Assembly (NCBI RefSeq): GCF_036588685.1
Contig: NC_086379.1
Location: forward strand, 23,994,001 to 24,058,000
Direction: 5' to 3'
DNA length: 64,000 nucleotides
Source: Mytilus trossulus
Lineage: Eukaryota
This document shows positions 1 to 64,000 of this stretch, piece by piece. Below the pieces are notes generated by a model. That model was not told the origin of the DNA, made no database searches, and saw only the letters and a program-made list of their open reading frames with translations. Position 1 is the stretch's first letter; each line of letters starts with the position of its first letter. Position numbers and translations under genes: made by a program.

Positions 1-270
1 TTGTAAATTATAGCAGACTATTACTTCAACAATGATCAATGTTACAGCTATGATGATAGATATCAAGTTCTTCAGTGTACGAATGTTCTTTCTAACACAG
101 GGTATTCATAGTCAACATTAACAAGTTTTATCAATTTTAAAGGGGCCATAGACAGACGAATTGTTCATTTTCATTCTTCAAATCAGTGAATAAATTAAGT
201 ATAAAACCAAGACAAAATACACATGATTTCCAATATTCCTATGACTCAAATTCGACATATCATTTTCTGT

Positions 271-1137
271 TCATGTGGAAGTTAAATCGCAATTTAGATT
301 ACTGCATTTAACGGGGTTGTTACACAAATTCTCATAACAACAGTATCTACACATAGCACCCCATCTTTCTCTATATCCGGTTGTTGGTGATCTCTGCCAA
401 GTGCTGCATCCCTTTTCACAGCCATCATAGTGTCCGCTATCTCTTTCACATCCCACATATGCTTTTGGAATAGACGAAGGTAACACTTTTCCTATTGAGA
501 TTCGACAACGTTGCCCTATTGGACATGTAACCCGAGTTAAGTTCGGTTCTTTAATGTACTCACTATTTTCGAATCTGTAGAAGCCCTCGTTTCTATGGAA
601 ACATTCTAGTTGTTTGTTTGATGTCGTATACACTGATAGCCAGTCTGACATTGTCCAAGTCCCAATATTGTAACTTGACGTAAGACTGTCAAAAAGTTTC
701 AAGGTATGCCGTTCATAGAATTCGTTTGACAGAAAACAAGTAGAATCACATGTTGTTGTTTTATTGTTACATCCGGTTGAGGAACCACTCCAGCAGGTGT
801 CAGTTTCTAGACGAAGTTGCGCAGAGGCACAAATATGAGATCCATTGTATGCAAATGTAATTTTTTGTGTATTTGAACGAGATACACTAACACTGACCAC
901 ATATGATGAAATATTTCCTCCAAACGTAACCCCTGGTACCATGCTGGGAGCTTTACTGTACGGAACGCCATTTGTTACACTGCTATACAGATGTTCGATA
1001 TTTAGTTTTACAGAAGGTAGCGAAATTTCCGTTGTATCATCAACAGTTGCATTGCACTCAATCTGTGGCACATCTGCTGTGGCAGAATAAACAGCAAACA
1101 AAGTTACCAGGACAAGCTTACATAATATTGTATCCAT
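271..1137 (-). CDS. Intronless signal-peptide protein (288 aa) with unrecognised Cys-rich N-domain and C-terminal Ly6/uPAR three-finger domain (copy A)
   Basis: The ORF track starts at GTG 1203, but ATG 1137 begins a signal peptide (MDTILCKLVLVTLFAVYSATA). The C-terminus has LU-type Cys spacing LECF...C-x5-C...GC...C..GC...CRYCCYENLCN. Several N-glycosylation sequons (NAT, NIS, NGS, NKT, NLT). TATA box upstream. The frame stays open for 30 codons past the TGA at 271-273. Confidence 0.8.
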   Translation of the reverse strand: MDTILCKLVLVTLFAVYSATADVPQIECNATVDDTTEISLPSVKLNIEHLYSSVTNGVPYSKAPSMVPGVTFGGNISSYVVSVSVSRSNTQKITFAYNGSHICASAQLRLETDTCWSGSSTGCNNKTTTCDSTCFLSNEFYERHTLKLFDSLTSSYNIGTWTMSDWLSVYTTSNKQLECFHRNEGFYRFENSEYIKEPNLTRVTCPIGQRCRISIGKVLPSSIPKAYVGCERDSGHYDGCEKGCSTWQRSPTTGYRERWGAMCRYCCYENLCNNPVKCSNLNCDLTST

Positions 1138-1282
1138 CGTATTTAACTTTTTGTAAGATTTTAGTTTTCTTTTTCTGAAATTAGAAAAATATGTTTTAAA
1201 CACGAAAAGAACTACTAGTATTACGATTGTAGCAAAATCAGATTAACACGAAATCCTTTTACAACTTAAAAAAATTAACGGC

Positions 1283-1290
1283 TATTTATA
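1283..1290 (-). promoter_or_regulatory. TATA box of copy A
   Basis: TATAAATA on the minus strand ~145 nt upstream of the ATG. Retained in copy B (4989-4996), altered to TGTAAATA in copy C. Confidence 0.5.
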
Positions 1291-3055
1291 GCATGTACAG
1301 CATGTCAAATTAAAAAATAATGAATCACATTAGAATAATGCCAAATAATTCTTCTAAACTAATATCACTTCTTTACTATTAAAGCTACTATTTCCACAAT
1401 GATATTTATTCATCAATTTAGTAACACAAATCTTAGCTTATATACCATTTTTTTTTTAAATCTAGAATTATCTATAGATAACTAGAAAATAAATAAACAA
1501 AACTGTTTTTTTATTACATTGCACAATGTAAATTCCGGAATATGTAAACACTTTCTGAAACATAAATATAACATATACTCTTTTCTAGTTTGTCAAGAAT
1601 ATTCTACACTTGAAAATGAAATGTATATTACAGAAAAAATGGCAAAAAAGAAAATTCTAGTTATCTACTTACTACTATTCGCAGTTATGGTTAAAATAAT
1701 TTATCATTATTTACATTTTATATTATACTGTCAGGTACATGTACTCAATAGTACTTGTAAGATATCAACATTATCCGGAAACTACAGGAAAATTCGCGTT
1801 AACACTTAATTACGTATCATAAAAAATTGTTGATCAATAAAATTTAAAAATATTTTCATCCTGTCCGGTGACATCCAGTATTGAATCAATTTAGATTAAA
1901 GAGATAATTTTTTATAAACTGTTGTTATTTCTTCTATGTTAAATTTTTTTTTTATAGTTTTTTTTACATAAAAAAATAAGAAAGTGTTTTGTTTTCTAAT
2001 TTAAAGCTGGGAAATAAACCCTCGTTGATGACGATTAATCACAAGTAAATATATATCTGAGGAATGGTGTTTGTGATGTAATAAAACATTGTTATATCAT
2101 AAATCATACTTTTACTTATAAGGCAGTTTTATTTGCTGCAATATATAGTGTATACATATATGTATTTCCAGATTTTGTTTTTTTAGCATTGAATCAAGTG
2201 CGTATAAATACTAATATATACTAGTGAATTGTACTGTCTATTTTAATACAGTAAAGAAAATATAGAATTCGCAGAAATATGTCGTTTTACTAACGTCAAT
2301 TTTGCGAGATAAACCAAAACGAAGAAGAGGGTTATCTTTGAAAAGAAATGCTTGGTACTTTGAAATTAAAAAGAGATAAGATTTTATGTTATAATGAAAA
2401 ATCAAAACCAAGAGTTCAATACATACTTCCTACATATAGTTATCAACGGTACTATGATTATAAATTAAATACGGAAAACGCGCGTTTCGTTTACATAAGA
2501 CTCATCAGTGACACTCAGACCAAAATAGTTATAAAGCCGAACAAGTACAATGTTGAAGAGCATTGAGGACCCAAAATTTCAAAAAATGTTGTGCCAAATA
2601 CGGATAAGGTAATCTATTGCTGGGGCAAAATCCTTAATTTCAGCTAACCTCTAAACAGAAATATGTACAGTTCATTTCATTTTTTGTTAAGTTAGACAGG
2701 AATATGTTAAGTGTTTTTCTATGGAAAACAATTCCAAAAATCGACATTATGATGAGTTTTCTAAAGGAACCTCCAAACATGAATCCATGAAGGCAAATAT
2801 CTTTTTTTATAGCTAATATGTTAGGAAATTCGAATGTGTATCATAGTTAACAATTTGACACCAAAACAAAGCTAGCGTATGTTAAAATTTAAAACTAGTT
2901 TTACTTGTCGGTACTTGTACATCGTCGGTTTTTAAATAATTGGCTTTGAACGTTCCTGATGAAGGTAAATAAAAAAACCCGCTTCGGACGCATCACATTA
3001 TTAAACGTGTTGTTTTTAATTTTGTACCAACAAGAGACACGACTACTTTCTGTGA

Positions 3056-3117
3056 CATCATGTGTTCAACTATCACCGTACAGTCACATCATGTGTTCAA
3101 CTATCACCGTACAGTCA
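3056..3117. repeat. 31-bp minisatellite, 2 copies
   Basis: Unit CATCATGTGTTCAACTATCACCGTACAGTCA. Confidence 0.9.
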
Positions 3118-3930
3118 CATTAAAAAACCCAAGGAACAACACACTTTATCAGAACAATTTTCTTGGATATATAGCAGTTTGACAAACACTTATCTAAGAA
3201 TTGAGAAGCAAGTTATTTCTTTAACAATAGAACGTGATTCAAGCATTCAGCTGATTTTACAGAATTATCTCCCTGTAGTATAATGTACCACATTATTATA
3301 CGTAAAATAACGGGTTTATTATTTTTCGAAGAATCAAATAAGCACTTAAGTGTAATCACGTGAACATTTTATTGAGATAAATATATCAAAGGAAAATCAG
3401 TGATTCTTCTGTGCATTAAGATTTGTTAATGTCGATCATCTAAAAGTTAAGAATCTTTTTGAGTGGTAGATCACCAGTGGTAGATTTCGTCAACATATTT
3501 GAATTCTTATTTTAAATTATGAAATATGTTGTACGTTTACATAATTTTTTGAATAACTGTTTGTTTAAAGCACCTAGGAAAAGATTTGACGTGTTTTAGT
3601 ACTTATTTGTGAAAATACTCTTCTGTTGAATTATCTTTATATCTTTTGTTTTATGGAGGGGGGATGTTAGGATGAAATTTGAAAAAAAAACAAGCAGGAC
3701 AGGACCTTTGAGCAGGACGAGACACTGCAAAACAAAAAGGGAGGATGACAATGACAATGTTTGTAAAGAATGAACTAATTAAAAAGGGAGGGACCGACTA
3801 CAGTTAAAACTTTAAAAAAGGACAGAGATTACAACTAAAAACATGATCTATTCATAGTCCATTATAAGGATAATTACCATAGATATACGAACTGTTCAAT
3901 TATATTCTTTAAATTGGTATAAAACGGTAA

Positions 3931-4842
3931 CTACAACAAAAGCACATGATTTCCAATATTCCTACGACCCAAATTCGAAGTAAGATAGCAATCTAAATTA
4001 CTGCATATCTTGGGGTTGTTACACAAATTCTCATTGCAACAGTATTTACACATTAGAGCCCATCTTATTCTAATTCCAACTGGTGATATCTGCCAGGTAC
4101 TGCATTCCCCATGTTCTTGTCCACACCATTCATAGTGTCCGCTATCGCGTTCACATCCTACATAATGCTTTTTGGAAGGACGAAGGGAGATATTTTCCTA
4201 GTGTGATTCGACAACGTTGTTCTATTGGACATGGACCGCGAGTTAAGTTCCGTTCTGTAAGGTACTGATTATTTTCGAACCTGTAGAAGCACTCGTCTCT
4301 ATGGAAACATTCTAGTTGTTTGTTTAATGTGGTATACACTGATAGCTAGTTTTACATTGTACAAGTACCAATACTATAACTTGACGTAAGACTGTCAAAA
4401 AGTGTCAAGGTATGCCGTTCATAGAATTCGTTTGACAGAAAACAAGTAGAATCACATGTTGTTGTTTTATTGTTACATCCGGTTGAGGAACTACTCCAGC
4501 AGGTATCAGTTTCTAGACGAAGTTGCGCAGAGGCACAAATATGAGATCCATTATATGCAAATGTAATTTTTTGTGTATTTGAACGAGATACACTAACACT
4601 GACCACATATGATGAAATATTTCCTCCAAACGTAACCCCTGGTACCATGCTGGGAGCTTTACTGTATGGAACGCCATTTGTTACACTGCTATACAGATGT
4701 TCGATATTTAGTTTTACAGAAGGTAGCGAAGCTTCCGTTGTTTCATCAACGGTTGCATTGCACTCAATCTGTGGCACATCTGCTGTGCCAGAATAAAAAG
4801 CATACAAAGTTACCAGGACAAGCGTACAAAAAAATTATCCAT
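3931..4842 (-). pseudogene. Chimeric pseudogene of the Ly6-domain gene (copy B)
   Basis: -1 frameshift in a T-run just after ATG 4842; TAA and TAG stops at ~4346-4354; +1 frameshift near 4170 shared with copy C. The 5' half matches A and the 3' half matches C. Confidence 0.9.
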
Positions 4843-6692
4843 CGTATTCAACTTCTTGTAAGATGTTAGTTTTCTTTTTCTGAAATCAGAAAAATAGAAT
4901 TTAAACACGAAAATGAACTACTAGTATTACGATTGTAGCAAAATCAGATTAACACGGAATCCTTTTCCAACTTAAAAAAGGTAATGGTTATTTATACAAT
5001 GTACAGCATGTCAAATTAAAAAAAAAATATATCACATTAGAATACTTCTAAATAATTCTTCTAAACTAATATCACTTTTTTTACTATTGACGGTACTATT
5101 TCTACAATGATATTTATTCGTCAATTTAGTAACACAAATTTTAGCTTATATACCAAATTTTTTTAAAATCTAGAATTATCTATAGATAACTAGAAAGTAA
5201 ATAAACAAAACTGTATTTATTACATTGCACAATGTAAATTCCGGAATATATAAGCACTTTCTGAAACATAAATATAAAACATACTTTTTTTCTAATTTGT
5301 CAATAATATTCTAGAACTAAAAATGAAATGGATATTACAGCAAAAACGGCAAAAAAGAAAATGCTAGTTATTTACTTACTACTATTCGCAGTTATGATTA
5401 AAAAAAATTTATCATTATTTACATTTTATATTATACTGTCAGGTACATGTACTCAATAGTACTTGTAAGATATCAACATTATCCGGAAACTACAGGAAAA
5501 TTCTCGTTAAGACTTAATTACGTATCATAACAATGTCCGGTGACATCCAGTATTGAATCAATTTCGATTAAAAAGATAATTTTTCATAAACTGTTGTTAT
5601 GTTTTCTATGTTAAATGTTGGTTTTTTTTACATAAAAAATTAAGAAGGTGTTTCTTTTTCTAATTTAAAGCTGGGAAATGAACCCTCGTTGATGACTATT
5701 AATCACAAGTAAATTTATATCTGAGGAATAGTGTTTGTGATGTAATAAAACATTGTTATATCATAAATCATACGTTTACTTATAAGGCAGTTTTATTTGC
5801 TGCAATATATAGTGTATAAATATATGTATTTCCGGATTTTGTTTTTTAGCATTGAATTAAGTGCGTATAAATACTAATATATACTAGTGAATTGTACTGT
5901 CTATTATAATACAGTTAAGAAAATATAGAATTCGCAGAAATATGTCGTTTTACTAAAGTCAATTTTGCGAGATTAACCAAAACGAAGAAGAGGGTTATCT
6001 TTGAAAAGAAATGATTGGTACTTTGAAATTAAAAAGAGATAAGATTTTATGTTATAGTAAAAAATTAAAACCAAGAGTTCAATACATACTTCCTACATAT
6101 AGTTATCAACGGTACTAGGATTATAAATTAAATTAAATACTCATCAGTGACACTCAGACCAAAATAGTTATAAAGCCGAACAAGTACAATGTTGAAGAGC
6201 ATTGAGGACCCAAAATTTCAAAAATGTTGTGCCAAATACGGATAAGGTAATCTATTGCTGGGGGAAAATCCTTAATTTCAGCTGACCTCTAAACAGAAAT
6301 ATGTACAGTTCATTTCATTTTTTGTTAAGTAAGACATGAATATGTTAAGTGTTTTTCTATGGAAAACAATTACAAAAATCGACATTATGATGAGTTTTCT
6401 AAAGTAACCTCCAAACATGATTCCATGAAGGCAAATATCTTTTTTTATAGCTAATATGTTAGGAAATTCGAATGTGTATCATAGTTAACAATTTGACACC
6501 AAAAAAAAAGCTAGCGTATGTTAAAATTTAAAACTCGTTTACTTATCGGTACTTGTACATCGTCGGTTTTTAAATATTTGGCTTTGAACGTTCCCGATGA
6601 AGGTAAATAAAAAAAACGCGTCGGACGCATCACATTATTAAACGTGTTGTTTTTAATTTGGTACCAACAAGAGACACGACTACTTTATGTGA

Positions 6693-6816
6693 CATCATGT
6701 GTTCAACTATCACCGTACAGTCACATCATGTGTTCAACTATCACCGTATAGTCACATCATGTGTTCAACTATCACCGTGCAGTCACATCATGTGTTCAAC
6801 TATCACCGTACAGTCA
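6693..6816. repeat. 31-bp minisatellite, 4 copies
   Basis: Same unit as 3056-3117, expanded in the second duplication unit. Confidence 0.9.
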
Positions 6817-7114
6817 CATTAAAAAAAACCAGGGACAACACACTTTATCAGAACAATGTCCTTGGATATATAGCAGTTTGACAAACACTTTTTTAAGAAT
6901 TGAGAAGCAAGTTATTTCTTTAACAAAAGAACGTGATTCAAGCATTCAGCTGATTTTACAGAATTATCTCCCTGTAGTACCACATTATTATACGAAAAAT
7001 AACGGGTTTTTTTTTTCTTTCGAAGAATCAAATAAACACTTAAGTGTAATTACGTGAACATTTTATTGAGATAAATATATCAAAGGAAAATCAGTGATTC
7101 TTCTGTGCATTAAG

Positions 7115-7448
7115 ATTTGTTACTGTCGATCATCTAAAAGTTATGAATCATTTTGAGTGGTAGATCACCAGTGGTAGATTTCGTCAACATATTTGAATTC
7201 TTATTTTAAATTATGAAATATGTTGTACGTTTACATAATTTTTTGAATGACTGTTTGTTTCAAGCACCTAGAGAAAAGATTATTTGTTACTGTCGATCAT
7301 CTAAAAGTTATGAATCATTTTGAGTGGTAGATCACCAGTGGTAGATTTCGTCAACATATTTGAATTCTTATTTTAAATTATGAAATATGTTGTACGTTTA
7401 CATAATTTTTTGAATGACTGTTTGTTTCAAGCACCTAGAGAAAAGATT
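7115..7448. repeat. 167-bp direct duplication (2 copies)
   Basis: ATTTGTTACTGTCGATCATC...GAAAAGATT starts at 7115 and again at 7282; single copy in the first unit (~3421-3587). Confidence 0.9.
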
Positions 7449-7736
7449 TGACGTGTTTTAGTACTTATTTGTGAAAATACTCTTCTGTAGGATTATCTTT
7501 ATATCTTTTGTTTTATGGAGGGGGGATGTTAGGATGAAATTTGAAAAAAAACAAGCAGGACAGGACCTTTGAGCAGGACGAGACACTGCAAAACAAAAAG
7601 GGAGGATGACAATGACAATGTTTGTAAAGAATAAACTAATTAAAAGGGAGGGATCGACTACAGTTAAAACTTTAAAAAAGGACAGAGATTACAACTAAAA
7701 ACATGATCTATTCATAGTCCATTATAAGGATAATTA

Positions 7737-8687
7737 TCATAGATATACGAACTGTTCAATTATATTCTTTAAATTGGTATAAAACGGTAACCACAACAAA
7801 AGCACATGATTTCCAATATTCCTACGACCCAAATTCGAAGTAAGATAGCAATCTAAATTACTGCATATCTTGGGGTTGTTACACAAGTTCTCATTGCAAC
7901 AGTATTTACACATTAGAGCCCATCTTATTCTAATTCCAACTGGTGATGTCTGCCAGGTACTGCATTCCCCATGTTCTTGTTCACACTCATCATAGTGTCC
8001 GCTATCGCTTTCACATCCTACATAATGCTTTTTGGAAGGACGAAAGGAGATATTTTCCTAGTGTGATTCGACAACGTTGTTCTATTGGACATGGACCGCG
8101 AGTTAAGTTCCGTTCTGTAAGGTACTGATTATTTTCGAACCTGTAGAAGCACTCGTCTCTATGGAAACATTCTAGTTGTTTGTTTAATGTGGTATACACT
8201 GATAGCCAGTTTGACATTGTCCAAGTATCAATACTATAACTTGACATTAAACTATCAAAGAGATTAATAGTATGTCGTTTATAGTATTCGTTTGACAGAA
8301 AACAGGTAGAGTCACATATTGTCTTATTGTAACATCCAGTTGAGGAACGATACCAGCAGGTATCAGTTTCCAAACGATGTTGCGCAGTAGTACAAATATG
8401 TGATCCATTGTATGCAATTGCAATGTTTTGTCTATATGATCGCGACACAGTAACACTGACAGCATATGATGAAATACTTCCTACAAACGTAACCCCTGAT
8501 AAATGTTTGGGAGCACTACTGTTGTTACAATGTGGAACAGATGTTCGATACTCAATATAACAGAAGGTAGCGAAGTTTACGTTGTTTTATCAAATGTAGC
8601 ATTGCATTCAATCTGTTGCATATCTGATGTGGCCAAAAATACAGCAAACGAAGTAAAAAGGACAAAATTATAAAGAATTGCATCCAT
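7737..8687 (-). pseudogene. Diverged pseudogene paralog of the Ly6-domain gene (copy C)
   Basis: ATG 8687 gives MDAILYNFVLFTSFAVFLATSDMQQIECNAT; GAA>TAA at 8577-8579; deletion near 8520-8540; frameshift near 8030; CKYCCNENLCNN retained. Confidence 0.9.
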
Positions 8688-9559
8688 CGTATTTGACATT
8701 TTGTAAGCTGTTTGTTTTCTTTTTCTGAAATAAAAAAAAAGTTTTCTGTACAAGTAGAACTACTACGATTTTGGCAAATAAAGACTTTCACGGAATTCTT
8801 TTCTATCTTTAAAAAGTAACTCGCCGTTATTTACAGTATTCCAGTATGTCTAATGTCAAATGAGTATAGTTTTGTTTAGTGATTGAGATATATATCGATT
8901 ATAACACAATGTTGACTGCTTTATTTTTAACATCTTTATCTATTATGTCTGTTTGCTTTCCTCACGCATCTTTGTCAACATAATGAGATGTTAAGCTAGC
9001 TATACAAACAAGTCCATTCCAACATTTTCTACATAAGGAAATGTCTGTATAAGGTCTAGAATATTACAGTTGTTATCTATTCGTTTGATGTATTTTTGAT
9101 TTTGCTATTTGATTAGGAAATTTCCGTTTTGATTTTTCCTTTGAGTTTAGTATTTTTGTGATTTTACTTTTTAGGTAAAAAAAACAACCTATCTTTTCAT
9201 TTAATTGATTAAAATCTAATCGCGAAGTAAATTAAATAGGAAATTTGTAATCAAGAAAAGTATAGTACTCACTTTTTGTTTTTTACTCTGGACCCCGACA
9301 AGATTGATCTTTATGACACCAAGTCTATACATGAGTCTTTAACATGACAAAATTGCACTCCATACGTAGGGACGCATACAAAACGAAGGAGTAGGACATC
9401 TTAAATTAACAAGCCTTTTTGTGATATGATCGGAGTTTGAAGATATCTGTCAATAACAGGACCTCCTAGCAGTCGACGAGAGCAAGTTACAGAGAGACCA
9501 TCGAAATATTTGTAAAAATAAAGAGCTTGTTTCTATCTAAGAGTTGTTTTGATAAACTT

Positions 9560-10090
9560 TTGAAAGCGTCACTGATGAGTCTTTTGTATCACCAGCCCAG
9601 TAGCCATTACTTCGGTACTGGCATGAAAATACGGATTTGTTTGTGTTATTTAAATTTGCTATTACGAAATGTTAGAAATTATTATAAATTAAGGAATGTA
9701 TTTCCCTAATGCAAAGCTCTGATTCCTTTCACGGATTTGGCTATTCTTTTTGGACCTTTTGGATTATACATGTAGCTCATCACCTTTTATATAAACTTTA
9801 GATTTCAAATGTTTTGGCCACGAGCATCACTGAAGTGACAAGCATTGTCGAAATGCGCATACAAAAGTTTTGCTTTTCTACCGCAGGAATAGTTTACCTG
9901 AACGGTACTTGAAAAACCTTTCTAGGAATTTAGGTCCTCAATGCTCTTCAACATCGTACTTTATTTGTCTTTTTAAACTTTTTGGATTCGAGTATCACTG
10001 ATGAGTCTTTTGTAGAACATTGTGGAAGAAACGCGCGTCTGACGTTTATACAAAAGTGAATTTTGGTATCTATGACGAGTTTATTTGACG
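9560..10090 (+). mobile_element. Decayed repeats carrying degenerate hammerhead ribozyme motifs (Penelope/retrozyme-type)
   Basis: GCGTCA-CTGATGA-GTCT (9566); GCATCA-CTGAAGT-GACA..TGTC-GAAA-TGCGCA (9824-9860); CTGATGA..GAAA-CGCGCG-TC-TGACG (9998-10044). The segment ~9650-9860 is the reverse complement of the family at 63780-64000. Confidence 0.7.
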
Positions 10091-10379
10091 TCCGTTCGGA
10101 ATGGACGATTAACAAAATACTTCGAGAACTTCTGGCATGTTGCTACATAGAAATAGAAAGTTCACAATTGAGAAGCTAAAATCACCTCGTTTGTCGTAAA
10201 GTTTTGTTTTCAACCGACCCTCATTGTCAATTTCTAGATGTCAGTCGAGGTATGAGGCAGACTTTACTGTATCTGTTGTATCCTTTATATCTCTAGTTCG
10301 ATTGGATGGATGCGTTCAACATATTTTGATTTATTTATTAATAGAACATCATTCATATAGCGGAAAGTAAAGTTAAAGG

Positions 10380-10725
10380 ATATCGCTTACTCCTTATTTT
10401 CCAGTCTAAGAAGTTTTTATATGAAGTAAGCCTCATAATAATAAAGTTTGAAGTCAACAAGAAGAGGGGCACAATTGTTTCCAATTAGAATTCCGACAGT
10501 CTGTTGAAAAAGACACCCGCCAACCTTACATATGTGTTGTCAATTAAGAAATCAAACATCTTGATAATGTCAGTTTCAAAGAATCTTTTGTTTGAATCAG
10601 TGTGATCTTTTACACAGTAAGATTTGTCCCTCCCAAGGACAAATTACTTGTATCTACGTTGGCCATTCCTTTTTATGAATCAAAGCAATACCTCTTTCAA
10701 TTTGTAATTTATCTTTAGAATGTCA
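10380..10725 (-). mobile_element. Penelope-like element reverse transcriptase fragment
   Basis: Degenerate translation KRNGQRRYK..VLGRDKSY..DIIKMFDFLIDN..FQQTVGILIGNNCAPLLVD matches the PLE RT motif QQxxGIPMGTNCAPLLADL. Confidence 0.85.
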
Positions 10726-10839
10726 GATAGAGGTATTTTATTAACTGGTGAAACCAATTCTTCTTTACGGACGTGAAGTGTGGTGAATTGGAAACATTAA
10801 TTACCAAACAAGTTTACCTTCAATTCCATAAGCATTGAT

Positions 10840-11040
10840 TTAAGAATTGAATGCTTCTTTTTGTAAAATCATTAAATAATTGAATGCTTCTTTTTGTAGA
10901 TTCATTTAAGAATTGAATGCTTCTTTTTGTAGATTCATTTGGGGTGTAAAAGCAATGACTGAAGTCCATTCTAAAAATATACGCAAGGTCAACGCGTTTA
11001 CAACCCTATTACATCACTAAAAGAAGCATTCAATACTTTT
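10840..11040. repeat. Palindromic non-autonomous element with three ~33-bp head repeats
   Basis: AATTGAATGCTTCTTTTTGTA x3 followed by inverted AAAAGAAGCATTCAAT at ~11020; related pieces at 11240-11350, 13110-13200 and 43355-43450. Confidence 0.6.
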
Positions 11041-13440
11041 AATTGCATTGTTTCGCTATAATCATGACACCACCATTATCATCAAGTTTTTCTTTTATTT
11101 ACCAGTGGACGTTATTGTGAAAACGTGTGCCATCATGTTTGTTTCAATTAATGCATTTCATTTTGAAATGAAGAATGCTGCAAGAGTGCTGTTATATTTA
11201 GTTAATCAAATTAACGTATACTAATGAAACATATATCTGATGTAATTATTAGGGTGTAAAGGGTGACCAAAGTACATTTTGTATAACGCACGGTCAACGC
11301 TTTCACAATCCTATGAAATTACTAAATGACAGCAATCAATACTTATAAATACATGTTTCGCTATAATCATAAAAACACGATTACTATCATCATGTATGTT
11401 ACAATCCATTTTGAAATGAAAGTTGATTTAATTTAGAACTACGATGATTGTCGTTAGCCAGTTAAAAAATGTATAATAATGAAACATACACTTAAAGATC
11501 TGCAACAAGCATGACCATGTACGGTGAAATTGGAATATATCCATTAGAAAATAGCATTAATTGTATAATGATAAAATTATTATATTGATGCAGATTGCAC
11601 TTTATATAAATTTGCATAGGTCATGAGCAAAATACCGACCTAACTAAATGTTTACCGAAAAGTATCAAAACTAGTAAGCAGACATCATGAAAAAAAATAT
11701 GTTTATCTCATGAAAAACAAAGAAACTCAGACAGCTTCGCAATTTCATAAGATGTATCAACTCCTCCTTCTCAACCATAGTTTCAACATTTTTAAACGCT
11801 GAAACTATTTCTGTAAACATGTTTTTATACTTTGTTTGCATTCTCATATTTATAATTTTTCCTTTTTTTATTTACGCACATATATATTAAAACGCCTAAT
11901 AAGTGTAAAAATTAATCATATCAATGTATATAATATATATATATTATGTTATCACATTTAATATTTTGTTTACATGTTTTCAACCTCTCTGTAACCTTTA
12001 TATGGGCATGGTTTTATTAGAAATAATCTATCTAACTATGTATCAATTGTCCAGCTTGGTCAAACATGTCAATTAAAGTCAGCTTGATAGATATTTATCT
12101 ATGTATCTTTTGAATAAAAACTATAATCATAATTGTAAATTAGCGACATAGCTTATGCACAGGTAAAAAGTAAAATCACAAAAATACTCCGAGGAAAATT
12201 CAAAACGGAAAGTCCATAATCAAATGGCAAAATCAAATCATAAAACACATCAAACGAATGGATAACAACTGTTATATTCCTGACTTGGTACAGGCTTTTC
12301 CAAATGTAGAAAAGGGTGGATTGAACCTGTTTTTTTTTTGCGCTATACTTCTCATTTTCAAACGTTCATAACAGCACAAATTTATCATACACAAAAAGCG
12401 CCTTTTAAGTGTAAATGTCGATCAGTGATGCTCGAGTTAAAAACTTTTAACTTGGAACTAGTAAATGTTTTTGATACGAAAACGTTTACATTCTAAGGGT
12501 GTTTGCAGGAATTGGTCCTTTCGTTGTGCAACGAAAATATATTTAGCTTTTATATGTATACTTTGCTAGCTAATTCAATCCTGCAGGCAATACGTTTTTT
12601 ATACGATTAGGTGCCTTAATGCAACAGGCAATTCAAATCCTCTGTTGGAAACTCTATCTATTACGCTTTATACACTATACTGTTGTATTAGGGATTTAAA
12701 ATCTTTTTTTTTTTTAAATAAATGCAACAGGGGATTTAGGTTCTACTTTTTCTCGCTAGTTTCAACGAACTCTACCCCGTGAGTCTTTTGATCGATTTAA
12801 TAGTCCCCGGCCTATTTCGTTATTAGAGTAGGGGCATTTATTTTCATCGAGTAAATAATATGCGTTAAATATTTGCCATTGTGCGTCACAGAATAACTGA
12901 ATGAAGCAATTATTATGGAATACTATTACATTTTATGTATGTTTCAGAAGAATCCGCTATTCTGATTGTAAAACAACGCTTGCGCATCATACTAAAACTA
13001 ACTTTCATATTCCAATGAATTGCAAAATTTATAATCGGATACGTGCCATCATAATAATGTGCACAGGTTATTTAAAGAAATAAACGATCATGATAGAAAT
13101 CGATTTTTTTATGATTATAGCATAAACATGTAATTTTAACAATTGAATGCTTCTTTTAGTAATCTTAAAGGGTTCTACACGTCTTGACCGTGTGCACATT
13201 TCTAGAATGAAGTGCAACATTTTAATCAATCAATAAATCATTTATCCTACCTAAATTGTACCAACCATCCAAACCAACAACTTTTATCTGTCGAACTTTA
13301 AACATCATTGATACTAAATGAATAGTACGAACCACCACATTTTTCTAAACCGATAATTAATTCTAACTAATCTTGTGATTTATCCATTTTAATGGCATTA
13401 AACGATGATTTTTTTTGTGTTTTGTCTGTCTGTACCAGGT

Positions 13441-14150
13441 GGTTTCCTTCGTTATCATTGGACCAACGACTTCTAGCAGTTCTTGAAACATAGATGGGTC
13501 TATTCTTACAACGGTCGTAATTGCTGCCTGATTATCCACAGTTCAGCCATAAGGGCATCATACTGGACATGGATAGTCCACATAGAAGCAAGTCCCAGCT
13601 GGTCCACCATCTCCTTCAGTCACACTGTCACGTTTTATTCCGTTTTAAAATGCTACGTATCAACTACGTTTTTGGATTAAAAATGTTATTTTGAAAGCTA
13701 GGGTTTACTAGGTTTGTGCTACGTTCCAATCACGGTTTGCTACGTATTCGTACGTGTAGACCCATGTTTTCACCATGCATTGATACGCTTCAATACGTAG
13801 TAAGCACGTTTTGTTACGTTTCAAGAGCTACGTTTTACTACGTTTTGAAAGCGTATCGAAACGGGAATATACGTAACAAAGCGAATTGAAACGTAGTTAT
13901 TCTTTGTTCAAATCGGTACATGTCCCGTATGTTTTGAAAATTCAACAACAAACGTAGCGAAAATTGAAACGAAGTAGAACCGCCGACATGCAGCAGTTCC
14001 TGAAACATTAATTTGTCTAGTATAAAAAGGTCGCAACTGCTGCTTAATTTTCTACATGTTTACATCATACTAGACATAAATAGGTCTACGAAGAAGCCAT
14101 TCCCTTGTCAACCACCTCCTCTGCATCCAGTCAAATATAAGTATGTCATC
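13441..14150 (-). mobile_element. Two tandem degenerate PIF/Harbinger transposase N-terminal fragments flanking an ACG-rich tract
   Basis: Minus-strand translation RRWWT..QYDALMAEL..VRIDPSMFQELLEVVGPMITKET (13441-13620) and RRWLTREWLLRRPIY..MFQELLHVGG (13975-14150) resembles the N-terminus of invertebrate Harbinger transposases. Confidence 0.7.
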
Positions 14151-14424
14151 AAGTAGCTTGACCACTACCTTTATATCGTGTCCTATAAATATTCCACTTC
14201 AGCTAATTAATCGAAATCATCAGTTGTTGATTGTTCATGTTTGATAATGTTATGTATACCTATACGACAAAACAAAAACTACCTTGGACCCTTTAAGTAG
14301 GAAGTATTTGTACAGAAGCATGAAGTCATTTTTCTATGGACCGTAATTATCCGTATATTATTGTGCTAGAACGGAGTAAACTGTAAAAGACTCTGAAAAA
14401 TATTCGTGATCCCCGGCAAACCGT

Positions 14425-14614
14425 TATATTTGTTATTCTCGTGGTGTTTTGTCTGATGCTTGGTCCGTTTCTGTGTGTGTTACGTTTCGGTGTTATGTCG
14501 TTGTTCTCCTCTTATATTTAATGCGTTTCCCTCGGTTTTAGTTTGTTACCCCGATTTTGTTTTTTGTCCATGGATTTATGAGTTTTGAACAGCGCTATAC
14601 TACTGTTGCCTTTA
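14425..14614 (+). mobile_element. Short interspersed repeat insertion specific to duplicate copy 1
   Basis: Absent at 44625 in copy 2. Ends in the hairpin AACAGCGCTATACTACTGTT plus a T-rich tail. Reverse-strand family members at ~19870, 23555, 25705, 48505, 52435 and 59815. Confidence 0.8.
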
Positions 14615-15389
14615 TTGCAACAATTAAATCGTTCCGTTCGTAAAATAATCGTTACGGTAGCAAATCATATGATTTCCTTACCGAATATATGGTGTAACTG
14701 TATTAGTACAGGTTCGTTATTGTCAGGAACTCTAAAGTGCATAAAACAAAAACAGAGGAATTTATAAAATCTGAATTATCAGTAAACAAAATGTGTTTCG
14801 ATAAATGCATGCCTGCTGGCTTTCTTATCACTCGCACACATATTCCTAGACTTGTCTAACACAGCACCATCTATAATCAAGAGGGATAATATTAACCAAT
14901 TGAATGAAAGAAATGAACCAATCAAAACATCATATGAGGGTATATACAGTATACTTATTCATTATTAACTGCGTTTAGTAACTGATAAGGGTTATAATTG
15001 TGGGATTTTATGCCATTATTCATAGAAAACACATCATTAAACCTTTGTAAGCTTTCACTCTACGATTAATACTTTGAAGAATACTTTACACCCAGATGTT
15101 TATTTCCAAGTTTTTTTTAATTACATTTCTTACCATTGAAAATCATATCCATTCCGGTGATATTAAACTTATTGCCAGGTAAACGGTAGATAAGTGGCAT
15201 CCAATTATTTACGTTCTAGTAGATAAGCTACCAATCAGACATCATCTAGATATGAATACACCTTTTCACCAGGGATTGTTTATATAATAAATGCTTATAC
15301 TTTACAAATAAGCATACAGATAGATGATTTATAGTCAAGACGGGATTATCTTTTAATGAAATTTTTTGGATTGAACTCTACAAAAAAAA

Positions 15390-16295
15390 ATGCTGCGAGC
15401 TACCGTATTTCTCATAGTTATCTCTTGTGATCTGCTTTTACACATATTTTGTCTTGTCATGTTTTCTAAATCATCAAAATTACGAACTTCGAGATTTCAC
15501 AAGTTGGTTCTAAATTTGAGCATAAGTGACACCCTTTTTCTTACCGAAATGATCATTCTTAACAGATTGAATTCGTCCGTTTCTAGATTTGACGAACCAT
15601 TTAGCTATGCGTGTCTTTCTTTAACAGACGTAACATCAGGGACATATATGTTCTCCCTATATCAATGTTTCCTAGTGTGCTTGGAGCGACTCAATGCAAC
15701 ATTTTATACAGAACGGCAAAGTGTAAGAAGACTAACGTCTAATATAGGAATTATTTGTGGATGCAGTGCTTGTCATCTAGTTTCAATTCTCCAAATTGTA
15801 ATTGATGTTTTGCGCTTCAATACACATGCCACGTGGTGCGATACTGGTACAACAACTGACTTCGTTGATTTTATCGTGCGCGTGCCTGTAGGAATACTGT
15901 GTACGCTGATCGTCGTAATCTATACGATAACACTGATCAGGATCTACAAGAAACAAGACAACAACCATGCGCATACAAATGAAAACATATTCAATTTAGC
16001 AAATACAACTAAAAAAGCTTTCAAAACAGTAGGTTTAGTTGTTTTAATTACACTTACAGCTAATGTTCCCAGCTGTTTTGTTGGCATTTATTCTGTATTC
16101 ATCGGACAAAGTGAAGACACCATAAGATGGTTATATTACTGTAATACTTTGATTTTACTAAACCCATTGTTGGATCCATTCATATACGTATTTTGCATTA
16201 AAGATTTTCGTGACCAGATCAACAAGATATTGTGTAGAAGAAACGCTATTCAACCATTGAACAACCCTTACGCTATGGAGATGGCAGAGGGCTAA
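15390..16295 (+). CDS. Single-exon rhodopsin-class (class A) orphan GPCR, copy 1
   Basis: 301 aa with seven hydrophobic segments; TM2 NLSISD, TM3 CLERL (DRY-like), TM6 KKAFKTV..P, TM7 NPLLDPFIY, helix 8 KDFR. Confidence 0.92.
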   Translation: MLRATVFLIVISCDLLLHIFCLVMFSKSSKLRTSRFHKLVLNLSISDTLFLTEMIILNRLNSSVSRFDEPFSYACLSLTDVTSGTYMFSLYQCFLVCLERLNATFYTERQSVRRLTSNIGIICGCSACHLVSILQIVIDVLRFNTHATWCDTGTTTDFVDFIVRVPVGILCTLIVVIYTITLIRIYKKQDNNHAHTNENIFNLANTTKKAFKTVGLVVLITLTANVPSCFVGIYSVFIGQSEDTIRWLYYCNTLILLNPLLDPFIYVFCIKDFRDQINKILCRRNAIQPLNNPYAMEMAEG

Positions 16296-16854
16296 TCAAC
16301 CTTACGTGTGTGATAATAACGAATGGAAAAGCTACGTCCTTATTAACAGATCGTCCATAATATTCCAATGAAGCAATTAATTGCATAAAACATCAATGAA
16401 TAATATACTATTCAAAACATTTTCTTTTCTTATTGACATTAATGATTTAAATCATGTTTTTTTGTAATTGCTATCGATGTATGGATGTTATTACACCTTA
16501 AAAGTGATATGTTGTCTGCTAGAAATCATGCGAAATAATAAAAAAAGTCCCAAAATGGCAGGTCAGAACTTCTGTCCTTTTTTTATTTTTGATATCTCAG
16601 ATACCTAATATCGATGCTTTTTTGCGTGTTTTATTTTCGGTTTGTACGCGAAAATTTTAACCCGAGTAAATTTCCCTATACATTCCAAGATTGATCAAAA
16701 TTTGATTTTTCTATATACTATACTGTTAATTATAGTCTTTCGTTTCTTTAAACAGATCATGAGAATGAGCAAACTTAATCAAAATCTCTGTCTTCACAAT
16801 AATATAATCAGCAAAACATGCGTGTCACACATTTTGACAACCACATAACTAGAA

Positions 16855-17088
16855 AAGCAACACGACGGGTGCCACATGTGGAGCAAGATCAACTTACCCT
16901 TCCAGAGCACATTGGATCATTCCTCGTTTTTGGTGGGGTTCGTGTTGTTTATTCTTTAGTTTTCTATGTTGTTTCATGGGTACTATTGTTTTTCTGTTTG
17001 TCTTTTTTCATTTTTGGCCATGGCTTTGTCAGTTTGTTTTCGATTTATGAGTTTGACTGTGCCTTTGATATCTTTCGTTCATCTTTTA
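16855..17088 (+). mobile_element. Solo 3' end of the Penelope-like element
   Basis: Matches 17965-18180 downstream of the PLE ORF. Other copies at 21035-21233, 46870-47100, 49703-49895 and (minus) 26800-26960. Confidence 0.75.
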
Positions 17089-17439
17089 GATGCTGATAAG
17101 TGACGAGCTATTGTATTGATAGGTGTCATAATACAAACATTACGCAATATAATGTAAAATTATAATAATACTTATCACTTTTAAAAGGATATTTCTATAT
17201 CTGTATTGATCAAAACCTTCAATATTTAGCATGCCCAAATGTGTATATAATTAATTTACGTTCCTTAACAGTTCTGTATACTTCGTTTGAGTTACTCGTA
17301 TATATTTGTTTTCGATAACATGTAAGTCAATCAATGTGGTGTTACTTTTATCTATAACAAAGGGGTAGTTATATTTTCGCGTGTATTTTCAGCGAAAAGT
17401 ATACTCAGTGAAAATTTAACATTCCCATTTTGTTCTTAC

Positions 17440-18180
17440 ACTAAATAATTCAAAATTTGGTGACTATGTGGAGCACATCTATCCCATCGAACTAGAGATA
17501 AAGGATACTACATATACAGTTAAGTCGCCTTCATATCTTGACTTACATTTAGAAATTGACAATCAGGGTCGGTTGAAAACAAAACTTTACGACAAAAGAG
17601 ATGATTTCAGCTTTCCAATTGTGAACTTTCCATTTCTAAGTAACAACATTCCAGCAGCACCTTCATACGGGGTATATATCTCCCAATTGATACGATATTC
17701 ATGTGCTTGCTTTTCCTATCATAATTTTCTTGATAGAGGTTTGCTGCTCACAAGGAAGCTATTAAATCAAGAGTTCCAAATGGTGAAGTTGAAATCATCC
17801 CTTTGTAAATTTTACGGACGCCATCACGAGTTGGTTGACCGTTATGGAATAACCGTTTCACAAATGATATCGGATATGTTCCTAACGTCGTAACTACATT
17901 CCCCTTCCCTGTCATGAATGTTACCTACCGAATTAGACTATTTACCGGCTTTGTAATCACATAAGCAACACGATGGGTGCCACATATGGAGCAGGATCTG
18001 CTTACCCTTCCGGAGAACCTGAGATCAACCCTAGTTTTTGGTGGGGTTTGTGTTGTTTATTCTATGTTGTGTCATGTGTACTATTGTTTGTTTGTCTTTT
18101 TCATTTTTAGCCATGGCGTTGTCAGTTTGTGTAAGATTTATGAGTTTGAATGTCCCTTTGGTATCTATCGTCCCTCTTTT
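17440..18180 (+). mobile_element. 5'-truncated Penelope-like retroelement (RT thumb/C-terminus plus 3' UTR); no C-terminal GIY-YIG, consistent with a Naiad-type architecture
   Basis: YLDLHLEID..KLYDKRDDFSFPIVNFPFLSNNIPAAPSYGVYISQLIRY; the ORF ends at 17893 without an endonuclease. The paralog at 47440-47611 is cut by a deletion; another fragment at 57950-58075. Confidence 0.85.
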
Positions 18181-21100
18181 GTGATGGAATAGCGAAAAAA
18201 GCCATCACGAAATAAAAACACCGTTTTACGGTAAAAGTAATTATGGAAACACATCTTAGACTTTGTTAAATTAAATCTTTTGTTAACGCAACAGACTTAT
18301 TTGCATAATGCCATACACAATCATTTCATTGTAAATGAAAAATGTTCTTTTAAACAGTGAAATCTGATCTTTAACATTTTGACTAGCTATTTAAACTCCT
18401 ATAAGCACAAAAAACCTTAGTAAAACGTTAACTCATGTCTGGAACGTTTTGTGTTGAAGGATTCGTCTGTAGGAAGAGTGAATATATGGCCTTGTAAGTC
18501 ACAATGCATCTTATAAAATACTTTCAGTCTCTAGACCAATAGATATTGTAAAATAAAGAGTAAAAACCAAAATTTGGCGTTAACTTGTAAGACATTGAAA
18601 TTAGCATCTTACTTTCCTATACTTAAATCATAATTAACACGAGTTATTTCCCCTTATTTACATACTCAATTAGGGACAACTACAACTAATCGATATTCTC
18701 TTAACGTATGGTTAATGTAGGCGTCGGTAGAACAGTTATTGTATATTTATACATACAATTGATTGGAATGAAATGTACAATAGGAAATCATGTAAATGCT
18801 CACTGTTGAGCTCCTAAACAGTTGGAGCTGTCAGAGTGACTTCTAACTTGGCATTAACAGTATACTGTTGTACAACTATCTAGTTCTCAACATAAATAAA
18901 ATTACCTACATATACATGTAGCTACTGCAGATTGCATTAATATAATCTGGCATACAATTCCGGCGAAACAGTTTGCAATGTGCAATTGTTTTTCCTTTCC
19001 GAAACTAAAAAGTACAATGCTGGTATCATCGACCAAACTTTTTCTACTATCACTGAACTAAACATATCTAAGTCATATATTGCTGTGGATACCACACATT
19101 TTCCCTCAGCTTTTTAAAAACCAAATTCAGACATACTACATCTTATGTACGAGCTAGTTCTCTCAACTTATTGAAAATTATTTGAACATACAAGCCCATC
19201 ATCAAGATCAAAACCCTGATTTCCCCCAGAACTGTATCACATATTTCAGAGACCTTCAGCGGCCAAATCACTCTTGAAACTACCCGACATTCACTGTATG
19301 TAATTAAAAGGGAGAACATTAAATACAAAATTCTGTGTTTTACTTTTTGAAACCCAACTGAAACCTAAATAAGTTCTATGATCCTCTAACATTTCCAGAT
19401 GGTATCAGTCACTCTCAATAACATAATATCTAAACAAATAATTGTCTTTTTCAAACTTTCTTGTCACTGAACCATCTTTAAATTTGAACCTAAACTGGTT
19501 AGTCATTCATTTTTATATCAAAAATCCAAAACTGAAAAGGACTTTTTTTATTTATTAAAAGCTACTGTTAAAGGATTAATCACACAAGGTATATCGTTAT
19601 CTTCTGAAATGCAACATTTGTTTGGTCAATTTAAAAATATCGCCCATAACTAATCCCCGATATTCCTTTCAGATTTTCTCGATACAACATTTTCTGGTAG
19701 TAATAGCATATTCCATTTCTATAACTTTTCAAACATACATGGTTGTGCCTATATCTCTGCATTAGTGTATTATTTTTTTTAATTTACCTACATATATAAT
19801 TAAACTTGAAGTGACCTTTAACTGGTTAGACATGCTAGACATCTGTTCGATAAGTTGACGCTCGGGCAATTAAAAGCACAAGGAGTATACCGCTGTTCGA
19901 AATTCGTAAATCGATTGAGAACAAAATCCGGGAAACGCATGAAATATAAGAGGAGAACTACGACACAACATAAACACAACATTAAAATGTAACACACACA
20001 AAACCGAACTATAATATAGCAATAGCTATTTTCCTCACTTGGTACAGGACATTTTAAGAAAAAAATTGTGATTTGAACCTTCTTTTGTGGCACGCTCCCT
20101 GCTTTATGGCAATGTTAAATATAACACTTAAATGACAACATTACATGTCAGGACTACAAAAAAAAAAAAAAAAATGGGAAAACATATAGGACAGAGAAAC
20201 ACGAATTATAGCCAACAAAATTTACCATATTTAAAATGTAATACGTCAGACGTGCGTTTCGTCAACACAAGACCTACAAGTGACGCTCAGATGAGGAAAA
20301 GTACAATGTTGAAAGTACAAAAAGAACTAAAAATATCACAAACTTTGCGACCAAAACGGCTAGGGTTTTCTGCCTGGGTTATGAACATCCTTATTATTTA
20401 GAATAATTCATACTTTTGCAAACAGTAAATTTTAAAAAATAACTATAAATTAGATATACAGAATAAAAACGGATACAATACATAAAACAACCTAAACTAG
20501 CAAATGAAAATTCACAGCCGAGATAGCCAAAGCCATCAACGCAGTGACGTCACATTTGAATTTTTAAAAAAGATTTTCCAAAGATAAGATGGAATTAAGA
20601 TTTTTTTGAATAATTGAAAATTACAAAACTAATTTATATGAAATTGTAGTATTAATTATATAATTTATTGTAATATCTAGCTATGTCGGTGATTCTTCTG
20701 AATCAAACTGTAAACCAAATATCGTATAAATTTCGTTCATCCAAACTAAAATCTAATAAATGAACCGGATGATTAATTATATTTACCATAACAAACGAAT
20801 ACAACAGAAAAAATAAGATATACAAACTTTAAGACATTTAACAAAATCTTATGAGAATAACCAACATAACTAAATACATGAATTTGGGATAGGAAAGTAC
20901 ACATACTTACATTATTCAAAACATATTTTACAGACTATCATTTACTAAAGGTGATTTTTATTCACCTGAAAACTTAACAGTGAAGTATATCTGAGTAAAT
21001 ACTATCTGAATTATTTACATTAACTGAGATGTTACTCACCCTTCCGGAGCACAGGAGATCCCCCCCCCCAGTGTTTGGTGGGGTTCGTATTGCTTAGTTT

Positions 21101-24100
21101 TTAGTTTCTATGTAGTGTCATGATTACTATTATTTGTCTGTTTGTCTTTTTTTTTTAATTTTTAGCCATGGCGTTGACAGTTTATTTTCGATTTATGAGT
21201 TTGACTGTCCCTATGGTATCTTTCGCCCCTTTTAAGTACCTAACTGGAAGAAGTTAAACGAATTCCGGTTCTTCCACTTGCTTTAAACTTTTGTCGTTAA
21301 CATGAAAGTTGCAGTACAAATTGACTTGGTATACGTCGTTGGTCATTCATTCTTAACTTTGCTTGCTTTGGTTTTACTCTCCTCTCGTGGATGCGATCTT
21401 ACAACTTAACGATAGTTCACAGAATCATCTAGGATTGAAATTGTTGTAAATTTCTACACCCCGTCCATCCCATTTGTAACGAATCTGCAATTTTCACTAG
21501 CTCTTGCGTGAAGCGTATAAGTTGTATACCTTCTGATATTTTTCTGCTTCTCTAAACCTGCACATGGATCTCTTGGCTCCAAACTAGTGTCGGCTTTCTT
21601 CAAAGTAACAGAATTGAATTTGTATTGTTTCTTACAAGTCAACATTTTCCGAAAGTTCATTTTGTAAACTGTTCATGAGTAATACCACTCTCTTTCTGTT
21701 GGTGATCAAATACTTGTAGTTTTATTGAAAAAATCCTTTTATTTCCAAATGATTTGTTACACAATATCGTATCGCGACAAACCAGCAGAACTGGTTCAGG
21801 TAATAACGAACAAACGCCTACCGTTCAATCCAGTATTTTAATAACATGTTAGTACACGTCAGTTTATCGATAACATATTGTTTGGAAATTACCAGAAGAG
21901 TTTAAATCTAACAATTTGGACATGCAATTGTTTGTGCAGATTTTTATGGTGAGTCTCCCTTATTTGGGTGGGTTTTGATAACCGGATTTCAAAATTATTT
22001 TCATGTCCTCCCGGAAAAATATGTTTGCTTTGTCCAAAACAAAATATACGTGAGAGTTTCATGAGGACTAAAACACCTTAAATGAAACATTTTTCGGAAT
22101 AGCGTTCACATTTTACCTAGCTTGAAAATCTTTAACGACCGACCGTGGCTGCTGATAAACCACAAGCTAGCAATCCTGCTCTGGGTAATTTTAAGGTTTA
22201 CAATTTTTAACCTTAAAAATAATAAACTTAATTGATAAGACCGGACAATAAAACTTTATTTTTGTAAAGACTAATTCCATCTTTAACTTTGAAATGTAGT
22301 TTTATGAGATTTAAGTTCACTGAATATAAATGAATAAAAAATGTATATTTGTTCACTTTGATGCTTTTACATCAAATATACTGAATCACGTCTACTACAA
22401 TCTTAAAACATAAAGTTTTCACATGCAAAGAAATATTAATGATAGAAAATAACTTTATTAAAATAACTTTAATGTATGTATTACTTCTTTTAGGAAAATG
22501 TGCCGTAATGGAATGCATTTTTATTCGAGGTCTCTAAAAATACTAGACACTAATTTTTGTGAATATTTCGTTAGTAAGAAATAACAAAACATGGATATTT
22601 ATCATAGTGAACAAATATTGTTTATCATGTTTATACAGCATAAAACATACACGGAACCTTTAGTCTACATCCGTTGTTTTATATAAAATCCCTAAAAAAG
22701 ACTATTTTCAAATAAAATGTTCAAAAACTGTTGTCGATTTCGAAGAGTATATATTTAAACATTAGCAACAAAGTCCATGTATTGCGTATTTCAAATATTA
22801 AAAACAATGAATTACAAAAAAAAAATAATATGTCCAATTCTTCTAGAAAAAAATACAATGTAAAAAGCCAATATTCTCCTAAATTCGAATATCAATTTTG
22901 CCATGAATAAAATAATCCCGGATAGCAAGATAGCAAAAAATCAATATGTGGGTCGGGTAAAAAGCGTCTCTTTGCAACTCGAAAATCAATAAGTTTTTCA
23001 TGTTTTTTATCATCATTAGTGACAGGAAGGGTACAATGTTTTGCCCCTCGGTTTTTTAGAATGAAGAAAAGCCATCACAGAGTCTGTGATTGTGTTTATG
23101 ACAATTGATTTATATAGTGTTAGTCTTTTGAGAAATTTGGCAGAAAAAACATAATGTACCACCAATATCTTTATTGGATATGTCATACATGCGTCTGGCG
23201 TATATACTAAATTTAGTCCTGGTATCTATGATGAGTTTAATTATATGCACATGAAAACAATCGCAATTATGGTGTTGAGAATAAACGATTTCGACCCATT
23301 TAACCATGATCAAACAGTTAAATCAAATTTTAACGCCTATATAATAAAATTATAATTAAGATTGTTCAATGATTTGCAGTAATATAGAGTGATTTATTTA
23401 ACGACTCGTTTGTGTTTTTTAAAAAGGTATAAAGTTGTAGCTTATTACTGTTTTGATATATTAAATCAGGAACAGAATAATAAAGTTATAATAAAACTTT
23501 ATTCAGAAACAATAAACCTTATTGTATAGATTATTAATTTCTACAGTTATTGAATAAAGACAACAGTAGTATACCACTGTTCGAAATTCATAAATCGATT
23601 GTGAAAAAATCAAATTCGGGTTACAAACTAAAACTGAGAGAAACGCATCACATATAAGGGCAAAACAACGACACAATAGACAAACTACATTTATAAGTAA
23701 CACACACACAGAAACAAACTATAAAATAACAATAACCATTTTCCTGACTTTTATAAATAAAAAGTGGGTTGAACCTGTTTTTGTGGCATGTCATTCCTCT
23801 CTCTTTTAACAATTATTTACAATTTTACTACATCAAGCAAAAACAGCTGTTATGTACCTTGATTGGGTTATATTTTTTTTGTATGTAAACACCTACCATT
23901 ATAATTAAAAAGGATATACAAAACTGTCACATAAAATAAATGGGTTGTTATTTAAAAACAATTTTCTTGCCTTTTAAACTACCACTGAAAGCCGAAGAAG
24001 CCATAGAACGAATGATGCAATTCATGCATTCTGGGTGTTCCAAAGACCCTTTCATGATCTGAAAATGCAAGTTTTGTTTTAATGATTTTTTGACACTATT

Positions 24101-26989
24101 TTGGTCTCAAAGCAAAATGTATAAATTCAGTGTAAGCTGACCTAATTTTCTAGGGACAACATCTAAAGACCAATGTGCATGATAAATCAAAAAAGTAATT
24201 CACATAGTTAAGTCTGTGGCTTCTGATTTTTCTTTTTAACTCATGATCAAGTTCATAACAAAATTACTGGATTACACAAAGGAATACAACATTAACAGAT
24301 ACAGAAGGGCGATCAATGAACAAAAGACAAATAAATAAGAAACATTGATCCCGAAAAATCAGGCCTACGTCTGAGGGAAAACAGAACTTGCTTCTTGCAA
24401 GGCACTCGCCGTGAACGCAATTTTTTTTTTGAAATTTCCTACATGAGGCATTTGCCTCATGAAATGTTATTACGGCCCTGTCAACGGTTTCCAGAGACAA
24501 TATACCTCAAGTTAAGTGAAACCAGTTTTTAGACTTTTCAAGTATATCTAAATAAACTATACTTTCATTGTTGAAAAAATTGGGAAGTTTTTCCCGATTT
24601 TTTTTGGAAATAAGATGAGTTTATGAAGAATCTGGTGCCATCTCAATTCTTTCGATTGGACCTGCTGAGTAATTTATTTTCGAAACATTGCAAGTCAGGT
24701 AATTTATTTTCAAACTACCACAGAACAAACCATTTATTTTTCTGATTATCAAGGCTGAGTTATTTATTTGCAAAAAAAAAGTGCAACAAAAAAATAACGA
24801 CAATGCAACACACACAGAAACGAACTATAAGATGACAATTGCCATTGTCCTGACTTTGTTCAGGACATTTCAAGATTTTTTTTTAGATTGTTCTAAAACA
24901 AAATACAATGTCAAGGTCACCATTCTCTTATATTCGAATAACATGAATTAAATAAGCCTGTATAGCAACATGTTAAAATCAAATCTGTGTCACGTAGAAA
25001 ATTCAATTAGTACTTAATTTTTATCATCATCTAGACACAAAAAAGGTAGGGTAAGTTGCTTTACTTCTCAGTTTTAATTAATGAAGAAGGACCAGATCTA
25101 TGATTATGATCATGACAATTGATTAAGATGGTGTTATTCTTTTGAAAAATTTAGCAGGACAAACATAATATTCAACACTTTTCAGTGATTGGATATGGCA
25201 TAAATGTGTAGGCAAATAAAACAAAACGAAATTATGTTGTTGAGGATTAAAGATTTCGACACATTTGATCATGATGAAACAGTCAAATGAAAATTAAATG
25301 TCTATGTAACAAAAAGATAACTAAGATTAATAAATGATTTGCAGAAACTAATCTCAAGGTGATTTACTTTACGAGTCGTTCGGGATTAAAAGTGGTATAA
25401 TAGTGTAGCTAATTATGGGTTTTATATATTTAATCATACACAATAACAATAATTATACTAGTACTTTATCAGAAACAAAACCCCTTATTTTATAGAATAT
25501 ACAATTTTACAGTTATTAAAAAACATTTACAATATTACTACATCAAGCGAAAACAGCTTTTATACCTTGATTGGGTAATATTCACCTGTCTATGTAAACA
25601 CCTACCATTATAATTAAAAAGGATACTTAAATATACAAAATTGTCACATTTTTTGTTGTTTAAAAGAACAATTTTCTTGCTTTTTACACTACCTTTATTT
25701 CTTAATAAAAGCAACAGCAGTATACCACTGTTCGAAAGTCACAAATCGAGTGAGAGAAAACAAATCAGTGGTTACAAACTATAACTGAGGGAAACACATC
25801 AAATATAAGAGGAAAACAACGAAACAACAGAAATACTAAAGTGCAACAAAAAACCTAACGACAATGCAACACACACAGAAACGAACTATAAGATCACAAT
25901 TGCCATTGACCTGACTTGTACAGGACATTTCAAGAAAAAAATGGTAGATTGAACCTGGTTTTGTGGCTATCCAAACCTTCCGCTTTCAATGCAATGTTCA
26001 ATATAACACTAAAATGACAACGTGCCATGACAGAACTACAATACCAAGAAATGAGAAATACACGAATTAACAATACAATAGAACATTAAGAAATGCTATA
26101 ACAGTTATCAAAGGTACATCACGCGTGCTTTGTCTACACAATACTTACTATTGCACTCATGTTAAAATAGTAAAGAAAGCTAAACAAAGATAAAACAAAA
26201 AAACATTGATGACCCAAAATTCCCCAAAAAATTGCCAAATACGACTAAGGTTATCTGCCAGAGATAAGTATATCTTAGTATTTAGAATAATTCATACTTT
26301 TAAGTTTATAAAAATGCACATATACAATAATATAATTGATGTACATGTCAACACAGAATAAAACAAAATAAAAACGGACATGTTAACATCATAGTTTACG
26401 ACTAATTTTATAAATTATACTAGACATATAAAAAGTTTAGTTTCAACCATATTTCTCTGACAAATGTTTGAGGAATAGTAAACAGCATTCAACTTATTTT
26501 GAATATTGTCTATGTTAACGTTTTCGTTAAAAAACAAAACCCAGTGCTGTTTGCGTACATAAGTAATCTATATTTAAAGATTTCATTCGTATTACTGACA
26601 GATATTACTAATAAGCTCTATTTTCATATCATTAACCTACAACCGTAATTATAATGGAGATAAAGATTCCCCTTGCATCAAGCAAGTATAACATTAAAAC
26701 GAAAATCAGAATGTTTGCTATTACACTATATACAAGTTTTCATATTTGAATACGTAGATTTAATTATAATTAAACGTTCACCAGCAACACAAAATCTAAA
26801 AGAGGGTAAACAAATACCAGAGGGTCATTCAAACTCATAGATCGAAAATAAACTGACAACGACATGGCTTAAAAAGAACAAGACAAACAGACAATTGATA
26901 GTACACAAGACTAAAAAAAAAACTTACGAATAAGGAACATGAACCCAACTAAAAACTGGTTTTTTTTCTATATATTCAAAACAACTACT

Positions 26990-27300
26990 TAACATGAAAA
27001 ACACTATCAAAGGCTTCTATATAACCGATATAACAGCAGTATAAGCTTTTACCCTTTATTAATATATCATAAATCAAAGAATGACGACATTTTATGGCAT
27101 CAGAAGTATCATATTCCAACTGTGCATCTACATGTCTCAGAGTGTTGTAAATCTTGCACCATGCTATAAGTCTTGTATTAATCAAGGACGTACATAGTTT
27201 TCTATGATGTGATATCAGCAAAATGTATGTTTTGTTTCCAGTATCGTCTGAATTTCCTTTCTGAAAGATTGAAACTTAAAAACATTTCACCCATATTACA
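26990..27300 (-). mobile_element. Decayed non-LTR retrotransposon RT fragment
   Basis: SIFQKGNS..LISHHRKLCTSLINTRL..TSDAI..HSLI..KGKSLYCCYIGYIEAFDSV resembles LINE RT motifs PIFKKG / GKLFTSILNxRL / LYCCFIDYxKAFDSV. Confidence 0.75.
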
Positions 27301-30300
27301 GGAAAATTTCTTGAACAAAAAACGTTATTGAAAAGTTTACAAAAGAACAGGTTTCAATAAAGTTTTGACAAAAAGAATATAAACGTTCATCATATCATCA
27401 CAATCAGTGAATTTATTTATTTTATTTCATTTGTTGATGCACCAATCAAGTTGTTTCCATAGTATGAGTCATTCCAACATTACCTCGGGAGTTCTGACAT
27501 TAGTTTTATTTTAAATATTCCAATGAAGTGTTCTTTGTAAGTCTATTCTATAAAAAAAATCTCATAGACACGGTTTGGATTTTTTAATGACGAGGGCATA
27601 TCCTCGTTGATTCTTAAATTCAAGTTTTAAAGATTATTTAGTCTTTTTTTTTGTATGTTGAGTAGCAACTTTTTTTGATATCATCTTATAATCCATCATT
27701 CCAGTTTAATACATTTAACTTAGTTTCATTACAATGGCATTGGCCGTAAGTTTAATTATTGCTACTAGAGGTCGGTCATTTAAAGACATATCAGCTGTAT
27801 CATAAACGTTGGCGTATACGCATCTGCAGATATACATACATAAAGAACAGTATATGATGCCGGGCTTAAGTTTATTCATACTTTAAATCATGCAGATGGG
27901 CAACTGAATAATTTCTAATTATAATATTGTTGATAGCTGACTTATTTGTTGGAAAAAAATTCCATGAATCTGTATGCTTCAATTTCATATAATTTAAATG
28001 TGGTTATCGACATTTTTGTACATGGGAAGAAGGATATGAAAAGCATGCACTAACGATGTGTTCAAATGTACACGTATAACACATATCACATTGTCAGGAA
28101 AAAATGCATATTGTGGATGCTGATGACCTGTAGAAACTCAACACACGAAATTCGAAAACTGCTTTTCTTCTTATTTGAATAACAAAATTTTACTAAAATG
28201 TTCTGTCAATTTGTTCTCTTAACATTTGCCAACACCTCACTTGAACTCATCAGTTACTCATTCTACAGCGGTCGTATTAATAATGTAAGAGAGGATCAGA
28301 CCTTTAAATATATTTTTCTCCAACAGTCAATGACCAAACGACCAGGCAAAAATACAGTCGAAGGATCAAAACCAAAAATGAAATGAATTCCAAGTACAAA
28401 CATACAGATGTCAATGAGTTATATGAGATGTAGCATTGAAAGATTGCTTACGAACCATAAACCCTGATCTCATTATCATACAACTGATAAGGTTTTTTGA
28501 CATGAGAAACAGAAAAATCGATGCACTTTTAGATAACGAGGAAAACTATACCATGTATTAAAATCAGCTCTACTTCTGTGTACACTTTCCGTATTTTGTT
28601 TACCAACAAGAAAAGTAAAAAACGAATTTAAATAGCAATAAATTGTTTACTGTCTTCTTGAACTGTCATCCCATATATCTGCTGGCAGTCACCTGTAAAC
28701 TTCAGAAGATAGAATGGTTTGTCCAGCGGCAAAAAGACTTTATTTGCATTAGAACCATCATTTCTGAAAGTATATAGTATAACTGCAATGTTTGACCTTC
28801 ATTTTTTATCTTTTGCGAACTAAAGGTGAATGGAGGTAAAGTGAACTGCCCAAAGTAATGATCGATTCATTTGATTTCAAGTAATTTGATTAAGAGCCAT
28901 TCTCTGTTAGCATCAAAATTTCTGATATAGGGTGGGAAAGTCAGGACCTCAAATTTCAATGAAACTTGGTAGGTAATACTCATATGTCACCCTTGTTTGA
29001 AATTTGGTATAATATTGATACACAGAGTTGCGGTTGCCATGGTTACCATACATCATCAAATAAGGCTTCTTACAGAGTCTTTCAATCAGTGAAATTACCA
29101 TTTTCTTTGCATATAAAACATAAAGCAAACTGTTCTGAGGTCATATTCTTTATTTGTCATCATGAAGACAATGAACTAAGCATATAATATCAGTATATAA
29201 CATAATAAAAAAAACCTTGATTTTGACTTTTTGGGGATTTTTCAAAAATTGGATTTTTTACCAATTTTAATAAGAGACTGTGAAAAATGCACCGACAGAT
29301 GTTCTTAAAATAATGCATATATAATGTTTAAAGCATAAAGTCCAAAATATCAAAAAATTGGAGTAGTGTTATTTCTCAAAAAAAAAAAATTCGTTGCCAT
29401 GGCAGTGATTTAAATATCTAAAAAAAAAAAAAAAAAAAAAATTTGCAAATTTTAAGTTAAAAATGAAGAAAATTTAGTTCAATTGGATCTGATTATCAAT
29501 TTAACTCTATTTGAAAAGATAAATGTCAATTTAAGATTGTGGCTACCATAGTAACCATTTATATGACTCTAAGCAAAAAAAACTTTGAAATAATATACTA
29601 CAGAGTTGCACTGGTGCTAAAACACTATGCAAATAAAACACAATTCAATGTCTGTCTATGATTGGAAATATCATAGGAAATCCAAATCTCACTATTAGCT
29701 TATAAAAGCAAGAACAAAATGTTGTCAACCGTCCACAGATGCTCGTATGCTCCATGCACACTATCATTTTCTATGTTTAGTTGACTGTGAAATTGGGAAA
29801 AAAAATCTAATTTGGCATTTAGACATATTAAATTAGAAAGATCATATCTTAGGGAACATGTGTACTAAGTTTCAAGTTGATTGGAGTTCAATTTCATCAA
29901 AAACTACCTTGACCAAAATCTTTTACCAAAAACTTATAACGGAAACTCTTACCATCATTGTCTATGTTCAATGGACCGTGAGTTTGATGTTTCATTTGGT
30001 ATTTTTATTGGAAAAACAAATTGTTTTATAGCAATTTCACTTTAAGCTATTTAAATTTGTCATTTTGAAGCCTTTTGTAGCTGATAATGCAGTATGGGCT
30101 TTGCTCATTGTTAAAGACTCTACAGTGACCTTTAGTGTCGTTTATAGGATTTGTATCATTGACAATCATACCATATTATAAGTGCATAAAATATTTGTAG
30201 TTTTTTACATAAAGTTGGTAAAAGAAATTTAATTAAGTTCATCTGCAGTTAGTTCTCTCCTGATAGTTATAGTTTCTTCCCTTGATGCATCAACAGAATC

Positions 30301-33257
30301 ATCAAATGATTTGTTCTTCCTGCTCATTCTAGAAAAGAAACTTGTGATTTGTTGTACCGAAAGGATTTCGTCATATGAAAATCTTCTATTTCCATCTTCT
30401 TTTCTCTCAGTCAGCATTTCCTCTGATACCAAAAAAGGATCTTCCTTTCTGCAAGTTTTTAGACCTTTGTTAAACTTTTCAGTGAGATATTCTTTTTGGT
30501 TCACATTAAACCTTTTGTTCTTCCTTTCTTCTTTTAATGCCCAGCCAAGTTCTAAATCAGAGTTGTCATTAATTCCAACTGTCAGCCCTGCTGATGAAAC
30601 TTGAAAGTTGGTTGAAAAAGACTTAGATATCTTTGTAATGTAAGTCTTCTTAGTAATGTTATATCCATTACTAAACTGGCACCTGAATTCAAACTCACAC
30701 TTGCCGAACATTAAGTGGCTTGACAGGTCATGAAAAGATGAAAAAGACAGTGTGCATCCTTCATTTGCACATGTTATGGTGTTTTCTTCCTTTTCAGCTT
30801 TAAGCATGTTAAGTGGCAGTTGGCGAAAATCAACATCAATTTCTCCCTCTATCTCTGGACATGAGGTATTTAAAATACACTTTTCAACACTTGGAATATC
30901 AGATGAAGGTATTAGCTTTCCTAAAATGTAGAAAATAAAATTAAATAACTTATAATTTGAGAATACTGTTTAAACAATAATTGATTAATTGATTGATTGT
31001 TGCTGTTTTACACTCAGTGAAAATGAACTGGCTATATATTGTAGCTATTGACATGAAAAGTATGTTTGAAATGAATATAACTGAACTTTGAGTCTAGTGC
31101 TGGATATACATAATCCTTGGCTGCCACATCTAGTATGTGTCTATATAGTGTTAGTTGTTTTTGCTTTGTTGTGATCAATCTGACAAGTTAGAACTGTGTT
31201 TATAGTTTGTTCCGATGTTGTACTGTTATTCCACTGTCCCATGTTAGGGAGTAAATTAAATAGTGCCAAAAAAAACTTATTTGAATCTTAAACCTGCTTA
31301 CCTACATGAAGGAAACGGTTTGCAGGAAGTCATAAATAATTTTTGGACACTATATTCTGACTTGGAGCAAACTAAAAAATTTGTGACAAATTTTTCAACA
31401 TAATCGCAAAAAATAATACTTGAATCACATATATCAAGTTATGGTCTATTGACTGCTTACAGATATCAATAGAAAATCAGTGTTTGGAGATCTTAATCAT
31501 GATTAGGAATTATAAAAAGAAAGGATAAGAAAATAGAAAATTAACAAGCATTCTAAGAGTACTGCAAAGACTCTGATGGGCATTGCTCATCATTGAAGGC
31601 CATATAGTGACCTATAACTGTTAATTTATGTGTCATTTGGTCTCTTTATGGATAGTTGTGTCATTGGCTATCATACCACATTTTCTATTTTCATATTCAT
31701 GTTGCGGGGAATTATAAAAATAATATTTATCTTTTTACCTGTGCCAACTTGGTATGCCTTCCATGCAGTAATGCCATGTGCGCTAAATGTGAAGTTACTA
31801 TAGGTTGATATTGCAGGTATAGCAGTGTACTTAGTTTTCCTACACTCAGTTCCTTCTATGACACGAACTATGTACTTCACATTTTTTGCTGACTTGTCTA
31901 TTGCCTGTAAATAAAGTGAAATTATTGTAAATGCTTATAAGAAGAAAAATAACTAGAGTAGATTAGAACTGTTGGCTTTTTTGGTTGTAAACCTTTATTA
32001 AAATTATAAAAACCTGAAATCATAATAGATATAAAAACATAACAAAAAAGAGCTTACAATGAAGTATCTGGGGTTTTTTTCATTGTTTAAGGCCTTGCAG
32101 TGACCTATAATTGATAAATTCTATGTCATATGGTTTCCAGTGGAGATTGTTATCAGGCACAATTATACTAATCCTTGTTTTTATATTTATATAGAGTAAA
32201 AAAGTAACTTTAGCTGTCCTATAACTGGGTCTAATTCCTTCAGTTATTATATCCAAATTAGTTTTGTTGTTGCTCACTGGTTTCCACATGATTTTAATCT
32301 TTTTAAAGCTGCACTCATGCTATTCTAGATCATTTATAATAAACCTTGTTAATTGTTTTGCTTGGCACTGACATTGTTAGACTAATATATTATTGTGTGC
32401 ATTTGTTATTGCAATTTTTGAAGAATTAATGAAATTGTGAGATATATTACTGCCATATTTGGAAAAAGGTGCATACATATTTATGTTTAAAATATCAGAA
32501 TGAGAGTTCTTATTATTTCTATAATCAAGCAGTCTAACAATTCGAATTAATGACCATTAATAAAAACCTTGCAATAATTTCTGAATTTCAAAGTACATTT
32601 ACAGCTGTAACCTAGGGATGTTGAAGACATGAAACTGATTGGGTTTTAAAAAATATCTGTACCTTTTTCATTGATTGTGCTGTAAGTACATCATGACCCT
32701 GGTTTACATATCTTCTAATAGAAGATTTGATGGTTGCAGCAGTGCGGTCAAATGGTCCCTTCCCATTCTGGGATTCACAGAAGTCAAATGACAGGGTAAG
32801 ACCTGAATGGAATAAGAATGAAAGCATCTCTGTTGACTTGTAACAACCAGCATTGTCAGACCATACATGAAACTTTATGTCATTGGTGTTAATTTCTATA
32901 ATTTTATCCATTACATCTTGGATAATACTGGCTGTTACTTGGCTGTCCTGTTAAAAGAATGTAAACAAAATAAATCACAACTTTTAAACTGCTTTATAAA
33001 ATATCCATTTCCTAAGCATAATTGATCAACTACAACTAAAATTAGAGCACAGATACTAAATTGTTTTCAGAAGAAAGTGTCATATCAAGTATATGGATAG
33101 GTATTCAAACACAATTTTGTTTAGGGTAGTCATACATGTCATACATGTACATACACTATTTGATTAATGATACCAAAGGTTAACCCCAAGATGTTCATTT
33201 GTTTGTCTCTTATTCTTAGTGTATAAAAATGCATTATGAAAATGGATAATACATATC

Positions 33258-33412
33258 CAGAGGCGGATTTAGGGGGGGGGGGGCCGGGCCCCCCCTTTTT
33301 GGGAAAAAAATTGGTTGTTTATATAGGGAATCACTGAAGTGTGACTGAAGTGGGCCCCCTCTTAGGTCAGTCAGTGGACCCCCACTTATGAAAATTCCTG
33401 GATCCGCCACTG
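33258..33412. mobile_element. MITE with CAG(A/T)GGCGGAT TIRs and 5-bp TSD ATATC
   Basis: atatc|CAGAGGCGGATTTAG ... CTGGATCCGCCACTG|atatc, inside a Sola3 intron. Confidence 0.85.
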
Positions 33413-36400
33413 ATATCTCACAGCTACATCAGTGTACAGACCACATTTAATCTCACCAATGGCACAATTTAATTTATTAGCCAATGTCTTTACCTTATTT
33501 TCTTTATGTGATATTCTTACTCATTGTCATGGTATGGTTCCTCTTACACATTTTAAAAATATTTTACAAGTTGTCTGCTAGGCCTATTACACCATCTTCA
33601 ACTTGCTTTATTGTGGGCCATTCATATTTATTATAATTTAAACTATGTTATATGTTGAGATGTTGTCTCGTGTACGTTTACCCTCTATTCTTTCTTTGTT
33701 ATAGATGAATTTTGCAAGCAGGTTCCTACTTGCCCTACCATATATTGTTCAATATGTTATCTTTACAGTAAAAAACATTTATTTGTACATAAAAATTATA
33801 GCTTATTCATATAAAAAAATCTAACCTGGGATATTTGGGTTGCAAACAAATGAACAAACCCAAGGCTACCAATGCTTCCATCATCTTTCCTACAGAATGC
33901 TATAGATATGTGCCATGGTATTCCTCTCTTTCCGAACCAATCACATTGATCTTCACGAAACTTTCGGGGTAAAAACTTCATAGCCCAGTCACATACCAGT
34001 AAAACTTCACCTGAAGGCATGGTTTCAAAAAGATGAGTTTTTGCTAGGTCTTGGTTTTTGCATCTTATTATGTGCTTTTTCAGGCTGAAAATACTCTTTG
34101 TTGCTTGTTGTACCTAAAAATGAAGATCAATTCATAAAACATATTTTTATTAAGTTTTATTCTAAATTTAGGTATGACCTGCTAGGTAATATTTTGTTCT
34201 GATCTCTGATGTCAGTTTTCTAAAATGTATGCTTTTTCATTGGTCTTTTCTTAGGGGAATAATTAAAGCAGGGTAAATTTAAATATAAATTACAGACTTT
34301 CCTGTTGCAACTCAATTAGCCTAGTGACGATTCATTCACACTTAAAAATAGAATACTCTCTGATAAAACATATCCTGAATTAGTTAATTCTTTTTATTTA
34401 ATTCATAAGTTAATACAAATATAATCAAATATTAAACAGTTGCTCTTTCCTTCTAGTCCAGTACATATATTGTGTAATGGAAATTTTATGCAGAATGATA
34501 GCCAGCAAAATACCGGTAGGAAGATTGGTCATCAAGTAACAAATCGGAAAAAGATAGTATTGTATTTGGGAAACATATATATGGAGGAAATATTCAAAGA
34601 AACTAATAAGCTTGATTACATCCCATAGCAAGCTGAATTAACAGCAAGCAACAATAATAGATAAGGGTAATTAATTTCCTTGAACAATCATATGTAAATG
34701 TAATCAAACTTTTTTACATTTATAAGTGGTCATATAAATAATATAATAAGTTACCCTGAAATTGAGGTCATTCATCTCATCCTCTTTTCCATCTAATAAA
34801 GAAGTCACAAAGATCTTTTGTAATGCAGCAATGGTCTCTTTCAATTGTTCACAGCTTTCACAGACCATCTGGTGATTGTGAGAACATTGTTCTGTAAATG
34901 CCTCATCCTTTTCGTCACTGAGGGCATACAACATACAGTGATCTGCTACTTCTCTTCCCTTTGAAATATGAATCTGAAAATATTATAAATTAATGTGAAG
35001 GTATATAAAATAACATATGAACTACACTTGTTTCAATTTCATTGGCCTAATACTAGTGATTTGCAAATACATTTAAACTGGATCTCAAATATGCCATCGA
35101 TGCTGGAAATACAATGTAGCATACATATGAGTTGCTTTTTTATTATTTCTAGGCAAGACAAAAATCAAGGGATTATTTAATCTAAATGAAGTTTATGTAA
35201 TGGATGGATGCAAATCTTCATTAAAAAATTTATAATATTTTGGCACCCCAACGATTTTGAAACTGAAGAAATTCAAAAACCTAAAAACTAATGGCAATTT
35301 CTAATTTACCACATAAAATGGACTTAATTATCCTTTAAAAGTGTCCAAATTTAGTCTAACAAACCTTATAGTCAGTCCTTAAATACTGCTTTGATTGTAA
35401 GAACAGTGCCTGGAAACTTTTGTGGTCATCTGGTGATATAGCGTCGTAGGTCAGCAATTTGTCTAAGACATCTTGAAAGGTAATGAAGGCACGTCCTCCT
35501 TCTGCTACAAAATAGTCCAGTCCTTCAAGGCTTTTTCTGACTTTAGCACCACACTGGGCAAGTATTTTTAACATGGAACTGTCACCTATTTTATAAAAGT
35601 AACATTTAGTTTAGATTGATTGATTATTGTTTAAATGTCCAAGTAGCACAATTAGATTTGATCCATTTTATAATTCATTCATACCTTTTTTTCAATATTC
35701 AATATTATTAGTCAATATGTATTATACAAGGATAACCAATCCTTCATCTTTCATCTGATACTTTTTAAATATATTCTACACATAAATTTAAAATCATGTT
35801 ACCTATGCAAAGAAACTAATTGGTTTTAAATATGTGTTTCTTTCAAGTATGTGTTTTTTTCAACCGGTGCTAATTCAGGTGGTGTTGCATTTGACAAAGT
35901 CTATCAAAATTATTTTTGCATAGATTTCTAGCCAAGAAAGTGCTATTAGTCATCTTAAACCTGCTCCTTGTTGAAGGTGTCATTGTGACTTTGAGATGAA
36001 GAACAAATATTAAAATGCACTGTTCGTATGCTTTTTGTTTTTGTGTGTGTTTTTTTTTTAGATTTTGTGTCATGGTTAGACACCCCATATGATATCCTTT
36101 AATTTGTGTATTTTTCTATACATATATCTTTATTTTGCCTTACCTAAAAGTGAAATTTCATTTTCCTGACAGTATGCTTTGTACTGCTGTATTATGTCTG
36201 CTGAACCCATGCAACGTACAACGTTAGGTAAATTGTGGACTGTTCCATCTGAAAACTTCAGTTTTTTTCCCCCAAAAGGTAGATCACGGACAACATGACT
36301 GGATGTAATGAAATCTAAGAATGCGTCTAATCTTTCAGGATCTAATTTTGGTCGATGCAATTTTTTCTCAGGAATTGGAAGTGCTGGCCCAATTTTCTTT

Positions 36401-37107
36401 GAATGACTGAGAGCAGCATAGTAGGGATGAGATGTGACTTCTGGTAGTATGGTAGTAGAGACAGTAAGTCCTTGAAGGACATTCTTGAGGCAAGAACTGA
36501 AAGAACTTGTCTACCTTGTTGCCAGGATTCTGCTTTTCTGTATGAAGTGACAATATCTTTGTACTCTGTATGACTAGTTCTGTTTTCTTCATTTAACTGC
36601 TTGGGACATTTTATGTCATCAATTACTTCATCAACATCATTTGGAAATAATATTCCTATTATTAATTTCATAATCTCATCAAATCTTTCTTGGTAGGTAT
36701 TTCTTGTTTTAAATGTGTAGGACTGCCATGTTTTTCGTTCTTTTTCTTGAGAATTCCTGCAATCTGACTGATGACAGGAAATCATTCAAAGATGTCAAGA
36801 AGCTGCAACGTTCATAACTTCTGACTGATTGCTGCAAAGAAGTATAAAACTGATTACAATTAAATAAAGGAGGAATGGGCCAAAGGGTCATAGATGATTC
36901 CCCTGCTTGCATGTAACATTTTAAGGGACACAACTTGGTAAATAGTTGTCTTATTCACAACTTTACAACATTTCCTTTTTTTCATACATAAGCTTTTGTC
37001 AATGGAAACTCAATGAGAAATATACAAATCTATTTCAGATAATTGTAGTGGCAATAATATATTTTATCTTGCCTCCTATAGATTTATTGGGATATGATTG
37101 GTTAATG

Positions 37108-37598
37108 AACAAGTGAAACTGCAAGCTACTGCTCACTGATGATACCCCCGCCGCAAGTGGATAATATAAATAGTGTAAAAATATGCAAGTGTTCAGTAAA
37201 CAGGAAGCTGTCGAGTCATGAATCTGAAAACGCATCACATGGTATAGCTGACTTATATAAATCCTAAAATCAAATTTCAGAAATCCTTGTATTGTAGTTT
37301 CTGAGAAAAGTGTGACGAAAATTTTAAACTTGGCTATCATGTGTAAAATCATACAAGTGTTCGGTAAACAGGAAGTTGTCAAGTGATCAATCTGAAAACG
37401 CATCACACGGAATAGCTGACTTAGATAAACCCTGAAACCAAATTTCAGAAATCCTTGTATTGTAGTTCCTGAGAAAATTGCGACGAAAAATATTCATTGG
37501 ACGGACTGACGGACGGACTGACGGACAGAGGTAAAACAGTATACCCCCCCCCCTTTTTTAAAGCGGGGGTATAACCCTTTTTTAAAGCGGGGGTATAA
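37108..37598 (+). mobile_element. Helentron-associated non-autonomous element (HINE/pearl-like)
   Basis: Subterminal inverted repeat ATACCCCCGC / GCGGGGGTAT, two ~168-bp internal tandem repeats (37186, 37354), GGAC microsatellite and a duplicated 3' hairpin. Confidence 0.8.
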
Positions 37599-38556
37599 TT
37601 ACACATGGTGACTATATATATTTGATATAGATTGTCCTTAAAAATACATGGTTAGTTACCGCATAGGGTTAGCAACCATATAGGTTTAGTAAGTAGTTAC
37701 TTCCCTTTTAAATCAAAAATGAAATCAGAATGGCTTTTACAGACAAATACATTTTGTAAACTGAAAATGAACAATTGAAATATTCATAAAACAAATTTAA
37801 ATTCCTAATAACTGTACAAATTGAGGTGCGATCCCAAAAACTGGTAGTAAAACGTTATAATTCTAAAGTACCAGGAAGAAGTCCTTCGTCTCTCATCAAA
37901 GAACTTTACATTAATATTCATTGTTTTTTAAATTTGCTGTTGTCCTAAAAATGCATGAAATATTTGCCACAGGACGTATTGTCACTTGTTGAGTGATGTT
38001 TGAAGTTGTTAATATCTGTGTCATTTTGGTCTCTTGTGGACAGTTGTCTCATTGGCAATCATACCACATCTTCTTTTTTTTATATTATGATTTCAAAAGC
38101 TTTAAAAAAATCAAAAATGTTGAAAAAAAAATTAAAACACCTCTGCATGAAGCTAGTCCTGCATTATCCTCATACATGTTTAATATTATTATATAGTAAA
38201 GTATCACAGCAGTCTATTAGTACATGTACAAAATGATTTTCTAAGTAAAAGATTATTATAACTGTACTAAAGTTTTTATTTTCACTCTAAATATGCATCA
38301 AATACTTGCCACTAGACATTATGCAGGCAGCGGGAAAGAATTATGTTTATGTTCATAATCAATCTTGCATAAACAAAAACAACTGAACATTCATATGCAA
38401 CAACTTTTGTAACGCTCATTTTGATTGGATAACGTCATTTATTTACATGGCATCAATTGAAAATTGATGCTATGGGACGTTCGCGCAAGCGCAGATGGCA
38501 TATTACAAATTTTAAATACATGTTTTAACGTTGATTTCTGACAGTTTCATTAGAAT

Positions 38557-38723
38557 GGAGATAACAATATTGTATTTTAAGCTCTGACGGCATCAATTTG
38601 GGATTTGATGGTCGCAAATACCCATTTACTGTTTCCGCTAACGCATCGCCAGTAAACTTAATTTACGACCATCAAATCCCCAATTGATGCCGTCGGAGCT
38701 TAAAATACAATACAGTTATCTCC
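38557..38723. repeat. Long near-perfect inverted repeat (hairpin element)
   Basis: GGAGATAACAATATTGTATTTTAAGCTCTGACGGCATCAATT... pairs with ...AATTGATGCCGTCGGAGCTTAAAATACAATACAGTTATCTCC; ~75-bp arms and a short loop. Confidence 0.9.
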
Positions 38724-41046
38724 TAAATGTAATGCTTATATGTTTTGATTGTTCTACTTTTAATTCTGTTTCCTTTTAATTTCTGGTAATTATGCCTAAA
38801 ATATAGGATTCATTTCTTTTGAATGTGGCTTTAACAGTTGTTTAATTTCTATTTTTGAGTTGTCACATTGATCATGTTAAAGTGTAAATGATATAAACTT
38901 TTATCAATGTAATGAGGTAGAATACTTTTTTTGGAGATTTTACTTACTTGTGACTGGGATAAATAATTTTGACTTCCTGACTCTTCTGATGTAACTGTAT
39001 ATTCGGATGCTGAAATTTCAATCTGAAAAATAATGATGTATTTTGTTTACATTTTTTGAAATCCTGAATGTGCTAAATGCATTAACACATTTTTAGTTTT
39101 CAAACATAATTAATTACTATAGAAACAAAATATTTTTTTTTTTAAATATCATGGTCTGTATACAGTATCTAATTTTTGCACTTAACTATATTCTAACCTT
39201 GTTTTAAGTAAAACAGTTTTTACCACCGACAAATATATATTTTGTTTTGGTACATAAGACACAGACACATGTACTAGTATATAATACATAAACCTGTTTA
39301 TAAAATCTTTACATTTAAACATCAAACATCGAACATCAACAAAAAAAGTAACGTCAGAAAAACAAATGCAAATATATACTTTAGTTAAAATTAAATGTAT
39401 TTCTTAGCAAAATGAACAATTTCTATGTGCTTTTATTTTGCACTTTTATCAATTGAGAAGGTAATTTTAATTTAAATTTTGTAATTCAAAATCATTGCAA
39501 AAAGGGACAGATTTATAAAGGAGGGGATGCTAGTTTTCCTCGTTGCATTGTTTTACAATTGTCTTTTGGGGGCCTTTTGTAGCTAACTCTGTGATTTATG
39601 GGTTTTTCTTATTGTTGAAGACATAAGAATGACCATTAGCTATTTGCTTCAATGCCTTTGGTCTCTGGTGGAGATTTGACTTGTTGGCTATTAGTATTAT
39701 ACCACATCTTTTTGTTTTTGTATGAATTGTGCCCAAAAAATTATAAATATGTTGTTCTTGTGTTGAAATAATGCAACTGATGACTAAAATATCCTTTACC
39801 TTGTTATAATTGTCTAATATTTTAGGGTCACAACCTCCCCCCCTAAACCACCCCCAAATAAAAACTAAAATAACCCAATTATATCAAAAATGACACTAGC
39901 TGTGCTTACAAGATTATCGCAAATATTTTCTTTTTCTGTTAACACATCCAACTGGTCAGTCTCCATGAGATATGTTTCATCATCTGTATCTAATTTTGTG
40001 CATTGCTGAATCTGTTAAATACAAATATAAAGTCTATTGATAAGAAATGTATTGGTTATTCAATACTTTTTGGTACATCCTGTCAACATTTATTTTCTTT
40101 CTTGGACTGATTTAAATTTAGATTTTATTATCCAGGGGCCCTTGCCCTTTATAGCCTTTCCATTCCAAAAGAATTGTTTTCATTGCAAACCCATACAGTA
40201 ACCTGCATTTGTTCATATCTGTGTTCTTTGGTGGGTAGCTGTTTCATTGCCCATCATTCAACATCTCTATGTAGAATGTATATTGAACAAACATACAGTC
40301 AATTAGGCATAAATATATATGCTAACCACCTATATCTTAACATGTTATGGTGCAATGTATCTGTGGTACACAAAATTATTCATCTAGTGATACTGGTGTC
40401 AGACAGGTTTACCATGTTTACAAAGAAAAATTCTGACTCTTTTTTTTATTTTTTTGTTCCAGTAAATTAGGTAAAGAGTTTATTGACCCTATATGGAATT
40501 TGAATAAAGTGTATAATTAGTTAAGCAGTTAGGGTTGGTATGCATTGGAATTTTTTTTTATTCATATTTATGTTTAAAGAGCTTGCTGTACATGAAATTT
40601 TAGATAAATTCACAGACACATGTACTCTGATTGTTAAAACAATGTTTTGTTTGCCTTACCTGGTCATCCTCACGCTTTCCTTGATCAAGACTTTCAGCTT
40701 CTATCTCTGTGGACTGCTTGGAAATTTTAATAAGGCAGCTAGTGCATGCAGCTGAAAAAAAGAAGCATTGACTTGACATAGGCTGTTTTGATCATTCTGA
40801 AATGTGCATCTTTAGATAATTTTTGAAAGGGCATATGGGTTGTTTAAATATATTGGATTTTTTCTCATATGTGGGTTCAATCATTCCTGAAAACTTACAT
40901 AATACATGTACATGAATATGGTTGATCAATAGAAACTTTACAGCAATGGTTATGTTTATATTGAGATTGAAGAGATCAACACATAGTTTTTACAGACATC
41001 TTACATGTAACAGAAAAGATCAACATGTTCATGTCTATGACCTATT

Positions 41047-41275
41047 GAGGGGGTCTCATTTGGGGTTCCGATCCCGGATCCCGCTTACCGTTTTGTCAGA
41101 TTCCCGTATCCCGCTTTAAACACTATGTGCGTAAGCAATTATCATTTTTTTGTCATCTCCCAGGTCTCGCAAGACCTCATTTCCCGTTTTCAAGACACAA
41201 TAATTTGACTTTCACGTTTCACGCTTACGAAAAATCGGCAATCCCGTGTCACGCTTAGACCCCAATGAGACCCAC
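41047..41275. mobile_element. MITE with GGGTCTCATT(T)GGGGT TIRs
   Basis: GAGGGGGTCTCATTTGGGGT ... ACCCCAATGAGACCCAC, flanked by TATT/AATT. Confidence 0.7.
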
Positions 41276-43640
41276 AATTGACATATAAATTGCACCCCAC
41301 TGATATATAGTTTTATATAAACAGAAATCAGTACCTCAGTAGGATTCCTCCCCTTATTAGGAAGCTTCCATTTGATTTTTAAAGGGATAAAGGATAAAAA
41401 AAAATAAAAAAAGGCAGGACAAGAGCCTCAGAAGTTTTGATGGAAAAAAAGATGAACAACTTTGTCCACAAAATGGCAGGATGACAAATAATGTAAAAAA
41501 AAAGTCAGAATTAAATCAATGAAAGAATAAAACAATACCCAATATCTAGTCAGAGTGATAAATAAAACGGCAAGAAAGAGATAATCTCAGATTACAACTA
41601 AAAAAAGTACAGGACCCCCCCCCCCCTAAAAATTCAAATGGTAGCTAAAAACTTTTAAAAGGGTTTCTTTTGTATTTCTAGAGTGTTATTTAAAAAAGTA
41701 TTGAACAAATGTAAACTATACCAGGCAATTGGAAGAAAAAAAATAAACAGTCATAATAAATATATTAATTTAGTTTTTAACTTACGCGTTCCAATAGGAA
41801 GTGTGAGGCCATAACACTTCTGAATCTTTTCTACATCAGTGATGGTGATATTGCGGCTAGGCTTTGGCTTTTTTACACCAACAACAGAGTGTGATGCTAC
41901 TGGAGGAGGTGCACTAATCAAAGTAGGAAGCTGACATACTTTTCTAGATATTTAGGATAACATATATCCTTCATCAGTACGATTATGATGTAAAATTAAT
42001 CATATCGATGTAGATAATGCCATTGAAACCGGGTGGAAATGGGCATCATAAAGACTCGGTTGTAGTATTATGGATTCTTTATTAAAGGTCTTAGTAAACG
42101 GTTGTCTCGTATAAAGACCCTACAAAACATAATTATAAAATACTATAAATACAGGTGCAAAGATAGATAACTCTGACATGTTTATGAACAAGTACATTGC
42201 ACTGTATAACATCACATTTAATATTTTGTTTACATGTTTTCAACCTCTCTGCAACCTTTATATGGACATGGTTTTATTAGAAATAATCTATCTAACTATG
42301 TATCAATTGTCCAACTTGGTCAAACATGTCAATTAAAGTCAGCTTGATAGATATTTATCTATGTATCTTTTGAATAAAAACTATAATTAGCGCCAAAGCT
42401 TATGCACAGGTAAAAAGTTAAATCATAAAAATACTGAACTCCGAGAAAAATTCAAAACGGAAAATCCATAATCAAATGGCAAAATCAAATCATAAAACAC
42501 ATCAAACGAATGGATAACAAATGTCATATTCCTGACTTGGTACAGGCTTTTCCAAATGTAGAAAAGGGTGGATTGAACCTGTTTTTTGGCGCTATACCTC
42601 TCATTTTCAAGCGTTCATAACAGCACAATTTTATCATACACAAAAAGCGCCTTTCAAGTGTTAATGTCGATCAGTGATGCTCGAGTTAAAAACTTTTAAC
42701 TTGGAACTAGTAAATGTTTTTGATACGAAAACGTTTACATTCTAAGGGTGTTTGCAGGAATGGGTCCTTTCGTTGTGGAACGAAAATATATTTAGCTTTT
42801 ATGTGTATACTTTTCTAGCTAATAAAATCATGCAGGCAATACGTTTTTTATACGATTAGGTGCCTTAATGCAACAGGCAATTCAAATCCTCAGTTGGAAA
42901 GTCTATCTATTACGCTTTATACACTATGCTGTTGTATTAGGGATTTAATTTTTTTTTTTTAAATAAATGCAACAGGGGATTCAGGTTCTACTTTTTCTCG
43001 CTAGTTTCAATGAACTCTGCCCCGTGAGTCTTTTGATCGATTTAATAGTCCCCGGCCTATCTCTTTATTAGAGTAGGGGCATTTATTTTCATCGAGTATA
43101 TAATATGCGTTAAATATTTGTCATTGGGCGTCACAGAATAACTGAATGGAGCAATTATTATGGAATACTATTACATTTTACATATGTTTCAGAAGAATCC
43201 GCTATTCCGATTGTATAACAACGCTTGCGCATCATACTAAAACTAACATTCATATTCCAATGAATTGCAATATTTATAATCGGACACGTGCCATCATAAT
43301 AAAGTGCACAGGTCATTTAAAGAAATAAACGATCATGATAGAAATCGATTTTTTTATGATTATAGCATAAACATGTAATTTTAACAATTGAATGCTTCTT
43401 TTAGTACTCTTATAGGGTTCTACAAGTCTTGACCGTGTGCACAATTCTAGAATGAAGTGCAACATTTTAATCAATCAATAAATCATTTATCCTACCTAAA
43501 TTGTACTAACCATCCAAACCAACAACTTTTATCTGTCGAACTTTAAAAATCATTGATACTAAATGAATAGTACGAACCACCATATTTTTCTAAACCGATA
43601 ACTAGTTCTAACTAATCTTGTGATTTATCCATTTTAAGGT

Positions 43641-44335
43641 GGTTTCCTTCGTATTCATCGGACCAACGACTTCTAGCAGTTCTTGAAACATAGATGGGTC
43701 TATTCTTACAAAGGTCGTAATTGCTGCCTGATTATCCACAGTTCAGCCATGAGGGCATCATACTGGACATGGATAGTCCACATAGAAGCAAGTCCCAGCT
43801 GGTCCACCATCTCCTTCAGTCACACTGTCACGTTTTATTCCGTTTTAAAATGCTACGTTTCAACTACGTTTTTGGATTAAAATGTTATTTTGAAAGCTAG
43901 GGTTTACTAGGTTTGTGCTACGTTCCAATTACGTTTTGCTACGTATTCGTACGTGTAGACCCATGTTTCCACCATGCATTGATACGCTTCAATACGTAGT
44001 AAGTACGTTTTGTTACGTTTCAAGAGCTACGTTTTACTGCGTTTTGAAAGCGTATCAAAACGGGAATATAAGTAACGAAGCAAATCGAAACGTAGTAATT
44101 CTTTGTACAAATCGGGATCTGTCCCGTATGTTTTGAAAATTCAACAACAAACGTAGCGAAAATTGAAACGAAGTAGAACCGCCGACATGCAGCAGTTCCT
44201 GAAACATTAATTTGTCTAGTATAAAAAGGTCGCAACTGCTGCTTAATTTTCTACATGTTTACATCATACCAGACATAAATAGGTCTACGAAGAAGCCATT
44301 CCCTTGTCCACCACCCCATCTGCCTCCAGTCAACT
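43641..44335 (-). mobile_element. Harbinger transposase relics, duplicate copy
   Basis: GWWTREWLLRRPIY and IDPSMFQELLEVVGPM; paralogous to 13441-14150. Confidence 0.7.
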
Positions 44336-45389
44336 CTAAGTCTGTCATCAAGTAGCTTGACCACTACCTTGAGATTTCGTGTCCTATAAATATTCCACTT
44401 CAGCTAATTAATCAAAAACATCAGTTGTTGATTGTTCATGTTTGATAATGTTATATATACCTAAACGACAAAACAAAAACTAACTTGGACCCTTTAAGTA
44501 GGAAGTATTTGTACAGAAGCCTGAAATCATTTTTCTATGGACCGTAATTATCCGTAAATCATTGTGCTAGAACGGAGTAAACTGTAAAAGACTCTGAAAA
44601 ATATTCCTGATCCCCGGCAAACCGTGTTGCAACAAATAAATCGTACCTTTCGTAAAAAATCGTTACGGTAGCAAAAAATATGATTTCCTTACCAAATATA
44701 TGGTGTATCTGTATTAGTACAGGTTCGTTATTGTCAGGAACTCTAAAGTGCATAAAACAAAAACAGAGGAATTTATAAAATCTGAATAATCAGTTAACAA
44801 AATGTGTTTCGATAAATGCATGCATGCTGGCTTTCTTATCACTCACACACATATTGCTAGACTTGTCTAACACAGCACCATCTATAATCAAGAGGGATAA
44901 TATTGACCAATTGAATGAAAGAAATGAACCAATCAAAACATCATATGAGGGTACATACTTATTCATTATTAACTGCGTTTAGTAACTGATTAGGGTTATA
45001 ATTGTGAGTTTTTATGCCATTATTCATACAAAACACATCATTAAACCTTTGTAAGCTTTCACTCTACGAATAATATTTTGAAGAATACTTTACACTCAGA
45101 TGTTTATTTCCAATTTTTTTAATTACATTTCTGACCAATGAAAATCATATCCATTCCGGTGATATTAAACTTATTGCCAGGTAAACGGTAGAAAAGTGGC
45201 ATCTAATTATTTACGTTCTAGTAGATAAGCTACCAATCAAACATCTAGATATGAATACACCTTTTCACCAGGGATTGTTTATATAATAAATACTTATACT
45301 TTACAAATAAGCATACAGATAGATAATTTATAGTCAAGACGGGATTATCTTTTTATGATTTTTTTTGGATTGAACTTTGCAAAAAGAAA

Positions 45390-46295
45390 ATGCTGCGAGC
45401 TACCGTATTTCTCATAGTTATCTCTTGTGATCTGCTTTTACACATATTTTGTCTTGTCATGTTTGCTAAATCATCAAAATTACGAACTTCGAGATTTCAC
45501 AAGTTGGTTCTAAATTTGAGCATAAGTGACACCCTTTTTCTTACCGAAATTATCATTTTTAACAGATTGAATTCGTCCGTTTCTAGATTTGACGAACCAT
45601 TTAGCTATGCGTGTCTTTCTTTAACAGGCGTAACATCAGGGACATATATGTTCTCCCTATATCAATGTTTCCTAGTGTGCTTGGAGCGACTCAATGCAAC
45701 ATTTTGTACAGAACGGCAAAGTGTAAGAAGACTAACGTCTAATATAGGAATTATTTGTGGATGCATTGCTTGTCATCTAGTTACAATTCTCCAAATTGTA
45801 ATTGATGTTTTGCGCTTCAATACACATGCCACGTGGTGCGATATTGGTACAACAACTGACTTCGTTGATATAATCATGCGCGTGCCTGTAGGAATACTGT
45901 GTACGTTGATCGTCGTATTATATACGATAACATTGATCAGGATCTACAAGAAACAAGACAACAACCGTGCGCATACAAATGACAACATATTCAATTTAGC
46001 AAATACAACTAAAAAAGCTTTCAAAACAGTAGGTTTAGTTGTTTTAATTACACTTACAGCTAATGTTCCCAGCTGTTTTGTTGGCATTTATTCTGTATTC
46101 ATCGGACAAAGTGAAGACACCATAAAATGGTTATATTACTGTAATACTTTGATTTTACTAAACCCATTGTTGGATCCATTCATATACGTATTTTGCATTA
46201 AAGATTTTCGTGACCAAATCAACAAGATATTGTGTAGAAGAAACGCTATTCAACCATTGAACAATCCTTACGCTATGGAGATGGTAGAGGGCTAA
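45390..46295 (+). CDS. Single-exon rhodopsin-class orphan GPCR, copy 2
   Basis: 301 aa, same motifs as copy 1; 21 nt and 15 aa differences by manual count; no indels or stops. Confidence 0.92.
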   Translation: MLRATVFLIVISCDLLLHIFCLVMFAKSSKLRTSRFHKLVLNLSISDTLFLTEIIIFNRLNSSVSRFDEPFSYACLSLTGVTSGTYMFSLYQCFLVCLERLNATFCTERQSVRRLTSNIGIICGCIACHLVTILQIVIDVLRFNTHATWCDIGTTTDFVDIIMRVPVGILCTLIVVLYTITLIRIYKKQDNNRAHTNDNIFNLANTTKKAFKTVGLVVLITLTANVPSCFVGIYSVFIGQSEDTIKWLYYCNTLILLNPLLDPFIYVFCIKDFRDQINKILCRRNAIQPLNNPYAMEMVEG

Positions 46296-47809
46296 TCAAC
46301 CTTACGTGTGTGCTAATAACGAATGGAAAAGCGACGTCCTTATTAACAGATCGTCTATAATATTCCAATGAAGCAATTAACTGCGTATAACATCAATGAA
46401 TAATATACTTTTCAAAACGTTTCATGACGATTTTCTTTTCTTATTGACATTAATGATTTAAATCATGTTTTGTGTAATTGCTATCGATGTATTGATGTTG
46501 TTACACATTTAATATTTAGTGATATGTTGTCTGCTAGAAACCATTCGAAATAATAAAAAAAAGTCCCTAAATGGCAGGTCAGAACTTATGTACTTTTATT
46601 TTTGATATCTCAGATACCTTATATCGATGCTTTTTTGCGCGTTTTATTTTCGGTTTGTATGCGAAAATTTTAACCCCAGTAAATTTCCCTACATATTCCA
46701 AGATTGATCAAAATTTGAATTTTTTATATTCTATACTGTTAATTATAATCTTTCGTTTCTTTAAACAGATCATGAGAATGAGCAAAGTTAATTGAAATCT
46801 CTGTCTTCACAATAATATAATCAGCAAAACATGCGTGTCACACATTTTGACAACAACAAAACTAGAAAAAGCAACACGACGGGTGATACATGTGGAGCAG
46901 GATCAACTTACCCTTCCGGAGCACCTGGGATCACCCCTAGTTTTTGGTGAGGTTCGTGTTGTTTATTCTTTAGTTTTATATGTTGTGTCATGTGTACTAT
47001 TCTTTGTCTGTTTGTCTTTTTCATTTTTTGCCATGGCTTTGTCAATTAGTTTTCGATTTATGAGTTTGACTGTGCCTTTGGTATCTTTCGTTCCTCTTTT
47101 AGATTCTGATAGTGACGATCTATTGTATTGATAGGTGTCATAATCCAAACATTACGCATTTAATGTAATAATACTTATCACATTTAAAGGATATTTCTAT
47201 ATTTGTATTGATCAAAACCTTCAATTTTTAGCATGCCCAAATGTGTATAACGTTCCTCAAAAGTCTGTATACTTTCGTTTGGGTTACTCGTATATATTTG
47301 TTTTCGATAATATGTAAGTTAAAGTGGTGTTACTTTCATCTATAACAAAGGGATAGTTATATTTTCGCGTGTATTTTCTCATTCAGCGAAAAGTATACTC
47401 AGTGAAAATTTAACATGCCCATTTTGTTCTTTCACTACATAATTCAAAACTTGGTGACTATGTGGAACGCATCTATCCCATCGAACTAGAGATAAAGGAT
47501 ACTACAGATACAGTAAAGTCGGCTTCATATCTGGACTAACATTTAGAAATTGACAATGAGGGTGGGTTGAAAACAAAACTTTACGACAAAAGAGTTGATT
47601 TCAGCTTTCCCCGATATCCCTATCAAATTTTTATTTTTCGATATAAAATGTTCTGGTAGAATTGGAATAGCGTATCCCTTTCCTATAACTCTTCGAACAA
47701 ACATGGTTGTGCCTATATCTCTACATTAGTGTATTTTGTTTTTTTATTTACTTACATATAAAATTAAACTTGAAGTGACGATTAACTGGTTACATATGCT
47801 AGACACCTG

Positions 47810-48480
47810 GGGTGGTGTTCTCGAAAGTATCCTAAAATTCGTCCTAAGTCATAGATAAGACCAATTTTAGGATGGACTTAGGATCGACTTAGGACACTCT
47901 TAAGTTGTGTCTCGAAGCTCTCTCAGACAAATCTTATGTTAGGATATCCTAAACATATCCTAAGTCGAAATTTTAAATCGTTAAAATATTTTTTTGTAAA
48001 ACATTAATTAAAGACGAAATTATTTAATAAAATTGTTTACGAATTTTATAATAACATGTATAGAATGAAAGGCATAATTACCAATATAATTATATCAAAA
48101 AGGATTGTAATTTAAACTAGAAAACAATTTGTTTTGGAATGAGAATTAAATTTGTAGTGTAATCGTATCGTGAAACACGAAGTTCAAAGTTTAAAATCAT
48201 GCACAATTTCTTTATATACGAGTAAATAACCGATGGTGCGTTTCATTTCATGTTCATTTTCATGTAAAATAATGAGCAAAAAGCGAAATCCAAACTTTAT
48301 TATGCTAGGATGAAGATAGGATGATGTTAAGACACCTTATTGGGTGTCCTAAAGTTAGGACGAAAAATGAGATATACCATAAGTTAAGAGAGCTTCAAGA
48401 ACACGACTTATGACAAAGACTTGTCATAAAATAGACTTAGGACACGTCCTAATCATAAGATAGCTTCGAGAACACCACCC
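47810..48480. mobile_element. PIF/Harbinger-type MITE, recent insertion
   Basis: Perfect 16-bp TIR GGGTGGTGTTCTCGAA / TTCGAGAACACCACCC with 3-bp TSD CTG. The empty site with a single CTG is at 19843-19845 in copy 1. Confidence 0.93.
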
Positions 48481-50313
48481 CTGTTCGATAAGTTGACGCT
48501 CAGGTAAATAAAAGCAAAAGTAGTTTAACGCTGTTCGAAATTCGTAAATCGATTGAGAAAAAAGTCCGGGAAACGCATCAAATATGAGAGGAAAACTACG
48601 ACACAACATAAACACAACATTAAAATGTAACACACACAGAACCGAACTATAATATAGCAATAGCTATTTTCCTCACTTGGTACAGAAAATTTTAAGAAAA
48701 AAAACGGTGATTTGAACCTGCTTTTGTGGCATGCCAACCCTCCCTGCTTTATGGCAATGTTAAATATAACACTCAAATGACAACATTGCATGTCATGACT
48801 ACAATAAAAATAAACATATAGGACAGAGAAACACACGAATTATAACTAACAAAAGTTACCATATTTAAAATTTAATACGTCAGACGTGCGTTTCGTCCAT
48901 ACAAGACCAACAAGTGACGATCAGATGGAAAAAGTTCGAAAAGTACAATGTTGAAAGTACAAAAAGGACTAAAAATTCAAAAACTTTGCGACCAATACGG
49001 CTAGGGTTTTCTGCCTGGGCTATGAACATCCTTATTATTTAGAATAATTCATACTTTTGCAAACAGTAAATTTTATAAAATAACTATATAATAGATATAC
49101 ATGATAAACTTATACAGAATAAAAACGGATACAATACATAAAACAACATAAACTAGCACATGCAAATACACAGCCGAGATAGCCAAAGCCATCAACGCAG
49201 TGACGTCACATTTGAATTTTTAAAAAGATTTTCCAAAGATAAGATGGAATTAAGATTATTTTGAATAATTGAAAATTACAAAACTGATTTATATGAAATT
49301 GTAGTATTAATTATATAATTTATTGTATTATCTAGCTATGTCGGTGATTCTTCTGAATCAAACTGTAAACCAAATATATCGTATAAATATCGTTCATCCA
49401 AACTAAAATCTAATAAATGAACCGGATGGTTAATCATATTTACCATAACAAACGAATACAACAGAAAAAAAATAAGATTTACAAACGTTAAGACATTTAA
49501 CAAAATCTGATGAGAATAACCAATATAACATCAGAACTGAATAGTTTTCATGAATTTGGGATAGAAAAGTACACACACTTTCATTATTCATAACATATTT
49601 TACAGACTATCATTTAATATAGGTGATTTGTATTCACTTGAAAACTTAACAGTGCAGTATATCTGAGAAAATACTATCTGAGTTATTTACATTAACTGAG
49701 ATGTTACTCACCCTTCCGGAGCACATGAGTCACACCAGTGTTTGGTGGGAGTCGTATGGCTTAGTTTTTAGTTTCCTATGTTTTGTCATGATTATTATTA
49801 TTTGTCTGCTGTCTTTTTTTTAATTTGCCTTGTCGTTGACAGTTTATTTTCGATTTATGAGTTTGACTGTCCCTCTGCTATCTTTCGCCCCTTTTTTAGT
49901 ACCTAACTGGAAGAAGTTAAACGAATTCCGGTTCTCCCACTTGCTTTAAAGCTTTTGTCGATAACATGAAAGTTGCAGTAAAATATGGCTTGTTATACGT
50001 CGTTGGTCCTTCATTCTTAACTTTGCTTGCTTTGGTTTTCCTCTCCTCTCGTGGATGCGATCTTACAACTTAATGATAGTTTACAGAATCATCTAGGATT
50101 GAAATCGTTGTAAATTCCTACACTCCATCTCATTTGTAACGAACCTTCAATTTCACTAGCTCTTGCGTGAAACGTATAAGTTGAATACTTTCTGATTATT
50201 TTCTGCTTCTCTAAACTTGCATCTGGATCTCTTGTCTCAAGATAAGTATCAGCTTGTTTCAAAGTTACGGGATTGAATTCGTATTGTTTCTTACAAGTCA
50301 AAGTTTTCCGAAA

Positions 50314-50674
50314 TAGATATAGGAAGATGTGGTGTGAGTGACAATGAGACAACTCTCCATCCAAGTAACAATTTAAAAAGTAAACCATTATAGGTTAAAG
50401 TACGGCCTTCAACACGGAGCCTTGGCTCACACCGAACAACAAGCTATAAAGGGTCCCAAAATTACTAGTGTAAAACTATTCAAACGGGAAAACCAACGGT
50501 CGAATCTATATAAACAAAACGAGAAACGAGAAACACGTATATATTACATAAACAAACGACAACTACTGTACATCAGATTCCTGACTTAGGACAGGTGCAA
50601 ACATTTGCAGCGGGATTAAACGTTTTAACGGATCCAAACCTTCTCCCTTTGTCTGAAACAATAGCATAACATCA
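50314..50674 (-). mobile_element. Interspersed repeat insertion specific to copy 2
   Basis: Flanked by CGAAA on both sides versus a single CGAAA at 21650 in copy 1. Belongs to the abundant family ending GTTGTCTCATTG..CACCACATCTTC. Confidence 0.8.
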
Positions 50675-51649
50675 CGAAAGTTCATTTTGTAAACTGTTCA
50701 TGAGTGTAACCGATCTCTCTCTGTTGGTGATCAAATACTTGTAGTTTTATTAAAAAAACATTCCTTTTATTTCCAAATGATTTGAGACATAATATCGTTC
50801 GCAACAAACCAGCAGTACTGGTTCAGTTACTAACGAACAAACGCCTACCGTTCAATCTAGTTTATTAATATTTTGTACACGTCAGTTAATCGATAACATA
50901 TTGTTTGGAAATTCTCAGAAGGGCGTAAATCTACCAATTTGGACATATAATTGTCTGCGCAGATTTTTAAAGCTAGTCTCCTTTTTCTTGGCTTTTTTTT
51001 ATTAACCGGATTTCAAAATTGTTTTTTAATAAAAAGTCCCTTAGAAGGATGATTTTCAAATAAAATTTTCAAAAACTGTTGTCGAGAGTATATAGTTGAA
51101 CATTAGCAACATATTCTATGAATTGCGTATTTCAAATATATTCAAAATAATGATTTATTAACAAAAATGTTCAATTACTCTAAACAAGAAATGCAATGTA
51201 AAAAGCTACCATTATCTTAAATTCGATTATCAAGCATTTGAGTTTTTCTGAAGAATTAAATAAGAAGTAAAGTCACAAAACTACTGAACCTCGACGACAA
51301 TTCAATCAGAAAGTCCTTAATCACATGGTTAAATCAAATTACAAAACACATCAATCGAATGGACAACGATTTTTCCTGACTTGGTAGAGACATTTTCAAA
51401 TGTAGAAAATAGTGGATTAAACCAGGGCCGCGCAAAAGTCGTCTCTTTGCCACTTGAAAATCAATAACTTCATGTTTATCATCGTCAGTAGAGACAGGAT
51501 GGATAAATTGATTGCTCATCAGTTTTTATTTATGAAAATAAACTATGTTTAAAATCATATACAATTTTATTACATCAAGCTAAAACAGCTTTTATACCTT
51601 GATTGGATAATATTTATTTGTGTATGTGTTCCCTTAAAATACCAAAAAA

Positions 51650-52380
51650 ATCAACAACAAAGATCAAAGCGACACGAACTGCCCCGTTTCAAAAAGTTGA
51701 AAAATCTGCAATTTCAATAACACAATTTTATGTGGACTCAAGCAAGGTGGTAGTCCCACATATCAAAAATCAGCTAAAAATCTGGAGGCGTATAGAAAAA
51801 TGTTCATATAACTGTGACTTTCAACTATTTTCAAAGTTGTAAACACTTAATTTTGACAGAAATTAGCAGACCAGAACGAAACTTAAACTTGATCTGTAAC
51901 TGATTATGGTTAGCTCATATACCTAAAATCAGCCCAATAACTAAAAGCATTCAGATAAAAGGTCCGTATAACTGTGATTCAAAAATTTATCAAAGTACAA
52001 AGCCCAAAATTACAGCAAAAATTAGCCGAGCAGTACGAAATATAAACTTGACCTGTAACTCATCATGGTTAGCTCACATTCCAAAAATCAGCCCAATACA
52101 TGTATCTGAAAGCGATTAGAAAAAAAGTCCGTATAACTGTGATTTTCAACAATTTATCAAAGTCCAATGCCCGTAATTTTGGCAAAAAGGCAAAACTAGT
52201 AGAGCGGAACGAAACTTTAACTTGGTCAGTAACTCATCATATTAACTCACATACTTAAAATCAGCACAATATGTGAAGGTTTTTAGAAAAAAAATCCGTT
52301 TTATAATTTGTTGCGGAATGACGGAATTACGGACAGGGTAAACTATATGGCACCGACAACTTCGTTGCGACGCAATCCAA
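51650..52380 (+). mobile_element. HINE/pearl-like element with ~160-175 bp internal tandem repeats
   Basis: AACTTG(A/G)..(T)GTAACT repeats at ~51887, 52045 and 52219, then a CGGA microsatellite and a 3' hairpin. Confidence 0.65.
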
Positions 52381-52775
52381 ATATTCAAAATTGTCGCATA
52401 TAGTAAGTGGGTCGTTATTAAAACAATTTTCTGAATAAACACAACAGTAGTATACCGCTGTTCGAAAGTCATAAATCGATTGAGGGAAAATTAATTCGGG
52501 TTACAAACTAAAACTGAGGGAAACACATCAAATATAAAGTAAAACAGATTAACGAAACAACAGATATTTTTAAGTGCAACAAAAAGAAAACGACAATGCA
52601 ACACACAGAGAAACGAACTGTTAAATAACAATTGCCATTTCCTGACTTGGTACATGGTATTTTAAGAATAAAAATGATGGATTGAACCTGGTTCTGTGGC
52701 TAGGCAAACCCCCCGTTTTCATGGCAAGTTAAATATAACACAAATATGACAACATCACATGCCAGGACTATAATC

Positions 52776-55700
52776 AAAATAAAGAAAGAAACCCATTCTG
52801 GATAGAGAAATACACATATTAACAAATTGAATGAACATTACGACATGTTAATAGTTATTTAAGTTAAATCTAATACGCCAGACGAGTGTTTCGTCTGCAC
52901 TCACCATTACATTCATGATAAAATAGTAAGCCAAACAAAGATAAAGAGCATTGATGACCCGAAATTCCAAAACGTTTTGCCAAATATGGCTAAATTTATA
53001 TAAATGCATAGAAAATATAATCATTATTTAAAATTACTGAATATTGCAAGAATTTTAGGAAATGCTTAAATTCTTTCAGGCATTTAAAAAAAAATGCCTA
53101 AATTAAGAAAATGCCTGTAACATGTGTTAAAAGTAAAATCGCAAAAAAAACTGAACTCCGAGGAAAATTCAACACGGAAAGTCCCTAATCAAATGGCAAA
53201 ATCAAATGACTAAACACATCAAACCAATGGACAACCACTTTCATATTTCAGACTCGGTACATCCATTTTCAAATGTAGAAACTGGTGGATTAAACCTAAT
53301 TTTATATGGCAAAACCTCTCACCTGTATGACAGTAGCATCAAATTGCAGTTTATTTACAACAATGTGTGAACAAATCAGACATAAAAGGTAACACTGCCG
53401 CCATAATATGGGCACAGCAGTCGTCACTGTGTCACAATATCAAATAAACAAATATTAAACAAAAAAGCACATAAAAATCTATCAATTTTAACAACTACAT
53501 GTGGTGGTTTTCTTTTATATATATATTTTTTTTAAATCAACCAATAAAGACTGGAAATATATGAAGTCGACTGCATTCACATCGACACTTAGTGTATATA
53601 GTCGAGCGTTTGACGTCAGAAAATATAAGCGTCACACAGGAAGAAATATAAACTAGTTTTGTCGTTCAAAGTATTTTCAAAACTTTAATTTTAGATAGAA
53701 AATGGTAGTATACAGGGAAGAAAAATCCAAAGTTTTTCTTAGAACTAATTTCAGAAAAAGACTGAGTTTTAAAATTGTCCAGAATTGTTTTAGAATCCAT
53801 ATAATAACACCATGCGAGTAATTAACAATTTTGTCGTTCAAAGTATTTTCAAAATTATAATATAGCAATAACATAATGGCGCGCCTTTATTTGGCCTTTT
53901 TTATTATTTTTTCTAAGCTTCACCGATGATTGAAAAAAATTATATGGTATGATTGCCAATGAGACAACTCTTAACAAGAGTCCAAATGACACAGACCCAT
54001 ACGGCCTCCAACAATGCACAAAGCCTTTTCCGCATATATATATAGTCAGCTATCTAGGGCTCTGAAATAACTATTGTAAAATCATTCAAACGAAAAATGC
54101 ACGGCCTTATCTATGTACAAAAATGAACGTAAAACGAATGTATAACACACCAACCAACGACAACCACTGAATTACAGCCTTTTGATTTGGGCCAGCTCAG
54201 CCGTAGCGTAATGGAGGCAAAGGACCCATGAGGCAAATGCCTCACTTTGAAACGACGACCAATCTTTCGAAGTGTCATTTATTTTTAATTATGTATTTAA
54301 ATTATCAATACCGGGTCCAATCTGCAGCAGCGATTGCAGCTTTTGGACCATAGCGGTGACGGTAAATAAATAAGTGTTCCGAATACAAATCAAAATAACA
54401 AAATTAAAACAAATCTAAATGCCGTTACAAAACCGGTTGGAGACGGTTTTTTCAAGAGAAAAAAAGATGAAAAAGGTAACTTCTGAGTATAAACACGTAC
54501 CCCCTATAAGTATGCTGGCTTATTACTTTCTTCTTTTTTTTTTTAAATCGATAACGCTATAGCTACCAATGTTTACACTATCAACTCACTGAACAACAAA
54601 TGCTAATTGATAAAATAATTCATTGACCATAATAAAAATAAATAAAGAAAAAAAACCCATTCTGGATAGAGAAATACACAAATTAACAAGTTGAATGAAC
54701 ATTACGACATGTTAATAGTTATTTAAGGTAAATCTAATACGCCAGACGAGTGTTTCGTCTGCACTCACCATTGCATTCATGACAAAATAGTAGGCCAAAC
54801 AAAGATAAAGAGCATTGATGACCCGAAATTCCAAAATGTTTTGCCAAATATGGCTAAGATTATTTAAATGCATAGAAAATATAATCATTATTTAAAATTA
54901 CTGATTATTGCAGGAATTTTCGGAAATGCTTAAATTCTTTCAGGCATTTACAAAAAAGAAGGCTAAATTAAGAAAATGCCTGTAACATGTGTTAAAAGTA
55001 AAATCACAAAAAAAACTGACCTCCGAGGAAAATTCAACACGGAAAGTCCCTAATCAAATGGCAAAATCAAATGACTAAACACATCAAACCAATGGACAAC
55101 CACTTTCATATTTCAGACTCGGTACATCCATTTTCAAATGTAGAAACTGGTGGATTAAACCTAGTTTTATAGGGCAAAACCTCTCACCTGTATGACAGTA
55201 GCATCAAATTGCATTTTATTTACAACAATGTGTGAACAAAACAGACATAATAGATAACACTGCCATAATATAGGCACAGCAGTCATCACTGTGTCACAAT
55301 CTCAAATAAACAAATATTAAACAAAAAAGCACAAAAAAATCTATCAATTTTAACGACTACATGTGGTGGTTTTCTTTTATATATATATATATTTTAAATC
55401 AACCAATAAAGACTGGAAATATATGAAGTCGACTGCATTCACATCGACACTTAGTGTATATAGTCGAGCGTTTGACGTCAGAAAATATAAGCGTCACACA
55501 GAAAGAAATATAAACTAGTTTTGTCGTTCAAAGTATTTTCAAAACTATAATTTTAGATAGAAAATGGTAGTATACAGGGAAGAAAAATCCAAAGTTTTTC
55601 TAAGAACTAATTTCAGAAAAAGACTGAGTTTTAAAATTGTCCAGAATTGTTTTAGAATCCATATAATAACACCATGCGAGTAATAAACAATTTTGTCGTT

Positions 55701-56510
55701 CAAAGTATTTCAAAATTATAATAGAGCAATAACAAAATGGCGCGCCTTTATTTGGCCTTTTTTATTAATTTTTCTAAGCTTCACCGATGATTGAAAAAAT
55801 TATATGGTATGATTGCCAATGAGACAACTCTTAACAAGAGACCAAATGACATAGACCCATACGGCCTCCAACAATGCACAAAGCCTTTTCCGCATATATA
55901 TATATATAGTCAGCTATCTAGGGCTCTGAAATGACTATTGTCAAATCATTCAAACGAAAAATGCACGGCCTTATCTATGTACAAAAATGAACGTAAAACG
56001 AATGTATAACACATCAACAAACGACAACCACTGAATTACAGCCTTTTGATTTGGGCCAGCTCATCCGTAGCGTAATGGAGGCAATTGACCCATGAGGCAA
56101 ATGCCTCACTTTGAAACGACGACCAATCTTTCGAAGTGTCATTTATTTTTAATTATGTATTTAAATTATCAATACCGGCACACTACATATAGTGTGTCCA
56201 ATCTGCAGCAGCGATTGCAGCTTTTGGACCATAGCGGTGACGGTAAATAAATAAGTGTTCCGAATACAAATCAAAATAACAAAATTAAGACAAACCTAAA
56301 TGTCGTTACAAAACTGGTTGGAGACGGTTTCTTTAAAGAGAAAAAAAGATGAAAAAGGTAACTTCTGAGTATAAACACGTACCCCCTATAAGTATGCTGG
56401 CTTATTACTTTCTTTGGTCTATTTTTAAATCGATAACGCTATAGCTACCAATGTTTACACTATCAACTCACTGAACAACAAATGCTAATCGATAAAATAA
56501 TTCATTGACC
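52776..56510. repeat. ~1.87 kb direct tandem duplication of repeat-rich DNA
   Basis: AAACCCATTCTGGATAGAG at ~52789 and ~54653; both units end ATTCATTGACC (54628, 56510). Confidence 0.93.
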
Positions 56511-57202
56511 AAAAATAATTATTATTCATAATTAATTGCAACAAAATCATGCAGCGCCTTTTCTATGGAAGTCTTTGATGTATAAGGAAATTCATGATTC
56601 TTTAATAAAAATATGAAATATATTTTTGGTATTGTTTGAAAATATTTTTTTCGTGTTTCTTTTTCTGATTATGATCAGCATTGTATGGTTGTATGCTAGC
56701 GTGTTCCATTGATTCTAGTGCGGTAGGTCGTAGGATCGATAGGTCGTAGGATCGAACCATGGTAGGTCAAGCCAATGACTTAACAATTGGTAGAATAATG
56801 TGTCCAGGTAGGTTGACATGTCTTTCAGCGGAATGTCTACAGATAACTTGTGATCGCTTGTGACATAAGAATGCTTATAACATGCTCTCGTCTTCTAGAA
56901 GCTTATAACTTGATACTGGACATAAATATATATACATGTGTATACATAAGAACGTGTGTTGAAGCTTTTCGATAGTACAGATCACAGGAGAATCGGATAG
57001 TTTTGGTTCACTAACAGAGATTAATTTTAATATTTACTTATAGGCTAGCTAATAAAAATAACGCATTTCTGTTTTTTTTATAGATATTTATGCTGAAATA
57101 AGCTATCTTCTCCCGTTTCAGACACCCGAAACCCCCCTTAAAAAGGCTCTAACTCCGTTCGGCGATGTGCCTCACTTTAAATGAACATGCGCTACGGCCT
57201 TG
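56062..57202. mobile_element. Putative hAT-like non-autonomous element
   Basis: Termini CA(T/G)CCGTAGCG ... CGCTACGGCCTTG with TGAGGCA/TGCCTCA subterminal motifs; it interrupts a host repeat; its left end is duplicated at 54198. Confidence 0.5.
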
Positions 57203-58199
57203 ATCAGACACGTACATACCAAATGTGGCTGGGTTAAACTTTTGAAAGGGATCCCAACCCTCCCCCTTATTTGGGACAATTGTGTACAACATAAGAACAA
57301 CATATTCAAATCAGTTGGTAAAGACTTAACTCATCAGATGGATACAAATAGAAATACATCTTACAAAAAAGAGTGAAAGGGGCCGGTTACTTGTATATTT
57401 ATACGACAAAAAGACACTAAGTACTGATCTGAGAGTAATCGCAGATACGGACAGCTAGTTCAAAGCCACTAACATCTAATAAAAACATGCATCTAAGACA
57501 AAGTGTCTTTTTTTAAGACAAAACGCACGTCTGGGGCAAATACTAGATTGCAATTGTGTAATAATCTTTGATGAGTTTATTGTAAGAACAATTATAATAG
57601 AAAACGATACTTGTTTTCCAAAATATTGCAGTTATTGGCATACAAATGTATCAATTTGCGTAATATTTGCATGCATTTTAGATATATTGTTTGGAAATCT
57701 AAAGTATTTGTTCAGTTTTATGTTATACTTAGAATTTATCAATCCATCCCCAAAAATAGGTTTGTGTTTTTATTCTTGGGCTGTTCCGTATATAGCAATA
57801 CACTTCAGTGGAATATCTACATACATAATTAAACTTGATATTTTATAAGTCGTAAATCAACAGTCAACGCCAGGCGTAAAAGAAAAAAGACAAATAGAAA
57901 AATACGAACCCTATGTCATTGTTAAGATTGATAATATTAATAACATTATATTGTATTTCCTATCATGATTTCCTTGATAGAGAGTTGCTGCTCACAAAGA
58001 AGCCATTACAACAGGGGCTCCACATAGTGAAGTTGAAATCAAACCCTTCGTAAATTCTACGGGCGCAATCACAAGTAAATACATAAATAAAAAATCACCA
58101 ACATATACGAATCAAACAAGCATATACAAATTAATAATAAAATAAAAAAGAAATAAATGAAACATAAAATGCTTGTCCTCTAAAATAAACATAAAAAAG

Positions 58200-59040
58200 T
58201 CTATAATAAAAGCAGTCAATTGAAAGTTTTTGTAATCTACATGAATCCTCAAAAGCAGTTCGAAATAAGTGAGTCTTGAGATGCTGTTTCAAAAACATCT
58301 AAAAAATGTACACACCACGTGGACGATTGCATACTGTTCCAAAGTGTAGGGGCGGACTTGTCAAAACGCCTCTAGTCTAAGCTTTTCGTTCGGACGTTAT
58401 TTGGAGGATGCAAAGCATACTGGTTTCTACCTGAAGGATCTACTGGGTAAATATGTCGTATTTAAATCTTAAAGAAAGCCATGAGTCGTGCCATGCTGGG
58501 TTTTGTACACATTAAGAAGAAGATTGTATTGGCAACGGTGATGAATAGGTAGCTAGTGTAACGATGTTAAAGCAGGCGTAATTGTGTCAAATTTCCTTTA
58601 TTTGATATTCAAACGTGCTGATTTGTTTTTGACCCGCTATAACTTTTTTATGATGTTTGTGATAGTATCTGACAACAATGCGTTGACAAGTGCAGCCTTG
58701 ATGTAACCAAAAGCGAGCCTTAGTGATAGACTGGCTTGATATTCCATACTGATGGTTTTATCAGAGTACATTACCTGATTTTCCACACAAGACACATTGG
58801 TATCTCTAAACACAGTTCAATCAAATATCAGACTGAATTCAGAAAGATTCTTTAATCGACGTTTTGTTGCACAGATAATCAATTCTGTTTGCTTTAATTC
58901 ACCCAATCAGTAATACCCGACTTACATTTTTCTAGACGTTTGGACAGATCGTAACAGTCTCCATGCGTTGTTACGATTTGAAAGACCTGAGCAACATCTG
59001 AGAATAGTAAACTCATAGTGTTGGAACGCTCCCTTCATAT
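58200..59040 (-). mobile_element. Decayed L2-clade LINE 3' end
   Basis: IKKL*RVKNKSARL..RKFDTITPALTSLH*LPI..YNLLLNVYK..RFDKSAPTLWNS matches the L2 ORF2 C-terminus. Confidence 0.85.
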
Positions 59041-59200
59041 AGGAGTTTAAAAAGGGATCTGTTCATTTCGAAAGTGTTATTTTAAACAAAAACAAATGTG
59101 TACTACCAAAGAAGTGGAAATTAAAATGAAAAAAAAAGGGTCGCATACAAGTAAGCATTAAACATTCGTGTTCCAATTGCAAGTCACCATAACTTTTTAA

Positions 59201-59592
59201 GGAAGCTGGCTTGTCATGTTTTGGAGTTTTTGTCAGATTTTCGGAATTCTCTGGTTTTATCCATTTGAATGCCTTGAAAAAATTTGCCCGGTGACCCCCA
59301 TTTTTCTTTTTGTTAATCTTTTACATGTATAATGATAAGCCATCTGTAAAAGTCTTATAAAATTTCAATTATTTTTTAATAGTTTTTGAGAACTTAAACT
59401 TGTCAATGATAAAGCTATGAAAAGTCAAGAGAGACTATTTTCCCGCCAAAATTTCAATGGCTAATATCTCGAAAAAAAAAGCACGGTGACCTATATATTT
59501 TTTTTGCTTTTTGGATTCCTTTATTAATCCCCTATCAATATAAACTAGTGTTTTGAAAAGTTAATTACTTTGAAACTGACAAGCGAACTCCC
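59201..59592. mobile_element. MITE at a TTAA-like site (Kolobok-like)
   Basis: ttaa|GGAAGCTGGCTTGTCA ... TGACAAGCGAACTCCC|tcaa; imperfect 16-bp TIR. Confidence 0.65.
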
Positions 59593-60651
59593 TCAATCTT
59601 CTTAATGATAGCAATGTTTTGTTTGAAATTTTAACAACAACGACATAATTTTATGATACTAGAGGATTCTCACTTATCAAAGTTGGAAGCTGAACTACTT
59701 TTCCTTTTTCTTCAATCTAAGTTTCTTTTTAATAGATGATAAAAATCGGTTGATCATACATGTATATAGATAAATTTCAGTAACAAAAGACTGGATTCAG
59801 TAAAAATTAAAGAAAACAAAGGCAACAGCAGTAAACACTGACTACTATAAAAGGAAAACATGTTAACAGCAGAAACACTGAATTGGAACAAACAAAAAAC
59901 GACACTGCAACACACACAGAAACGAACTATAAGATAACAACTAACATTTTCATAATTTGGTATAGGACATTTTAAGATAGAAATGGTAGGTGGAACCGGA
60001 TTTTGCGACTATCCAAACCTCGCACTTTTAAGGCAATGTTAAATATAAAACTAAAACAATGTTATATAACCAGCTGCTTTAATTACACTTTTGTAGACTT
60101 TAATCCTGTTATTATACATTATAAAGTTATATTTCAATGAAATTGTGTAAAAACATACGATCAAATTGTTTTGTATTTTCAAAACTTAAACCACTTAACT
60201 AAGTGTGCAAGTTAGTAGACACCTCGCATACGATAGTGAAAATGAACTAACTAGATTTGCACTTTAAATATGATTTTTACACAGTTGATCGTTAATCTAG
60301 TTTTCGTTGAAGTTGGTTAATCAAATTCGATTCGTTTTGCTAAAGTACCTCATCAGATACCAACATTATTAGCAGTCGATAAAAATATTAAAATTATATT
60401 TATTATTCTTATTTAGAATAAATTTCATAAAAATTGTAAACGAATTTGACTAAACTTATTTGACAAGCACTGCATGTGTTTAAACAAACAAAAATATTCA
60501 ATACGTTTAGTTCATGTAATAAGCTACATGTATACAAACTACAACAACAAGAAGAAAAGAAATGCAATGTCATATACCATGTATACCGGTAAAATCAATT
60601 ATATACGATATTGGAGCATTTGTTTAAAGGAGCAGATAATTTTGGAAATAA

Positions 60652-61567
60652 TTACGACTCTATACCTGTTCCTGTTGCATAACGAGCAACAGATGTATTT
60701 GGAAATAAGCATGGTTTTATTTCACTGTCACCTATTGTACAATCAAAAACATTTGAAACATGATAGCAATAATACATATTATCTTTGGAATGCTGTTCTA
60801 GCTGACATTCTTTAGAAGATACTAATTTTCCTACAAATACATAAGCCACAGTCTCATCTTGAAAATGTGGTGATCCGGTTGCTTCAAAGCATACTAAAGA
60901 TCCACTATCACCTTGTTCAAAAAAATTATTTGTGTCGCATACAATTTTATGAAGGTTTTGGTCGAATCTGTCGTTTTGATCCTTTCTTGATATCCAACCT
61001 TTATATGTACCTCTAGTTAAACCACTTTTTGCACCCCATTTGTATACTTTTAGACTTTTCATTCTTTCTGATTTGATAACTTGCGCTGCTATAATTTTTC
61101 CTTCAATGAATTCATCGGCTGTATTACGTAATCCCAACTGACAATGTTGGATAATGGATGGTTCTGCTTTAACAATTGATAGGTCAACATATTCAACCTT
61201 CGTCACGTCTGGTCCAGTATTCACTGCATGGATACTTTTTCCTATTACGATATTTTCGTTGCTATAAGCATCATCATCTTTTTTAATAACATGTTCACAT
61301 GTTGTGAAATAAATGTTTTCAGATTGGTCTTTCAAAAACAATCCAAGTGTTCCAAATTTTCCATCGGATCTGGCTACTCTGCTTCCTTGCTTTAAATTAT
61401 AGTTGGAAATATTGTTCCCATCATCCCAAACTTTAATCTGTATTTTTGAAATCTTTCCATGATAATATTTGTCCAGGAATAATTTTAAGTCAGCTTCCTG
61501 GTGCAATTCTTTTACATAAATGGAAATAACATCGTCGTCAAAGCCGAATGCTGATACGTCGTTTGTT
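60652..61567 (-). CDS. Terminal exon of a Nal1/Ssy5(S64)-like trypsin-fold serine protease
   Basis: Acceptor TTCTTATTAG at 61568-61577; open frame TNDVSAFGF..FGTLGLF..TTCEHV..VDLSIV..VYKWGAKSGLTRG..FEQGDSGSLV; His/Asp/Ser triad intact. The ORF-track start is an internal TTG. Confidence 0.8.
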
Positions 61568-63779
61568 CTAATAAGAAAATAGAAGACAATATTTTATTCA
61601 AATTATGTAGTACATGAATATCATCAATTTAAGTAAATAGTGAAACATTAACCTGCTTAAAGGAGGGACGGAAGATACCCGTCGTGTTGTTTATGAGATA
61701 ACAAATCCTGAATTTATGTAAATATTCTTTTATTTGTTCATCAAAAATTTAGCATCTACGATTGACTGAAATGTTTACAGATTAAATATAACCTTTTGAT
61801 AAACATGATAAATGTATAGTGTTTTTAAAGCAATGGACATTTGACTTGACTGTTAATTCGTTTATATTCATTAATTTACTCTAAAGCTACGATAAAAAAT
61901 TTAAACAAATGAAATTCTTATGCCATATAGCATAGGATTGACCTGTTCGGCTTTTTTTCCTGAGCAATTTCTAGTTTTATCACTTGCCAGTCTGTACTAT
62001 ACTTTTAAACATAATGTAGCTACAAATATACCAATAACGTGTTTAACATCAAGTACAAGGAGTTGACTGACAATTTCATCTATGCGACTTGTATTTATAT
62101 CATGCCTTGCCGCTCCTTTTTCGGTTTACAGTTTTGTAAATTTGTCAGTGTTTTGAAAAAAATGCAAACATTGTTAATAAAATGATCATGCGATGTACTC
62201 ATATAATGAGTCAACTGACAATGTATGATGTGCAAACCAATCTGTAGGGGTGTTTTTTTCTGATAATGTTTACTGTGATAATTTTTCTCCACCAGCTTTT
62301 TTCAATTTTTCTAAAATGCATAACAGGTAAAGATCGCCACTTCCAAGAAAAATAACCAATTAACGCTAAAAATCGACTGATCGACTGATAATGTTGTCGG
62401 TTTAACGAATTAGAAAATCCTAACTTGATAGTCATTCTTTTTATATAAAATTCATCTAGATTTATTATATTTTTAAAATAATAGACAAATAGAAATAAAA
62501 TACGAATTTGTCATTTAGGGTCAATAACTTATATAAGTTGACTAATTGTTTCGCCTTTAAAATAAATATTAATCTTTTCTTGTTTTTTTTGTATTAAAGT
62601 TTCTCTCCGACTGTTATAGTTTTTTAAGATAATTGAGAACCCGCACAAAAATGGTAAAAATCGTTATCTCCTATGAAGAACCAACTGACAATTTCCACTA
62701 TTTACTTTGTTTGTCGAGTAATGTCGTATCTTGCTGATTCGTTTTAGAATACAGAGTCTTGTGTATTAATAAGATAATAAGCAATATTCAAAAAAAAAAA
62801 GTAAAATAAAAGGAATCGTCTGATAATTTTTGCTAAATACACATGTTTGTAGAATTTAAATTTGCCTAAGTCATATTTTTGGAAATGTCTGTACCAAGTA
62901 TGGAATGCTATAATTGTTATTCACTCTTTTAATGGGCTTTTTATTTTGCCATTTAATTTGATACTTTCCGTTTTGAGGCAGGATTTTGGTGATTTTACTT
63001 TTTTCTACGTACTTTAACGGTTTGCAAAATACTTCAACTTAAAAAAAACTTGCATATGAATAAAATATTCTGCTTGGTCTTGGTATTGGTAACCATGCTG
63101 ATTTAATTAGCCCAGTAGTTCAGGAAGAGGATATTTATAAAAAGTTAACGGACCGCAACGGAATTTAACTATCTATATCTTTCACATTAGTTTAAATATT
63201 CTTAAAGGGTTTTTAAGGGTTACATTTTACCACAAGTGTGTCGATACACAAAATTTACAATACGTATTTCTCCTATTGATTCAAACCTGCGTACAAGGTA
63301 CGAATTCAGTACGAGGTAAAATGTTCCTTAGATTAATTTTCACGATTCAATTTTAAATACTAGAATATGGTACGCAACTGCACATTAAAAGACATTTATT
63401 TCTCAAAATATCGAATAAAGTTATAAAATCCCCGTAAATTGTTTACGAAATACAATCTTAATCTTGAATATTTTTCCATGATAGTGCATGTGGCAAAATC
63501 CTGGGAACTCTATTCAAAGGATTTGTAACATGTGACCTGGGTCTTTAAGTAGTAAATTGGAACTGAAGATTTTATCCAATGTACTGATAATCAGTCTTTG
63601 ATCTGACACTAATGTGTTCTTCAAATCTTCGATTGGCGAATATTTACAAATATGTTGGGAAATGTCTAAAATTTGGCAATTTGCGAAATTGGTAGATGAA
63701 ACTTCATTTATTTAATAGAATTATGACAAATACTAAAAGAAGCAGGTCAGATAATAAAATTAACGGTACCAATTTTCTT

Positions 63780-63823
63780 GCACCAGATGCGCATTTCGAC
63801 AATACATGTCTCTTCAGTGATGC
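63780..63823 (-). ncRNA. Minimal type I hammerhead ribozyme
   Basis: GCAUCA-CUGAAGA-GACA(UGUAU)UGUC-GAAA-UGCGCA-UC^UGGUGC: complete core, 6-bp stem I, 4-bp stem II, palindromic mini stem III. Confidence 0.88.
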
Positions 63824-64000
63824 TCGTGGCCAAAACATTTGAAATCCTAAGCTTATATAAAAGATGAAGAGCTATAATCTAAAAGGTCCAAAAAGTATAG
63901 CTGAATCCGAGAAAAGAATTAGAGCTTTGCATGAGGGAGATACATTCTTTAAGTTATAAAAAATTCTATCATTTTGTAACAGCAAATTTTTATAACACAA

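Follow-up and report, generated by a model that had tools for sequence, protein, structure and literature searches.

Those parts of PMC10421932 that deal with this question portray the loss of the anchor as relatively common and convergent among Ly6 proteins and, for the three-finger toxins (3FTx), favour a stop codon arising before the anchor as the route. The original prediction, which had pointed out that anchor loss accompanies the origin of secreted three-finger proteins, has a recorded precedent among Ly6 genes in the same parts of that study. The locus presented here, gene A of the mussel Mytilus trossulus, resembles the toxins as portrayed there in its three-finger domain, its duplicated cluster and the loss of a (predicted) anchor region. 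It differs from them in that the event appears young and stands beside its parent, in that two sister genes carrying this stop have already decayed to pseudogenes, and in the presence of an N-terminal beta domain of 150 aa that belongs to no known family. The product of gene A would be a two-domain protein of 288 aa, whereas the toxins are expressed in venom glands and secreted as a single LU domain of 60-74 aa with toxic activity.

With the GPI-anchored single-LU proteins GPIHBP1, CD59, LYPD6B and PSCA, the mussel protein shares the fold, the CC-x4-CN motif and, in its parent, a hydrophobic C-terminus. Unlike these, it has no sequence match in Pfam or the PDB, carries a long first loop and an extra Cys pair behind the domain, lacks the second Cys of LxCxxC, and is encoded in one frame instead of three exons. 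In programmed UGA readthrough of the UGA-CUAG class, a UGA is followed by an open and meaningful extension, as is the case here; in contrast to that class, however, the stop of gene A is unconserved, its context is UGA-ACA, and the extension is open because its first codon was formerly a sense codon. Molluscan architectures are covered in a 2026 Pfam-based survey of LU proteins from invertebrates (PMC13719153); Mytilus goes unmentioned in the accessible portions of its main text, and its supplements might list the proteins treated here. Our literature search, outside of which most subscription journals lie, returned nothing on a Mytilus Ly6/GPI gene or on the accessions of this family, and no paper on stop-codon readthrough into a GPI-anchor signal.

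From our point of view, gene A is best regarded as a recent tandem duplicate in which codon 289 changed from TTA (Leu) to TGA, so that a predicted GPI signal was lost and the product is likely secreted, a change that was likely tolerated and not selected; to this reading as a whole we assign a probability of about 0.6. As it stands, gene A exemplifies ordinary birth-and-death evolution within a tandem array, along a known route of Ly6 evolution.

Gene A, its tail and its predicted product

The window, i.e. the whole stretch of 64,000 nt that was analysed, holds gene A as an uninterrupted open reading frame of 288 aa on the minus strand (1137-274), closed by a TGA at 273-271. Behind this stop the frame runs on for exactly 30 open codons (TENDMSNLSHRNIGNHVYFVLVLYLIYSLI) to a second TGA at 180-178. 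The original prediction had described just this arrangement, and both its coordinates and its translation are correct. The features of gene A are the following:

1175..1190, minus strand: pyrimidine run and CAG ahead of the ATG, a putative splice acceptor
274..1137, minus strand: coding sequence of gene A, 288 aa in a single unbroken frame; an identical 288-aa protein is present in NCBI/UniRef
1075..1137, minus strand: predicted signal peptide, codons 1-21 (best 9-residue hydropathy 3.1; cleavage site placed by eye)
616..1056, minus strand: N-terminal all-beta domain, codons 28-174, according to the model of paralog D
319..609, minus strand: three-finger (LU) domain, codons 177-273, with ten Cys ending in CC-x4-CN
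271..273, minus strand: TGA stop as codon 289, where paralogs D and E read TTA (Leu)
178..270, minus strand: former coding tail, 30 codons plus the original TGA stop; predicted GPI signal
252-250, minus strand: omega candidate N296 in the tail (own heuristic only)
222-181, minus strand: hydrophobic run V306-I319 in the tail (own heuristic only)

Placed six codons after the last conserved Cys, the stop leaves the signal peptide, the N-terminal beta domain and the three-finger domain whole, and the product would be expected to enter the secretory path and to be released without an anchor signal. Contig depth in two runs guessed to be RNA drops to 0-4 at 1151-1250, upstream of the ATG, and given the putative acceptor in that region the coding sequence would sit in one exon. 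No splice joint was found in the assembled contigs between the stop and position 1 of the window. A stop without a downstream intron is expected to escape junction-dependent decay, and as no intron is seen behind the stop of gene A, such decay is not expected here.

GPI-anchored proteins are marked by a signal peptide, an omega site of small residues, a polar spacer and a terminal hydrophobic run, and the tail was scored with a GPI-like heuristic of our own. By this measure it fits a GPI signal, with the omega candidate N296-L-S, a spacer of ten residues and 14 hydrophobic residues up to the end. All seven full-tail Mytilus-type proteins that were scored pass, as does gene A read through with X; as a background, 71 of 8326 stop-to-stop segments in the window pass as well (71/1724 among segments of 20-45 codons). 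A hydrophobic C-terminal stretch is present in 16 and an omega candidate in 15 of 17 distant homologs, of which only five reach all strict cut-offs. The C-terminus of the parent type (paralogs D and E) is hydrophobic and lacks a cytosolic tail, and the tailed parent is predicted to be GPI-anchored.

The designation of gene A as a Ly6-domain gene finds no support in Pfam profiles and can be upheld on the predicted fold. No Pfam match exceeded the cut-off for gene A, and none of 15 family members gave one at E <= 1. Modelled alone from gene A, the LU domain adopts a three-finger fold (pLDDT 78). In a VIA comparison it aligned with GPIHBP1 (Z 8.9, rmsd 2.9, 81/83 residues) and CD59 (Z 7.6); three-finger domains filled the top 38 of 46 rows, with the next unrelated row at Z 2.3, and GPI-anchored regulators ranked above toxins. 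Foldseek likewise placed GPIHBP1 at the top (prob 1.00, E 2.9e-3). The Atlas neighbours at 0.85-0.89 include UPAR_LY6, QVR and Toxin_TOLIP clusters, which we take as a lead only. As defined in the relevant part of PMC4839075, LU domains have 8-10 Cys and a C-terminal CC-x4-CN. The mussel domain contains ten Cys from 179 to 272, with C266, C267, C272 and N273 invariant in 20/20 aligned rows, and two further conserved Cys (278, 283) follow beyond it. In the alignment the N-terminal LxCxxC motif is represented by LECFHR, which has the first Cys and not the second, and the extra Cys pair of the domain is located elsewhere (240/244/263). LxCxxC is not known to occur in all proteins with this fold.

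In the predicted structure of paralog D, a signal helix (5-16) precedes the all-beta domain (~28-174), which is followed by another beta domain and, at the end, by a helix; searched as a whole protein with Foldseek and VIA, this model returned nothing at E <= 0.001, and the lone match of a sequence-profile search against the PDB (E 1.1) was disregarded. The N-terminal domain (616-1056, minus strand) has long strands and the conserved motifs EH..S..NG.PY and YNG.H.C, and it found no Pfam, PDB or usable Atlas match. A kinship with secretin sheets was considered and dropped, as the VIA values (Z <= 6.9, rmsd 5.1) reflect long-strand similarity only. The homolog searches gave 13 to 16 matches each, all of them unnamed or uncharacterised, with Mytilus and one annelid as the named members, and a repeat search with an alignment added no further proteins.

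Paralog arrays and the origin of the stop

In the mussel's own genome, a search located the gene eight times on contig C7. The copies form two collinear arrays, one at 23.98-24.00 Mb with D, A, B and C and one at 13.80-13.82 Mb with E, F, G and H, and an intact copy with its tail opens each array. These two, D and E, encode 319 aa each, share 97-98% identity with A, read TTA (Leu) at codon 289 and correspond to uncharacterised RefSeq proteins of M. trossulus. The description of gene A as the only intact Ly6-domain gene therefore holds within the window and not beyond it, as D lies 12.8 kb outside it and is intact with its tail. Five of the genome matches cover codon 289, two with TTA (D, E) and three with TGA (A, F, H). 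F and H carry lesions upstream (a 17-nt and a 1-nt deletion, respectively), and neither frame reaches the tail; together with the broken copies B, C and G, five of the eight copies are dead. Two of these lie in the window:

3880..4842, minus strand: paralog B, a pseudogene with frameshifts at codons ~3 and ~226, internal stops and deletions in the tail
7737..8687, minus strand: paralog C, a pseudogene that stops after 36 codons and has a 13-nt deletion, a frameshift at ~226 and deletions in the tail

The original prediction had argued from B and C that the tail was once coding. The conclusion stands on other grounds, since the tail of gene A is identical to that of intact E (0/90 nt differ) and differs from that of intact D at 2/90 nt. 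B and C themselves are poor witnesses, because they lack 24 nt spanning the TGA codon, bear 1-nt and 7-nt deletions in their tails and are broken upstream too; paralog B stops directly after VLLL. B and G are mosaic: their N-terminal half matches A at ~90% identity and their 3' half is C-like, which points to unequal crossing-over or gene conversion within the array.

The arrays belong to a larger region that is present twice on the same contig, 10.2 Mb apart (23.844-24.022 Mb and 13.690-13.851 Mb). The two regions are collinear over ~178 kb at 88-99.5% identity, with many indels and no N gaps, and their upstream end was not reached. They may represent two haplotypes of a heterozygous animal or a segmental duplication. 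In M. galloprovincialis, massive hemizygosity and gene presence-absence variation are described in the portion of PMC7653742 consulted here. A 48-bp minisatellite of 22 copies lies between D and A (L015, 5967-7027) and recurs with the duplication units.

Regarding the direction of the change, codon 289 is Leu in 21 of the 24 members of the four nearest, Mytilus-type clusters, and the full tail is present in 20 of the 24. Named proteins with both Leu and the tail come from four species, M. galloprovincialis, M. edulis, M. coruscus and M. californianus. Among these 24, a protein that ends at 288 is known from gene A alone. A tree built from all eight copies sets those with TGA (A, F, H) apart from D, E and the outgroups at a bootstrap of 91%. 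The TGA is therefore the derived state, with a probable single origin in a duplicate. An alignment of orthologs had been proposed to see whether stop and tail are both conserved: the tail and its Leu are kept in the four other Mytilus species, the UGA is not. The stop thus represents a young TTA to TGA nonsense change in a duplicated copy and not a conserved recoding site. The reading preferred by the original prediction, a recent nonsense mutation by which a GPI-type tail was lost, is thereby supported. Gene A likely makes a secreted protein, with its intact sister D 13 kb away keeping the tail.

The same prediction had allowed that reads might reveal a sense codon and hence an assembly error, which is at odds with the TGA in three assembly copies and in contigs of five of six runs (X1, X2, X4, X5, X9; TTA in X4 and X13). 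These six, out of 24 listed sequencing runs, were all examined as assembled contigs, which may be copy mosaics and drop variants, and their RNA status is a guess; as contigs drop variants, the missing TTA in X1, X2, X5 and X9 and the missing TGA in X13 are not counted as evidence. The letters of codon 289 were observed directly in X2, X4, X9 and X13, and the TGA of X1 and X5 was deduced from the bridging contig, every differing letter of which could be accounted for. In X2 (guessed RNA) a single contig spans 1-744 with the TGA and without an indel, and in X4 (guessed RNA) a TGA contig with four other differences has a depth of 97 and a TTA contig one of 51, contig depth being a poor measure of expression. 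The TGA hence occurs in other animals and is not private, and this form is common and apparently transcribed with an open ectodomain. By comparison, letters 336, 668 and 670 of gene A were seen in none of four runs compared and could stem from errors of the assembly or from private alleles. These three letters speak for an error at the stop as well, and a selenocysteine codon would be the other way to explain the TGA away, but we give either hardly any credence, given the recurrence of the TGA just described, the Leu (not Cys) at the aligned homologous residue, and an Rfam search of 3.3 kb around gene A that found no SECIS and two matches at chance level.

Proposed readthrough of the UGA

Functional readthrough, by which gene A alone would yield a secreted as well as an anchored form, had been offered as the second reading of the open tail. 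UGA is the leakiest stop in the human-cell data excerpted from PMC10954755, in which leakiness by the +4 base follows C > U > A/G. The stop of gene A reads UGA-ACAGAA and thus departs from the permissive contexts UGA-C and UGA-CUAG, which agrees with the earlier remark that UGA-A is not the leakiest context, +4 A being among the least permissive in the same excerpt. The RNA behind the stop is less stable than mononucleotide shuffles (z +1.6, +1.3) and forms no stem-loop.

The state of the tail can be read in favour of readthrough. Across A, F and H the tail is unchanged (0/90), with 3.3 changes expected at the flank rate (P0 = 0.035), no TGA contig examined has a tail indel, and the diverged TGA contig of X4 has two tail changes, of which one is synonymous and one leads to the residue of intact D. 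At the coding-region rate, however, ~1.3 tail changes would be expected (P0 ~0.3, a hand calculation from pairwise counts). Moreover, F and H keep an unchanged tail although they cannot translate it, so that recency or gene conversion explains the identity. No ortholog conserves the stop, with Leu in D, E and the named proteins of four species, and since the neighbouring copy D, like E, already encodes the tailed form, readthrough is not needed to supply it. Taken together, the unconserved stop, the UGA-A context and the lack of structure make readthrough very unlikely.

Tolerance or selection of the truncated copy

According to the preferred reading of a tolerated nonsense change, a one-base step from TTA (Leu289) to TGA, six codons past the last conserved Cys, occurred in a tandem duplicate and removed the predicted GPI-anchor signal with the ectodomain frame left open. 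The mRNA would escape junction-dependent decay and give rise to a secreted two-domain protein, under relaxed selection on a duplicate whose anchored form is covered by intact D. That D still encodes the tailed form is why we consider the truncation tolerated rather than selected. The private coding changes of A are non-synonymous in three of four cases, one of them (N268Y) within the CC-x4-CN motif, which, along with the five dead copies out of eight, suggests decay. Pairwise dN/dS is 0.24-0.42 for the TGA copies and 0.23 for D-E, values which with 5-12 changes per pair are indistinguishable, so that relaxed selection is not evident from these counts.

Alternatively, the stop could have created a functional secreted form, such as a soluble decoy or ligand, that is selected beside its anchored parent, in a family that repeatedly spawns tail-less copies. 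The intact fold and the position of the stop shortly behind the last conserved Cys are in line with this, as is the spread of the TGA over 4/5 studies (3/4 once the best DNA holder is omitted as a possible source) and three organism codes. Word shares of 0.63-0.79 suggest, however, that these codes hold window-like alleles, so that conservation across species is not demonstrated by them. The B/C/G lineage lost its tail independently (24-nt and 1-nt deletions), and the M. edulis protein P0004 (CAG2199564.1) combines a tail of this type with an open ectodomain frame. A second M. edulis protein, P0021 (XP_071131004.1), has a frameshifted tail, and a distant member, P0035, ends after the LU domain. 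Yet B, C and G are all pseudogenes in this genome, as are F and H; P0004 has no annotated signal peptide and misses one Cys; P0021 is possibly an assembly error; P0035 derives from one contig of 985 nt and may be cut; and no second 288-aa form occurs among the 24 cluster members. We therefore regard selection for the secreted form as possible but unlikely. Doubtful in our opinion is the wider proposition that an undescribed lophotrochozoan family with beta domain, LU domain and GPI tail repeatedly yields secreted copies in mussels, of which the TGA copy would be a common, expressed, selected and newborn one. A further member from Logan, P0026, is frameshifted inside the LU domain.

Should the secreted copy be under selection, it would represent an anchored-to-secreted transition that still segregates at the population level, with a parent and a derivative that are directly comparable at 97-98% identity, and hence a living model of the step behind SLURPs and three-finger toxins. 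To our knowledge, this transition is known in vertebrate Ly6 genes only from old, fixed events. The family is in any case unannotated and invisible to Pfam, with an N-terminal domain without known fold.

Elsewhere in the window, open frames at 17420-17893 (plus strand) and 30229-36785 have no Pfam matches and resemble fragments of mobile elements, which we presume them to be. A frame of 313 codons at 60652-61593 (minus strand) gives a sub-threshold Nal1_C match (E 0.004) and possibly encodes a trypsin-like domain. Two near-identical single-frame ORFs at 15375-16295 and 45327-46295 (both plus strand) lie in a local duplication and resemble seven-helix receptors, the first of them giving no more than a sub-threshold 7tm_4 Pfam match.
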